64,000 bases of DNA from Lytechinus pictus (taxonomy: Eukaryota): contig NC_087251.1 in assembly GCF_037042905.1 (NCBI RefSeq), positions 24,554,001 through 24,618,000 on the forward strand, in the 5' to 3' direction. The notes below the pieces were generated by a model. That model was not told where the DNA came from. It ran no database searches and was given only the letters and a program-made list of their open reading frames with translations. A program made the position numbers and the translations under genes. Positions 1 to 64,000 of the stretch are shown here, piece after piece (position 1 is the stretch's first letter; each line of letters opens with the position of its first letter).

Positions 1-46
1 CGTTACGTAGTGTAAAACATTATGGGAGGGGTGACCCCCCCTCCCC

Positions 47-488
47 CAGTAGAGGCGCACGGCCAATATGGGAGACTGTCTCCCATGAGAGATTATCTCC
101 AATATCAGAGACTTTTGTAAAGAATTTGGGTATCCAATTTCAGAGACAGTCTCCAGTTTGGTAGACCAATTTCCTTTGTTTACATTTGCTGCAAAAGGAT
201 TAGCTTGGCGGCAAATAAAGATGTGATAAGCAGATTTCTCATGAAAAATTACCACTTTTCACCATCTACTTTAAAAATCCACCATCTACTTTTGTTTTGA
301 TAAGGATTTTTGTTGTCATCCACACCCAAAACAAATGGGCTTCTGACCTCAGTGAGACAAAATTTTGGATGGAAAAAATTACACTTTTGTTGGTGTTGTT
401 TCTTTTACTCTTTTGCAAAGCAAGTCTCCAATATGGGAGACAATCTCCCATATTGGAGAGTCTCTCAATTGGCCATGCGCCTCTACTG
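47..488. mobile_element. Non-autonomous DNA transposon (MITE), CAG-terminated, possibly hAT-like
   Basis: Terminal inverted repeats CAGTAGAGGCGCACGGCCAAT (47-) and ATTGGCCATGCGCCTCTACTG (-488), with subterminal ATATGGGAGAC/TCTCCCATAT repeats. No clear TSD, so superfamily is uncertain. Confidence 0.7.
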
Positions 489-496
489 ACATATTA

Positions 497-1431
497 GGTG
501 GTTTCAGACCGCCTCGAAGTTCGTCAGTTCCAGGTATTCTCTGATCGGGAAATTTACCCCGATCAGAAAATACCAGGTATTTTGGTAATGTGAAAGCAAA
601 CTACGCATAATTTCCCCGAAAGAAAATACCCGCTAAATAGTAGGTACTTGGCGAAATTACGAGAACTTTCGCGGGGATTTTTCCAAGGTCGCAAGTATTT
701 TGGCAATGTGAAAGCAATTTACGGGAACTTTTAGCCCAGCGTGCCGTTGGGCGCGGGCGCCGTGGGTGGCTGCTGGGCTAGTGATTTTGAATCTCGCGCC
801 TTGCCTGCTTATACAGACCTAGACAGCTGGCAGCCGTCTGTTTCGAGGAGTTTTTTAACATTTTTTTTTTTTAAATTCTCCTCGTACACAGACGGCTCGC
901 TAGCGTGCAGCCACCATTAGGGGACTTGCAATGCGAAATCCCCCCGTCGGGGCTCTTCAATTTTTGTCTTTAATAAATAAAAATTTTGAAAATTAACGCG
1001 ACCAAAATGCAAATTAATATTCCCTCTTAGGCTAAGCATTAATTGCCCCAAAACGGAGAAAAATCAAGTTAAAAGGAACAAAAACAGTGACTTACCTTGG
1101 CTGTCGCGCAAATTCACTTCCCCGTTTTATCCGATCTTAAGTACATAAACATATGGCCATTGAGTCCCCTGTACAGATCGCGCTAGAACTTCGGTCTCTG
1201 TATTTGGTGAGTGAAGCCAACGGAGTTCAGCTGAACAACCAACATAACAGTGACCGAAGCTTTTGGTCCAATACAGACCATACTGCGCATGCTCGTAACT
1301 TCAGGAACTTATCCCAAAGGGTGTGTTTCGGGGCGGTGTGAATGCAGGAATAATTAATGGGTATTTTTTAGCCTAAAAATGTTCTTGTAATTTAACAGGG
1401 ATTCTTGTGATCGAGGCGGTTTGAAACCGCC
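497..1431. mobile_element. PIF/Harbinger-like MITE carrying a nested insertion
   Basis: TIRs GGTGGTTTCAGACCGCCTCGA and TCGAGGCGGTTTGAAACCGCC, flanked by TTA on both sides (494-496, 1432-1434), the typical Harbinger TSD. Confidence 0.8.
820..1270. mobile_element. Nested non-autonomous element with 9-bp TSD and TAGAC...GTCCA termini (Academ-like)
   Basis: Direct repeat ATACAGACC at 811-819 and 1271-1279. The right-end hairpin (about 1189-1270) recurs at 14208-14286, ending GTCTA. Superfamily inferred from TAG..CTA-like termini and 9-bp TSD. Confidence 0.65.
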
Positions 1432-1583
1432 TTAAGTCCGGCAAATCACGCGATAATTAAAATGTGCTGTAATGTGAATATGTAGTCATCACAACCCAGA
1501 CTCCAGAGTCATAAAAGCGTGGAAATCAAAATAAATGAAAAAAATTGACATCCATATAATTATAAATCCAAACTCTTATTTAA

Positions 1584-1995
1584 AGGACAAGTCCACCCCA
1601 ACAGAAAGTTGATTTGAATAAAAAGAGAAAAATCAAACAAGCATAACACTGAAAATTTCATCAAAATCGGATGTAAAGTAAGAAAGTTATGACATTTTAA
1701 AGTTTCGCTTAATTTAACAAAACAGTTATATGCACAACGTCCTTATTGTCAAATCTATAAAAAATGAAATATTGTACAATTAAAACAATAAAAAACAAAA
1801 GAAATAGTGAGTGATGGACATCATCGACTGACTAACCTAGTTGTGCATATCACTTTTTTGTGAAAAATAAGCGAAAATTTAAAATGTCATAACTTTCTTA
1901 TTTTACATCCGATTTTGATGAAATTTTCAGCACTATGCTAGATTCATTTTTCTCTATTTATTCAAGTCAGCATTTTCCTGGGGTGGACTTGACCT
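1584..1995. mobile_element. Kolobok-like MITE, family A
   Basis: TTAA|AGGACAAGTCCACCCC ... GGGTGGACTTGACCT|TTAA with long imperfect TIRs; related to 6382-6985. Confidence 0.8.
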
Positions 1996-2044
1996 TTAAT
2001 CAGACTATACAGGTTCCCCGACAGGTTCGATGCGGTGTACCTAT

Positions 2045-2160
2045 GTAATAAATACTACGTACGTACGTAATAAATACTACGTATGTACGTAATAATACTA
2101 CGTACGTACGTAATAATACTACGTACGTACGTAAATATATTACGTACGTACCGTATGTAA
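2045..2160. repeat. Minisatellite, about 21-22 bp unit GTAATAAATACTACGTACGTAC, about 5 copies
   Basis: Directly visible tandem units, each containing self-complementary TACGTACGTA. Confidence 0.85.
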
Positions 2161-2815
2161 TTGTAAATTATTTTTGTAATAATTTTTTTTTTTCTTCATC
2201 AAAATTTCCGGTTCGGGGCTTTGTACCTCAAGGCTATACAGTCACAGGATCATATTTAACACTAACAGTTAGTTGGTCTTCATTCTAATCGAGCTAAAAC
2301 TCGGCTGTTAAATGAATCAATCATCAGCTGGTCCGCCAGAATGCCTGAAACCAATCATTAGTAGTCATTACCAATAACATTACATAAAATTGAACAGATG
2401 GGACATAACTACTCATTTCCATAACACACACATTTTCAACTCGATAAAAACACTATATATCTGAGATAAGTGTAAATATGCTCCAAATGATGAAGAGTTC
2501 TCTAGAAAATTTTCTCAAAAATGAAAAATAAAATACAACTTACGACATGATGTTCAATTACAAAGGGGATAAAATCATCAACTAAAAGTACCGCTTCGAC
2601 GTTGAACAATCAAGATCAGCTAGCTGATTAACATTTCGCTGATCTCGTTTAGCGCGCTGCCTCATGATGAAGCGGCTGAGCTAGCGCTAGCTGGCCTGCC
2701 TCACTGATGGACTGCCTACACTGAACTAGAGATACGTGGAATGCGTGTCCCTATTCCCAACGTACACAAAGCCGTGCGGCAACGAAGAGCATCGGGCTTC
2801 ACGCTCGACTGAGCG

Positions 2816-2838
2816 CGCCGCCATTTTGCTAGGTCAAT
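2816..2838 (-). promoter_or_regulatory. YY1-type motif in a CpG-rich island; possible promoter of a leftward (minus-strand) gene
   Basis: CGCCGCCATTTTGCTAGGTCAAT contains the YY1 core CCGCCATTTT. A minus-strand ATG TC|GTAAGT donor lies at 2548-2538. Confidence 0.4.
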
Positions 2839-3134
2839 ACTGGCTGGTCGGCAAATGCTGCGTGTATATAGGCAGATGGGAGAAAGGAACGCAAAGAAAG
2901 TGTTCCTTGCTTTGTTACATCATGAACTATATGTTATCGAATACTTTCATAACTGAAAATGTTGATTTAGTCACATTTTTGTATTAAAGGGGAGTAAACA
3001 TATACAGTCATGAAATCATAAAAAACTCGACCTTTTTCACGCGCACGCTGTGACAAGGAAAGGCCCCACAACAAATATGCTTTCTGAGTAGGCCTAGCTG
3101 GTTGCATAAAAAAAAATCTTTTAACGATTAGAGA

Positions 3135-3690
3135 TCATGTCCCTTTCTCTAGCTTTTTTTTTAAACCTCCCTTCTCATTCAACTATTCATCTCATCTCAT
3201 TTTCTCTGATTTTCCTCTTCTGTCCATCTCTCTTATCCTCTCCATCCCCTTCTATTTCTTCCATTTCTACTTTCATGCCCCTCTCTCTCTTATTTCTCTC
3301 CTTTATATCATCTCGATCTCCCTCTTTATTATTTTCCTTTCTCTTTGGCTTCTTTCTCTCTCATCTCCTCGTCTTTCTCATCTCTCTCTCTTACATTCCC
3401 TCTCTCTCTTTCCCCATAATTATATCTTTCTTTTATTTCCCCATCTCCCTTATATCGAGCCCTCTTTTATCTCCCTCTCGTCTCGCCTTTCTCTCCTCAC
3501 CTCTTTCTCATTCCTCGATTTCCCCTCTCTCTCCCTCTCTCTCTCTCCTTCTCTTTGATCTTCCTCTTCTTTCCATCTCTTCTCGTTGATCGTCTGTTTC
3601 TTTTTCTCTCTCTCCATCTTTACAATTTTTCCTTCAACTTTCTCTATATGAATTTTGAGTAAATATTCCCTTCCCTCCCTCTCATACTCT
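3135..3690. repeat. CT-rich polypyrimidine low-complexity tract
   Basis: Almost pure C/T on the + strand; explains the spurious S/L/F-rich ORF 3137-3589. Confidence 0.85.
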
Positions 3691-4128
3691 TCAATCACAC
3701 ATTCAGGGTGAAAAATTGAATAGAAGTTTAAGGGCAAGAAGGTTGTTACTTTTAATGAGCCTTCAAAGTTGGACCTTCGTGTGCTCAGCAAGGAAATATC
3801 TACTATAAAGTACCGTGTATGTAAAAATGGGCACAATAGAATTTGAATTCTTATGAAATTTAATTTGGAAGAGCATGGATGTTGCACGACATGTGCTTAC
3901 ATCAATACACTTTTACATAAAGGAATGGGTGATGGATAAACAAAACCAAGTCAACTCTAACAAGTTTACTATTAGAGCACAAATCAGAAAGTCATAGCAA
4001 TGGTAATTCCATTTAAAAAGTTGTTGCACTAAATTTCGCTTATTTTCACATACCAGTTATATGCATATCCTGGTGAGTATGAAATATTCCACAAGTCAAA
4101 AATTGTACAAAAAGACCACTACCTCTTG

Positions 4129-5607
4129 TCAAATGACCAGACGTCCCGTATTTCCCGGGATCGTCCCGTATTTTGCTCCTTAATTTGTCCCGGCGTCCCG
4201 ACAAACCCTTCCCGGGACATATCTGTCCCGTATTTTTAGAATATTGAACAAAATATAGTTGATAAATTAAAAAGTGACGAATTTTCATCACATAACCAAA
4301 CAGAATGACGAAGCAGAGACAACAATAAATCGATAACTAAAACTTTTGCAAGTTCTGTGGGTGATTTTTATCCTAACCAAATACATTGCAAACGAGCTGG
4401 CTTCCTGCCTGTCACTCACACTAGTACGAGGTTAGTATTATTGCCTGCATGTGTGTGAAACAGGCTCTATGCATGTAGGATCGGAGCATAATGATGCAAA
4501 CAATCTCACATGATAAACAGTTTTTCCACCAAAATAATCACAAAATCGGCGGAAAATTTTTATGATCGTAATTCTCAGATTACTGATTAAATAGGATCGG
4601 AGGAACAAGTTTTTTTTAGTTTTCATAACGGGATCTACATGCAGTTGTTTTAGCTTTTTGAGTCTTGTTGTGTATATAGGATGCCGGCGCTGTTTCCTCT
4701 CATTTGTAAGTTGACAATGTTTCACTTTGAAATTTTATTCATTTCTAAACCACTTAGTTTTCCAAAATTAAAAAAAAACACCAAATATCATTATCATTTC
4801 TGTTAGATGACTGGATTGCTTTTGTTTGCTTGAAGTTTGAACTTTTTCCTCTTTCCTTTTTATCCTTCATCCTTCTATCCTTGTTTTTTTTTTGTTCCAT
4901 CTACATCTTTTAATATTTCATACCTTTCTTTCCTGATCCTTTCTGTGTTTTAATTTTCTTTCTTTCCTTCTTCCTCCGTATCTGCCATTTTTATTTCCGT
5001 CATTCTTTCTTTCCTTATACTTTTATTTACTCCCTTCCTCACCTTTTTCTTTTCGTTTTTTCTCTCCTTCCATTATTTTTTTTATTTTCTCCTCCCTTCA
5101 ATCTTTCCTCCCTCTCTTTCATTCTTTCTTTCATTCTCTATTTTTTCCTTCTTCTTCTTTCCCCTTATTCTTTCTTTCTTTCCCTCCCCCTTCCTTCATT
5201 TTCCCTTCCCGTTTTCTTCTTTCAAAGAAAAAAAAAACATTTTTCTTTCCTTTATTCTTTGTTTCCTCCTCCTTTTTCTTATTTTGTCTTTCACACATCT
5301 TCCCTTTCTTTCTTTTTATTTCTTTCTATATTGGGTGAATTCAAAGAATGACGGAAACCTTTTTTTTTCTCTTTTATTCTTTCTTTCATCGTCCTTTTGA
5401 TTATTCTAACTTTCCGCTTTTATTTTCCCCTTCATTTGTTCTTTCTTCTTTCTCATTTCTTTTCTTTCGTCTTTTTTTTCTCTCCTTCATTCTTTCGTTA
5501 TCCCTCCCTTCCAATTCTTTTTATTTTTTTCACAAGTATAACATCGTGTAGCCTTCTTTGATGAGGCGATTGTCCCGTATTTCATTTTGTGAAATCTGGT
5601 CACCCTG
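4129..5607. mobile_element. Degenerate hAT-like non-autonomous element with CT-rich interior
   Basis: Right terminus TCTGGTCACCCTG; left remnant TGACCAGACGTCCCG; GTCCCG(TAT) subterminal repeats at both ends; T/C-rich tract at about 4840-5540. Confidence 0.5.
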
Positions 5608-5799
5608 AATTAGACCCTTTTTTTTAACTACATGAATTACCAGGTCCCAGTACATTGTGCATATAGAAATATGTTTGTACATGATTGGCTTAATGACATT
5701 AAAATACACTTTGCCACACTATTAATTTTATATTTATAGAGAAAACATATTGCATCTTGCACATATTTTCAATTGCCTTCTACGGCGCGCTCTCGAACA

Positions 5800-5822
5800 A
5801 TTGACCTAGCAAAATGGCGGCG
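5800..5822 (+). promoter_or_regulatory. YY1-type motif in a CpG-rich island; exact inverted copy of 2816-2838
   Basis: ATTGACCTAGCAAAATGGCGGCG, followed by an E-box GTCACGTGAC. Confidence 0.4.
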
Positions 5823-6381
5823 GTCACGTGACTTATCGATTTCGCCGGCGCTGTTTTGCTTGGGTGAACACGACTTCCACGTATTTTTAGTTCAGTGACT
5901 GCCTAGCATGCAGCACGGCAGAGCGCTGCGCTGACTGCACTGCTGCTCAAAGTGTGTCTCCGCAAAGTGTCTGAGTGCATGCAGAATTGAAGGAAGCAGC
6001 AAAATATTATGTGCCGCGTCGAGATTAGTCTGCAGGCACAGACCTTCGGTTTTCACACAGCGCATATGCAGAGTCTGAAGTAGTGAGACTAGATTCACTC
6101 AATTAGCGGTGGCCTATTCTACCAAATCTGATTTGACACAGACAAAACAATTGGAGTCTTCAATCTAGTCATGGTATAAGTTGTCAAATTTTAGTCTGTG
6201 CTTGTAGACTATGTTGAAATTTCTATTTTGGAGATTGGTATGATTCAATATACAAAAATACATGTAGATCTATAATTCCCACATCGTAGATAAAGCCAAA
6301 CAATCGTGATCGAATTGATACAAATCGGATATCAGATAGTAATTATTTTTATTATTTTTATTTTTTTCACAGAATAGTTAA

Positions 6382-6985
6382 AGGTCAAGTCCATCCCAAA
6401 AAAATGATGATTTGAATAAATAGAGAAAAATCCAACGAGCAAAACGCTAAAAATTTCATCAGAATCGGATGTCAAATAAGAAAGTTATGACATTTTAAAG
6501 TTTCGCTTATTTTTCACAAAACAATTATATGCACATCTCAGTGACATGCAAATGAGACAGTCGATGAGGTCCATCACTCACTTTTTCTTTTGTTTTTTAT
6601 TGTTTGAATTATACAATATTTCATTTTTTACAGGTTTGACATTAAGGACCAACTTGACTGAACCATATAGTATTAAAACAATGCTAATTCCACGTGTTCA
6701 GGGAGGAATTAATCTTTGTTTAACTTGACAATGAGGAGAAAATTAGAATATTTCATATTTCATATAATGAAATACAAAAGAAATAGTGAGTGGATGACGT
6801 CATCAGTCTCCTCATTTGCATACCGACCAGGATGTACATATAACTGTTTTGTGAAATTAAGCAAAACTTAAAACTGTCATAACTTTCTTATTTTACATCC
6901 GATTTTGATGAACTTTTCAGTGTTATGCTGGTTGGATTTTTCTCTATTTATTCAAATCAACTAATGGTTGGGGTGGACTTGTCCT
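6382..6985. mobile_element. Kolobok-like MITE, family A
   Basis: TTAA|AGGTCAAGTCCATCCC ... GGGTGGACTTGTCCT|TTAA; shares arms with 1584-1995. Confidence 0.8.
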
Positions 6986-6992
6986 TTAATTC

Positions 6993-7097
6993 ATTCATGG
7001 ACCTATCCACGGAGGATTATTCTATTGTCACTGGGGGTGCTGAGCATTGTCACAGCACCCCCAGTAACAATAGATAATCCTCCGTAGATATATAGGT
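6993..7097. mobile_element. Small palindromic (foldback) element interrupted by the Penelope insertion; its right tip resumes at 10703-10723
   Basis: ATTCATGGACCTAT...GGGGGTGCTG pairs with CAGCACCCCC...TAGATATATAGGT plus CCATGAAT (10716-10723). The same CATGGACCTA/TAGGTCCATG termini occur at about 22288-22320. Confidence 0.7.
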
Positions 7098-7120
7098 TCT
7101 CTCATCAGGCTCTCTCATCA

Positions 7121-9008
7121 CTCAAAAACAGGTCCGACATCATCATCAAGCCTGCAGACAAAGGATCAGCCGTCGTTGTTATGGACCGCCAGCAGTACAT
7201 CGATGAAGCCATGAAACATCTCAATAATCGATCTCACTATGCACTCCTCGATTCTGACCCTACTTGTAATTTCTCCCTACAGATCAAATCGACACTGAAT
7301 GACATGAAAGAACACGAGCATCTCTCTGAGAAGGCCCACAAATTTCTCTCCCCTACTAATGCTAAACCTGCCCGCTTCTATCTCCTCCCGAAGATCCACA
7401 AACCTGCCAACCCCGGTCGACCCATCCTCTCAGGAAATGGTTCCTCAACAGAGAACATCTCCCTTTTTGTTGATTACCACATTAAGCCCCTTAATTGTCT
7501 CACGTGCACCCTCTTACATCCACGACACTCCAGACTTTCTCAGGAAACTAAATGACATCAAGGACCCGAGACTGCGATCATCGGCACTTTCGATGTTTCT
7601 TCACTGTACACCAGCATTAATTCCCCACGACGAAGGTATCCAAGCATCATGTGAAGCTAGCCTTGGCCGCCAGTGGCCATTCCAGTCCCCCCATATCCGA
7701 TATCAAATCTCTGATGTCTCATGTACTAACAAAAAACAGCTTCACATTCATGGGCAAGCACTATACCTACAGATATTCGGTACAGCAATGGGCATCCGGA
7801 TGGCTCCTTCATTCGCCTGTCTCTTCATGACGAAGCTGGAACAGCAGATGTTAGATTCAGCCCCCTGTCGCCCATGGATTTGGTGGCGTTACATAGACGA
7901 CATTTTCTTCATCTGGACCAGAGTGAAGACAGCCTCCATACATTCATTGACCACATCAATTCCTTCCACAGGACCATCAAATTCACTTCTGATTTCTCCC
8001 AACAGGAAACCCACTTCCTTGATGTTACAGTCCAGAAAAAGTATAATGGTATCACCACTACCCTATACTCTAAACCCACAGATACCCACCAGTACCTCCA
8101 CTCATCCAGCTGCCACCCCCGTCACTGCAAAACCGGCATCGCTTACAGTCAAGCCCTCAGACTTCGCCGTATCTGCTCCGAGGACCCTGATTTTTCCTTC
8201 CATGCCAGGAATTTGCAGAAACATCTCTGTGCCAGGGGCCACGGGCCAGGGCAGCTAGTCCAACTGGCAATTAACAAAGTTCGTTCTCTCCCCAGATCTG
8301 AAGTTCTCAAACCAAAAAGTGACAAGGAGACCACCGACAGAATACCGCTTGTGACCACCTTCCATCCCAATCTACCCCCTCTCCGCAAAATCCTGTTTGA
8401 TAACCACCACATTTTACCAAGGAGTTGGAAGCTCCTTGATTTTACACACTTCTGATCGTCTCCAACAGGCCGTTCCCGATACTCCCCTTCTAGCATACCG
8501 ACGCCCACCGAATCTCAGGGACCTCATTGTTCGTGCTGAAGTGCCCTCCCTCACTAACCATTCTTCTCCCATACAACATGGCACCTTCAAATGCACCAGC
8601 AACAGGTGCATCATATGTGAAATACACCTTCACGAGGGCGATACTTTCACCAGCAACTCTACCAGCCTGTCTCACCAAATCAAGGGCAACATCACATGCA
8701 CTACCACTAATGTTGTATATCTCATCACTTGCAGAGTTTGTAGGGTACAATACATAGGGGAAACCAAGACCACACTCAAGAAACGATTCTACGGGCACAG
8801 ATCCACCGTCAACACAGCAAAGCTGGACACTCCAGTTGGCCGCCATTTTAACCTCCCCAACCACTCCATCACTGACATGATGCTACAGGGCATCGAATCT
8901 TTAGGTACCCGTCCTGACTCAGTCCGTACTAGCAGGGAGAAGCTCTGGATGAGACGACTTCGCACCACCCAACCTCATGGCCTGAACATCCAAGAGGGGA
9001 ACGACTGA
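7121..9008 (+). pseudogene. Frameshifted PLE reverse transcriptase + GIY-YIG endonuclease ORF
   Basis: Motifs are spread over several frames: IIIKPADKGSAVVVMDR, FYLLPKIHK..GRPI, GTAMG..MAPSFA, WWRYIDDIF, FLDV, YSKPTD..YLH.SSCHP, Cys-rich linker CTSNRCIIC, NVVYLITC..C..QYIGET...RF.GH, and REKLW..RLRT..PHGLN. Confidence 0.9.
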
Positions 9009-9165
9009 TTTTTCTTTCCTATCCACTTTCAATTTTTATATACATATAGTTTTTCCCCTCAGCTCTTTTGAATAGTTACATTATAGTTTCTTACTCTACT
9101 TTCCTCCCATATCTCATACAAGCTTAGCTCCAATTTTTCCTTCCTTATTCAGGCGATATAATAAT

Positions 9166-9167
<2 letters not shown>

Positions 9168-9197
<30 letters not shown>
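9168..9197. repeat. (TA)n microsatellite
   Basis: Directly visible, inside the PLE 3' region. Confidence 0.9.
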
Positions 9198-9202
<5 letters not shown>

Positions 9203-9800
9203 TTTTCTCCACTCACCTCTTTTAGATTTACCACATTTGCTTATTTACATGTATACTATGGTTTCTTCATAATACACCCCCTCTCTTCTATATTTGCTTT
9301 TACTTTTTTTAGGCAATTTGCTTCCTCTTTTTCACATATACAGGGTGTTTTTTTTTTTTTTTTTCCCCTACTATATAGACTTATAGTCTTATGTTTTTTT
9401 CCCGTCACACCTAGCGGATTACAATATCAGTTACACCATATGTGTATTTATATATTTTTTCATATACATTTCTTTTTTGGATATATTTATATACATATCA
9501 CTTATAGATACATATTTACACTTACCTTCTTCTCTTAGTTTGTTTAATGCTTTATCATATATACTTATATGTCTTTTGCACATTATCAGTTGTTCCCCAT
9601 TCTTTTTCTTCCCCCCCCCCCACTCTTATGCACCAGTTTATTAAGCCTTTCTTTGTAACCTGTTTGACCCACCTCTCACTATTTCTCTTGTTTTTCATCC
9701 CATTATCTCTGTTTTGTTCCAGATCCTGTTTGATGTTGCCTGCCTCATTATTTTAATCCCTCTTGGCTTGAGGTCTTTTACTGGCCTTACTTACACATAT

Positions 9801-10479
9801 GGCCCCTGTTACATCTGAAAGTTTCCTACCCGAGACCCGACCGAGTCCACTTGCAACCTTGACTGGATTATTGGTGGATTAGCTTCGCGAACGGACCGAG
9901 TCCGAAATGTGGTCTGTTTACATCACAGCGTTCATTCCCTCCCCTATCGGTACGGTTTCGAGCGGTATCCGATTGCTGACACCAAAGGGCACTCTCGATC
10001 TAGGCTCTGAATAATTTGCGCGCGCTAATTGAAGTTGTTTACATTTCGTTATTCTGGAAGCATGCTGATGATCCCAGCAGTCGTTGAAGATATGATCGAT
10101 TTGAAAAGAATACGTTTAAAGTGCTTCCTTCTTTCCACTAAAATCAAAGACTTTATCAATCACAATTCACATGTCAAAAGCCGCAAAACATTCGAAGAAC
10201 GACGGGGCTGGGGAGGGGATAGCGCGCGCTATGACGTAATTTGACAGCTGGCGAACGGACCGAGATAGGTTTGAAAGCTTGTGTGCGTTTACATCTACGA
10301 ATCGGTGGACCGGGGCCGGCCCGATACCTACCCGAGACTACCTCTTGATGTGGTCTCGGGTAGGTTCGCTAAAAGGTGGCCCGAGGTAGGTTTGGGATGT
10401 TTACATCTGATTTCTTTCCGACCCGAGGTAGGCCCCGGGCCGGCCCGAGGTAGGGAATCTCTCAGATGTAACAGGGGTC
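9801..10479. mobile_element. PIF/Harbinger-like MITE nested in the PLE 3' region
   Basis: TIRs GGCCCCTGTTACATCTGA and TCAGATGTAACAGGGGTC; internal TGTTTACATC and ACCGAG repeats; flanks TAT and TAA (imperfect TSD). Confidence 0.75.
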
Positions 10480-10640
10480 TAACTTCCCTTTGTGTCTGCC
10501 TACTCCTCCCTTTCTTTCATCCCCTTCACTAACCTGATTGGTCTTCTCTATACTCACTAATGCCCCTTTTGTCTCCTTGTTTCTAGCGTTGCTGTAGCTT
10601 GTTTGTGGTCTATATTATGGTTGTTCCACTTTATATGTTT

Positions 10641-10698
10641 GTCATTTTGCCTCCGACGAAGATTCTGCTAGGATCGAAAGCTTAGGCCCCTTTTTGAC
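10641..10698 (+). ncRNA. Minimal type I hammerhead ribozyme motif of the PLE
   Basis: Stem I GUCA..GCCU/AGGC..UGAC; core CCGACGA(A), a CUGANGA variant; stem II GAUUCU-GCU-AGGAUC; GAAA; palindromic AAGCUU in place of stem III. Confidence 0.75.
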
Positions 10699-11273
10699 TT
10701 TCTAGATATATAGGTCCATGAATTTATTATGAGAGGTACGTTCAGTGGCCTGTTCCTATAATCACCCCCGCTATAGTGTTTTCACCTTTTGTAAAGTGGT
10801 AGGTCTACTTCAGGCTGAAAATTATTATTTCCGAATGAATTAGTAAAATTCAATCAACAAAATGCTGGAAAAATACTGGCAATATTTTGTGAAACAGTTA
10901 TATCATGAAGTCCATGGTTATCATGCAACATGCATGGATATACGCATATGTCTTGGCTGATTATGTCATATCCCGGGATCCCCACTGAGACATGACTGCA
11001 TGGAGCAAAATAAGTTTAGCAATAATCATCTCACACTGTGTGACAGTGAAACGCTAGACAGTCCTATTTTGACATTCTGAAAGGAGGAGCAAATTTGGAA
11101 TTAACATAATTTCTGGTTTTGCATTGTCTTGTTTGTCTGATTTCATGTTTAAATCACATAACTTTAAGCCGGGATTATACTCCTGTAAGAAATTAAGATA
11201 ACCGATTTTAAAATGATCAGTGATCACAGGCCTAAAATAGGGTCCTTCGGGACCTGAAATTATGCATCCCGCA

Positions 11274-12347
11274 CATAGGTGTCGATTTCTTGTGATGATT
11301 GGGGGGGGGGGGGGTGATTGGTGTCTGAGTCCCTGAAGTGACCAAATTGGGGGGGGGGGTGTGGGAGGGGGTAGGGACATTTTAAGAAATTGACATGCGA
11401 AAATTGCATTTTAGAGCATGCTAAAATAGGCCATAATATTGCAATCCATTTTCACTATTGAATTACAAAACACTGTAATACGTCAAGTTTACAAGTATTT
11501 TATTTCAAGGCAAATAACGACTCAAAACATTGACAGATAATGAAAGTATAGGCCTACGTAAATACGGAATAGCATATATATAGTAACGCTTAAAACAACC
11601 AATAAGAACAAGGTCAAAACAGTTCTGTGTAAGGTCAAAATGTCATTTTTTAATTGAAAAGGGATATAAATTGCATTGGCCATTGACAATACATGACAAG
11701 CAGTTCCGTGTAAGGTCAAAATTTCACTTTTTAATTGAAAAGTGATATAAATTGCATTGGCCATTGATGATGACTTGTCATCGCAAACCCTGCCAGATTG
11801 ATCTCACTATTATAGGATAGTGAGCAAAGGGAAAAATTATGTTATTCAAAATGATGAAGCTATAATCCCAATCTGTGTAACTTCAGCTAAATTAATAAGA
11901 TCATTATAAAAAGCATTTGTTGTTCAAAAAATTTTGCTCAAAAGTTGTATGCACCATCGAAATGAGAGACGGCCTAAACATATGCATTCATTTATGGCTC
12001 ATGAAATTACCCTATATCGGCAAGTTCACTTATCACATACAGATGAGTGCGTTAACTGTTTTCAAAACAGACTTGTCAACCTCATAAAAAAAACTTATAT
12101 AGAATTAACAAGTTTGGGGAATGAATTTTGTTTTTCTTTTTTCCTTTTTTGTACTTCTGTTATGTCAATTTTTATTGATTTTATACATATTTTAACAAAT
12201 TTATCGACTTTTTTTGGAGATACACTGTTTTTTCATGCCCTCGAAATATTGGGGGGGGGGGTGATTGTAGGCCTACTGGCCACCCCCCACCTGATTTTTT
12301 TTTTTTTGGGGGGGGATATCCCCCCCCCCCCGGGATCGACACCCATG
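11274..12347. mobile_element. hAT-like non-autonomous element
   Basis: TIRs CATAGGTGTCGAT and ATCGACACCCATG; perfect 8-bp TSD ATCCCGCA (11266-11273, 12348-12355); poly-G/C subtermini; internal 81-bp-period duplication at about 11620-11767. Confidence 0.85.
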
Positions 12348-12415
12348 ATCCCGCATGCATGAAACCTTTATTGTCATCACTTGAATTTAACTTACCTATA
12401 TAATTCAGAGCTTAA

Positions 12416-12979
12416 AGGGGAATAAATCCATTGGAACAAGTGGGCTTGTGTGGAAAGAGAAAATAAGATCGAAAAAAGTTTGAGAAAAATCAGACAAATA
12501 ATATAAAAAGTTTTGAGCATTTGCATATTGCGAACACTAGTACTATGGATATCCTCCTATTGGCAATATGCGACAAATGTGTGTGATGTCAAATGTGAAC
12601 AACTTTCCCTTTGATTAACTATAAAATACCTCCCAAATGTATCTTTTTGCTCTTTCTCATGGTGATACAAACTCTTTATCCATAATTATTTGAAAATCTG
12701 TATTACAAGCCCTTCTATAGAAAGAATTCATGATCTACTGATAGATGTGATAAAAGAGGAATTTTAAGTGAATTATAAACAAAAGCAATGGGAAAGTTGT
12801 TCACACATCTTTGTCGCATTGCCAATGAGATTATCTACATTACAATAGGCATAATGATCACTTCAAAGGCTCATAACTTTCTTATTATTCATTCAATTTT
12901 TCTAAAACTTTCGTTGATCTGTTCCTTTGATTTTTCTGTTTTCATACAAGCTATCTTGTTCGAAATGTTTCATTTTCCT
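12416..12979. mobile_element. Kolobok-like MITE, family B
   Basis: TTAA|AGGGGAAT ... CATTTTCCT|TTAA; colinear with 39655-40239. Confidence 0.8.
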
Positions 12980-13323
12980 TTAAGTTGTATTACACAAATG
13001 CAGATGGATTTCGGGGGGTTATTGAATTCAATTTTTGGGATCAAAATTTGATCTAGGAACATGGGACGGGCATGCTGGGACTATACGATTCATAAAGAGT
13101 CACAATAAACATTTGTTTTTCTTTTCGCCCAATACTATGCGATACCATAACCATAGATATTAGTACGCGTGTCCTAAAGTAGACGGCTGGCCTAAATCAA
13201 CTGGGAATCGTAAGTTTTCTTTTCTTTTTTAAATTTGCGAATGCCAACATTTCAAATACATACGTATGTCACCTTTCTTATGATAACATTTCATGCTTTA
13301 TACATACTTTTTCTGGTGTATAG

Positions 13324-13359
13324 CTAACCCAGCTGAGGGAGCTCCCTCAGCTGGGTTAG
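13324..13359. repeat. Perfect 36-bp palindrome
   Basis: CTAACCCAGCTGAGGGAGCTCCCTCAGCTGGGTTAG equals its own reverse complement. Confidence 0.95.
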
Positions 13360-14207
13360 TGTGACTACGCCGCGCCAGTACCCGTGTGGGCACCAGTCGC
13401 GTGCTTCGCATTGGCCGGCCCTGGGCGCCGCGCCGGGCACACGGGATCTGGGTCCCGTATAGACAGGAATAACCGTCGTTTCTGGGGATTTATTCAACAA
13501 TTTCTGACATTTTACTGTAATCCCCATTTACCGACGGTTGGGTGTACGTGTGGGCTCGCATGTGTTCTCATTCCCTCCCTTTTGTCAATTCACAGTCCAA
13601 AGTTTGATGTAATTTTACACATCGAATTTACAATCTAAGGATGTAATATAAACAACAAACTTTTAAAACTTGATATTTCAAGGTTTAGATACTTTAAACG
13701 ATATAGATGAAAAAGGCATGAAAAATATACTTTACCGATGTTTAATTGGGTTGAACACGATAAAAATGGTCAAAATGGCAGCCAAACTATAAAATATTTA
13801 CAAACGAACGTCAACAATCACGAATGTGATATCGATATTGCTTTCGATATTATACGATCTGCTCCATATGCGAACGAAACCGAAGATAAACGATACTAGT
13901 TATACTAGTACTAGTACTAGTTATAATCGCGATATATCGATTCGAGACATTAGTCATTACGTTAATAACGATAATGACGTCATTCAAGATGGCAACTTGC
14001 AAGAAAAACCGTCAGGTCAGGTGAAAATGTCTTAGATGACAGATTTCTCAATCATCCAGAGGATTTTTTTCAATAACTTAAGTTATTTATATTTCCCTGA
14101 TAATGGAAACCATGAAACTTTCAATTTTGCTTAAAAAACAGTTTTAAATCGCGATCTATAAAACGCTAGTTCACTATACGTTGGCTGTAGGTACGGGGCC
14201 CCATCCC

Positions 14208-14286
14208 CTTCAGTCTATGTATGGTGAGTGGAGCCAACGTAGTTCAGCGGAACAACCAAAATACAGAGACTGAAGCTTTTGGTCTA
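14208..14286. mobile_element. Solo terminal hairpin of the Academ-like element at 820-1270
   Basis: CTTCAGTCTATGTATGGTGAGTGGAGCCAACG...GACTGAAGCTTTTGGTCTA aligns with about 1189-1270. Confidence 0.65.
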
Positions 14287-14819
14287 GGTCCCGTATTGCC
14301 CCGGGGACCTCGACACGACGTCTTTAGACAGTACGTGTTCGGGCTGCCGCAGTAAGGTCCCGTAACACAAAGTCAGATTAACGATGCCGATGCGCGATTT
14401 ATCTTCATATCAAAGACACTACAATTGAAAGACTAGACACAGAAATTATCTTACACGTAAATCGATGCAAAGCGTTACGCGAAGTCGGCATAGTGTTCAA
14501 TCTTTTTACTGTAAAGACTTTGGTGGAACGTTAATTGACAAACGAACGGTAGCACTTGCGGGGCTTTGTTCAAGGTACATAGAATTTTCTATATTTTTTG
14601 TTTAATTTGTCATCGTTTTGAATATTTTCCAAAAAGTATTATCGTCAGCAAAAATAATAAAAAAGTAATAAAAGTATGTTTTTTAAGTTATTGCATTTAT
14701 TGGGGTCTCTATTTTATCAAACAATTATTGGAATTGCGCATACAATGAATCATGAATCTAGTCTAAAAAAAACCACACAGCTGAATTAAGGTTGTGAACT
14801 GTATTAGCGCCACCAACGA

Positions 14820-14871
14820 CCTCCTTTTTATTTCCGTGGAGGAGACGTGCGAAGCCACTTTCCAGGCGGAG
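14820..14871 (+). other. FKBP2: Candidate non-coding first exon of FKBP2 (start approximate)
   Basis: Strong donor GAG|GTAAGC after 14871 in a CpG-rich region. The ATG exon begins at an acceptor (CAACAG, ending 15361), so an upstream UTR exon is expected. Confidence 0.5.
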
Positions 14872-15376
14872 GTAAGCGATTTTGCTCTTTTTTGTGTCCT
14901 TTTAAATTAAAAAAATATGTTAAAAATTGAAAATGGAACGCTTTATACCATAAAAAGCCTTGGTGAGTAGCGGAATGGGTTTCGGCTAACATCATTCACG
15001 TTATGAAGCGATGTTAACGACAACTCTAAAATCCACTACAAAAACACGATGGTTGTGCGAGGTTCGTATAGAATATACTAACCTCGCAATAGTGTGAGTG
15101 ATTCTAGCCATGATATAGAACATATATGATGGGGGAGTGGAAATACATACCAAAATATGGCTTGCCTTTATTCTGTCAAATTTTGAGCAGGATCTAGTGC
15201 GCGTAATTGTCCATAGTCTTCTGTTTATTTAATCAGTAAAAGGGCAGGGGGCTCTGCCACTAAGGGCTGTTTTATTAACCCAATGATAAAGACTTATTAT
15301 CAACAAGTAACTCTTCAGACTTTTGATGTAGTCTACTTGTGTGTTTTTCCTCAACCAACAGATAAAACCTTTCAAG

Positions 15377-18300
15377 ATGATCTCTCTTAAGTCATTGTTT
15401 GTCCTTTGTCTGGTATCACTGTGCTGTTTTGGATATGTTACTGGAGAGAAAAGCAAGAAACTACAGATCGGTGTGAAGAAGAAGGTGGAAAACTGCTCTT
15501 CAAGATCACGCAATGGAGACCGCCTTTCCATGCATTACACTGTAAGATAAGGCACATTATTGGTAGAGTTATAACTTTCTTAAAATTAACTTGAATTAAG
15601 AAGAAGTTTTTCAGGAATATTCGACAGAGGAACCAATATTACATGCCAACTTCACTATTATGTTTTTTTTAAGGGAAGGGGGGGGGGGGGGCATTGATGT
15701 AGTCACCCATCTGCACACATCCAAATTTAATCTCGAGGAAGGATAGACCCGAGTGTTAAAATAGTTAATGTATCACTGTGACTGTTTGCCCGGCATACAC
15801 TCTTAATGCCAAACTGATGATGATTCTCATTTTCCACTGTTAAAGATAATGATCATCACCAACAATAATATTAGCAAATTTTGATAATGATATCAGTTAT
15901 ATATTTGATTATGATGAAATGATGATGGTACTGAAAATTATAGTATTAATGCTAAATGAAAACTTGATACTGATAATATGTTAATGGTATAATGGAAATG
16001 GTAATATGATGATGATAAAAATCATCATAAAAATGTACATGATGGCGGTGATGATGAGAAATGATGGTAATAAAAATGACAGTTTTTACAAATACAATGT
16101 AGAAAAAAAAAAACTTCCAGTACAGTGGTAGTCCATTGTCATGCTGGATACTGGCATTTTGAATCACCATTTCATTATCTTTCTCAATTTTATTACTGCA
16201 GGGTAAATTAGAAGATGGAACAGAATTTGATAGCAGCATTCCAAGGAAACAACCCTTTGACTTTACACTTGGAGCTGGGCAAGTTATCAAAGGCTGGGAT
16301 CAAGGTCTACTGAAGTAAGTTGAATATTAAGCAGTTGCAAAACACTAGTGTCGCTGTTGCTTCTTGCCACGGCCTGCCATAAATCTTTTGTTGTTTGGCC
16401 ATCGTTTGTCTCACCATCCTGCTTTCATTCCCATGGTAACTTAAAGAGGAAGTTTTCCCCGACGACGAATTGGTTTGAGAATCTATGCAGAAAAATAAGA
16501 GAAACATTATTGGACGATTGATGAAAATACATCAAAGAATATCATATTTTTGGAAGCAGTGATGTCACATGTTCTGTAATCTGATTGGTCAAGTTGTTTG
16601 TGAGACAAACCCATATTTATATATTTTACTTCGTCACAAAGATCAAACAGGTAATGTGAGCCTGTATCACCTGTTTGGTGTTCTTGTTGTTCTTGTGTTA
16701 ATGTTGTTTTTATTGTTATGCGCATGCCCAGTGCTGATTTCAACCATGTAATATGAGACTGTATGACATGTGTATTCTGTTAAAAATACAAGCCCTTTTG
16801 ATTAATTTTCGAATCATTTTGTAATGATGTGTCTGTTCATTGTTAAAAGCTGTATATTTATGTTTTTGACAGTATGTGTGAAGGAGAGAAGAGGAAGCTT
16901 GTTATCCCATCAGATCTTGGATATGGTGATAGGGGAGCACCCCCTAAGATCCCAGGTAAGCATTGACATTGGTATTCAATTCAATTCATTTCAAATTCAA
17001 TTGACCACTTGGAGACAGAGCCCATGGCCCGTATTCTGAAGTCGGGTTTAATTTAAACTCAGGTTTAAAGTTGTGGTTTAAGTATGGAAAGCCAATTGTG
17101 ACATAAATCACTAACAGTAGAGATATAATATTTTAGCTAATTTGACTCTCAAATCATTGTCAATTGTCTAGGAATTATGAATAGACAATTGTCTTCACAA
17201 TCAAAGAACCAGGAAAGAGCAGAGTAAACAGAAGAAACATACAATGCAATAAAAATTTGGACACTTTTGGCTTCCCATAATTTTAGCACAGAGTTAGACC
17301 ATGGTCTAAGTTAAACCTGACTTCAGAATACGGGCCCATGTGTCTATGGGCTGGGTTCTGTGAGAAATGCATGCTACATTATATACAGCATAACATTCCA
17401 GTGTCCAACAGATTAAATACAATTATTGTCTTCTGCTGATGGAATACTCATGAAGAAATTTACAAGCAATGCTCATTGAGAACAGCAATAATTGAAAACA
17501 TGCAATAATTGTATTATATTGGGTGGCATTTGGTTTTCTGTTGGCCTAAATGCCACATTCTTGGTCAATGATATATTTGTGAATAACTTGAATTGGTTGA
17601 ATAGAATAGTGTTCTTGATGCAGTTTCTCTCTTATTGTGTCACCTTGTGTGACAAGCATGATATACACACTGCTTCATGTTCAGTTCAGTTCAAATTAAC
17701 ATTGTTTTCTTCGGTTTGACATATATATTTGTTAATGTTTTTTTTTATCAGAATAAGTAACATAGATAACCTTGTTTATGATAATTATGTAAAAGAAAAA
17801 TCCATATATCCCAAAAATGTTAAAATGTAGTGTAGCATCAACATTTCTGGAAATCCTCCTTTTTTATAATTATTCTATTTTTTCTTCCAAAATTCAAGCT
17901 TTATTATCACAGAATATTGGTACATAGAACAAATTTAGTCTCATTTTATATAGAGCAGAAAATATTTAAAGGCTACTATTGCCTTGCAAGATGTTCCACA
18001 AATTCCTGAGCAGGAGGAATATTAAAATGCATGTTTCACTCTATGCCAATTTTTTGTTTTTTGTTGTGAAAAAGACACCATGTTGTGGTCATTCCATTTC
18101 CATTACCATTATAAACAAATACAAATTATAGAAGGTTAAAGGTGTATTTGTATACCAAAATTCAAATTTATATTACTTTATGAAATTGTTTGATCTTGAT
18201 TGACTACACATCAATAGAGAAATTGACAAAGGGCTTCTGTTAAGCCGTGGGCTTGAATGAAGGTGATGGAACCATCCAAGGAAGATGTATTTTCTAGATT

Positions 18301-18679
18301 TGAGCTATTTTTACCCCAGCATTTATTCATTCCAATTTACTATTTGTATTTGAACCCATTTTATTTCATTGAAGTTACTTTGCAACTTATTTTTAAACAT
18401 GTCAGGGCTATATCACCTGAGTACCAACATATCCTATTCACTAGGACATGCTTTCTGTTGTGCTATTGAATCATGGTAAAAAATCAAGGCAAGTCACAAC
18501 AGACACACAAATTCTTATATAAAAATTGGTTGGATGAAATTACATTGGTACTTTGGAAATCCCCTTCTATGTCATGACCTTGTTTTCTCATTTCTTTTTT
18601 TTAATGATTAGGTGGAGCCACTTTGATCTTTGAGGTAGAACTACTGAAGATTAATAGGAAAGAAACAGACGAACTATGA
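15377..18679 (+). CDS. FKBP2: FK506-binding protein 2 (FKBP13), ER-luminal peptidyl-prolyl cis-trans isomerase, 142 aa
   Basis: Exons 15377-15541, 16202-16314, 16873-16955 and 18612-18679, all GT-AG and in phase. Signal peptide, then [97 protein letters not shown], with a KDEL-like retention signal. Confidence 0.97.
17026..17336. mobile_element. Harbinger-like MITE in an FKBP2 intron
   Basis: TIRs GGCCCGTATTCTGAAGTCGGGTTTAA and TTAAACCTGACTTCAGAATACGGGCC; 3-bp direct repeat CAT; degraded relative at about 38445-38885. Confidence 0.8.
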
Positions 18680-18921
18680 TATCACCATTTTCTATTTTAA
18701 TTTCATTTATTTCTTCATCACTTACCACTTAGGTTTTGATTCTTTTATTATTCAGGTATTACCTGTAGTTTATCTCTTTTTTTTTGGGGGGGGGTCAGTT
18801 TTATAACATTTATTTTGATTAACTTATAATTTGGTGATAAAAGAGTTCCGCTCTTTTTTTCTACTTCTGTTATCTCTAGATACTTAGTTCAGTCTTACCC
18901 TCCCCTCCTTGCCTGTCTGTC

Positions 18922-18953
<32 letters not shown>

Positions 18954-20560
18954 CCTTCTTGCTCATTATCATCCCAGTTGCCCCCCTTTTTCTGAATTTA
19001 TGATTTTTAAAATTCAAACAATACTTGTTTAAAGTAATGAACACAATATATTCAGAAAAAGTTCTATTTTGGTGCCTACATGACTATAACATTGTTTTAT
19101 ACAGGATAATTCATCACATTTTTGTTACATGTACTGTTTTATAATGTACTAGTACTTGATGCAAAATATATACATATACACATGTTTGTAACCTCTTTAT
19201 TGGAGTATAAATCAAATTGTTAATGAGTAAAACTATTATAATTGTATGTTATCTTTATTTCTATATTATGTGGTTCCCTTATACTAGTAGTTACAAGTGG
19301 TATCTTTCTAATTGTGTATGATCATGTTTATTATATTAAAAGATGACCAAAATATACATTTCAAGTCACTTTTATCAAAATTTTGAACAGTTTTGGGGGA
19401 AAAAGAATTACTCTGAAAACATTGAGCTAAGGAAAAAATTACTTCACAGATTGAAATAAATTGAAAGTAGGGCATGAATACAATTCATAACCTTATAAGA
19501 ATAACAACCTCTTAAGTTTGCAGGAGTTTTACATCACAACATCTTTAAAATGTTTATTGTATGTAGATTCATCATATCCTATTAATGTATGCTATGTTAC
19601 TGATTTTGTGTATCTTTTAAAAAGCATGTCAGAAGCAATAAGTAAAAATGGTACAAATCTGTGATATACCGCAGTAGTTTCTTCTTTGAGTTTGTGTTCT
19701 GTTGTGTGAAACCATCCCTATTTTGCGCTTAGAACAGTTGTAATATGTGTTGTACAAATGCTTCATGTTATGATTATTTGTTGCCCTTTTTAATGTCATA
19801 CTTCAGGTGGGAATAATACTTCAAATCAGAAACCTGATCCACGAATGTGAGTTTAGAGTGGGATGGACTTAAAAAGCCCATAATTATATTTTTTCACATG
19901 TTCCACTGCTATAAAGCCCACTGCACACTATAAGTTGTTGGCGATCCAGCTTTGTAAAAGAAGTAAATAGTACTTTACACTCAAACATGGAAACCCAAAC
20001 TTTCTAAATTTCTGAATATCAGTTCTAAGGCTTAAACTCTTTGCTATTGAAAGCCCAAAAGGATAGGCATTCTGGACCATACTAGTACTGATATACAGAA
20101 TTAAAAAGGAAAACAATCCCTTTATTAATTTGGAACCTTGTGTTATAGGATTTTTCCCCTGTTCAAACGTTCATGATAAATGAGTACTCAATTTTTTTTT
20201 TAATGTGGTCTTGGTATGATTGTGTATGTTGTGTTGCGGGCTGATTAAGCAGCCAGTGGATGATTGTCAATCCTTATCAACGATAAAAATACCCCCAAAA
20301 CAATTCTACTCAGGGTGGCCCTACAGGGGGAGGGGTGCAGGGGGCATCTACCCCCTGTGATTATTCAAGGAGTGAAAATAGGGAAAAGGAGGAGAAAAAG
20401 AAAAGGAAAATAATGAGAGAAGAAAGGAGAGCACAAATAAAGAGGTAAAGGTCGTGCAACTCTATAATATCTCAGTTCAATTGAGAGGAAACAAATTCTT
20501 GACCCCCCCCCCCCCCCATTCAACATATCTTGCCGCCGTCCTTGTTTCTGCCGATTTTGA

Positions 20561-20942
20561 GGTTTATTTCCAATTCGTCTAATGCCAATTGCCAACTTGT
20601 CTACTATCATTTGGTCTACCATCAGTTTGTCCACTCACCACATGGTCTACTTACGTTTAGTCTGATCCCATTCCTTCTAATAACCAGTTGGTCAAATAGC
20701 CATTTAGTCCATTTGGTCTAATTGGACTAAGTGTTAAATTGTGCAAAATGAATGAAAATGAAATGGATACTAGACCAACTGGTTATTAGACGAAATGGTC
20801 ATAGACAAAATGGTGATTAGACGAAGTGATGATGGACTAAATGGTTGTAAGACGAAATGTTGGACAGAATGGCATTAGAATAAATGAAAGTAGACCATGT
20901 GTTGAGTGGACAAGTTTGCAGTAGATAAATTGGCAATTAACC
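20561..20942. mobile_element. MULE/foldback-like MITE with short tandem subterminal repeats
   Basis: GGTT...AACC termini; flanking direct repeat (CC)GATTTTGA of 8-10 bp; arms of (T)GGTCTA-type repeats mirrored by TAGAC(G/C)A-type repeats. Confidence 0.75.
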
Positions 20943-21468
20943 GATTTTGAAGGTTACAAGGATTATAAAAATGGTGATGGTGTCAAAGAGTGGAGGGGGT
21001 AAAAAAGTTTGTGGAAGTTAAAGGAAAAGTTTGTCTTGACAGTAAGTTAGTTTTATAAAAGCAGAAAAAAAGCAAATGGTGAAGATTTGATGAAAATAAG
21101 AGATTAATGAATCTTATAAGGTTTTTAATATGTGACGTCGTATGCGAGCATCTCCCCGTGTAGACCTATCATGTAATATAATTTCCATAAATTCTAATGA
21201 AACATGATGAATGAAAATATTTTTTTCATATAGAACGGGGCATGAAATACTTTGTCTAATTATATATCCTTTTAGGAATAACATCACTTTCAATATTTTG
21301 AGACTTTATTTAAAAAATATATCAATATTGTGCGACCTATGGAGAAGCTGCTCGAAGGTGACATCTTCAAAACCCAATTTTTAAACAATTTTAACTCCAT
21401 TATTCTTTGGCAAAAAGAAGCTGCTGAAAACTGCTTATCTAATAAAAGAGAGCCAATGGAGTAAATTA

Positions 21469-21642
21469 GAAAGTCAAAAAGGGGCCTAAGCTTTCGATCC
21501 TAGCAGAATCTTCGTCGGAGGCAAAATGACAAACATATAAAGTGGAACAACCATAATATAGACCACAAACAAGCTACAGCAACACTAGAAACAAGGAGAC
21601 AAAAGGGGCATTAGTGAGTAGAGAAGACCAATCAGGTTAGTG
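21469..21642 (-). mobile_element. Short 5'-truncated copy of the PLE 3' end, including the hammerhead motif (21473-21530)
   Basis: Reverse complement of 10527-10702 with one substitution and one 2-bp indel seen by eye; same 3' terminus ...TTTTTGACTTTC. Confidence 0.92.
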
Positions 21643-22672
21643 TCAGGGTAAACATCACATTTTACGTTGAAGATGTAAATAATATCAGTAAATATAATGG
21701 AGCTGGTGATGGCAGTTCGGATTGACAATAAAGATTGTGATGTATGTCGTTGATATCATAATTAGTGGCTAGTAGAAGAAAATCTGAATGGAAATTTGAG
21801 TTGAGATGATAAAGAAAGATAATGATGATTATCGTAATGGTAATAATGGTCATGGTGATTGTTGTTTGTGATGATGATGGTGGTGGTGATGATGCGGATG
21901 ATGATGATAACGATTTAAAATCTGATAACAAACAAACTATTTAATTCCAAAGCGGAGCAATATCTAGTGAAAACTGTTGTACGTCATCATGAATATGCAG
22001 TTGGTGGGTTGATGATGTTTTGTTCCCACTTTCCTTTTTTCTTATGTTATAGGCCTAGCATAAAATCATATCATATTTTCATAAATGATTGTGTGTGATA
22101 TCTCTCCCTTGCAACAAATTAAAATGGCAGCAATGATTATCTTACACATTTAATCCCGCGTTTTCTTTTTTTCTATTTAGAGGACGAATTTGAATAAATA
22201 TAATGTCATGTAATAAAATACAAAGTAATAATTGGGGATGTGACAGAAGCTTGCTCGTTGCATATTCATGAAAACATGCATAAAACCATGGACCTACTAC
22301 TCTGCCCCTGTAGGTCCATGATAGAACTCAGTGTTTCACCGAAATAATGCGAAACTTTGCTATTCCTTGTCCGATTTGATGAAATTTTCTTTGTCTGATT
22401 TTACTTCATCTATACTCAGCACGGAGTCCCCATTTAATTTTTTTTTATATTTATCAAAATGCTTATAAAAATTCCCGGGTAAAAAATATGCGACGAAATT
22501 TGCAAAATCCAATGGGTAAACAAATTATTTTTTTTTTGCAAGTTCCTAAACGTACAAAAGGTCATCTCTCCCCTGGGTATTGGTTAGAAACCATTTTCTT
22601 TCGATTCTTTTGTTTCCAATCGGTCTCTCCCTTTCTTATCATCAGCAATATCTTCCGAGAGCTGATATTAAA

Positions 22673-22849
22673 TGTGTGTGTATTTGAGTTTTGTCAGACG
22701 TGTATCAATCAGATATGATTATTTACGTCTGGGACCGACCTTTAACGTCACCATCCGAAAGACGTGACCAGGGCTCGAACCTCGAACCTCTGCATCAATT
22801 TGTAACTTCCCCACAGCTTGGATTACAGGCGCACGCCACAACGCCTAGT
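22673..22849 (-). mobile_element. SINE-like element with a 7SL/Alu-domain-like head, B-box, conserved-looking core and (CA)n tail
   Basis: Minus strand reads ACTAGGCGTTGTGGCGTGCGCCTGTAATCCAAGCTGTGGGGAAG...GGTTCGAGGTTCGAGCCC TGGTCACGTCTTTCGGATGGTGACGTTAAAGGTCGGTCCC...CACACACA. Confidence 0.7.
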
Positions 22850-22965
22850 TGTACGTCATATGCATACAGACATCTCTGATAAATTTAATAAACGAGTCTA
22901 ACGAGAGGTGTAGAAAAAGTTTCGAAGGCCGATCATCAACGCAACGCACATGTACAATGCGTCAC

Positions 22966-22979
22966 GTCACTATGGATAC
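22966..22979 (+). promoter_or_regulatory. RFX X-box
   Basis: GTCACTATGGATAC fits the X-box consensus, about 110 bp upstream of the ATG at 23088; overlaps a CRE-like TGCGTCACGTCA. Confidence 0.65.
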
Positions 22980-23087
22980 GCACTATACAGATAGTGCAGA
23001 GCTAGAGAAGGGGGTAGCGCGCGAGCAACAGGTGTATTTTTATACCAGTCTGTTTTTGGCCAGGAAAATCTAAAAAATCTGTTCAAA

Positions 23088-24094
23088 ATGACGGCACAAT
23101 GTATGGGGAACTTTGGAGCCCACAAATGGCGTTATCCAGAATTTGTTGCTGAGCGATATGGCCGTTCAAATAGATCTGAGCCAGAAAGTCAACCCACTAA
23201 ACAAGATGATGTTGCGATCCATGGGGTAAGCGATCAGACCGTGTGGGTCAACAAGCGGTACATCCCGACCGATCTCCGCAGCACCGCCCCGGTACCTCGC
23301 CACAAGCTGCTAGCTCCACGTCGTCTGCCTCAGGCCGAGAGACACTGGGTGCCGTTGGGAGAGGCCTCTCTTCGACAGTTCTCAAGGGCAATGGAAGAGA
23401 GAGAACTCTACGTTTCTCAACCGAGTTCGAGGTCTGAAGATTGGTCTACCCTTCGACAAATACTGCCATCAAAAGGACTACCATTAAGACATAGCCCACC
23501 GAACTGGGGTACGGGCAGTGCCTATGCCCCACCAATGATCGGAGCAAGACAAAGGCGGTTTCCTCATATAAACAGTCCAATGACAAGGTATGAACTATGA
23601 TTAACTGACTCTTTATATTTTATAATTTAATCAATCTTACTTCATAGTTTGATAATTGGCTAATCAATGAATATTCTGAATTAATTTTTGGTATACTATA
23701 CTCTATAGGAAGAAGCGCTGCTTCAAGATACTAAGTTATAAAACATTGCAACAAAAATCTAATTCTATTTCATAATTAAGGGGAGCCCTATTTTTCCACA
23801 TAATATACAAAGATGAAAGCACAATGAAGGTTTTTGCCAAAAGTATTTCAATCATTTCACAAGTCAATATGAATCTGTCTCTGAGTTAAGTAAAATTTCA
23901 AAATTCCATTATGATCTATTTGAGTTTCAGAGTGTTTTAGTTTATGATTGTCACACAAACACTAATATACCATGATTCATTATTTTGCTGGTGGTAAAAG
24001 TGAGTTGATATTAAAACCACTTTCCCCTGTTTTTCCTCTTATTAGATATGTGGATGACATGCATACAACGCACAAACTTTTCAAGCTTCATTAA
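23088..24094 (+). CDS. 182-aa protein, probably ciliary/sperm axonemal, with a TEX49/SPMIP11-like C-terminus
   Basis: Exons 23088-23587 (AG|GTATGA) and 24046-24094 (polypyrimidine + TAG), in phase. C-terminus RFPHINSPMTRYVDDMHTTHKLFKLH* resembles, from memory, the TEX49 C-terminal motif. X-box upstream. Gene structure is solid; family identity is tentative. Confidence 0.8.
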
Positions 24095-24518
24095 CTCTGG
24101 CAGGGTGCCCACTGGAAAGCCTGTATCCCAAGATGTTTCCATGCTTGTTTCGAAGTCTTTCCAAACTGTGGCCAGTGTAATCTCTGCAATAAGGAAACAA
24201 ACTGACAAAAGAGAATTTCTGCTATTTTGGTTTATATGACACCTAGATAGATCCTTGATTTGATTGGTTGTTTGATATCGTTCATTCAGCCCATTTTGCA
24301 ATGACGTCATCAACCGTGCAATTTTGGATCCATTCATCGTGCAATTTTGGATCCATACAATTTTGTCCATTGCACTCGGGCACAGAGACTGCAGCTGCTG
24401 GCACCAGCAGTGCACATGTTGTATGACATAACAATCAACAGACCGTACTCGCACTGCATGAGCATGTTTTGCATTCATGAATTTCATATGAAAAAAAAAA
24501 TTAGGTGTCATATAAACC

Positions 24519-24681
24519 AAATAATGAATGTTTTTTTTATTCGTGCAATGGACATAATACTTCATTCGGTGAAAGATGAAACAATGATCCATTCAACTCG
24601 GCAACGCCTCATTGAATGGATCATTTCATCTTTCACCTCATGACGTATTCTGTCCATTGCACTCATAAACATTCATTATTT
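24519..24681. repeat. About 160-bp imperfect hairpin, probably the end of a non-autonomous DNA element
   Basis: AAATAATGAATG..GTGCAATGGACA..GGTGAAAGATGAAA..ATGATCCATTCAA pairs with TTGAATGGATCAT..TTTCATCTTTCACC..TGTCCATTGCAC..CATTCATTATTT. Confidence 0.75.
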
Positions 24682-27168
24682 GTATACTATTGAACCAGAA
24701 CATAGATATATGAAAAGAATATGAATTCTTATAATCTTGAAGGTGATGTTTTGATTATGACAATAAATTATCAATAAAAAAATTGCAAAATAGAGAAATA
24801 TATGTCTATGATAAAAAAAAGAAAGGTGTGTTTCAATTATCAATTGTTTAATCAGAAATAAGAGGGTGGTTTTAATTTTGAATGATACACTCAGAAAAAT
24901 GAAGAATAAAACTAGAAAAATGACTGGTGATTTGATTTGATTGGTTAGCTAAATAACATTTAAAAAAGGAATCCTTATTTTATTGATTTATAACTAATTT
25001 TGCCATTTAAATATGAACTAATGATATATGGAAATGTTTTAAAATGGCTGCCTGGTAATTCACTGTAGACTATATAATCAAAGAATTTATACAAAATGTG
25101 TACTTTGGTTTTTGAGGGACTTACAAATCAATTTATGAATTCATTACTGGCAGTGAACATTGAACATTTTCATCCCAGTATAGCTACTGTATGAGCTGCC
25201 AAAGGGATTACTACATCAATTATCAGTACCAAGTGATATTGAATGCATTTATTGCATTAGGTCTAAAAATTCATTTTGCTAACTTAGCAATATAGTTCTT
25301 TGTATTACCTGTTTTGCTGTAAAAATTTACATTCCGTCCAATTTGATATTGTGTGTTGCCCGAGTTAAAACAGTATTATGGATTATTTATATTTCATGAT
25401 CTATGCAATTTTAAAAGTATCTTTCGATTTACATGTATATTATTTTTTGTATGCAATTAACAAATATTTTAACCGTTGTATAAAACATGTACATATATAT
25501 AAGAAAAAAAATAGTTTCTTGACTCGATAATGATCAAAATATTAATCAGTATGAGAAAACTACAAATAATACAAGAACAAGAGTTCTGCAATTTTTTTTT
25601 TATCTGTCTGTACCACATTCGTTTTCGTTTGCATGATGTGTCATGAAAATTGACTTATGCTTTGAGAAAAATACATGTATGTTGTTGTTGGAAGAGTAAA
25701 TTTTATCTAAAGCAATATTCTGGGATTTACAAAAAATATTGTTATATGACTGATGGTCCGCATCGCTACATTTATTGAATTAAAAAATACTAGCTTTTAT
25801 TCTGTGCCATGATTTTTCCCCCATTGAATTTACTTTAGTAGATACTTCAGTTTCTATTAACAACTTTTTATTTCTTTTTTCTTTTTCAGCATATAGATTA
25901 ATAATACAAATAAATTGCTATAACGGTCCATTCTATCATAAATTTTTAGTTCTCTTAAAAGTAACTTATGCACTTTTGCACACTGTACAGCAATTAATTT
26001 TTGTGAGAGGTTTTTTCTTGTCTCATTGTTTTGTCTTGCCAAGTTTCACCACTGTTTGATATTGACTTGGTTGTGTTTTGCGTGCCATACCATAATCATT
26101 AGGAGTAGGTCTATATATGTTTGCATTAACACAAGAAAATCATGAATATGTTACAATGTGTGCAGTATACAAATAATTTGTGCTTCAAATTTGAAATAAT
26201 GAATCTAATGCAATTATTATGATTAAGCCACTCACAAATGTATTAGCATTTTATAAGCAATGATTATCACTTTTAATCATTGTATAACTTAGTCTAGATA
26301 TGACCACTAATGTGAGCAGATCCGTTCCAGCATTTTACTTTTTTGCCCTTGTAAATGCTGGCTTTCAGTGCTATGTAAATTTTGTGCAGTATTCACATGA
26401 GCAGCCACTGAATCAAATAAACCTTTTAGCCTGAATTCATAACTGGTCTTGAATTCATAAGTTCCCCTTTTTTTAAAGCCATGGTTTATGCATATTTCAT
26501 GCATTAATGTTTAATTTACATGTAGCACATGTATTTAGAAAGGGGTAACTTAATGGTGAAGGCAAGCATTTGCCACAGGACGCTAAATTCACAAGTCTTG
26601 CTATAGTTTTAAGAATCAACAAGCCCGCAGTTTTTAATGAATGATTCCACTGTTTGTTTCATTTAATTCACAATAGTGGATTCATATAGCAACCAGTATG
26701 ATTTGTGCGCTGTGGCAAAATTTTGCATCCTTTATTTTACCCTTCCTAATGCATGAAATCTGTATATACCACAGTTTGAAATCACAGATTCAAAACTACC
26801 TTTGTGTGTTTGGGCCAATAATTTTCACAATTCTATGCATGTTTTATGTCACTTTGCTGCATGCATTTCACTGCAGTAATTGTACCAGTATTAAATACTA
26901 TTTCTTTTTATGTTGCCTCTAGATATTATTTCGAATGTCTTTATTAATTTGTACCAGATTCATGAGAAGTATAAAAGGAGTGGTAGTAAATATCAAGACA
27001 AGAAGTTCGGTGGAAATTCATGAAGATTAGTATAAAAAGGGTACATAGCAACACCAATTTACCAGAGCAGTGATCTTATGGTGCTGGGTGATGTAATACA
27101 TAACACAATACTATAATATAATGGATAACAGATTTAGGGCCTGAAGATAGAAAGAAGTTAAGGGAGTG

Positions 27169-27624
27169 AATAAGCCAGTTCGTAGTTCCTTTCTGCGCAT
27201 GATCAAAAGATTCTGTGCATGATCAGAGGAAGGTCATTTGTACTAAAGTGACATGGTGGTTTAAAATCTAATGAGATAAGCACCAACTTTGATGTCCTGA
27301 TTATTCATATATTCTTTTGAATTGTGTTTTTCATGTACATCCACAAAAAACAACAATGCGTCCACGAACGACTGGTATTTCACAGTTTGCCAAGTACATT
27401 ATGCAACATGCTATGATATGTATTCAAAGTAGGAATGCAACAAATACCTTCATAAAGTGTTCATTGGTGTGCTATTCTAGTCACCTGGTCTATTCAATTT
27501 CTTCATCCTGCTATGTAAGGCATGCTTACATAATATCTTGCTTTGAAATCTGCCTATCATAATGAAAGAAATGAAGGGTAATTTTACCAAAATTGTCCAT
27601 GAAGTAACTACGAACTGGTCTATT
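27169..27624. mobile_element. MITE, superfamily unassigned
   Basis: TIRs AATAAGCCAGTTCGTAGTTCCTT and AAGTAACTACGAACTGGTCTATT. Confidence 0.65.
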
Positions 27625-27997
27625 GAACATATCAATTTAAAGTTCAGTTTGTAACATGTGATTTAAAACATAAACAACAGTGCCGATTCATGGTTTGACA
27701 CAACATTACAGTCAGATGCTTGAACTTCAGGCTATAAACATAGATCTGTAGCTGCTCCGTGTTAGCCCTTGCGATAGCCTTCTTTCAAGAGCACTGCTAC
27801 TGTTTTAGATATCAAATGAAATAAAGTATTATAGTATACACATTTATAACCCTTGAACAGAACCATGAGTCACATTTGACTCTTTTTAAAACTGCCTCCT
27901 GGAAGATTATTTGTTTTATATCGAGAACCAAGTTTCCCTTGTTTAAGCACCATGCAGTGTGGGCATTACATTATGAAATGAACACTGCAAGTCTTAA

Positions 27998-28580
27998 AGG
28001 AGAATGAAACCCTTGAAACTAGCTGAATCCATATCAAAGAGAAAAATCAAAGAAACATATTGTTGAAAGTTTGAGGAAGATTGAATGAATAATAAGAAAG
28101 TTATGAGCATTTGAATATTGAGATCACTAGTGCCATGTAGATCCTCCCATCGGCAATGCGACCAAGATCTGTGATATCACACACGTACAACTCCCTCATT
28201 ACTTTAGTACTTATTTCACTTATATTCTCACTTTTATAGAGTCTATCACAAGGTTAGGTGTTTTCTTTATGAGATGACAAGAACAGAGGTTTCACAACAT
28301 TATATCATTGATGAATCGTTTGTCATATGATTAGAATGAGCAAAAAGAGATGTTTTGGGGTATATTTTCAGTGTCCGAATGGGAGAGTTGTACGTGTGTG
28401 ACATCACAGATCTTGGTCGCATTGCCAATGGGAGGATCTCCATAGCATTAGTGATCTCGACATTCAAATGCTCATAACTCTTTTATTGCTAGTCCTATTT
28501 TACTCAAAGTTTTGTTGATCTTATTCTTTGATTTTTCTGCTTTCACAAAAGCTAACTTGCCCCAAGAGTTTCATTCTCCT
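27998..28580. mobile_element. Kolobok-like MITE, family B (inverted relative to 39655-40239)
   Basis: TTAA|AGGAGAATGAAAC ... GTTTCATTCTCCT|TTAA with long TIRs. Confidence 0.85.
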
Positions 28581-31500
28581 TTAACACCGTTCTTGGCCTT
28601 CATTTTGTTCAACAATGCTCAGCTCTTAGTCTGGTCTATGATCATTACTCCCAAATCTTTCATTCCTCTCTCTTCTAAAATGTCTCCAGATTGTTAATAT
28701 AAAAGTATCATTCTGCATCCCTACTCCTTCCCTCAATTTTCACTATCAAAACAAGAGTCCCTGAGCCTTCTTCACATTCTTTTTAAGTCACAATCACATA
28801 ATACATACTAATAAAGAGGAACAAGAAAAAGACGGTAATAAACTTTTTTCTGGATAGGACTTTTAATGATTTAAACTTGTTTCAACAATACAGATGTTTA
28901 GCCATAATGTTATTCATAACTCACTTCACTAAACTGACTACACAATCAGACTGAAACTTGCAAATTCTGTTGATTTATCCCGTTTTTCTGCTCATGTTTT
29001 CTTACTGTTTCGATACACTTGGATAGCTAGCTACACCGTCTATGAAACGTACACACAACATATTCCCTTTTTTTTAATTTCATGAGTAAAATGCATGTCA
29101 GTACAGTACAAATGCCTGTCATCGTCATTGCAAATGTGCATTTCTTCATAAATGACAGCTATTTATATGCAGTTTCAATCCAAAAGCAATAACTGAGAAC
29201 AGATCAATGGCAAGATGTACAAAATTCACAATTTCATTGTTAAATATTGGTTGTTGTATAGTTCACAAATACTTAGTAGTATCATACTCTGTACAGTTCT
29301 ATTCAATTAAGATACCTCAGGAGTTTAAATTTTGATTTACGTAGAATCAAACAAACCCTGGTTATGTACTGGACATGACATGAAATTACAAGACGATCAA
29401 TAGTGTATAAAAAAAAATCATTTAACTACTGAGATGGTTTAAATAGAAAAACAATTTAGCACACTGAGTTGACACCAATGGCCTAGCGATTTTTCATTCA
29501 GTACTTACTATTGTGTTTATTATGAATGGTTATATCTAGGACCCCTAATACAAAGGTTTATGGTGTATAGCAATATGAAAGGACAAATCTGATTTGTTCT
29601 AAGCTATTGAATGAACAAAAATGCCAATGAAGCAATGAACTTGATTGGTCATTTCACAGAAAAATTGATTTTAAACCTTTGTCTTGTCAAGTTGTGTTTT
29701 TGATTTCCCTGCTCCTAAAGATCAAGCTGTTCTGCAAATGAGTGAGATTTTGGAGCAGTCACATGCCTCGAGACTATCATACCATCAGACTGTCACCAAC
29801 TTGTGCAGCTATGACATCATGCCAATACAGCTGTGTGACTGGGTAAAGTTAGATTAAGCTCAAAATCTTCCGTAACCCAGTTGTTCAAATTCAATGTGTT
29901 CGATCTTGCCCATCTTTGACTAGTCTGCAACCTTCATTCATGGCAAAGCAGTATATTTCTCACCCAATTGCAGTCCACCCAGGGACCTTTCACAAACCAG
30001 TTGTATCGTAAATCATGCGGTGGTGATCTGTTTAGTGAAGCCTTCCTGAACACCATTGCAAGATAATCTTCAAAACAACAGCACCAGAAAGCCACTGATA
30101 CATACAGCGACTGACATAAAGCGGGTGTTGCAGCCTGTTTTAATCATAGCTACTAGTTGTGCAAATGAATAATGCCCTTCAATAATAAATACCTATACAT
30201 ATTGAGTATTGACTTATCTGCTATTATCTTTAAGTCTTTGAGTTGTACTTTGAGTTGTTAGAGATGAATATATTTTGCAACAATGTTATATTTCATGCTT
30301 TTACCACATTTATAGCATAAAAGTTTTGCAATAGCTTCGATCAGAAAATGCAGGGATTGCTTTCTTGTTGTTGTTTAGAAGTCATTTTTACACCAGCTAT
30401 ATTGGAAGGGAGTGATATGATTCTGATATCATAGGGTGACTCTTCAAGCTGCCTTGGATTAAAAAAATCCATATTCCTCGATAATGTTGGGATTGCTACT
30501 AAACAGACATGAAGTGAACATGATTCTAGCTTGAATTAAAACCAATCAAGACTTTTTTTCTTGGTACTAAAATTCTGCAAGGTTTGTTTTTTATTTATTG
30601 ATTTGTATTTACTGAGAAAACAATCGTAATTACTGCTCGCTTTGTTGTCATTATTAATAAACTTAGAAGAGTAAATAATATCATGGCTATGATTGTAACC
30701 AATTGATGTCAAGGAAAACGTTTTTAATTGATTGGGTTACTAGTAATTTAAAGACATGCAGGTTATTCATATTACATTAATTCATATGTTAATTCATAAG
30801 TTAAGTACAGACACTATCTCTTCATTGGTGCAAAGCAGATTTGCCACACACATCACATTCTTAACTATCTTAAAATGTAGAATAAGTACTAGTAATGAAG
30901 ACATTAAATACGGATATTTAGAAAATTGAAAGTATTGGCACAATTTAAAGTACATAATTCATAAAGCAACAATAAATGCTTCATATTACCATATCACGCA
31001 CATGGCAATGACGAGGGTATTCATTAAAGTTGTCAGGTAGTTTTATACTTATTTCCCACTGGAATACTTCTGCGTAATCAGTTACTTTTTTCCATTATTC
31101 CCTCTAATTATTTCATCACATGAGTTATGTGGCAGTGTCACTTAAATCATTCTCACCAGTCCAATGATTGAGATTTTCTAACATTAGGAATGGATCTTTT
31201 CTTACTGTATCAACGGAATATATAGGCCCCTTTTATTTTTACTGTTATTGAATGTTAATTAAGTCCAGATAAACACAATTTAAACACTAGACACACAATG
31301 AATTGAAATTTTGAGTGTCTGAATATTTCTACTGTTGGCTGCTGAATTTTGTCATTCCAAAAAGCATTGTACAGGGACAACTTGGTTTCAAGTGGGGAAA
31401 AGAGATTGATGCTTGCTGTATTACAGGAGCAGTATAAACACACACACACACGTACATGCAAAGAGGGACGAATGTACATGAATTAACATCTTAAATCCTT

Positions 31501-34500
31501 TTCAAGAATCTTCTCATTCACCCAAAGCCATATTAACCATGTACCGTCACTTCCTATATTTGTTCTCTTTGACAAATATGATCACTTATTGAAAAACTTT
31601 CGAAGAGGGACAAATTATTGATGAAAAACACCTGACAATGTACATAAATAGAGTTGAAATGTAACCACACTGATTGAATTTATATTTGTACAATAATTGG
31701 CAAAAAAACAACAACATAGAAATCAATCAATTTTTAGAAATCTTATTTACATAGAAAATTGCACATATTTTTATTCGTAGGAAAACCATAGCTATCTTTT
31801 CAATAATACATGTCTACCATCGGTTTAATGCTGTTGATCCTTTTCTCTGGCAATGCCTATCTATTTAAGGCAAGTCTATTAAGGAACAATACCACAAGGA
31901 ATTGAACACATTGTTGAAGAATATATTCAAACTGAAAGATTATCATTAAAATTTTCGGGCAGCATGTAAACAAAATTGGTACAAAGAGAATAAATGCAAT
32001 CTTACTGAATTATAGTAAGGTACTGTACCTTGATAAATTTTGTCCAAGGCTTTGAGGAAGTCATGGCAGCTTTCCCAAATTCTCCATTGTTTTTTTTTAT
32101 GTAGAATTTAGAAAGGCTTTGAGTGATTTCAAGTTTGGTGTAGATATGTTGGTGTTGGACCAATTTTTACATCAGGTAGGCATGAACCTTTAAATGAGCC
32201 TGAAACCATGATGAATCTCACTAAGTGTTGAGCTATCCACGATGTAAATTGGATTTTTGCAGGTTCACATTAGGCTTGATAGCATGGCAAGGTAATCTGA
32301 ATTGTGCTTCTAACACCAACCCTGAAATAACTTGAATGTCTTTCTCAATATGGAGATTACATGACTTGATTTTCCTTGCAGGCAATATGTACTTTCCCAT
32401 GTACTTTTCTTCACATATTCTCTTGCCAAGCTGTGCATTCTACAGCTTTCTATAATTCAAATATATCTTCAATTCAATGAGATGCAATGCTTCTTATTCC
32501 AGTACACAAACCTTCATACAATTAAAAAAAAAATTATTACAATGAAAAATCATATTGGCACCAAAGGAATTGCAAGATGAATCATACAGGTGAGTTATTT
32601 AGAACGTTATCCACAGAAGTGTGGACACTGGTAGAAAAATAATATTGACAAAAATAAGCACACACAATCGTACAAAATATTTCATAAAAAGGTGGAACTA
32701 AACACATCAGCAAAACAGATGGCCTAATGCATAGCAAATGAAATAATGATAATACACAAAAGCAATTAAAGTAAATCTATTAGCATTCAGCAAACATTCT
32801 AGTAACATTCTTACTAATTCCAATCTTACAATAATATCTGAGATATGCCAGAATTAATTTTTTCTTTTTTAATGTGTTGTTATCTTTTCTCAGTTGTTTG
32901 TGAGATGAACACAACTTTCCTTCTTAACTAAAAAACACCTCTATTTCAAGCCCTGTGTTTCCCCAATAAGGATAATCAGTCACATACTGAATTACAGGGA
33001 AAAACTTAAATTCCTCTACAGAGGCTATTTTTCTTGCTTCTTTCCTCCCAGATTGTCCTTTGTAATTGTATTGAACACTATAGTAATTCATGGGTTTTTT
33101 TGCAACCTATAGTGCTGAATTTGATGTAGGGGGGAGGCTTAATTTTCCCCAGCCTCCACGTATAATATCTGTTGGCTTTGGTTTTCCATCACAACAAACA
33201 ATGCAGAATATAATTCTGGGTACACACAACCAGCACAAAATAGTATGGCTCTTAATATCTAACAATAAATACTTTTAAAGAATTCTTCAGACTTGAAAGA
33301 GCTCTTTAGATATAGATACATTTCAAAGTTTTATATACAGCTACATATTCAATTAGTTTGATGATAATAAAAAGGATACTTCTATACTATAGTTACCACT
33401 TCCTATACTTAGATACACTTTGTAATCTACCCTTTGTAATCTACACTCTGCACGTTAGAATCTAACTTTTGAGTTTAAATCCATTTTAATCTACATATGC
33501 TTGTATATGAAGCAATCATCACTGCCATAACTAATCACCACATCAAATTTTCAATATCCTTTTCATTTCCAACGTGACATTCATTACAAGAAATATGAAT
33601 AATGATTTCTCAATTTTAACTATCAAAGAAAGAACGGGAGAACGGGAGCCAGTGGTATGTGTTCTGAATTCTGGTTTAAGGCTAAACCATAGCCTGAGTG
33701 TCTGATTAAATTATGGGTAGCCAAAATGTCAATAATTTGTTTATTTGCTGTAGGCCTATTTTTACTAGACTCTTTTCTTATTATATAATGATGGATACAT
33801 ATATCTGAGTTTTCATTCTCCAAGAATTGTTCAGTTTGGGTGCAAGATATGTTGATAAGTTGAACACTTGTTTGAACCACAAATGGCTACCCATAATTCA
33901 CACACAGGTTTACACCTTAGTTTACACCTTAGGTTAAGTTAAACAAGAGTTCAAAGAAAAGTCAATTGAATACAAGTGGTTGCATAAGATTCAAGTCTAG
34001 TTTTCTGATCTCATAATTCTCTAATGATAATGATGACAAATGTATGTAATAGCCAGCAGGAGGCAGAAAGTGCTGAATATGTTATTTTTATTCATATTTT
34101 TTCTTTTCATGATTCCATTTATTCTTTTTTTCCAATACCATACACCCACTTCCAACCATATACAAGCTAGTATACTTCAAACATCTAATCTCTCTCTCTC
34201 TCTGTCTAGCTATTGTCTACTAGCTAATGTCTGACTGATTGTCTATATACAGGAATCTGCACTGAGCCATTACAACAGGGTGGTGGGAGGAGACGTTTTC
34301 AACAAAGGAAATTGGAATGAAAGCATATCAAATTCAACTCCATCCATTCTAGAAAAATGTGGAGTTTGCAGTCCAACCACGGGATAAATATGTCTAATTC
34401 ACTGGAATGCTCAATCTCACTATACTGCAACTCCAAACATGTTATATTTTATAAAGATTGTCATATTTCATTTCAATGTCAATTAATGTATGAATGTAAG

Positions 34501-35095
34501 TATATTTGAGATGATTAACTACTTGTAGTTTTTCTGAGTTATTCAAAACAATCAATTCTTCATCACATTTGGTGAAGTAGAGACACATCCAATCGCCCCA
34601 TCCTCTCCCCACTAATAGATAAAGTATATGAAATATATATATTTTATGATGGATTGTACTGAGCAAATCTGCAATTTTATGGACTATATCAAATTTTCAT
34701 TATTCTTAAAAAAGACCTAATACCTGTTCCCTTTGTACTACGTACATTTCTTGTGATTATCTTCCCTGGGAATAAGCATTCCAGTGATTTACACATATTC
34801 AACAAAAACAAGGACATCCATCAAATAAATCTCCTGCATTCATTAGAAACATGCTTCAAGTAGCATCACTCTTTGAACAATAGAAAAAAAATGCACCTAC
34901 ATTAAACTTTTGGCCCATGATGGGTGGAAGTTATTATATACAAAAAATTTGAAAACATTCAACTTCCTTTTTTTTTCACTCTCTCTCTCTCATTTGTTGG
35001 AGCTTCATAGAATGTAGATGTCGATGACATACTCTTAAAGGGTTGCAGCAAGTATTAGTTTCACTGTTGTTGTCTCATTGTGGTTACCTGTCTCT

Positions 35096-38000
35096 TTATC
35101 TTTGAGCAACATAGAGTGATGATGCCTGGCTTGGGTCTGCTCCAGCTGGAAACAGTACTGCATAAGAAACAAGAGATGATTCAAGTTGAAAAGATAGGAA
35201 ATTATGTCAAAATAAACAAAGCTAAGGTTGGTACAGTTCGCTCATCAACAAAAAGGTTATTCTGTAACAGGTTAATGAAATCAACATACATAATTTTTTT
35301 TTTTACAAGCTATCAGTGACAGAACATATGGCATAACCTTTAATAGCTGCATGACACTTCTACAGAATTCAGTATAACTCCTATCAAATATTTATCTGCT
35401 AAAGCACAGCATGATGGTATAGGAATAGTCAACTTCTTTGCAACAGGTTCTCAACGTTTAAAACTCAGTGACCAACTGTGAATATATTTTTTTTTTAAAT
35501 TAAAATAAAATTTCTAATTTTACAGTCTACATTTGTAGAATAATCATGTTGTCTGTGCATGACCAGGGTCCCGTAACACCAAGGTTAGCGATTGATCGCT
35601 AACAATTCTGATTGGTTCATAGTCAGTCTACTTAGCAACATGCACATGCAACAAGGATCTTGATTGGTCATTTCATTTGGCGATTAATTGCTAATCTTTG
35701 TGTTATAGCGTCCAGATGACTAGCAATCGCTCAGATACATTTTAGATCCTATCCTTGACAAAGGGATTGATAATAAAATGATAAAATAATGAGATCATTC
35801 CTACCTTTTAAGATGTAGTTTGTCAGCAAGTCAGGCACTTCTTTGCTGTCCTCATCAATTGCTTTCAATACTGAATAGAAAAAGATTAAAAAGATACATA
35901 ATAGAATTGAAGAATTTCAAACAATATATTCGATAAAATTCAAATTACACATACGTAGCATGAATATCAGAACTCTCTGATTCCCCATCCCCCTGAAAAT
36001 ATAAAAACAATGAAAAATTAAAAAAGGTAATTCCTGTTTTTAATTGCCTTTTCTGAACATTTTTTGTCATGAGATCATGTTTTTTTTTTATGTTGAGAAG
36101 AACTACAATTACAAATCAACTTGACCTGCAATGAAATTTCAGAACTGTGAAATTAGTAATTGTAAGGATTCTACATTAAAATTTTAAAAATTTAATTTGC
36201 TTAAACATCGTCTAAACACTAAATATTTTTCAGACAACTTGAAGAGATTCTTATGGAACACTCAATACCAACACAGTCCTGCTTCTTTAGGGTTTTGTAC
36301 TGTTCTCATAATTTCTCTTTGATTTTTTTTAAAAGTTAACAAAATAAAATATTAACATTAAAACATTAAAGTACTGGATTTAAAGCTGAAAATTTCTTAT
36401 CAAACAGTAAACAGGAGAAAAGATCAAGAGGAAAAATAAAAGAGGAGAAAGAAAATAATAAGCACCAATCACCGGCTAGCTTTGAACCAATCGATATCAA
36501 ATTTTGTCTTGAGGGGGTGAAACAGATCATCATGCAAGCATCCAGACACTTCTGATTTTTTTTTCTCTTAAATATTTACGATGATATTATATAACAAGAG
36601 CCGTGGAGAATGCAAAGTGACATTTTCTGTTTGCTAGTTTCAGCACACCATAGCAGGAGACAACACAAATCAATAATGTCTGCCAGCAATCCTCAAATAT
36701 CATTCCTTCAAATTTGATGATTGATTTAAAAGGCTGTGGACTGAGGCTCAGACAGTACAAAACTGGGACAAAGCAAAGATGAAATTTTGTTGATGTGCCA
36801 TTCTTATTTTGTTTCAAAGATTGCCTCGTTGTGACAGGGTAGATATTCAAAAAAGCAAAAGACTTTTACCTATAAAACGACTGAAATTACGAACATCATA
36901 GGAATTGGCTGCATATATTTTAAAGCAATTGATCAAGTGCCTGTAATCATCTATGTACTTACAGAGTATGGGAATATTATTCTAGTGCAAAAGAATGAGC
37001 ATTATTTGTTATATATATATATATATATATATATAGAACCTTGATATTTGATTAAATCTTCCTCACCACAAAACCATGACCAGTCATAATAATGACCACT
37101 CATCACTAGTATAAGACAAATTACCCTTAATGTAAAATCAATACCCGGTCACATGTTATTCGATTAGGATGATCTTATTTAGGTAATGCCTTGATTGCTC
37201 TAGTGAAAATCTGTCATTATCTTCGGGTAGTATCAATCATCTGTTCTCAATACTACCAAAATAACATTCGCATTAATCTAATACATTCTAATAAATCTAA
37301 TCCCCCAACTTTCTCAGGAATTTACAATTTGAAGGTTCTGAGATTCTCATATTTCAGGTATTAACAAGAGTAAAATAAAATAAAGTCCATTTCAACTTTG
37401 TTTTACTACTACTACTACTACTACTATCGTCATTCGTGCCCTGTGGTACATAAGGCCTCCACGCTTTCTTTCCATTTTTGTTGGTCTCTAGCACAACCCC
37501 TGGCCTCATTCCAACTCTTCCATCCGTAGGTATTTCTCTCCTTCCTACAGTTCTCCTCCATGTTGTTTTTCGGTCTACCCCTTTTTTGTTTTCCTTCGTT
37601 TCCATGTTAGAGCAGTGTAACAATGATGGTTATCTTGCTTTCTGAGGACATGACCTATCCAATTCCAACGTGTTTTTTTACTTCCTGACTCGTTTTGTTA
37701 AGTTGAGTGAGATTATTGAGCTCATCCATGCCAATAATGTTTGTCCAGAATATTTGAAGTGCTCTTTTTAAGCATTAATATTGAAATGAATCTAGCTTCT
37801 CTTCATCACTTTTGTTGATCTCCCATGTTTCAAAACCATAGAGACGTACAGGTCTGACTAATGTTTTGAACAAGTTGACTTTGGTTTTCCTTCCATACTT
37901 CTTAGACCTCCACACCTTATTCAGTTTTACAAAAACAATTCTGGCTTTATTCATTCTGCTCTTCATGTCATCTTCTCCGCCACCTTCTACACTAATAATT

Positions 38001-41000
38001 GCACCAAGAAAAGGTGAATTCATCTATATCTTCAATGTCCTTACCATCTAATTGAATTGCATTGTTATCCATTTTGGTATAGATGATAATCCAAATATGA
38101 AAAGGAGGCAGGGGCTCAGATAGTTTACGTATAATCCAATATACTCTTTCTTCCTTTAGTTACAACTACCCTTGGTTGCACAATTTACAAATTAATCTTT
38201 CTCTCTTGTTCATCATTGTCCCCAAAATCAACATTTTATCTACCATGAGGTTTGGGATAGAGACTGTATCAACCTCAAATAATAACACAAATTGGTAACT
38301 ACCACACTGTAATTGTGGGTAGCAAATAGAATGATCGATATTCCAGAGGGTTTGGTAGTGGCTGATAAAAATTTCCCAAAGTCCTCTGTCCTAGTTCTAA
38401 AGCTTTATGGAAACCTGATGCTTTAAACCACAAGCTAAAAACAATGGCCTGTATTTCAAACTCCAGGAGGGTGTTTCACAAAGATTTAAGTATGACTAAG
38501 AGTTGCACTCACATGCCTAGTTACGTGCGGTACATAAGGCATGACTGCATTGGACAGATCATGACAAAAGGACGCGCAATACTGTGCATCAAGAAATAAG
38601 ATTGCGCATTGCCTATCATATCAAACCTATATCATATACGCATCAGCATTTAAGTGCGACTCTAAACCCCCAGGTTACCTTGGTTTAAATCTCTGGTTAA
38701 ATGGGTAACCCAAACTCTTAAACTTTGTTCTCCTCACCTTTTTTATTTGTACTTTATATCTAATCAAGTAGAAGATTACACTTTATTTTCAAAGACAGTT
38801 TACATTGTATCTTTAAAACCAAATGATATGACATAAACCAGAGTTTAAATCATTGTTGAAGTTAAACCAGATTTCAGAATACTTGCTGATGTTTTCATGT
38901 GAACCTAACCGTTGTCCTAAATATCACCTGGTTCAAATGAGCTTGCTTCATTTTAGCAATATATTCCTTATGAAGAATGTGTAAACACAAGCCTTAATGC
39001 AGGAATCCCTATTACCTTATCAACAGACAAAATTCCTTGTAAATTGGTTAAAATGAGGTTTATGGAAGCCATATTACTTTATACTGCATACGCTTAACAA
39101 ACCAATGTCATGATGATGGCGTTTCCATCCCTAAAATACATATACAGCTTGAAATAATATGTAATTTTCCCCCATTTTACAGTATAATACACATGTTTAT
39201 GTAATATTGATAGAAACTACAAATGACTTATCCCTCAATGAATTATTTTCAATCAAACTAAAAATATGAATAAACCATTGGCATTTTCTAGCTGCTTTGG
39301 ATAATCAATGGGAGAAATCAGGAATGTTATAGTGAAGGATAATGCTGCTTAGGAAGAGTGAAATTCATCGCTGAAAATATAGACAGGCATAATGTACTAT
39401 CTTCTCTCAGAAAATAGTGAAAGTACTACAACTATGTTAGGATGTCAATCACGTCATCATTGTTTTCATGAAGTGTCCCAGGAGGCCAAAATAAGATTTT
39501 TGACGATATAAAAAAAAAAAACATTTGAACCAGACTGTTAAATGTCTATAATCTCACAAAATCAGCCTTTAATAATCTCACTTTATTCCTTAGATATTGG
39601 ACTATCATGCAAGGGGTTTCCAAAAGGAAAATTATTTTTTCTAATAACCTTTAAAGGAGAATGAAACCTTCGGAACAAGTGGGCTTCTGTCGAAACAGAA
39701 AAATCAAAGAATAAGAACAAAGAAAGTTTGAGAAAAATCGGACAAATAATGAGAAAGTTATGAGCATTTGAATATTGCAATCACTAATGCTATGGAGATC
39801 CTCCCATTGGCAATGCGACAAGGATGTGTGATGTCACATGTGAACAACTTTCCCTTTGATGGACTATAAAATACCCCCAAAATGTATCTTTTTGCTTTTT
39901 CTAATGGTGATACAAACTCTTTATCCATGATGTATTCTTTTAAAATCTGTATTACATGCCCTCCTATAGAAAGAACACATTATCTACGGATAGATGTGAT
40001 AAAAGAGGCAGTTTAAGTGAAATATATACTAAAGTAATGGGGAGAGTTGTTCACAAGTGAAATCACACATATTTGTTGCATTGCCAATGTGAGGATCTCC
40101 ATAGCATTAGTGATCGCAATATTCAAATGCTCATAACTTTCTCATTATTTGTCTGACTTTTCTCAAACTTTCGTTGATCTGTTTCTTTGATTTTTCTGCT
40201 TTCCAACAAGCTATCTTGATCCAAAGGTTTCATTCTCCTTTAATGTCAACTATAAATTGTTTTAACATAGTCAACCCTAACCCCCAAAATTGTACAGGCT
40301 TGTCATGGCATCACTCAAACAAGTATTTTCACCCTTAAAAAATAGCCTAAATCATGTTTATCTCAACTATGTTTCTATCTACTGATATCCTATTTGGACG
40401 GTTCACGGAATTGTGATGACTTGATCTACATTTTGCCCACAACTCCTCAGTGGATGAGCCGACTTCCTGTACCTTCATGACTGAGTGGGTGTGAAATCCA
40501 TATTGCAGTTTATACTCACTTTTTGTAATTATCCTCAGAGTTTCGAGATCTGGTGGGGCATCTTTGTGGTATGGTATTCTCGTTGTCAGATACTGTTTCA
40601 GGAAGGGGGAGAAAATCAATTCAATTAACACCACATGCGATTCTTCAAATTAAATCAAGTTTTGTCTTTAGATGTTCCTCATCATAATCTACTAAAGCTA
40701 AATTTCGCAAGCAAAGATTGGGGAAGATATTTATTTGTTCATGAGATACAAGATCTCCACAGCCTAGAATATTCTGATGGTTCAGAAAAATACAGAACAC
40801 CCAAATCTTTTTCAAGTTTTTATATTTAATCACAGATTTGACACTAGTATTCCCAAAATACATAAAATGATGCACCACGATTTCAAAAAGACAATAATCC
40901 TCATGAAGTTAGTTATAAACAGCTCAATGGGAAGATGCAGACAGGACACAATTGAAAGATTCAAATATAGTATATGGTGTATTCATTAATTTGATCATGA

Positions 41001-42514
41001 GATCAAAAGGAGAAACTATATGCAAGGGAGAAAATGAATGTAGGCCACGTAGTGAGTTTTTGAGTGTAGCATAAAAACATTTTACTTTTGTTTTCAACAT
41101 AAGTTTTCCATGCATTCTTTTGTTGTTTGATGAGGAATTGTAAACTCAAACTTTTTTTCCTCAAGAATGTCCTCAGCTAAGTCACTCTTAGCTAATTTTT
41201 TTATCTTGATTCTGGCCCTTGAGCAGGCTTGTATCACAGACAGATTGCCAAGATTTGGGAATTGCTTCGTTATCACCTATAACATGAAAGTACCCATGTC
41301 CCATATGCATGCCTGCAGAAATTGAATATTGTATGGGGAGAATATTCATGTTTTGATGGCTTGACATTTAAGTGCAACCTTACGATTAGGGTCATAAGGA
41401 TAAAATGTCTCCCCTAAGGATGTCAGCAACCAAACCCAGACCTACTCTCAGTGTGGCTAATGCTTGATATGAACTCGTGAAAAAATGAATAAATAAATTA
41501 AGGAAGATATTTTGCCAGAAGATATTCCTTCACTTCCATCGTACTATTTGATGTTGACTACCTACTGGGAGAACGAGATCTGAGATGACTTTTAAAGTGC
41601 TGTATTTGGTTCTTTGTAATGTAAACCTATATTGAATAAGGAAATATGCCAATTAATAGATTATCTTTAAAAAATAGGGTCATAAAACTTACATATTCAT
41701 TCAGTTTTGTCTCACTTGTTAATACTGATCATCCCTAAGGAGAAATGGATCTCAGATTTGTTTTCAGTTGTTCAATTTATTGAAGAAATCTTGTGACCTG
41801 GGGCTCGTAACACAAAACTTAGCAATGATCGTGGAACATATTTCTATGACTGATTAAATGGCCAACACTGTACAATCAATCGTGAAAATTAAGCGTATGA
41901 TCAATTGCTAACTTTTGTGTTACTGAACTCTGATGGAGTTCATTGAGTAAGGTTGTAAAAAATGTTTAAAAAAAGATTTGTGAACTTCTAAGAAGTTAAA
42001 AGAGCACTCACAAGTTTCTTTTAAGTATAAAAATGGATCACTGCATTACTCTGATCCAGACGTGACTTTCTACAAATCTTTCAATATTTGAGACAAAAAT
42101 AAAATCAACTGTTCTGAATACATATTCTCCATGTTAATGCAAACTTCTTAGGCCTGTGCATCATTGTGCAGCTGGAAAAGCATCTTGTTTGAATTCTGGT
42201 ATCTCTTGGGGCTGTACCACTTACCATGCCTGGTTCGATGCCATTCTTGAGTTTCAGTTTATTGCTGAGTAGGGAAAGGGGTTGCTGCTTTGCTTTCTGC
42301 TTCGGTGTTCCATTGTTTCCTGTTCCACTTCGACCCTTGATCTTATTCTGAACGCTGAGTAGAGCCGAGATGAAAGAGTTCTTGGTCTCCTTCTCATAGT
42401 CTAGGTCCTCTCTCAGGGCCAGTTGCTGGACCAGAACCTCGGAGTATTCTTTGACGGTTTGGTCCAACTCTTCTAGGACTTCGTTGAGTTGTACCAGTGA
42501 CATGTTCTTCAGTT
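35096..42514 (-). CDS. FEZ2: Fasciculation and elongation protein zeta (FEZ1/FEZ2/UNC-76 family), last four coding exons; 5' exons not identified in the window
   Basis: Exons 42514-42225, 40592-40520, 35870-35805 and 35157-35096, GT-AG and in phase: LKNMSLVQLNEVLEELDQTVKEYSEVLVQQLALREDLDYEKETKNSFISALLSVQNK...|YLTTRIPYHKDAPPDLETLRIITK|ILKAIDEDSKEVPDLLTNYILK|VLFPAGADPSQASSLYVAQR*. Matches the FEZ coiled coil and C-terminus; FEZ1 versus FEZ2 cannot be resolved. Confidence 0.93.
35567..35712. mobile_element. Short Harbinger-like MITE in a FEZ intron
   Basis: GGTCCCGTAACACCAAGGTTAGCGATT / TTGCTAATCTTTGTGTTA with CAG on both flanks; relatives at about 41800-41930 and 14355. Confidence 0.65.
37010..37035. 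repeat. (TA)n microsatellite
   Basis: Directly visible. Confidence 0.9.
37404..38075 (-). mobile_element. RTE-clade LINE 3' fragment, degenerate
   Basis: Minus-strand peptides FLGAII..DMKSRMNKAR..LNKVWRS..TKVNLFKTLVRPV.LYG.ETW, WNWIGHVLR and KTTWRRTV; (TAG)n tail at 37404-37426. Confidence 0.85.
39655..40239. mobile_element. Kolobok-like MITE, family B
   Basis: TTAA|AGGAGAATGAAACCTT ... AAGGTTTCATTCTCCT|TTAA with long TIRs. Confidence 0.88.
41800..41930. mobile_element. Short Harbinger-like MITE, same family as 35567-35712
   Basis: GGGGCTCGTAACACAAAACTTAGCAATGATC / GATCAATTGCTAACTTTTGTGTTAC. Confidence 0.6.
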
Positions 42515-44083
42515 CTGTTCAAGATAAAAGATAAAACAGATTAAACATTTGAATTAAGCCAAGAACATATTTTTAACAGAGCCTCCAAAATATTAAATTA
42601 TGGCTTCTGTTCATCAAATTTTGAATCAATCTAATGATATGGTGTTTAATTTTGTAAAAATAATTCAATATTTGTTAAAATAAGGAGTCATAGATAATCT
42701 GCTCCATTAATACTAAATCACATGAAGAAGAGACTGTTATTATAATAATCATTACCAAAAATAGCCAAGGTTCATGTGCATTCCACAATATGGTTCATGT
42801 ATAGGGCTGGGAATAAAAAATTGGTCAATTAAGTATATTTCACATTTAAACCTGAATAATTAGTGGAAAACAAAGATGTAGTTGTGGCTCTTATCCCAGT
42901 ATGGTAGTTTGTGTTGATCACCAGTGAATACGTAACTATCATCATTAATCATAATCATGTTACTCTCAATACGGTTTAATATCTAGTTAATTACTATAAT
43001 CTCTTTATATAGAGAGATAAGATACATTTGGCTGTCCACCTCTTGTCTTTTACCTGTCTCTGTCTTTGTGTCTTTTTTTTCTGTCTGTCTGTCTATCCCC
43101 TTCTCTCTCCCTCCCTATGTCTATCTTTTAGTATCTGTCCACATCTTCTATCACTCGCTCCCCCTCTCTCTGATTATCTGTTGTCTGCTCATCTCTACCT
43201 ATCTCTTTTTCTGTCTATCTATCTATCTCTCTCTCTCTCCCCTCCAGTCTTGGTGAGTTACCTGTGAAGACAGTGCAGTCATCCTACAGTCATTGCACTT
43301 AGTGTAATGAAACCATAATCAATGGAGCACCCATCATCACATCCATCTTCATCTCAAACAAATGCCATCTTCTCACCTAACCCACTAAATACATGCATAT
43401 GTCATACCAGCTTCCATCAATCAATACATAGGTAGCACAGTACCGTCTCTTCTTTCTTTCTTTCATCTCGTTCTTACAGGAATCTTACTTCTATTGTTTA
43501 TTTCTTGTTCTTTTTTATTATTTTTATTTTGGTTTGCGCTGTCTTCCTTTTGATCTGTTTTCTTTTAATCTATAGTAGATGACTTCCACTTTCATCTTCC
43601 TTTATACTGGAACTCTTGATTTACTTTCCTCTGGTCTCTCTTTTCCAATACTTTGTTATGTTATCTTTAATCTCTCTCTCTCTCTCTCCCTCACACCCAC
43701 ACAAACTCACATATCTTTTGCACCTTACATCTTTCATTTGATGTAGAGCTGTCTCGACAGACGGCATTACTCATTGATACTGAAAATATATATGCTTACA
43801 ATTATAAATAATAAATGGCTTCTTAAAAACGTAGTGTAAAATGTACAAGAAACAACGGCAAGGGTAAGTACCTTTAACAAGTGGAACGCCTCAGGCAGTC
43901 TCGCCTGCATTACGCTATTTCATATAGCAGCAGTGCTAACTTTGAAAACTACTATAAAATCATCATTCACAAAAACACCATTCATATACTGACATAATAC
44001 CATGTTCATTGACCATAGATGGCATTTGAACGGTGAATTAAGACTTGTCAACTACACCAATGTCCACATTTCATTCACTATAT

Positions 44084-44985
44084 CCATAAACTTTCAAAGT
44101 TATGATGGCAATTCAACAATTACCCCAACATGGCTTAAGTTTATTGACCTTAACTGACCTTTGACCTTGGTTTTGTGACCTGAAACTCACAGGGGATGTT
44201 CAATGATACTTGATTATTCTTATATCCCAAGTTTTATGAAATAGATCCATAAACTTTCAGAGTTAGGATGGTAATTCAACAAATACCCCCAACACGGCCA
44301 AAGTTCATTGACCTTAAATGACCTTTGACCATGGTCATGTGACCTGAAACTCGTACAGGATGTTCAGTGATACTTGATTACTCTTATGTCCAAGTTTTGT
44401 GAACTAGATCCATAAACTTTCAGAGTTAGGAAGGTAATTTAACAAATACCCCCAACACAGCCAAAGTTCATTGACCTTAAATGACCATTGACCATGGTCA
44501 TGTGACCTGAAACTCTAACAGGATATTCAGTGGTACTTGATTAACCTAATGTCCAAGTTTCATGAACTAGATCCATAAATTTTCAAAGTTATGAAGGTAA
44601 TTCAACAAATAACCCCAACTTGGCCAAAGTTCATTGACCCTAAATGACCTTTGACCTTGGTCAAGTGACCTGAAACTCAAGCAGGATGTTCACTAATACT
44701 TGATTAACCTTATGCCCAAGTTTCATGAACTAGGTCCACATACTTTCTAAGTTATGTCATTTCAAAAACTTAACCTTTGGTTAAGATTTTGAAAATAATT
44801 CTCCCAACATGGTCTAAGTTCATTGACCCTAAATGACCTTTGACCTTGGTCATGTGACCTGAAACTCAGGCAGGATGTTCAGTAATACTTGATTAACCTT
44901 ATGTCCAAGTTTCATGAACTAGGTCCATATACTTTCTTAGTTATGATGTCATTTCAAAAACTTAACCTTAGGTTAAGATTTGATG
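44084..44985. repeat. 163-bp tandem array inside the HINE-like element
   Basis: The unit start CCATAAA(C) recurs at 44084, 44247, 44410, 44573 and 44736 (period 163), then a longer unit of about 189 bp; core TGACCTTTGACC.TGGTCATGTGACCTGAAACTC. Confidence 0.9.
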
Positions 44986-45023
44986 TTGACGCCGCCGCCG
45001 CCGTCGGAAAAGCGGCGCCTATA

Positions 45024-46396
45024 CAGTGCGTATCAAAAAAAACGGGACAGATTTGAAAAGTCTATAAAATTTTAGTTTCAAATTATTATGTCTATATTTT
45101 GGTGTTAATCGGTGCTCTAAGGTCTTGTCTTTCAAATGCTATTAAAAAAATTTAGTTTTGTTCATGCTTGAGCGAACACGGGACGTTTTTGTTGGGGGTT
45201 CAAAAAGAGGCTTGCGCCAGAATTGCAGAATATGAGTAATATGATGATCGGACTTCTTGCTAATTAGCAGACTTCCTCTCTACCTTTTCATTATCTTTGC
45301 CATAATTTTCAAATCATGCGGTCAAAATTCATTTTCAGATCTATTTATTTGATTGAATTATTCTGTTATTTCTTTTTAATATGCTCTCTGTTAGCTTTGA
45401 ATATTCCTTCTTCAAGCTAAAATTATTTTTTTCAACCGAATTATGGGAGAGCATGGATTTTTTATTCAAATCCTTTCATTATGTGCTACAAAGGTTATGG
45501 TGCCTTTTGAACAAAGCCACACAGATGGGCGGGCGCTCGGGGGTTGCTCCCCCCTCAATTAAAAAAAATCATGACCAAGAAAAAAAGTGGACAGGAAATA
45601 AAAGAAAAGATAGAAAGTAAAACATGATATTATTTGCTGAATATTATGTCAAAATCTATCACAAAATTTGATATTGTAATTAAAAAAAGTGGGAATATTT
45701 GCGTGCTCACTTCGCTCGCTCACAACTTTTTAATACATTTTACCCGATCTGCCATATCTAGCTCCTTCAAAATTGACTCAATACACCATTGTCATTGAAA
45801 GACATGAATCCCTTCCTGTGTTTCCTGTCAAGCAATTAAACTTGGTCAACGAATTAATGACCCATTGAAAAATAGATTCATGTCTTTTAAAGGTACATAA
45901 CATAATTTGTTTCACATAATAAAACGATTTGAATAATCACAAGTTTTCCCAATTAATAATTCAAATCTTCTTGCTTGGGTTAACCAAAAAAATCTTCTTT
46001 TCTCAGTTACTTATGAAGGAAAATTAAAAGGTAAGAGAAGTTTTAATGAAAAAACAAAATAATTCAATTAAATAAATAACTTTGTAAACGAAATTTGACA
46101 ACATAATTCGAAAATTGTGGCACAGATAATGAAAAGGTCAAGAGGAAGTCTCCTGATTAGCAAGAAGTCTGATCATTGTATTACACATATTCTGCAATTC
46201 TGGCGCAAGCCTCTTTTTGAACCCCCAACAAAAACGTCCCGTGTTCGGTCAAGCATGAATAAAATTTATTAATTTAAATTGCATTTCAAAGATAAGACCT
46301 TAGAGCATCTATTAACACCAAAATATAGACATCATTATTTGAAACTAAAATTTTATAGACTTTTCAAATCTGTCCCGTTTTTTTTTATACGCACTG
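45024..46396. mobile_element. Tc1/mariner-type non-autonomous element nested in the HINE
   Basis: TA|CAGTGCGTAT..AAAAAAACGGGACAGATTTGAAAAGTC ... GACTTTTCAAATCTGTCCCGTTTTTTTTTATACGCACTG|TA; TIRs of roughly 300 bp; no transposase ORF. Confidence 0.9.
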
Positions 46397-48373
46397 TAGT
46401 CTCGCTCTGCTATGCAGGCGAGACAAAAATGTATTAATGATAGATTTGAGCAAGATTTGTGGTTATCATATATTCTTTCAACAGAGTAGGTTAATCCTGA
46501 AAAGGGCTTTCACCAACAGATTGGCGTCATTAGCTTGTGAAAGCCCATAAACAAGTATAACCACCAGTCAGCCTTTCAAAAGTTAACAAGCCCAATAACA
46601 AAATTACATTTTTGCTTGGGCACATTACATATCCTACTATCCTTTGCAAGGATGATATATAGTGATAAATCTTCCAAATGTTCAACGATCAATGATGAAC
46701 TAGTAACGGTGGTGCATATGCGGCAACATACATGTTCATTAATAATCAAAATAGGTCAGAATAAATGAAGAATTTATACACCTGCTGATGTTTCCCCTAC
46801 TCTTATTCAGGTTCACACCCTTACTTTAACCCTAATAATTATGTGCTGACACCTACTATGGGGTAAACCTGTACACATTTAGAATCATTTCATCTTCATT
46901 CTGATGACATGTTTTGAATGAGAACATATAAATGATGGAATGTTTTACACATCAAAGCAAATTGGAGTCATGAGTAGAATGAGGGCAATCTGAATTGTAT
47001 AATTCAAATTAGTTGACAACAGGATGCTCTAAAGTTTCTCTATTCTCAAATAAACATTCAGACACGTTGTGTGAACTCTTTGTCATTCTGTTAAAAATAT
47101 TTCGATGTGAATACAACAACTTTCTGTCCGTGCAAGTTCTGGGAAGGTAAACTGAAACGGTATCCAAGACAAAAGCCATGCTTTATCTCATAGCAATGTA
47201 ATAAAAATTCATTATTACAATGATTACTATTCTTGTTTTGGGGCCGGTTTTAAATCAATGGTAACTTTGGATTATGAACTACAATGGAAACCATGATTGT
47301 GATTGGCTGCTGAGCCCTGTTACCATGGAAGTTGCCAGAATGGTAAAGTTACCACCAGTGTTGCAACTCTTTATGAAATGGACCCCAGTTCTTATGTGTG
47401 AACCTTGTAATTCAATATGAAGATTTAAACTTGGTATTTAGAATAATTTTGCCATGTGAAAGCACTTGGACATAATGTCGGTGCCATTCTTTCTTGCTCT
47501 CAAAATACACTCCATTCATTCTCTCCCCCTACCCTCTTTCTCAGCATATAATTTGTATATTCAGGAAATGAAAACAAACTGATACATCAGCTAAATAAAC
47601 TTCGGATTCATGATGATCCATACCTCCAGCCCAGGGCCGGAATGCAGCTAATGGAACATGTTCTGTAATGCACCCTTTTCAACACTTTAATATCCTAGCC
47701 AATGGGATGAGAGAGAGATCTGTTACACTGTGCATTCACCATTCACTCTCTCTCTTTGATTATTATTTGGTGAAAGCTAGCTTTCTCAATGCTATACTTC
47801 AATGACGTCTCTTAATGTGCGTCAGCTAACACAGAGAAGTCTAAAGACTTGGTATTACCACAAGTACTCTGACCCAAGAGTACAGACAAAGATTAATTTA
47901 ATCCTAATTACTGAATGATTAATAACTTGTTCGTGATGGCAAGGTAATGAAAGACTTAATTTTTCAAAAGCAGAAGTAAAAGTACATTAAAAACGAGAAC
48001 GTAAATCGAGGTGTGAGCCTGATAAAAAAAAGGAATGAAAATTTAATCCAGAAACGTTACATATTAAATCAAAGCAGCTCATTGGTGAGATCAATCAATT
48101 TAGATATTAAAAGTGAATCAAACCCAAATGAAAAGTTGTTTTTAAAGGGAAAGGAAATACCAGAGATGCAGATTGGAAAAAAAAAGACAAACAATATGAC
48201 AGTTATAACCCATGTCAGTATCAAATTGGTTGATAGTTGATGTTATTATATAGAGTGGAGGCAAATCTCAGAATTGAAATCAAGATTATATGCTATCAGT
48301 GTCATATTTTTATCACTGCAGAGTTGATAAAAAAACTGCAATTACCTGGTAATTAAGTTAACATAAGGTCAGA

Positions 48374-48822
48374 AACACCATTCTCACTATACTTTCTAAA
48401 ACTAGTTTACTGGAAATCGATTCAGGAAACCAGCTTGGATGATCGCTTTGCTAGCGTTCTCATTCGATCAGTCGAAAGTGGTTTTAAAAACCATTTTACG
48501 TAAAGTGTCCTTGTTGCTATGGGAAAATTCTCAGTGGGGTGACATGTTTTGCGCAAAATTTGAAAACTGCAGCGTAGACACTCGACACACAGTTTGTGGA
48601 GTAGCGCGCTCAAAATGTGTGAAGATCACTTCCTGAAGAACGGTTGTGTCCTCACTTATGCTAAAACCAGTTTAACTAGGCAATGCGATGTTGAAACTAC
48701 ATTGCGTGGTGGTTTTCTGAATTGGTTTGGAAGATCCCTTCCAAGAACTCTTCAACCGTTCTCATTACACGTTAAACTACTTTCCAATAAACTAATTTTA
48801 GGGTGGTAATGAGAACGGGGTC
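48374..48822. mobile_element. Harbinger-like MITE, same family as 58891-59318
   Basis: ACACCATTCTCACTA ... TAATGAGAACGGGGTC; colinear with the second copy (shared GAAGAACGGTTGTGTCCTCACTTATGCTAAAACCAGTTTAAC). Confidence 0.8.
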
Positions 48823-51800
48823 AAAGTTGTCCTTACAACTTGTCAGAATCTACTTGGAGTCCTTCAATATAGCCTTTAATGGTGATCACACCTTTTTAAC
48901 AGCTTTATTATTCCTTGTTTGATTTTTTTTCCTTTCAAACAAAGAAAAAAACAAGGTTAGATTCACCTTTTCATTTTTTTTTCATAACCCGAACTTTGTA
49001 GAAGTTTGTATTTCATTTTCTTTAATTACTTCTTTAAAGGACTCACCATTTGGTATATCATTTTCATACATCTGTCTGAATATCCGAATGTTTCTATGCC
49101 ATCCATTCTTCTATACATGTCATGTGTTACATACACAAATGTATTATTTCAAGTTGAATAACAAGTTTATCCCAGAGATGTCATACCCAAAGTGCTTTGA
49201 CTAGCATCGAACTGACAAGTGTGTCAATAAATTCCAATTACACAGCCACCAGTTGGCGGACATAACAAGTGAAGGTCTTTACATTCTCTCCACCGCTATG
49301 ACATTTGGGCCTAGACCTTCAATGTTGAGTTTAATTGAAAAAAAGGATTGACTACCCCAAACCCTGATTTTGACCCTGAACCCTCAAATTAAAAGGAAAC
49401 ACCATCGATTGCGGTTAGAAGCTGGATGGGAAAGACATGGAATAGATCTCATGTTCTACAGTAGTGGGCATATTCACATCTGCCTCATCATGAAAATACC
49501 TGTAAATCACCAGAACTTGTTCTGGCTTCAACTGTTAATTTTGAATATTTACACATGCCTGAACCAGATAAAGTTCCATCATCATGAGCTAGGAACAAGA
49601 CTATCACATTCCAGGTTGCATATTCTTTTTGCCTCAAATCAAGAGTTCTTCTTAATTGCATTCACATTGCAAATATCTCTGCGAACTTGGAGAACTTTGT
49701 GGGTATTTTCTTTCAAGGATAGGACAAGTACTCTGCTTTCAAAATGCCTGGCAAAACACCAGGTGACTATTAATTGAAGTAGTAATCCCAATTAGAAAAT
49801 GTAAGGTATTTTATGATAGGGCTGGTGTGAAAGCATCATGAATGTTTTAATTTCGATCGAGACACTCATGAGTACCTGTATGGGATGGGTTGGATGAATA
49901 ATTGCTTCCTTGACTGGAAATGAAACATAGAGTTCATTTTTCTGTATAACAAGTGGAGGGGGAGGGGGGGAAGGGGTCCTCAACTGTATTTGCTGCACAG
50001 GTTGCATTAAAATCTAGACCAATAATGGAAAGAAACAAAAAATAAATGAAGATTAATGAAACTCAAGAAACACAATTTTTTTTCTGTTATTTAACTTTTA
50101 AATCCAGAAAAAATAAATGCCCTCTTTCACAAGGTTGTTTTCAGACAGTTTTTTTTTTCATTCCAAATGCATCGAGCCAAATAACCCATTTCATTGCTTT
50201 ACTTGAGAGAACGAGACAGAGATGGGAGTGGGGGGAGAACAGAATGTGGATCAAATCAATAACTGCATATCAAGTAAAGATGATCATCATGGTTGGATAT
50301 AATCAATACAATAATTGAAGGTTGAGGTTTATCATTTTCTTAATCACCATAAAGCAGATTCTCTGAACCTCATCACTTGCTGAAACTAGTAACAATTAAT
50401 CCATAGTCATGACTGAGAAAGGATATCATTCTTCTGAAGAAGATACAGACACATTCTGCTTCACCAACCACGATACCTGTTTTAAGGCCTCTGCGTTAAA
50501 TTCCTGAATTCTTCAGCACAAACCTAATTGAATGATATAACCTCACTCAGAGAAGCAACTTGATCAGTTTCTACAAGGCCAGTTCACGAACCAAGATTTT
50601 CAGAGCATCAAAATAGTATCCGGTTTGTCTAAAATTCTTGTAAATATTTTTCCTCAAAGCCTTTAGTAACACAACATGATATACCCACTGCACTAGACAA
50701 GCATCAATACAGTGCCTTGATATTTTTAGAACCATCTTTTAAAGAAACTTTTTTCGAATGAAAATGAACTTTCCTTATATAGTTGACAATGATCACTGCG
50801 GAATAATAGCAGGGGTATTATGGAGACAGGTGGATATATGTTTTTAAAGAAGTATGCAGGTACGAGAGGGAAGGTGAGTCATTTAAAATGCACATTTATA
50901 TTCATACATACAGCAAGGGAGATTTACTGGAGACATTCTGTAAAGGTCTGGAGTAACTCTGGAGGATTACTCAAAGAAAGAAGACACACTGTCAGGATTT
51001 ACCAAACTGGCCAAGGGGAAGGGGTATAAAAGAGGGTTGGTTAGTAAATGAAGGGGAAGAAGTGGGAGAGAAACGGAGCAGTTGAAAATATGAGGTAAGG
51101 CGAGAGATGAGAAAAGAGAGAGAAAAAAAGAAGAGATATGAGAAACTTAAAATAAGTGAAAGAAGATATGGATGGAAATCGTTAACTACATTATTCATAG
51201 TTTTGAACATTTACTTTATAAAATCTCTAATGAACTAACCATGAGAAGTTGACCAATGTTGTAATACACTAATCTCAAGCTAAGACACAGGGAAGAGATC
51301 TCCCATAGAGGATGACATGGAGCATCTCATTATCATACATCTTTATAGTGATTCACACATTCCTGAGGCCTCACACAGGTGTATTCCATCTCATCTCATA
51401 TCGGTGTTTTTTTCTCAGATCCAGTCATGACCAGCATCATCATGTACATCTACCCAATTTTCAAAGGCCAGTAATAGTGCTGTTAAGGATCTATATGTCT
51501 GTCTACTTTCAATATATTGTTATGTACATCAGATTGCAACTAGACTATGAACATCACAGAATGCACATTATTTTATTTGACTGTCCATGTGAAAAGGGGC
51601 ATACTATAATGGGGTGTCTAACTAAACTCTTTTTTTAACCTGAACACTGGCCATACGATTTCATAAGAATATCAAAATTACAGGTAATAATATTCCAAAG
51701 GAGAATTGAAATTAAGAATCAACATAATTAATGTGCATGCCCACTGGTAGTAGGATAGGATAGCCCAAGTCAATTGGTGTCAAAAGAGAAAATAAATAGG

Positions 51801-53721
51801 AAATCAAGGTACACATAAAAGGAATATTTTCTTCCACCGATCCTTGGCCAATATGATAAAAATATAAAACAAATATGTACTCTCTCTATATAATTACTAT
51901 ATACAACACAGGGACTTATTCAATTCATGTCAGATCATATACTCTCATACCCCATGCGTGTTTTAGTTTGGTACTCTTCAAATAATAACATGGGGTTGGC
52001 TTAACCGCTCATCTCTACACAAACAAAATTGCATCTTGGCTCAAATTACTAGCTCATAAGAAAGCCTTAAATGAGATTGTATGAGGCCCTCCCGCTGGCT
52101 GGGAAGGAAGTCCTCATAGGGAACATTAACATGCCTTTAAGTGTTTCGGGTCTCTGCTCTGGCATCTATCTCATTTAGATATGAAGTGATTTGATGGAAT
52201 TAAAATATGGAGCATGGCCCACCATCATAATTGCGATTTGGCAGCTATAGATAGATAATGTTTTCTCTGATACGCTTTTCATTTATTAACCCGTTGAGTA
52301 CCATATCTTTGAGTTCTTGTAGGCTTTGTACACGGACCACCTGGTTCCACTGGTAGGCAAAGCGTTTAGAAATTTTTGAGCAGAAGCAACTCTTGAGGTT
52401 TTTAACACTAACTCAGGACAAACATGTACAACTTGGTTTCCAGCCAATCAGAATCAGGCACTTATGACTGTTCTTTATTTCTGAAGCTTTGTTCAAACAC
52501 AAGTTTTGCACAAGGGGTAAAGTTTGCAATATATTGAGGGGAAAAAAACATCGACAAAAGAGAGTTTTACAAAAGTTTTATAATGGAAGTTTATTTAAAG
52601 GTAAACACCATGTATGTAGTCCTGAAAAGGACTGTTTGTTATTCTTTCTTGATTGTATGTTAGCTTCATACATGGTGTTCACCGTAAAAAAGCTTCCATT
52701 ATTCTCTTCACCATGGAAACCTTCAAAGATCAAAAGTTTCATAATCTAAATACTAAATAGGTTTCATTTTAATGTACTTACATTCCTTTGCTATAAAATA
52801 ATGCATTATTGGAAATATTATATGCAAAGATATCAACATCTTAGAATTTTGAAAGTTGCATATATTACAGTATTGCCAATATTCAGTAATATTTTTATTT
52901 AATGAACTTCTTCAATAATTTTTCAATGAAATAACTAGAAAATATAAATAAAAGGAATTCAAGAGCTCAAAAATGTCTCCCTTAAAATGTTACTGATATT
53001 TTCCTAGAATGATTAACAACAGAATAATAATACAGTTTTATATTCATCCCATAAAAAAAATTGATCAGTTGTTATTTTGTATTTACTGGTTACTTTATGC
53101 TGTTGTTCTAAAAACATTTGGTGTAATCATCAGTGCACAATATATATTTTTTTCATAATCATATCACCAGTTTACAAAACTAGAACAGAATGACTGTGGT
53201 CTCCATACCACACTTGATTGCATTTCCTCAATAGCTAGCATAAGATAAGCAGAATCCTCTCAAATATCTAGAGAGGAGCGTTACAAGATTGATCATTATG
53301 TTGCTATTTTTATCTGAGCGTTTACAACATCAAGCCTAAATATAGTCTACCATTAAGGGAAGATGCTCATATGACGTCTACAATTCCAGAATAATTTTAG
53401 ATTTCATATCATGTTCCCCTAAAGTATGGAGACTCTAAGTATAAGAGAGATGTGTTTGATGCATGAGAAGATCAAATGAAGAGATTTCGTGCCAACTTTA
53501 AATCTCCAAGCTTTGTAGGAATGAGTGGGAGGTTATTTCCAGAGATGCAACAGACAAAGTGAGAACCGTTCAAACTCAAAACCAGAATGGGATTGCATAT
53601 AATTCAGTCTGCCAATTCAAAAATATGAACGAAATTAAACAAAGTCAGAAGACACACAAAAAAGGGCAAAAAAGTAGAATTCAGCTCAAATCAAAAGAGT
53701 AGGATCAATTTGACATGGGAA

Positions 53722-54255
53722 GGCACATCTCTCCCCTCCCCCATTGGCACCTCTCTCTCCTCCCCCATTGGCACCTCTCTCTCCTCCCCCATTGGCACCT
53801 CTCCCCTCCCCCATTGCTCCCCTCCCCCATTGGCACCTCTCCCCTCCCCCATTGGCACCTCTCTCTCCTCCCCCATTGGCACCTCTCTCTCCTCCCCCAT
53901 TGGCACCTCTCCCCTCCCCCATTGCTCCCCTCCCCCATTGGCACCTCTCCCCTCCCCCATTGGCACCTCTCTCTCCTCCCCCCATTGGCACCCCTCTCCC
54001 CTCCCCCATCGGCACCTCTCTCCCCTCCCCCATTGGCACCTCTCTCCCCTCCCCCATTGGCACCTCTCCCCTCCCCCATTGGCACCTCTCTCTCCTCCCC
54101 CCATTGGCACCTCTCTCCCCTCCCCCATTGGCACCTCTCTCTCCCCTCCCCCATTGGCACCTCTCTCTCCCCTCCCCCATTGGCACCTCTCTCCCCTCCC
54201 CAATTGGCACCTCTCTCCCCTCCCCATTGGCACATCTCTCCCCTCCCCCATTTCC
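53722..54255. repeat. Minisatellite, about 22-26 bp unit CCCCCATTGGCACCTCTCTCCCCT
   Basis: About 20 directly visible tandem units; explains the six overlapping repetitive ORFs. Confidence 0.95.
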
Positions 54256-54799
54256 ACCCTGACCCTCAACAGAGGGGTTTTTTCAGGTCGGTGCAGACAA
54301 TACTGTAGATAAGGGAAGATGAAATGGGGAGTGTGATTGAGGAGTGAGATTTATGATACTGACATACGATTGCACAGACAGAGTGAAAACATATGAGTCA
54401 TGAATACAATGCTTTGCATTAGTGTAATGGTTTCATGTAGCCAGGTATGAAGGAAATGTAGAAAATGGCTGAAAGCCACTTGGATTTATACACGGTAAAA
54501 TGGAAGAATACCTTGATGATGTGAAAGGGGGGGCATGTTCTTAATTAATGATGTATGCTTTCATTTTTTGTTCCTTCTGGAGGCTTTTCATGCATATGAT
54601 TTAAACCAGATGTTCTGGTCTATTGGACAGAATGATTTCATGTAATATTTGGTTTAATCTACACCTGTCATCTTGGTTGAGGTGGGAAAGAGTACTCGTC
54701 TCGTCGAAGGGAAGCAGGATGTTCAGGACCTGACATTACTTTAAAGCTTTACACAACAGGAACCCTTTCCTTCTAGTCACGATTTGGCCCTCGGTTGAT

Positions 54800-55202
54800 T
54801 CCATGGTTTATGCAGATTCCATGGTTTATGCAGATTTCCTGTATAAATTACGCTTATTTTACCGCGTATATTAAAAGATGTCTATGCTGATGCACGCTTT
54901 TGTCACAGTGCGCCAAATTGACGCCTGTTGCCGTGGTTATCCATGCTATTTTATTCATGAATCCACTGTTTTGAATTAATGAGTCCACTCTTCAAACAAT
55001 GGACTCATGAATAAAATAGCGTATCTAACCATGGTAACAGGTGTCAATTTGGTGCACTGTAACAAATGTGTGCATCAGCATTGGACATTTTTTTATACAC
55101 GCACCCGATAGGCGCTAAATTAAGCGTAATTTACACAGGAAATCTGCATAAACCATGGATTTAACCATGGGTTTTCAGAACCACCTTTGTGAATTTGGGC
55201 CA
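54800..55202. mobile_element. Palindromic MITE
   Basis: CCATGGTTTATGCAGATTTCCTGTATAAATTACGCTTA pairs with TAAGCGTAATTTACACAGGAAATCTGCATAAACCATGG; the arms continue inward. Confidence 0.8.
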
Positions 55203-57170
55203 TTATGTTTAATAAATGGGCCCTAGTGAGACAACATTCAAACGCACAAGTGTTCATCCTGGGTAAATGAAATATTTACATATCTATGTACATGTACAGG
55301 GATTCTTAACCGAACTTGTGATACCTTCATTCCAACAGAGTAAACCTAAAAAACAAGTGTACCCCAATAGTAAGTTGATTCGAAAAAAATGGAGAAGATT
55401 CAGACCAGCATGAAATCACTGTACATTTCATAAAAATAAGCATTAAAATCAGATGAAACTAAGAAGGTAACACTTTTCACATAGTAAAATCAATATGTAT
55501 CGTGTTTAACAGAACTATTACATTGGATTCAACAGGTTCAAAGTGTTAATAACAACTTTTGTAACTTGACTATCAATCTTATATAATTTCACATCCTTCC
55601 AATGTCACATCCTTCCAATCCTCCCAAATAGCTCTTTAACATGATAATCTCCAGATATGTCTCTGTACCCTAAAGTCCCCTCTTCTTGAAAATGGTGATG
55701 ATTTGAAAAAAAATATGGTCAATCCTCTGCCCAAAAAATGGTGAGTTAATATCCCCTAAATATAGTGTAATAGTAAATCATAACAAACCACAATGACACC
55801 ATGAACAAAACCAAGAGACCTTAAGCGAAACCTATGTTGCCATTGTTGGTAATTGAATAATTCCCTGACATTAAATTATAAATCAATTTTCATGGAATTT
55901 TAGACATTATGCCACAAGCGCTCCCCATATCATCAATAATTTCTCTCCAGTAATAATGACATTAAGCATCGAGGCACTCCAGTGAGGATGATTACTCCTT
56001 ATTTATCTTTTCACTCTGGAGTATGCCCGATGTGGTATTGTAATTAGTTAAAATCAGAATTAGAGCTCTAGACTAGAATGAGTACTAGAATTCGGAGCAT
56101 GGATGTTTGAAAATCAATAATTGCTTATTAGAAAATTATGGTGTATAATTGGCATTAGATATGATGTAATAGTGTATAACAAGGGTAATATTCTCATTCC
56201 TCAGTGGTTTAACAATGTTTGTTATAAAATTAACTGGAGCGCCTTTAAGATATTCGTTGTGATTAACAGTCAGTATACATTATATGAGCAACGCTTTTAC
56301 AACGAATGACATGTCTCATCCCTGAATTTTATTATGAAAATGTTCTGCCTCTGCTTCCAGGCTACCCCAGGTACCAAATAATTATTGAATAAAGGTAATT
56401 GAAAAAGAGAGCAATTTTCCAACCATTGTGTCTGGCATGTCTTGCAAAGTTGGCAACTATGCATTTTCAATTTTTACATGTAGTTGAGGAAACTATGTAT
56501 TTCTTTGAACTAATATCATATTCATATTATTTCTGTGCCTTTGTCATTTGCATGGATATCCACACAAAATATTCAATATTTTTAGAAACTATCTAATATA
56601 ATCATAATCTGTATAACATAAATGCCAATTTCTTATATATTCAACATGTCCCCTATATTTTCATCAGCCTCTTTCATATCAAATTAATCCATTCTATGAC
56701 CTAGTAAAGTAATGTATTAGTTGATTTGGGGGAAGGAACATATCATTATGCAGAGCTCAGAGACCAATCTCATTAGGGTATGTTTTTAATGTGTTAGTAG
56801 CATTGCCTGAGGTGCAAGGCAGTCAGTCCAGACAGAATAGTCTACGAGCCTAGACATCCTCGTGCACTGCACGTAATATCAACATGCATGTAGCTTTGAG
56901 CAGCAAATGGTTGCAAACCTATATTGTACTGGGGGAGGGGTCTACTGTGTCATCCCTCCCCCACTCAAAACTTGCAAATAGTGTGACGCCATGTGTTTAC
57001 GGACATGTATGTGAACTATACGAGTAAAATGTAAATTTCAGCTATAATCAGAAGAGTAGGATTGATTCAACATAGGAAAGCACCCCCCCCCCCTCCTCCA
57101 TCCCCCCCCCCCCCCGATCTGAAACAGAAGTGTGATCTATGCTGGAAGTATTAAAACGATAACAGCTTTA

Positions 57171-57386
<216 letters not shown>

Positions 57387-58618
57387 TCATCTTTTTATTT
57401 CAAGTGATAAGATATTCCATCATGCACTTGGTGATCTGCTTGTATGCTATGTCTGCCCAAGCTTTACTTCTGAAACATACCGGAATATTGGAAACAATGA
57501 TCAGGGATTTTGAATACTTATAGACTCTTTTCTCCCCAGTAATAAATTCATTATACATGTCTTATATCTCTTCAAAAGAGGCATGAGTATGCCTAGTAGT
57601 TAAGCTTGAAATCTCTAAAAGGCTCCCTAGGGAGTAGAGAAAGTGCTAACATTGTGAGCAGGCAAGCCTGACTGGCAGGGTAATGATATATCTTAGCCAA
57701 CGTTCTATTAGGGAATTTGCTGGCCTCGACTTCCATGTACCTCTTTAAAAACGTCTGAAAACAATCAAGTATCCTTATCTGTGAATGTATAACATGGCAT
57801 GCCTGATGCATGCCTAGTACACTTGCACAGCCCTGTTTGATAGCTGGTTTGAATATTGTAAGAGATTGGGGACAATCCTTGCATACTCGATGAGATGTGG
57901 GAGATAGTGTGTGCATAAACATCCAACGACTGAGGGATAAAGAGAGGGTCTTAGGTCTGAGGGTAAAACAAATGAGTGCGCACAAATAACTTATAATCAT
58001 CATCATAATTACGATTACCCGCAATCTACTCAATCATAGTGGATGTGATGAAAACATGTTTTTTACTCAGAATATGTTTGTCAAAAATATCTCCTATCGT
58101 GGGAAAAACTAGCAGACACACAGTCAACTATAACAATACTACCGTCTCTGATCTGCCGAAGTTCAAATGATCCAAGGATAAAAGTTCTGATAAATAAATC
58201 AAAAGGTTCTATTTAGACTAGAAAATTATATTAGTTAAAATATACTATCTCTGTGAAGAAAAAAAAGATCAATTTCAGACAATTTCACAATAGTGCTCTT
58301 TCAAGGAAATAAATTGATGAAATAATGGAATTATTTCATCAAAAAATAATACATCAAACAGTTAGTCTCACAGTCCTTGACTAACATGAAATACTAAAAG
58401 GAATACCAAATGCTGTTCTGAATTCTCTTTAGAAGAAGTACTATATCTCGAATAATCAGTCAATGGCCAGCATCTTCCACCACTCACAATTTCGACCACC
58501 ACTTTATACAATATCACACCTGCTCATCCGGCACTAATTTCCCCACCGACTGAGAAAAATAATATGAAAATGATATTTGCAATGTTCAAGCCCTGTGATA
58601 ACTGACTAGTTACAACCC

Positions 58619-58837
58619 GGTTCCATGACATTTCCTCCAGCGATAAATTGCTCGGCTGCAAATTCCACACATTAATGGAATGACCAACTTCAACCCTGGA
58701 TTTAGCACTATACCATATCCTACAGTTGTAAATCTAACCCTAAACCTAACATAAACCGTATTGCAACCCTAACCCTATATCTTAGATGAAATAAAGCCCA
58801 GAGCAATTGTCGCCAAAGTAAATATTGTGTCACAACC
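58619..58837. mobile_element. Small MITE with internal AACCCT-like repeats
   Basis: GGTTCCATGACATTTCCTCCAGCGATAAATTGCTC / GAGCAATTGTCGCC..AAATATTGTGTCACAACC imperfect TIRs; (TAACCC)-like interior. Confidence 0.55.
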
Positions 58838-58890
58838 CCCCTGAAACCCCCATGGCAAGAGGTCGGAAGATAAAATTTTCCACTACATAG

Positions 58891-59318
58891 AGGCTCTTCT
58901 CATTACGCTTTCTAAAACTAGTTTACTGGAAACCAATTTGCTTTGCTAGCGCTCTCACTTGATCACACGAAAGTGGTTTTCAAAATAACTTCATATACAG
59001 CAATATTGTTGCTATGGAAACACTCTCAGTGGGGTGACACGTTTCCCATGAAATTTGAAACTGCAGCATAGTCATTTTACACCTGTTGTGTGGAGTAGCG
59101 CGCTTAAAATTAGCAAAGATCGCTTCCCGAAGAACGGTTGTGTCCTCACTTATGCTAAAACCAGTTTAACGAGGCTAAAGCGATCTTCAAAACTACATCG
59201 CGAGGTGGTTTTCCGAACTGGTTTGGAAGATTGCTTCCAAGACCACTTCGACCGTTCTCACTACGCGTTAAACTAGTTTCCAGTAAACTAGTTTTAGGAA
59301 CGTAGTGAGAACGGTGTC
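58891..59318. mobile_element. Harbinger-like MITE, same family as 48374-48822
   Basis: TTCTCATTACGCTTTCTAAAACTAGTTTACTGGAAAC ... GTTTCCAGTAAACTAGTTTTAGGAACGTAGTGAGAACGGTGTC. Confidence 0.8.
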
Positions 59319-59777
59319 TTAAAAGTCCCTGATGACATCGCTGTACAGAAAGGTGTTTCATTATATATCTGTCTGTATGAGTTTGTGTGTGAATGGATTG
59401 TAGGAGGATTGGAGGATGAATACTCAGTCATGCAGAAGAACATGAAGGAATGCACATCCTTGAATAGGGGCATCACTAGGCCTTCCAGATAGGAAAGGAG
59501 TCACAACTCTTCTTACCACAAAGATGAACTTCAATTGCAGAGGTCCAACAATTTCAAATGCAATATGCTGGTCAGCCCATGCACAGATGGATGATTTGAA
59601 ACAATTTTGACATAACTTTACTTTCTTATTCTACAGATATTGTAAAGCAGTGTAAAATGAAATTACTTGTTGTACGAAACTGGCCGATCCAGCGAGTACG
59701 AACTATAGTCCTGTCCTGTTGATCATAAATGCAGAAGGGAAAATTTGCTTGAATTTGCCACAACTCAGGTTGATTGA

Positions 59778-60060
59778 TAATAACAATAATAATACACATT
59801 GCTTATATAGCGCATATCGCAGAGACAACATCATGTCTCTATGCGCTTTAGAAGAAGAAAATAAGAGAAGGAATAAACCTGTTTACAGAGAGGAGCATAT
59901 AATCAATGATGTACATGTATATCTTATCCTACAAAAAAAAGAATGTCTTCAAAATGGACTTAAATGATTCTTCAGCGTTAGCTTGTTTCACAATATCAGG
60001 TAAGTTGTTCCAAAGCTCATTAGATGACATTTTGAAAGAACAAGAGCCATAGAAATGAGT
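59778..60060 (-). mobile_element. L2/CR1-group LINE 3' end fragment
   Basis: Minus strand encodes YGSCSFKMSSNELWNNLPDIVKQANAEESFKSILKTFFFL*, typical of the ORF2 C-terminus, followed by an AAGCGC..GCGCTATATAA stem-loop and an (ATT)n tail. Confidence 0.75.
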
Positions 60061-63000
60061 ATTAATTTATTGCCAACAAGCAAAAATAAAATGCTCTTAA
60101 CAATTCACTGATTCAGGAAGCTTATTTGTGATGGGCTGATATTCTTGACAAAATTTTTATACTAGGAGAGTGAAGGGGAAATAGAAAAAACAAAACACAT
60201 GACCAGGTACATGACCTGCATGACCACAATTTTTTTTCATTATTGGAATGTGAAAACACATTGATCGCATTTATCATATTTTCCTATTAATGCATGTCAT
60301 GGACTATGAGTCTCATGCTTCCAGGACAACAGTTACGTCAAGAGATTTGTGGGTTAAGTTTAACATTTATCCTCCATATTGGAATTTGTTTCAGCACATT
60401 CATCATCAGATTTCAGCTGTCTCCAATATTTTAACCCTAATATTCCTGGGGAATTTCTGATCATGTTATAAATGGTGGTTCTATTTTTGGCTAAAAAGTA
60501 TGAGTGGCCAACAGCATAGATATTTAATATCTTGCAATTTCCGAATAATTCCTTTTCATGCAATAATTATCAACTTTTTTTTTTCATTTAGTTACACATC
60601 AATTGTATAACATTTTGATTATATGAGGAACTATTGTGAAAAATATCAGTTAACTTTCCCAGCAATATTGATTACCTATGATTACAATGAGAAATGCTTA
60701 TCTGTTTGTGAAGGCTTTCTACTAAAACGAAAAAGAAAATGACAGAATATTCACACCGACAGGAAACGCGATCGTGTCCCAAAGTCAAAGTACACAAAAT
60801 GAATTCCATCTTGGAAAGAAACGATGATAACGATGGCATATGTTTAATACACATCCATATTCATTTGTATTTTAAATAATTTTCATTTTTAAATTATATA
60901 AAGGACTCAAACTGTAGGTTGCTTGAAAGCTCCTCCAGCAATAGGTGATCTAATTTATCAGCAGAAGGGCACATATTACCTGGAAAATAATCTTAATATA
61001 ATGCTTGCGGGGCAATATATTTTTAGATAGCAATATGGTTTGATACCACAGCAGACAAAATATAATTGAAACCCTGGTTATCCTGGATACAGCAACTATG
61101 TTATGACCTGGGAAGTTTTCCCTGGGAGCTTAAATTTTAGAACGGATTCACAAAGTAGCACAGATCCCCACATTTGTGACCAAAGTCATATTTGAGCCAT
61201 GTTCAGTTTTATCATTCTTAACTCTTGAGCCATGGTCTTTCATTTCACAAAATATGAGAACCTAATGATCTTTCTCTTCATTACCAAGATAAACAAAATG
61301 CAAAACAAAACTTGTCTAAAAAAATACATGAACTCTTACAGAGCATAGTGTGCTATTTTGTGCTTCTCAAGTTTGTACAGGAATCAATATTGGTCACATA
61401 CACAGATAAAATACTGTGCATTTTTGTGATTTTTTTTAATGCCAAAAGCACATTTACTTTTTAAGCAACATGCCACTTTTTGCATTCTGAATAAGTGTAA
61501 ACAACTTTTCTACAAAATTATAAAACTGCATTTGAAACTTTATAGTGTTAATATTTCAGCTTGGCTTGAGAATATTCCTACAAGTAGATTCTTGGCTTTT
61601 TGTGTGTGCTTGAAACATACAGATTAGCTTCATAACTGATGGCAAAGTCAAGTTTGAAAAAAAAAATCTGTCATTATCGTGGTTTCCTTGAATAAGTGAT
61701 TTCATGCATCTGTAATCATGCATGCTACTTTCTGAATTCAGAGATGGACTGTATGAATACAAGAAACAAACAGAGGCATACTCGGCAACAGTAATACTAA
61801 TCCATTGGCCGTGGATTGACGAATCAGAAGCAAAGCTCAATGAAAAAAACAATTAGATGACTGGTCTTTTACACAAACATTCAGAAAACACACACATTAA
61901 TGATTCATGTATGTGTTTCTGAGGTAAAATTTGCTTGCAGACAGCCTAGATACCCTGCAAACATCAATATAAAATTGATTAGAATAAAGAGGCCTACTTA
62001 GAAAAGGAAAGGTTCAATTATATCTACACCAGCATGAAAGGCCACAGCCACACCAACGATACCTACTACAGACCAACCAAAGCTATTACAAATGACATAC
62101 CATCGGTCGGTTTGGAGTTGGTTTTGCCGGTGTGTCAGACATGAAGCAGCTGGGAAGACACCTCTTGGATGTGGACGTGTACAGCAATCAACAAGCTTCC
62201 ATCCAAGCTCATTAATGTCGAGCACCTGAGCATACCAGGGGCCTATCGTAGGAAGGGTTGCAAGTGCACAAAAACTCCAAAATCAACCAATCACAAGCAT
62301 GCAGTTGGGACTTGCGTTTCATTTTTTGGGGGGTTGCGTTCAAATGTAACCCTTTCGGCAATGTTCCACAAATCAGCCATCTCTTCCTTCATTATTTTCC
62401 ATAAGAAACATTGACACAAATATGTCAAATAAGGAATTCAATCTGTCTCGGTATAACCTAAAATATGATTTAAGAGATTATATTATGCCATGCTATGCAT
62501 GTGTATGTCCATCTAGGGCCCCCGATACACATGCATCGGGATTGAAACCCAGCTCTGGCGTCGGCTTTGGCGCTGACAATTTAAAGCTATCTTGAGATCA
62601 CTATACCCCCCCTGACATGGTCCAAGGCCAGCAAATGTGTGTCCACAATTACAGTTTCATGTTGCCTATTCACATGACACAAATCACCTGACTTTTCATA
62701 TAAACATTTTTATTGTTTTTGCATGGTTCCTTAGTTTGAACTATTGTTCACTGTTTCTAGTTCATTGGTCAAGCTGGACCGAGTCTACTTGAGGGGGACA
62801 CAAATACCCATTGCAGGACTGAAGCCCACACCCAGAGATGGACTCAGTCCGAGCAGGCATCGGTCCGGCATTTTCAATAAAGGGGGTGTTACACGGAGTT
62901 GAGCAGGCCTCCAACGCCGACCTCAGTCCACTCTCAACGTACATGTATCATCACCCTATAATAATTTGTTGGGCTTTGCATCATTTCCCTGGATGTCTCT

Positions 63001-64000
63001 ATCTGTGATGGAAATCCATATATCACATCAATATTTTGGTTCATATCTAGGCCCTGGGTATCACACAAAGATCTGTGATTGATCAAGATTGATCGCAAAT
63101 CAACCAATAGATTAGGAGACTCTTACAGTACACACCCTTGTGGGTGACAAGTTGGGATTAGTCTTTGACAGAGAATAATCCTTTGATTTCCTTAATTGCA
63201 AAAGAGATAAAGTTAAATCGTTGGCAGATGACCACTAAGACTACTTGGACACGATACCGGAGAATTCTCTGATATCATCAAGAAGAAGGAAATAAACTGA
63301 TAAAGAGATTTTTTTCTTTGATGCATATGCCATTGACAATGCTCATCTTCTGCCCGGGGTAGGTGGTAATTCCAGGGACTGCAAGGAGTGGGCATGGGTG
63401 TCTCCAAGGAGCATATCCATGCCATCAAACCTTGCCAATATAGATGGATCAAAATACCTATTACCGGCACCTACCAGAAAATCTTGGGGTGTTCAGGCCA
63501 AGGTGATATATCAAATGAATTATCATATACAGGGAATTCTGTATAATCTGAATGATTTTGAAGATTGAAATGTATATCCTACACTGATAACTGCCATTTT
63601 TCTTCTTCTCTTGCTTTATTTTTCGGGGAGGATTTTTTTTTTTAAAGAAATTTTCGCTTGAGACATTGCTACAATAGGCAAAATTGCTAGAGGGGGGAAG
63701 GGGAGAAGACCTAAAAGAGACAGAAAGACAGACAGAGAGAGTTAGAGAGACAGAGAGAAGAGAGTGAAAAGACAAGATGATATGATAGGTAGGGAAAGGG
63801 TAGAGTTTTAGTCAACAACACATTACTAGCTAATGCTCTATAGGCAGCCAGAAATAGAGCTTTGATCTAATTTAGGGATCTGAAGTCTGGTCTACCTGTT
63901 CAGATTTAAGAGCATTTGGATACATTACCTGACAAGGTAATGGATGATTGGTATATCTACTTACATGGGAGGTATTCAATATGAACTCTTGTAAATACAT

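Follow-up and report, generated by a model that had tools for sequence, protein, structure and literature searches.

Alu, the most abundant human repeat, is derived from 7SL RNA. According to the passages of Kojima (2018; PMC5786205) that deal with this class, 7SL-derived SINEs occur in Euarchontoglires only, and the corresponding passages of later work name only supraprimates, the shrew mole and hagfish (PMC7245038; bioRxiv 10.1101/2024.08.25.609555). In 2024, the SINEBase group put the number of independent origins at three, all in vertebrates, and described all known 7SL SINEs as retaining the 3' end of 7SL, with ~180 nt deleted from the centre (bioRxiv 10.1101/2024.08.25.609555). The supraprimate elements (Alu, B1 and Tu) and Urop of the shrew mole are presented there as wholly 7SL-derived, i.e., composed of a 5' part and a 3' part of 7SL followed by poly(A), with a B-box that evolved from 7SL, and as moved by L1 with no need for a particular 3' sequence. 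The hagfish element SINE1-1_EBu is described as a chimera of 7SL and an older tRNA-SINE that is moved by RTE (Kojima, 2020; PMC7245038). An earlier note on the DNA studied here had stated that 7SL SINEs are established in Euarchontoglires and reported from hagfish, with none known from echinoderms.

The window, i.e., the whole 64,000-nt stretch of Lytechinus pictus DNA that was analysed, contains at 22673-22849 on the minus strand a dispersed repeat, present as a complete copy of ~177 nt. Read downward from 22849, this strand gives ACTAGGCGTTGTGGCGTGCGCCTGTAATCCAAGCTGTGGGGAAGTT, and the size of the element is ~170 nt plus (CA)n. The copy was inserted recently and belongs to a family of non-autonomous retroposons (SINEs) of this sea urchin, and we have little doubt that the family is a multi-copy SINE with a head derived from the host's own 7SL RNA. 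The strings quoted in the earlier note for the head, the duplicated B-box, the core and the (CA)n end are all present where it placed them, and it was also correct that the window holds one copy and that no target site duplication (TSD) is visible. The features of the window copy are as follows.

22850..22852, minus strand: extra 5' bases ACA, which together with A1 and C2 spell ACAAC, a short form of the recurrent inverted extension (reverse complement of SINE positions 8-12)
22804..22849, minus strand: 7SL-derived head, SINE positions 1-46, from the RF00017 match and the alignment to the species' own 7SL gene
22804..22849, minus strand: helices 2, 3 and 4 of the SRP Alu 5' domain and the UGUAAU turn, which make up the head in the Infernal alignment
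Inside 22804..22849, minus strand: A-box-like motif TGGCGTGCGCC
22789..22803, minus strand: linker ACAAATTGATGCAGA between head and B-box
22771..22788, minus strand: tandem-duplicated B-box GGTTCGAGGTTCGAGCCC, i.e., GGTTCGAG-GTTCGAGCCC, a sequence motif
22731..22768, minus strand: 38-nt body core GTCACGTCTTTCGGATGGTGACGTTAAAGGTCGGTCCC, a predicted hairpin with likeness to a Deu/Nin-DC-type segment of the bivalve BivaMD-SINE1
22681..22730, minus strand: AT-rich 3' tail of 50 nt, ending in AAACTCAAATA
22729-22697, minus strand: stem-loop GACGTAAATAATCATATCTGATTGATACACGTC predicted by folding, then TGACAAAACTCAAATA
22673..22680, minus strand: (CA)4 microsatellite end, which ranges from (CA)2 to (CA)13 among copies

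The copy sits in non-coding DNA, and the adjoining open reading frames match nothing in Pfam. The closest features that could be identified are a FEZ-like exon at 42105-42518 on the minus strand and a decayed element with reverse transcriptase and GIY-YIG (Penelope-like) at 7088-9008. The assembly encodes bindin (PF02084, 236.7 bits), which has 0 matches in the control genomes and marks the host as an echinoid.

The likeness of the head to the 7SL 5' end, including the UGU(A) turn, was first pointed out in the earlier note and was borne out by covariance models. When the 2.5 kb at 21500-24000 were compared with all 4227 Rfam families by cmscan, Metazoa_SRP (RF00017) matched 22757-22849 on the minus strand with 29.6 bits (E 3e-5). 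This was the only match with E <1 in that 2.5 kb; the runner-up was mir-1268 (E 3.2), which we take to be an Alu-derived family. Sister copies reached up to 34.9 bits (E 5e-6) against the same model. A search of the 812-Mb assembly with RF00017 returned seven full-length 7SL genes (272-283 bits) and 18 further short matches of 31.9-34.9 bits, which is the score range of the SINE, and the 5 of these 18 that were cut out (L038-L042) were all SINE copies. SINE copies are also found ~33 nt upstream of three 7SL genes.

Comparison with these genes shows where the head comes from. The 7SL genes start with ACCGGGCGTTGTGGCGTGCGCCTGTAATCCAGCTACTTGGAGGTCGGGG, and the gene at locus L037 starts with ACTGGGCG...CCAGCTGCTTTGGAAGTCGGGG. 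The SINE is identical to L037 over 31/31 nt and 91.3% identical over 46 nt, and it differs from the other six genes by 1 mismatch in 31 nt (96.8%). A U at position 3 and the compensating A in its helix-2 partner are common to the SINE and L037 (ACU...AGU vs ACC...GGU). Additionally, the head has the echinoid-specific GTTGTGGCGTGCGCC stretch, which is not the Rfam consensus. From this identity and these shared substitutions it follows that the SINE head derives from this lineage's own 7SL RNA, and from neither a vertebrate Alu nor a tRNA. Substitutions peculiar to the 7SL of this species, the U3/A pair of L037 among them, recur in the head and thereby support the independent origin that the earlier note had proposed.

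The head starts at 7SL +1, and its extent coincides exactly with the 5' domain within the Alu domain of SRP RNA. In the Infernal alignment, SINE bases 1-46 correspond to RF00017 model positions 1 to ~48, helices 2-4 are paired and UGUAAU is intact; ACU/AGU closes helix 2, and the one non-canonical pair, in helix 3, is common to the 7SL genes. In this it is like Alu, B1, Tu and Urop, which start at 7SL +1, have helices 2-4 and UGUAAU, and have an A-box-like element in the same 7SL segment (bioRxiv 10.1101/2024.08.25.609555). The 7SL similarity stops at about base 46, close to the ~45 nt given in the earlier note: when the post-head sequence was aligned locally to full 7SL genes, 421, 435, 51 and 55 of 500 shuffles scored at least as high. 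The same shuffle-tested alignment shows that the 7SL 3' part is not retained in the SINE, and the full Alu-domain fold can therefore not form.

The 7SL head might be a promoter and 5'-end module only, kept by historical accident, with mobilisation through a LINE-type 3' stem-loop and without SRP9/14 docking. We consider this a serious alternative and give it slightly less than even weight. It is in line with the absence of the 3' half of the Alu domain and with changes in the head between subfamilies. The older subfamily, represented by L038 (CCAGCTACGTGGGG; CCAGCTACGTGGGGAAGTT; 34.9 bits, E 5e-6), is nearer to 7SL than the young one, which includes the window copy and lacks 2 nt of the helix-4 loop of 7SL. 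This change of the loop in the subfamily that has been most successful counts against strict selection for an SRP9/14-binding fold. The folding energy is also unremarkable (whole-element z -1.2, head z +0.4), i.e., the head does not exceed shuffled sequence in stability, and stringent-type SINEs are described as generally needing just a shared 3' end (PMC5786205, PMC4824008). On the other side, the piece that was kept stops just where the Alu 5' domain stops; the ACU/AGU pair closes helices 2-4, and UGUAAU is intact. The Alu 5' domain is the minimal SRP9/14-binding RNA, and this too speaks for more than a promoter. Furthermore, no copy with another head was found among 30 loci picked only by a tail pattern with mutated upstream sequence, nor with a linker pattern, and all full-length copies among the 30 carry the 7SL head. 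The head is also somewhat less diverged than the body (6.4% vs 11.3%), which argues weakly in the same direction, as the 18 copies compared are too small a sample to show constraint.

Downstream of the head, the B-box, core and tail are foreign to 7SL, unlike in Alu, B1, Tu and Urop (bioRxiv 10.1101/2024.08.25.609555), and the element ends in a stem-loop and (CA)n where those have poly(A). Unit 2 of the B-box fits the consensus used for comparison, GGTTCGANNCC, exactly. The B-box duplication is present in most copies, both old and young, and a single unit is seen in L058, L059, L074 and unit 3 of L008. We considered two ways in which this segment could itself stem from 7SL loci, and both were rejected. 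SINE positions 47-90, including the B-box, could be diverged 7SL as in Alu; the local alignment lies within the shuffle distribution. The B-box module could stem from a conserved region with a B-box that lies immediately 3' of the 7SL genes; 7/17 unrelated B-box sites, a small null set, score equally. The linker has no significant 7SL similarity and resembles the 7SL 3' flanks no more closely than other B-box sites do. It is not common to any other family either, as the linker pattern with non-7SL upstream sequence gave only 15 scattered matches, and a 31-nt linker-like fragment in L024 is single-copy.

The body core forms a hairpin in the minimum-free-energy fold. The earlier note had described it as a hairpin resembling shared SINE central domains; the hairpin is predicted by folding, and the resemblance consists of a ~40-nt match to BivaMD-SINE1 made by eye. 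The exact 10-mer TTTCGGATGG occurs once in the 31,098-character supplement file of PMC4824008, and along GTCACG..TCTTTCGGATG..AC.TTAAA..GGTCCC ~30 of ~41 columns agree with BivaMD-SINE1, compared by eye and without statistics. BivaMD-SINE1 carries Meta and Deu domains (PMC4824008), and Nin-DC is part of Deu (PMC4758252). As a lead, we infer that the segment matching the core may be the start of the Deu/Nin-DC part rather than Meta. It has the same position in both elements, directly 3' of the B-box module, while only ~40 nt are comparable, and the rest of Deu and the Meta domain are absent here (PMC4824008). The stem-loop of the tail is present in both the minimum-free-energy and the centroid folds. 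Recognition sites of stringent LINEs usually have this shape, and the stem-loop is presumed to be the site for the reverse transcriptase of a partner LINE.

Among described families, the hagfish SINE1-1_EBu is comparable in several respects (PMC7245038). Both are independent, non-mammalian 7SL-headed SINEs that are chimeras with non-7SL modules of SINE or LINE type, both have a microsatellite-type tail ((AAC)n in hagfish and (CA)n here) implying a stringent non-L1 partner, and both are young with copies in the low thousands (2363 in hagfish, at least 1362 core matches here). They differ in that in hagfish the 5' end and the 3' end of 7SL both survive around a central deletion and the Alu-domain fold is preserved, whereas only the 5' 46 nt are found here, and in that a tRNA-headed parent and an RTE partner are identified for hagfish and neither was found in our searches. 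The host is also different, as the sea urchin is an invertebrate deuterostome. The grafting of a new 5' module on a SINE body or tail is known from SINE3 (5S rRNA), SINEU (U1/U2 snRNA; PMC4494074) and the LP-SINEs (LINE promoter heads; PMC4758252); the source of the head is 7SL RNA in the present case.

The element can also be compared with formal class definitions. SINEBase asks for at least 60% identity to tRNA, 5S rRNA or 7SL over an overlap of at least 60 nt (PMC3531059). The identity is 91-100% here, but it extends over only ~46 nt, and the 60-nt rule would not class the element as 7SL-derived, which may be the reason why it went unnoticed. Regarding SINE1, the 5' part is homologous to 7SL from +1, and helices 2-4 and the U-turn of the Alu 5' domain are present in the Infernal alignments, while the 7SL 3' end is not retained. 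The tRNA-derived head of SINE2 is absent. The element belongs functionally with the 7SL-headed SINEs despite lacking the 7SL 3' end.

It is fairly likely that the family is undescribed. Neither a 7SL-derived SINE from an echinoderm nor the strings of the head and core were found in the full-text papers searched. The family might already be catalogued in Repbase, Dfam or SINEBase, perhaps as SINE2 or 'unknown', in which case the novelty would be confined to the 7SL reading, if there were any. Repeats of sea urchin genomes have been studied before, with Repbase SINE2-n_SP families cited in PMC4824008 and PMC4758252, and automated repeat libraries exist for many assemblies. We nevertheless regard prior cataloguing as rather unlikely, considering that the head and core strings are missing from the papers searched, that no report there combines 7SL, SINE and sea urchin names, and that the SINEBase curators in 2024 list 7SL SINEs only for supraprimates, hagfish and shrew mole in their passages on the class (bioRxiv 10.1101/2024.08.25.609555). 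This is therefore probably the first 7SL-headed chimeric SINE from an invertebrate.

The copy number and distribution show how the element has spread. A 188-nt query gave 1560 first-look candidates, and the 40 that were scored gave 43 matches of 93-100% identity on contigs C1-C19. Genome-wide pattern counts with at most 3 mismatches returned 432 matches (218 forward and 214 reverse) to the 43-nt head/linker junction of the young subfamily and 1362 (684 forward and 678 reverse) to 43 nt of the body core, with 0 matches to the reversed control of either pattern. The reading in the earlier note stood or fell with the element being repeated, and these counts exceed the 100 copies from which SINEBase recognises an interspersed repeat. 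The 64 full-length copies in the fetched loci, a sample biased toward the best matches, are 78-100% identical. Collectively, at least ~1,400 copies of the family are scattered over the genome in either orientation, ranging from ~78% to 100% identity.

Some of these copies have multiplied as DNA. Tandem arrays are found in L008 and at C2:17634222-17634604, and some copies have identical flanks within larger duplicated units; part of the copy number is therefore due to DNA duplication. TSDs are mostly absent: repeats of at least 6 bp were found in 3/41 copies, compared to 3% in shuffled flank pairings, and repeats of at least 4 bp in 22/41 copies, compared to 31%. The one clear case is L038, with a 12-nt near-duplication of CTTATTCATCTT and CTTACTCATCTT. 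These observations would fit a family that as a whole is a DNA-level repeat, be it a satellite unit, a segmental duplication or a piece of some larger mobile element, with a fragment of a 7SL gene included by chance. This is very unlikely, as the best 30 copies have mutually unrelated flanks on 17 contigs, the orientation is balanced (684 vs 678), the 5' end is sharp at 7SL +1 with the boundary (A)CTGGGCG, and the copies show a variable (CA)n and nested 5' truncations. The 5'-truncated copies are L049, L062, L064 and L069 (4/30 tail-chosen loci), and a few copies have internal deletions. Another sign of retroposition is an inverted 5' extension of at least 5 nt in 11/48 independent full-length copies, 9-15 nt in 4 of them, which is the reverse complement of SINE positions 8-22. 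The inverted extension fits a cDNA snap-back at the RNA 5' end, or a source transcript extended by a hairpin.

The idea that the element is an ordinary tRNA-derived SINE (SINE2) with a 7SL likeness by chance or convergence, for which a perfect tRNA-type B-box in a T-arm-like context and a core resembling a domain otherwise found in tRNA-headed SINEs can be cited, is effectively refuted, since RF00017 is the sole significant Rfam family, cmscan gave no tRNA family at E<=10 for the window copy or at E<=1 for sister copies, ARAGORN found no tRNA in the window element, and the identity to the species' own 7SL (31/31, and 91% over 46 nt) includes lineage-specific bases. The comparison of the head with SRP and tRNA models, which the earlier note had named as a possible refutation, thus favours SRP RNA. 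The note had further described the element as a fusion of the 7SL 5' half with a tRNA-SINE body. The 7SL half of this claim is confirmed, while the tRNA-SINE partner is not, as neither tRNA homology nor a relative or parent with a tRNA or other head was found in the 30 tail-chosen loci or by the linker pattern.

Taken as a whole, and with the mechanism included, a 7SL-headed SINE copied by a LINE is likely to be the best explanation of these data. Judging from the motifs, Pol III would transcribe source copies from a composite internal promoter, consisting of an A-box-like element from 7SL (~+11 to +22) and the foreign B-box (~+62 to +80), which are ~47 nt apart. The sense strand is without a T4 run, and the transcript would therefore end in the 3' flank. 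A resident 'stringent' LINE may then recognise the 3' stem-loop and (CA)n and copy the RNA by target-primed reverse transcription, and integration would leave a short target duplication or none, and sometimes the inverted 5' extension produced by snap-back. More speculatively, the head may serve as a binding site for SRP9/14, through which the RNA would reach the ribosome in the way proposed for Alu.

A partner LINE with this tail was not found by tail patterns with non-SINE upstream sequence, which gave 113 and 22 matches; the 30 loci inspected from the 113-match pattern were all SINE copies. Two sites of the 22-match pattern that share CGCCACTG upstream were set aside, because they have nothing further in common and look like rearranged SINE fragments. 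A search for a master copy carrying the upstream motif of the 7SL genes gave 14 matches, compared to 12 in the reversed control; 7/14 are the 7SL genes, and no convincing SINE locus was among the matches. The chimera most likely arose by one of two routes: the reverse transcriptase may have switched template from an older SINE RNA to 7SL RNA, or a SINE may have been inserted into a 7SL gene copy.

Independent births of 7SL SINEs are very rare, and the echinoid case extends the phenomenon to invertebrates. The most far-reaching interpretation is that this is an undescribed, still-active 7SL-SINE lineage, the fourth independent birth and the first outside vertebrates, in which a minimal 46-nt SRP9/14-binding domain is placed on a Deu/Nin-DC-type body with a stringent LINE tail and owes its success to SRP9/14 and ribosome recruitment. 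As a combined claim this is tentative, and we think it doubtful that all its parts hold together. If it were true, 7SL would owe its quality as a SINE head to the 5' domain by itself, with neither L1 nor the remainder of the Alu fold being required.

The family also has practical consequences for sea urchin genomics. With more than 1,300 copies, many of them ~99% identical, it is a likely source of insertion polymorphisms. Since the copies score 30-35 bits in Rfam-type scans, they are likely to cause annotation artefacts in these genomes, e.g., spurious calls of SRP RNA or 'Alu'. For the biology of SINEs, the family represents a natural experiment in which the 7SL share is trimmed to the Alu 5' domain and combined with what appears to be a non-L1, tail-specific partner. 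It thereby bears on whether 7SL heads succeed by docking to SRP9/14 and the ribosome or merely as Pol III promoters.

Some copies of the SINE are arranged head-to-tail in tandem arrays; short-satellite spread accounts for part of the family. SINE dimers that share an identical 5' flank were also found at at least five loci, and a 'CTCGGGCGTAAAT' variant with identical flanks forms clusters on contigs C10 (0.05-0.44 Mb), C12 (7.8-8.3 Mb) and C16. Both the dimers and the variant copies sit inside larger repeated units.

Arrays and repeated-unit copies of the SINE in the genome assembly
C19:10865243-10865951 (locus L008), head-to-tail tandem array, at least four units
C2:17634222-17634604, head-to-tail tandem array, three core matches at a spacing of about 170 nt
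L039-L042 and C7:25357260-25357544, also L063, L070 and L072, SINE dimers or repeated-unit copies

At the 5' end, 11 of 48 independent SINE copies carry an inverted extension of at least 5 nt, which varies in length up to 15 nt and corresponds to SINE positions 8-22 in reverse complement. It is seen at window 22850-22852 and in the 5' flanks of the copies at L002, L004, L012 and L025. This extension could have originated either by snap-back during reverse transcription or from a hairpin-extended source transcript.

Besides this family, a separate and ordinary tRNA-type SINE (…GGAGCGTTGTGGCCCAGTGGATTAGTC…GGGTTCGAATCCCAGCC…) is found at L011 (about 560-760, forward strand) and L055 (about 1770-1960, forward strand). 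Its head has the 10-mer GCGTTGTGGC in common with the 7SL/SINE head. This may be due to chance, or it may be microhomology of a kind that could promote recombination. At L024:289-340, a fragment present as a single copy contains a duplicated GTTACAACTTGATGCAGAG and matches the SINE linker over 31 nt at 90%; it is either a decayed piece of the SINE or a relic of the source of the linker.

The window contains two further features, of which the FEZ-like exon is the only clear host-gene exon among those examined, and the other is a decayed Penelope-like retroelement.

7088-9008, forward strand, reverse transcriptase with a frameshift (weak RVT_1 match), then a GIY-YIG nuclease domain
42105-42518, reverse strand, exon coding for part of a FEZ-like protein (PF07763 at 87.8 bits)

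Three 7SL genes are clustered on contig C10, and some 33 nt upstream of where each of them starts lies the end of a copy of this SINE; these copies share 82-92% identity with the young form. Therefore, the SINE tail adjoins the 7SL promoter.

SINE copies near the C10 7SL genes
L031:876-1049 and L031:1289-1466
L035:1293-1467
L036:1314-1467

All seven 7SL genes (L031-L037) have in common an upstream motif, GATATnTCCTTAATTTCGC, at about -31 to -1 from +1, with TTCG 3' of it and directly before +1. A genome pattern search with the upstream motif recovered all seven genes, and no convincing match beyond them. Downstream, six of the seven (L031-L036) have a conserved B-box, GGTTCGAGTC, about 20-50 nt 3' of the terminator, while the gene at L037 is without it. 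The B-box lies 3' of the first T-run in a T-arm-like context and is followed by GGTGTC and then a second T-run, in surroundings that are otherwise diverged. The yeast U6 gene (SNR6) has an extragenic downstream B-box, which the arrangement in these echinoid 7SL genes recalls. The downstream B-box may belong to the promoter of the echinoid 7SL genes.
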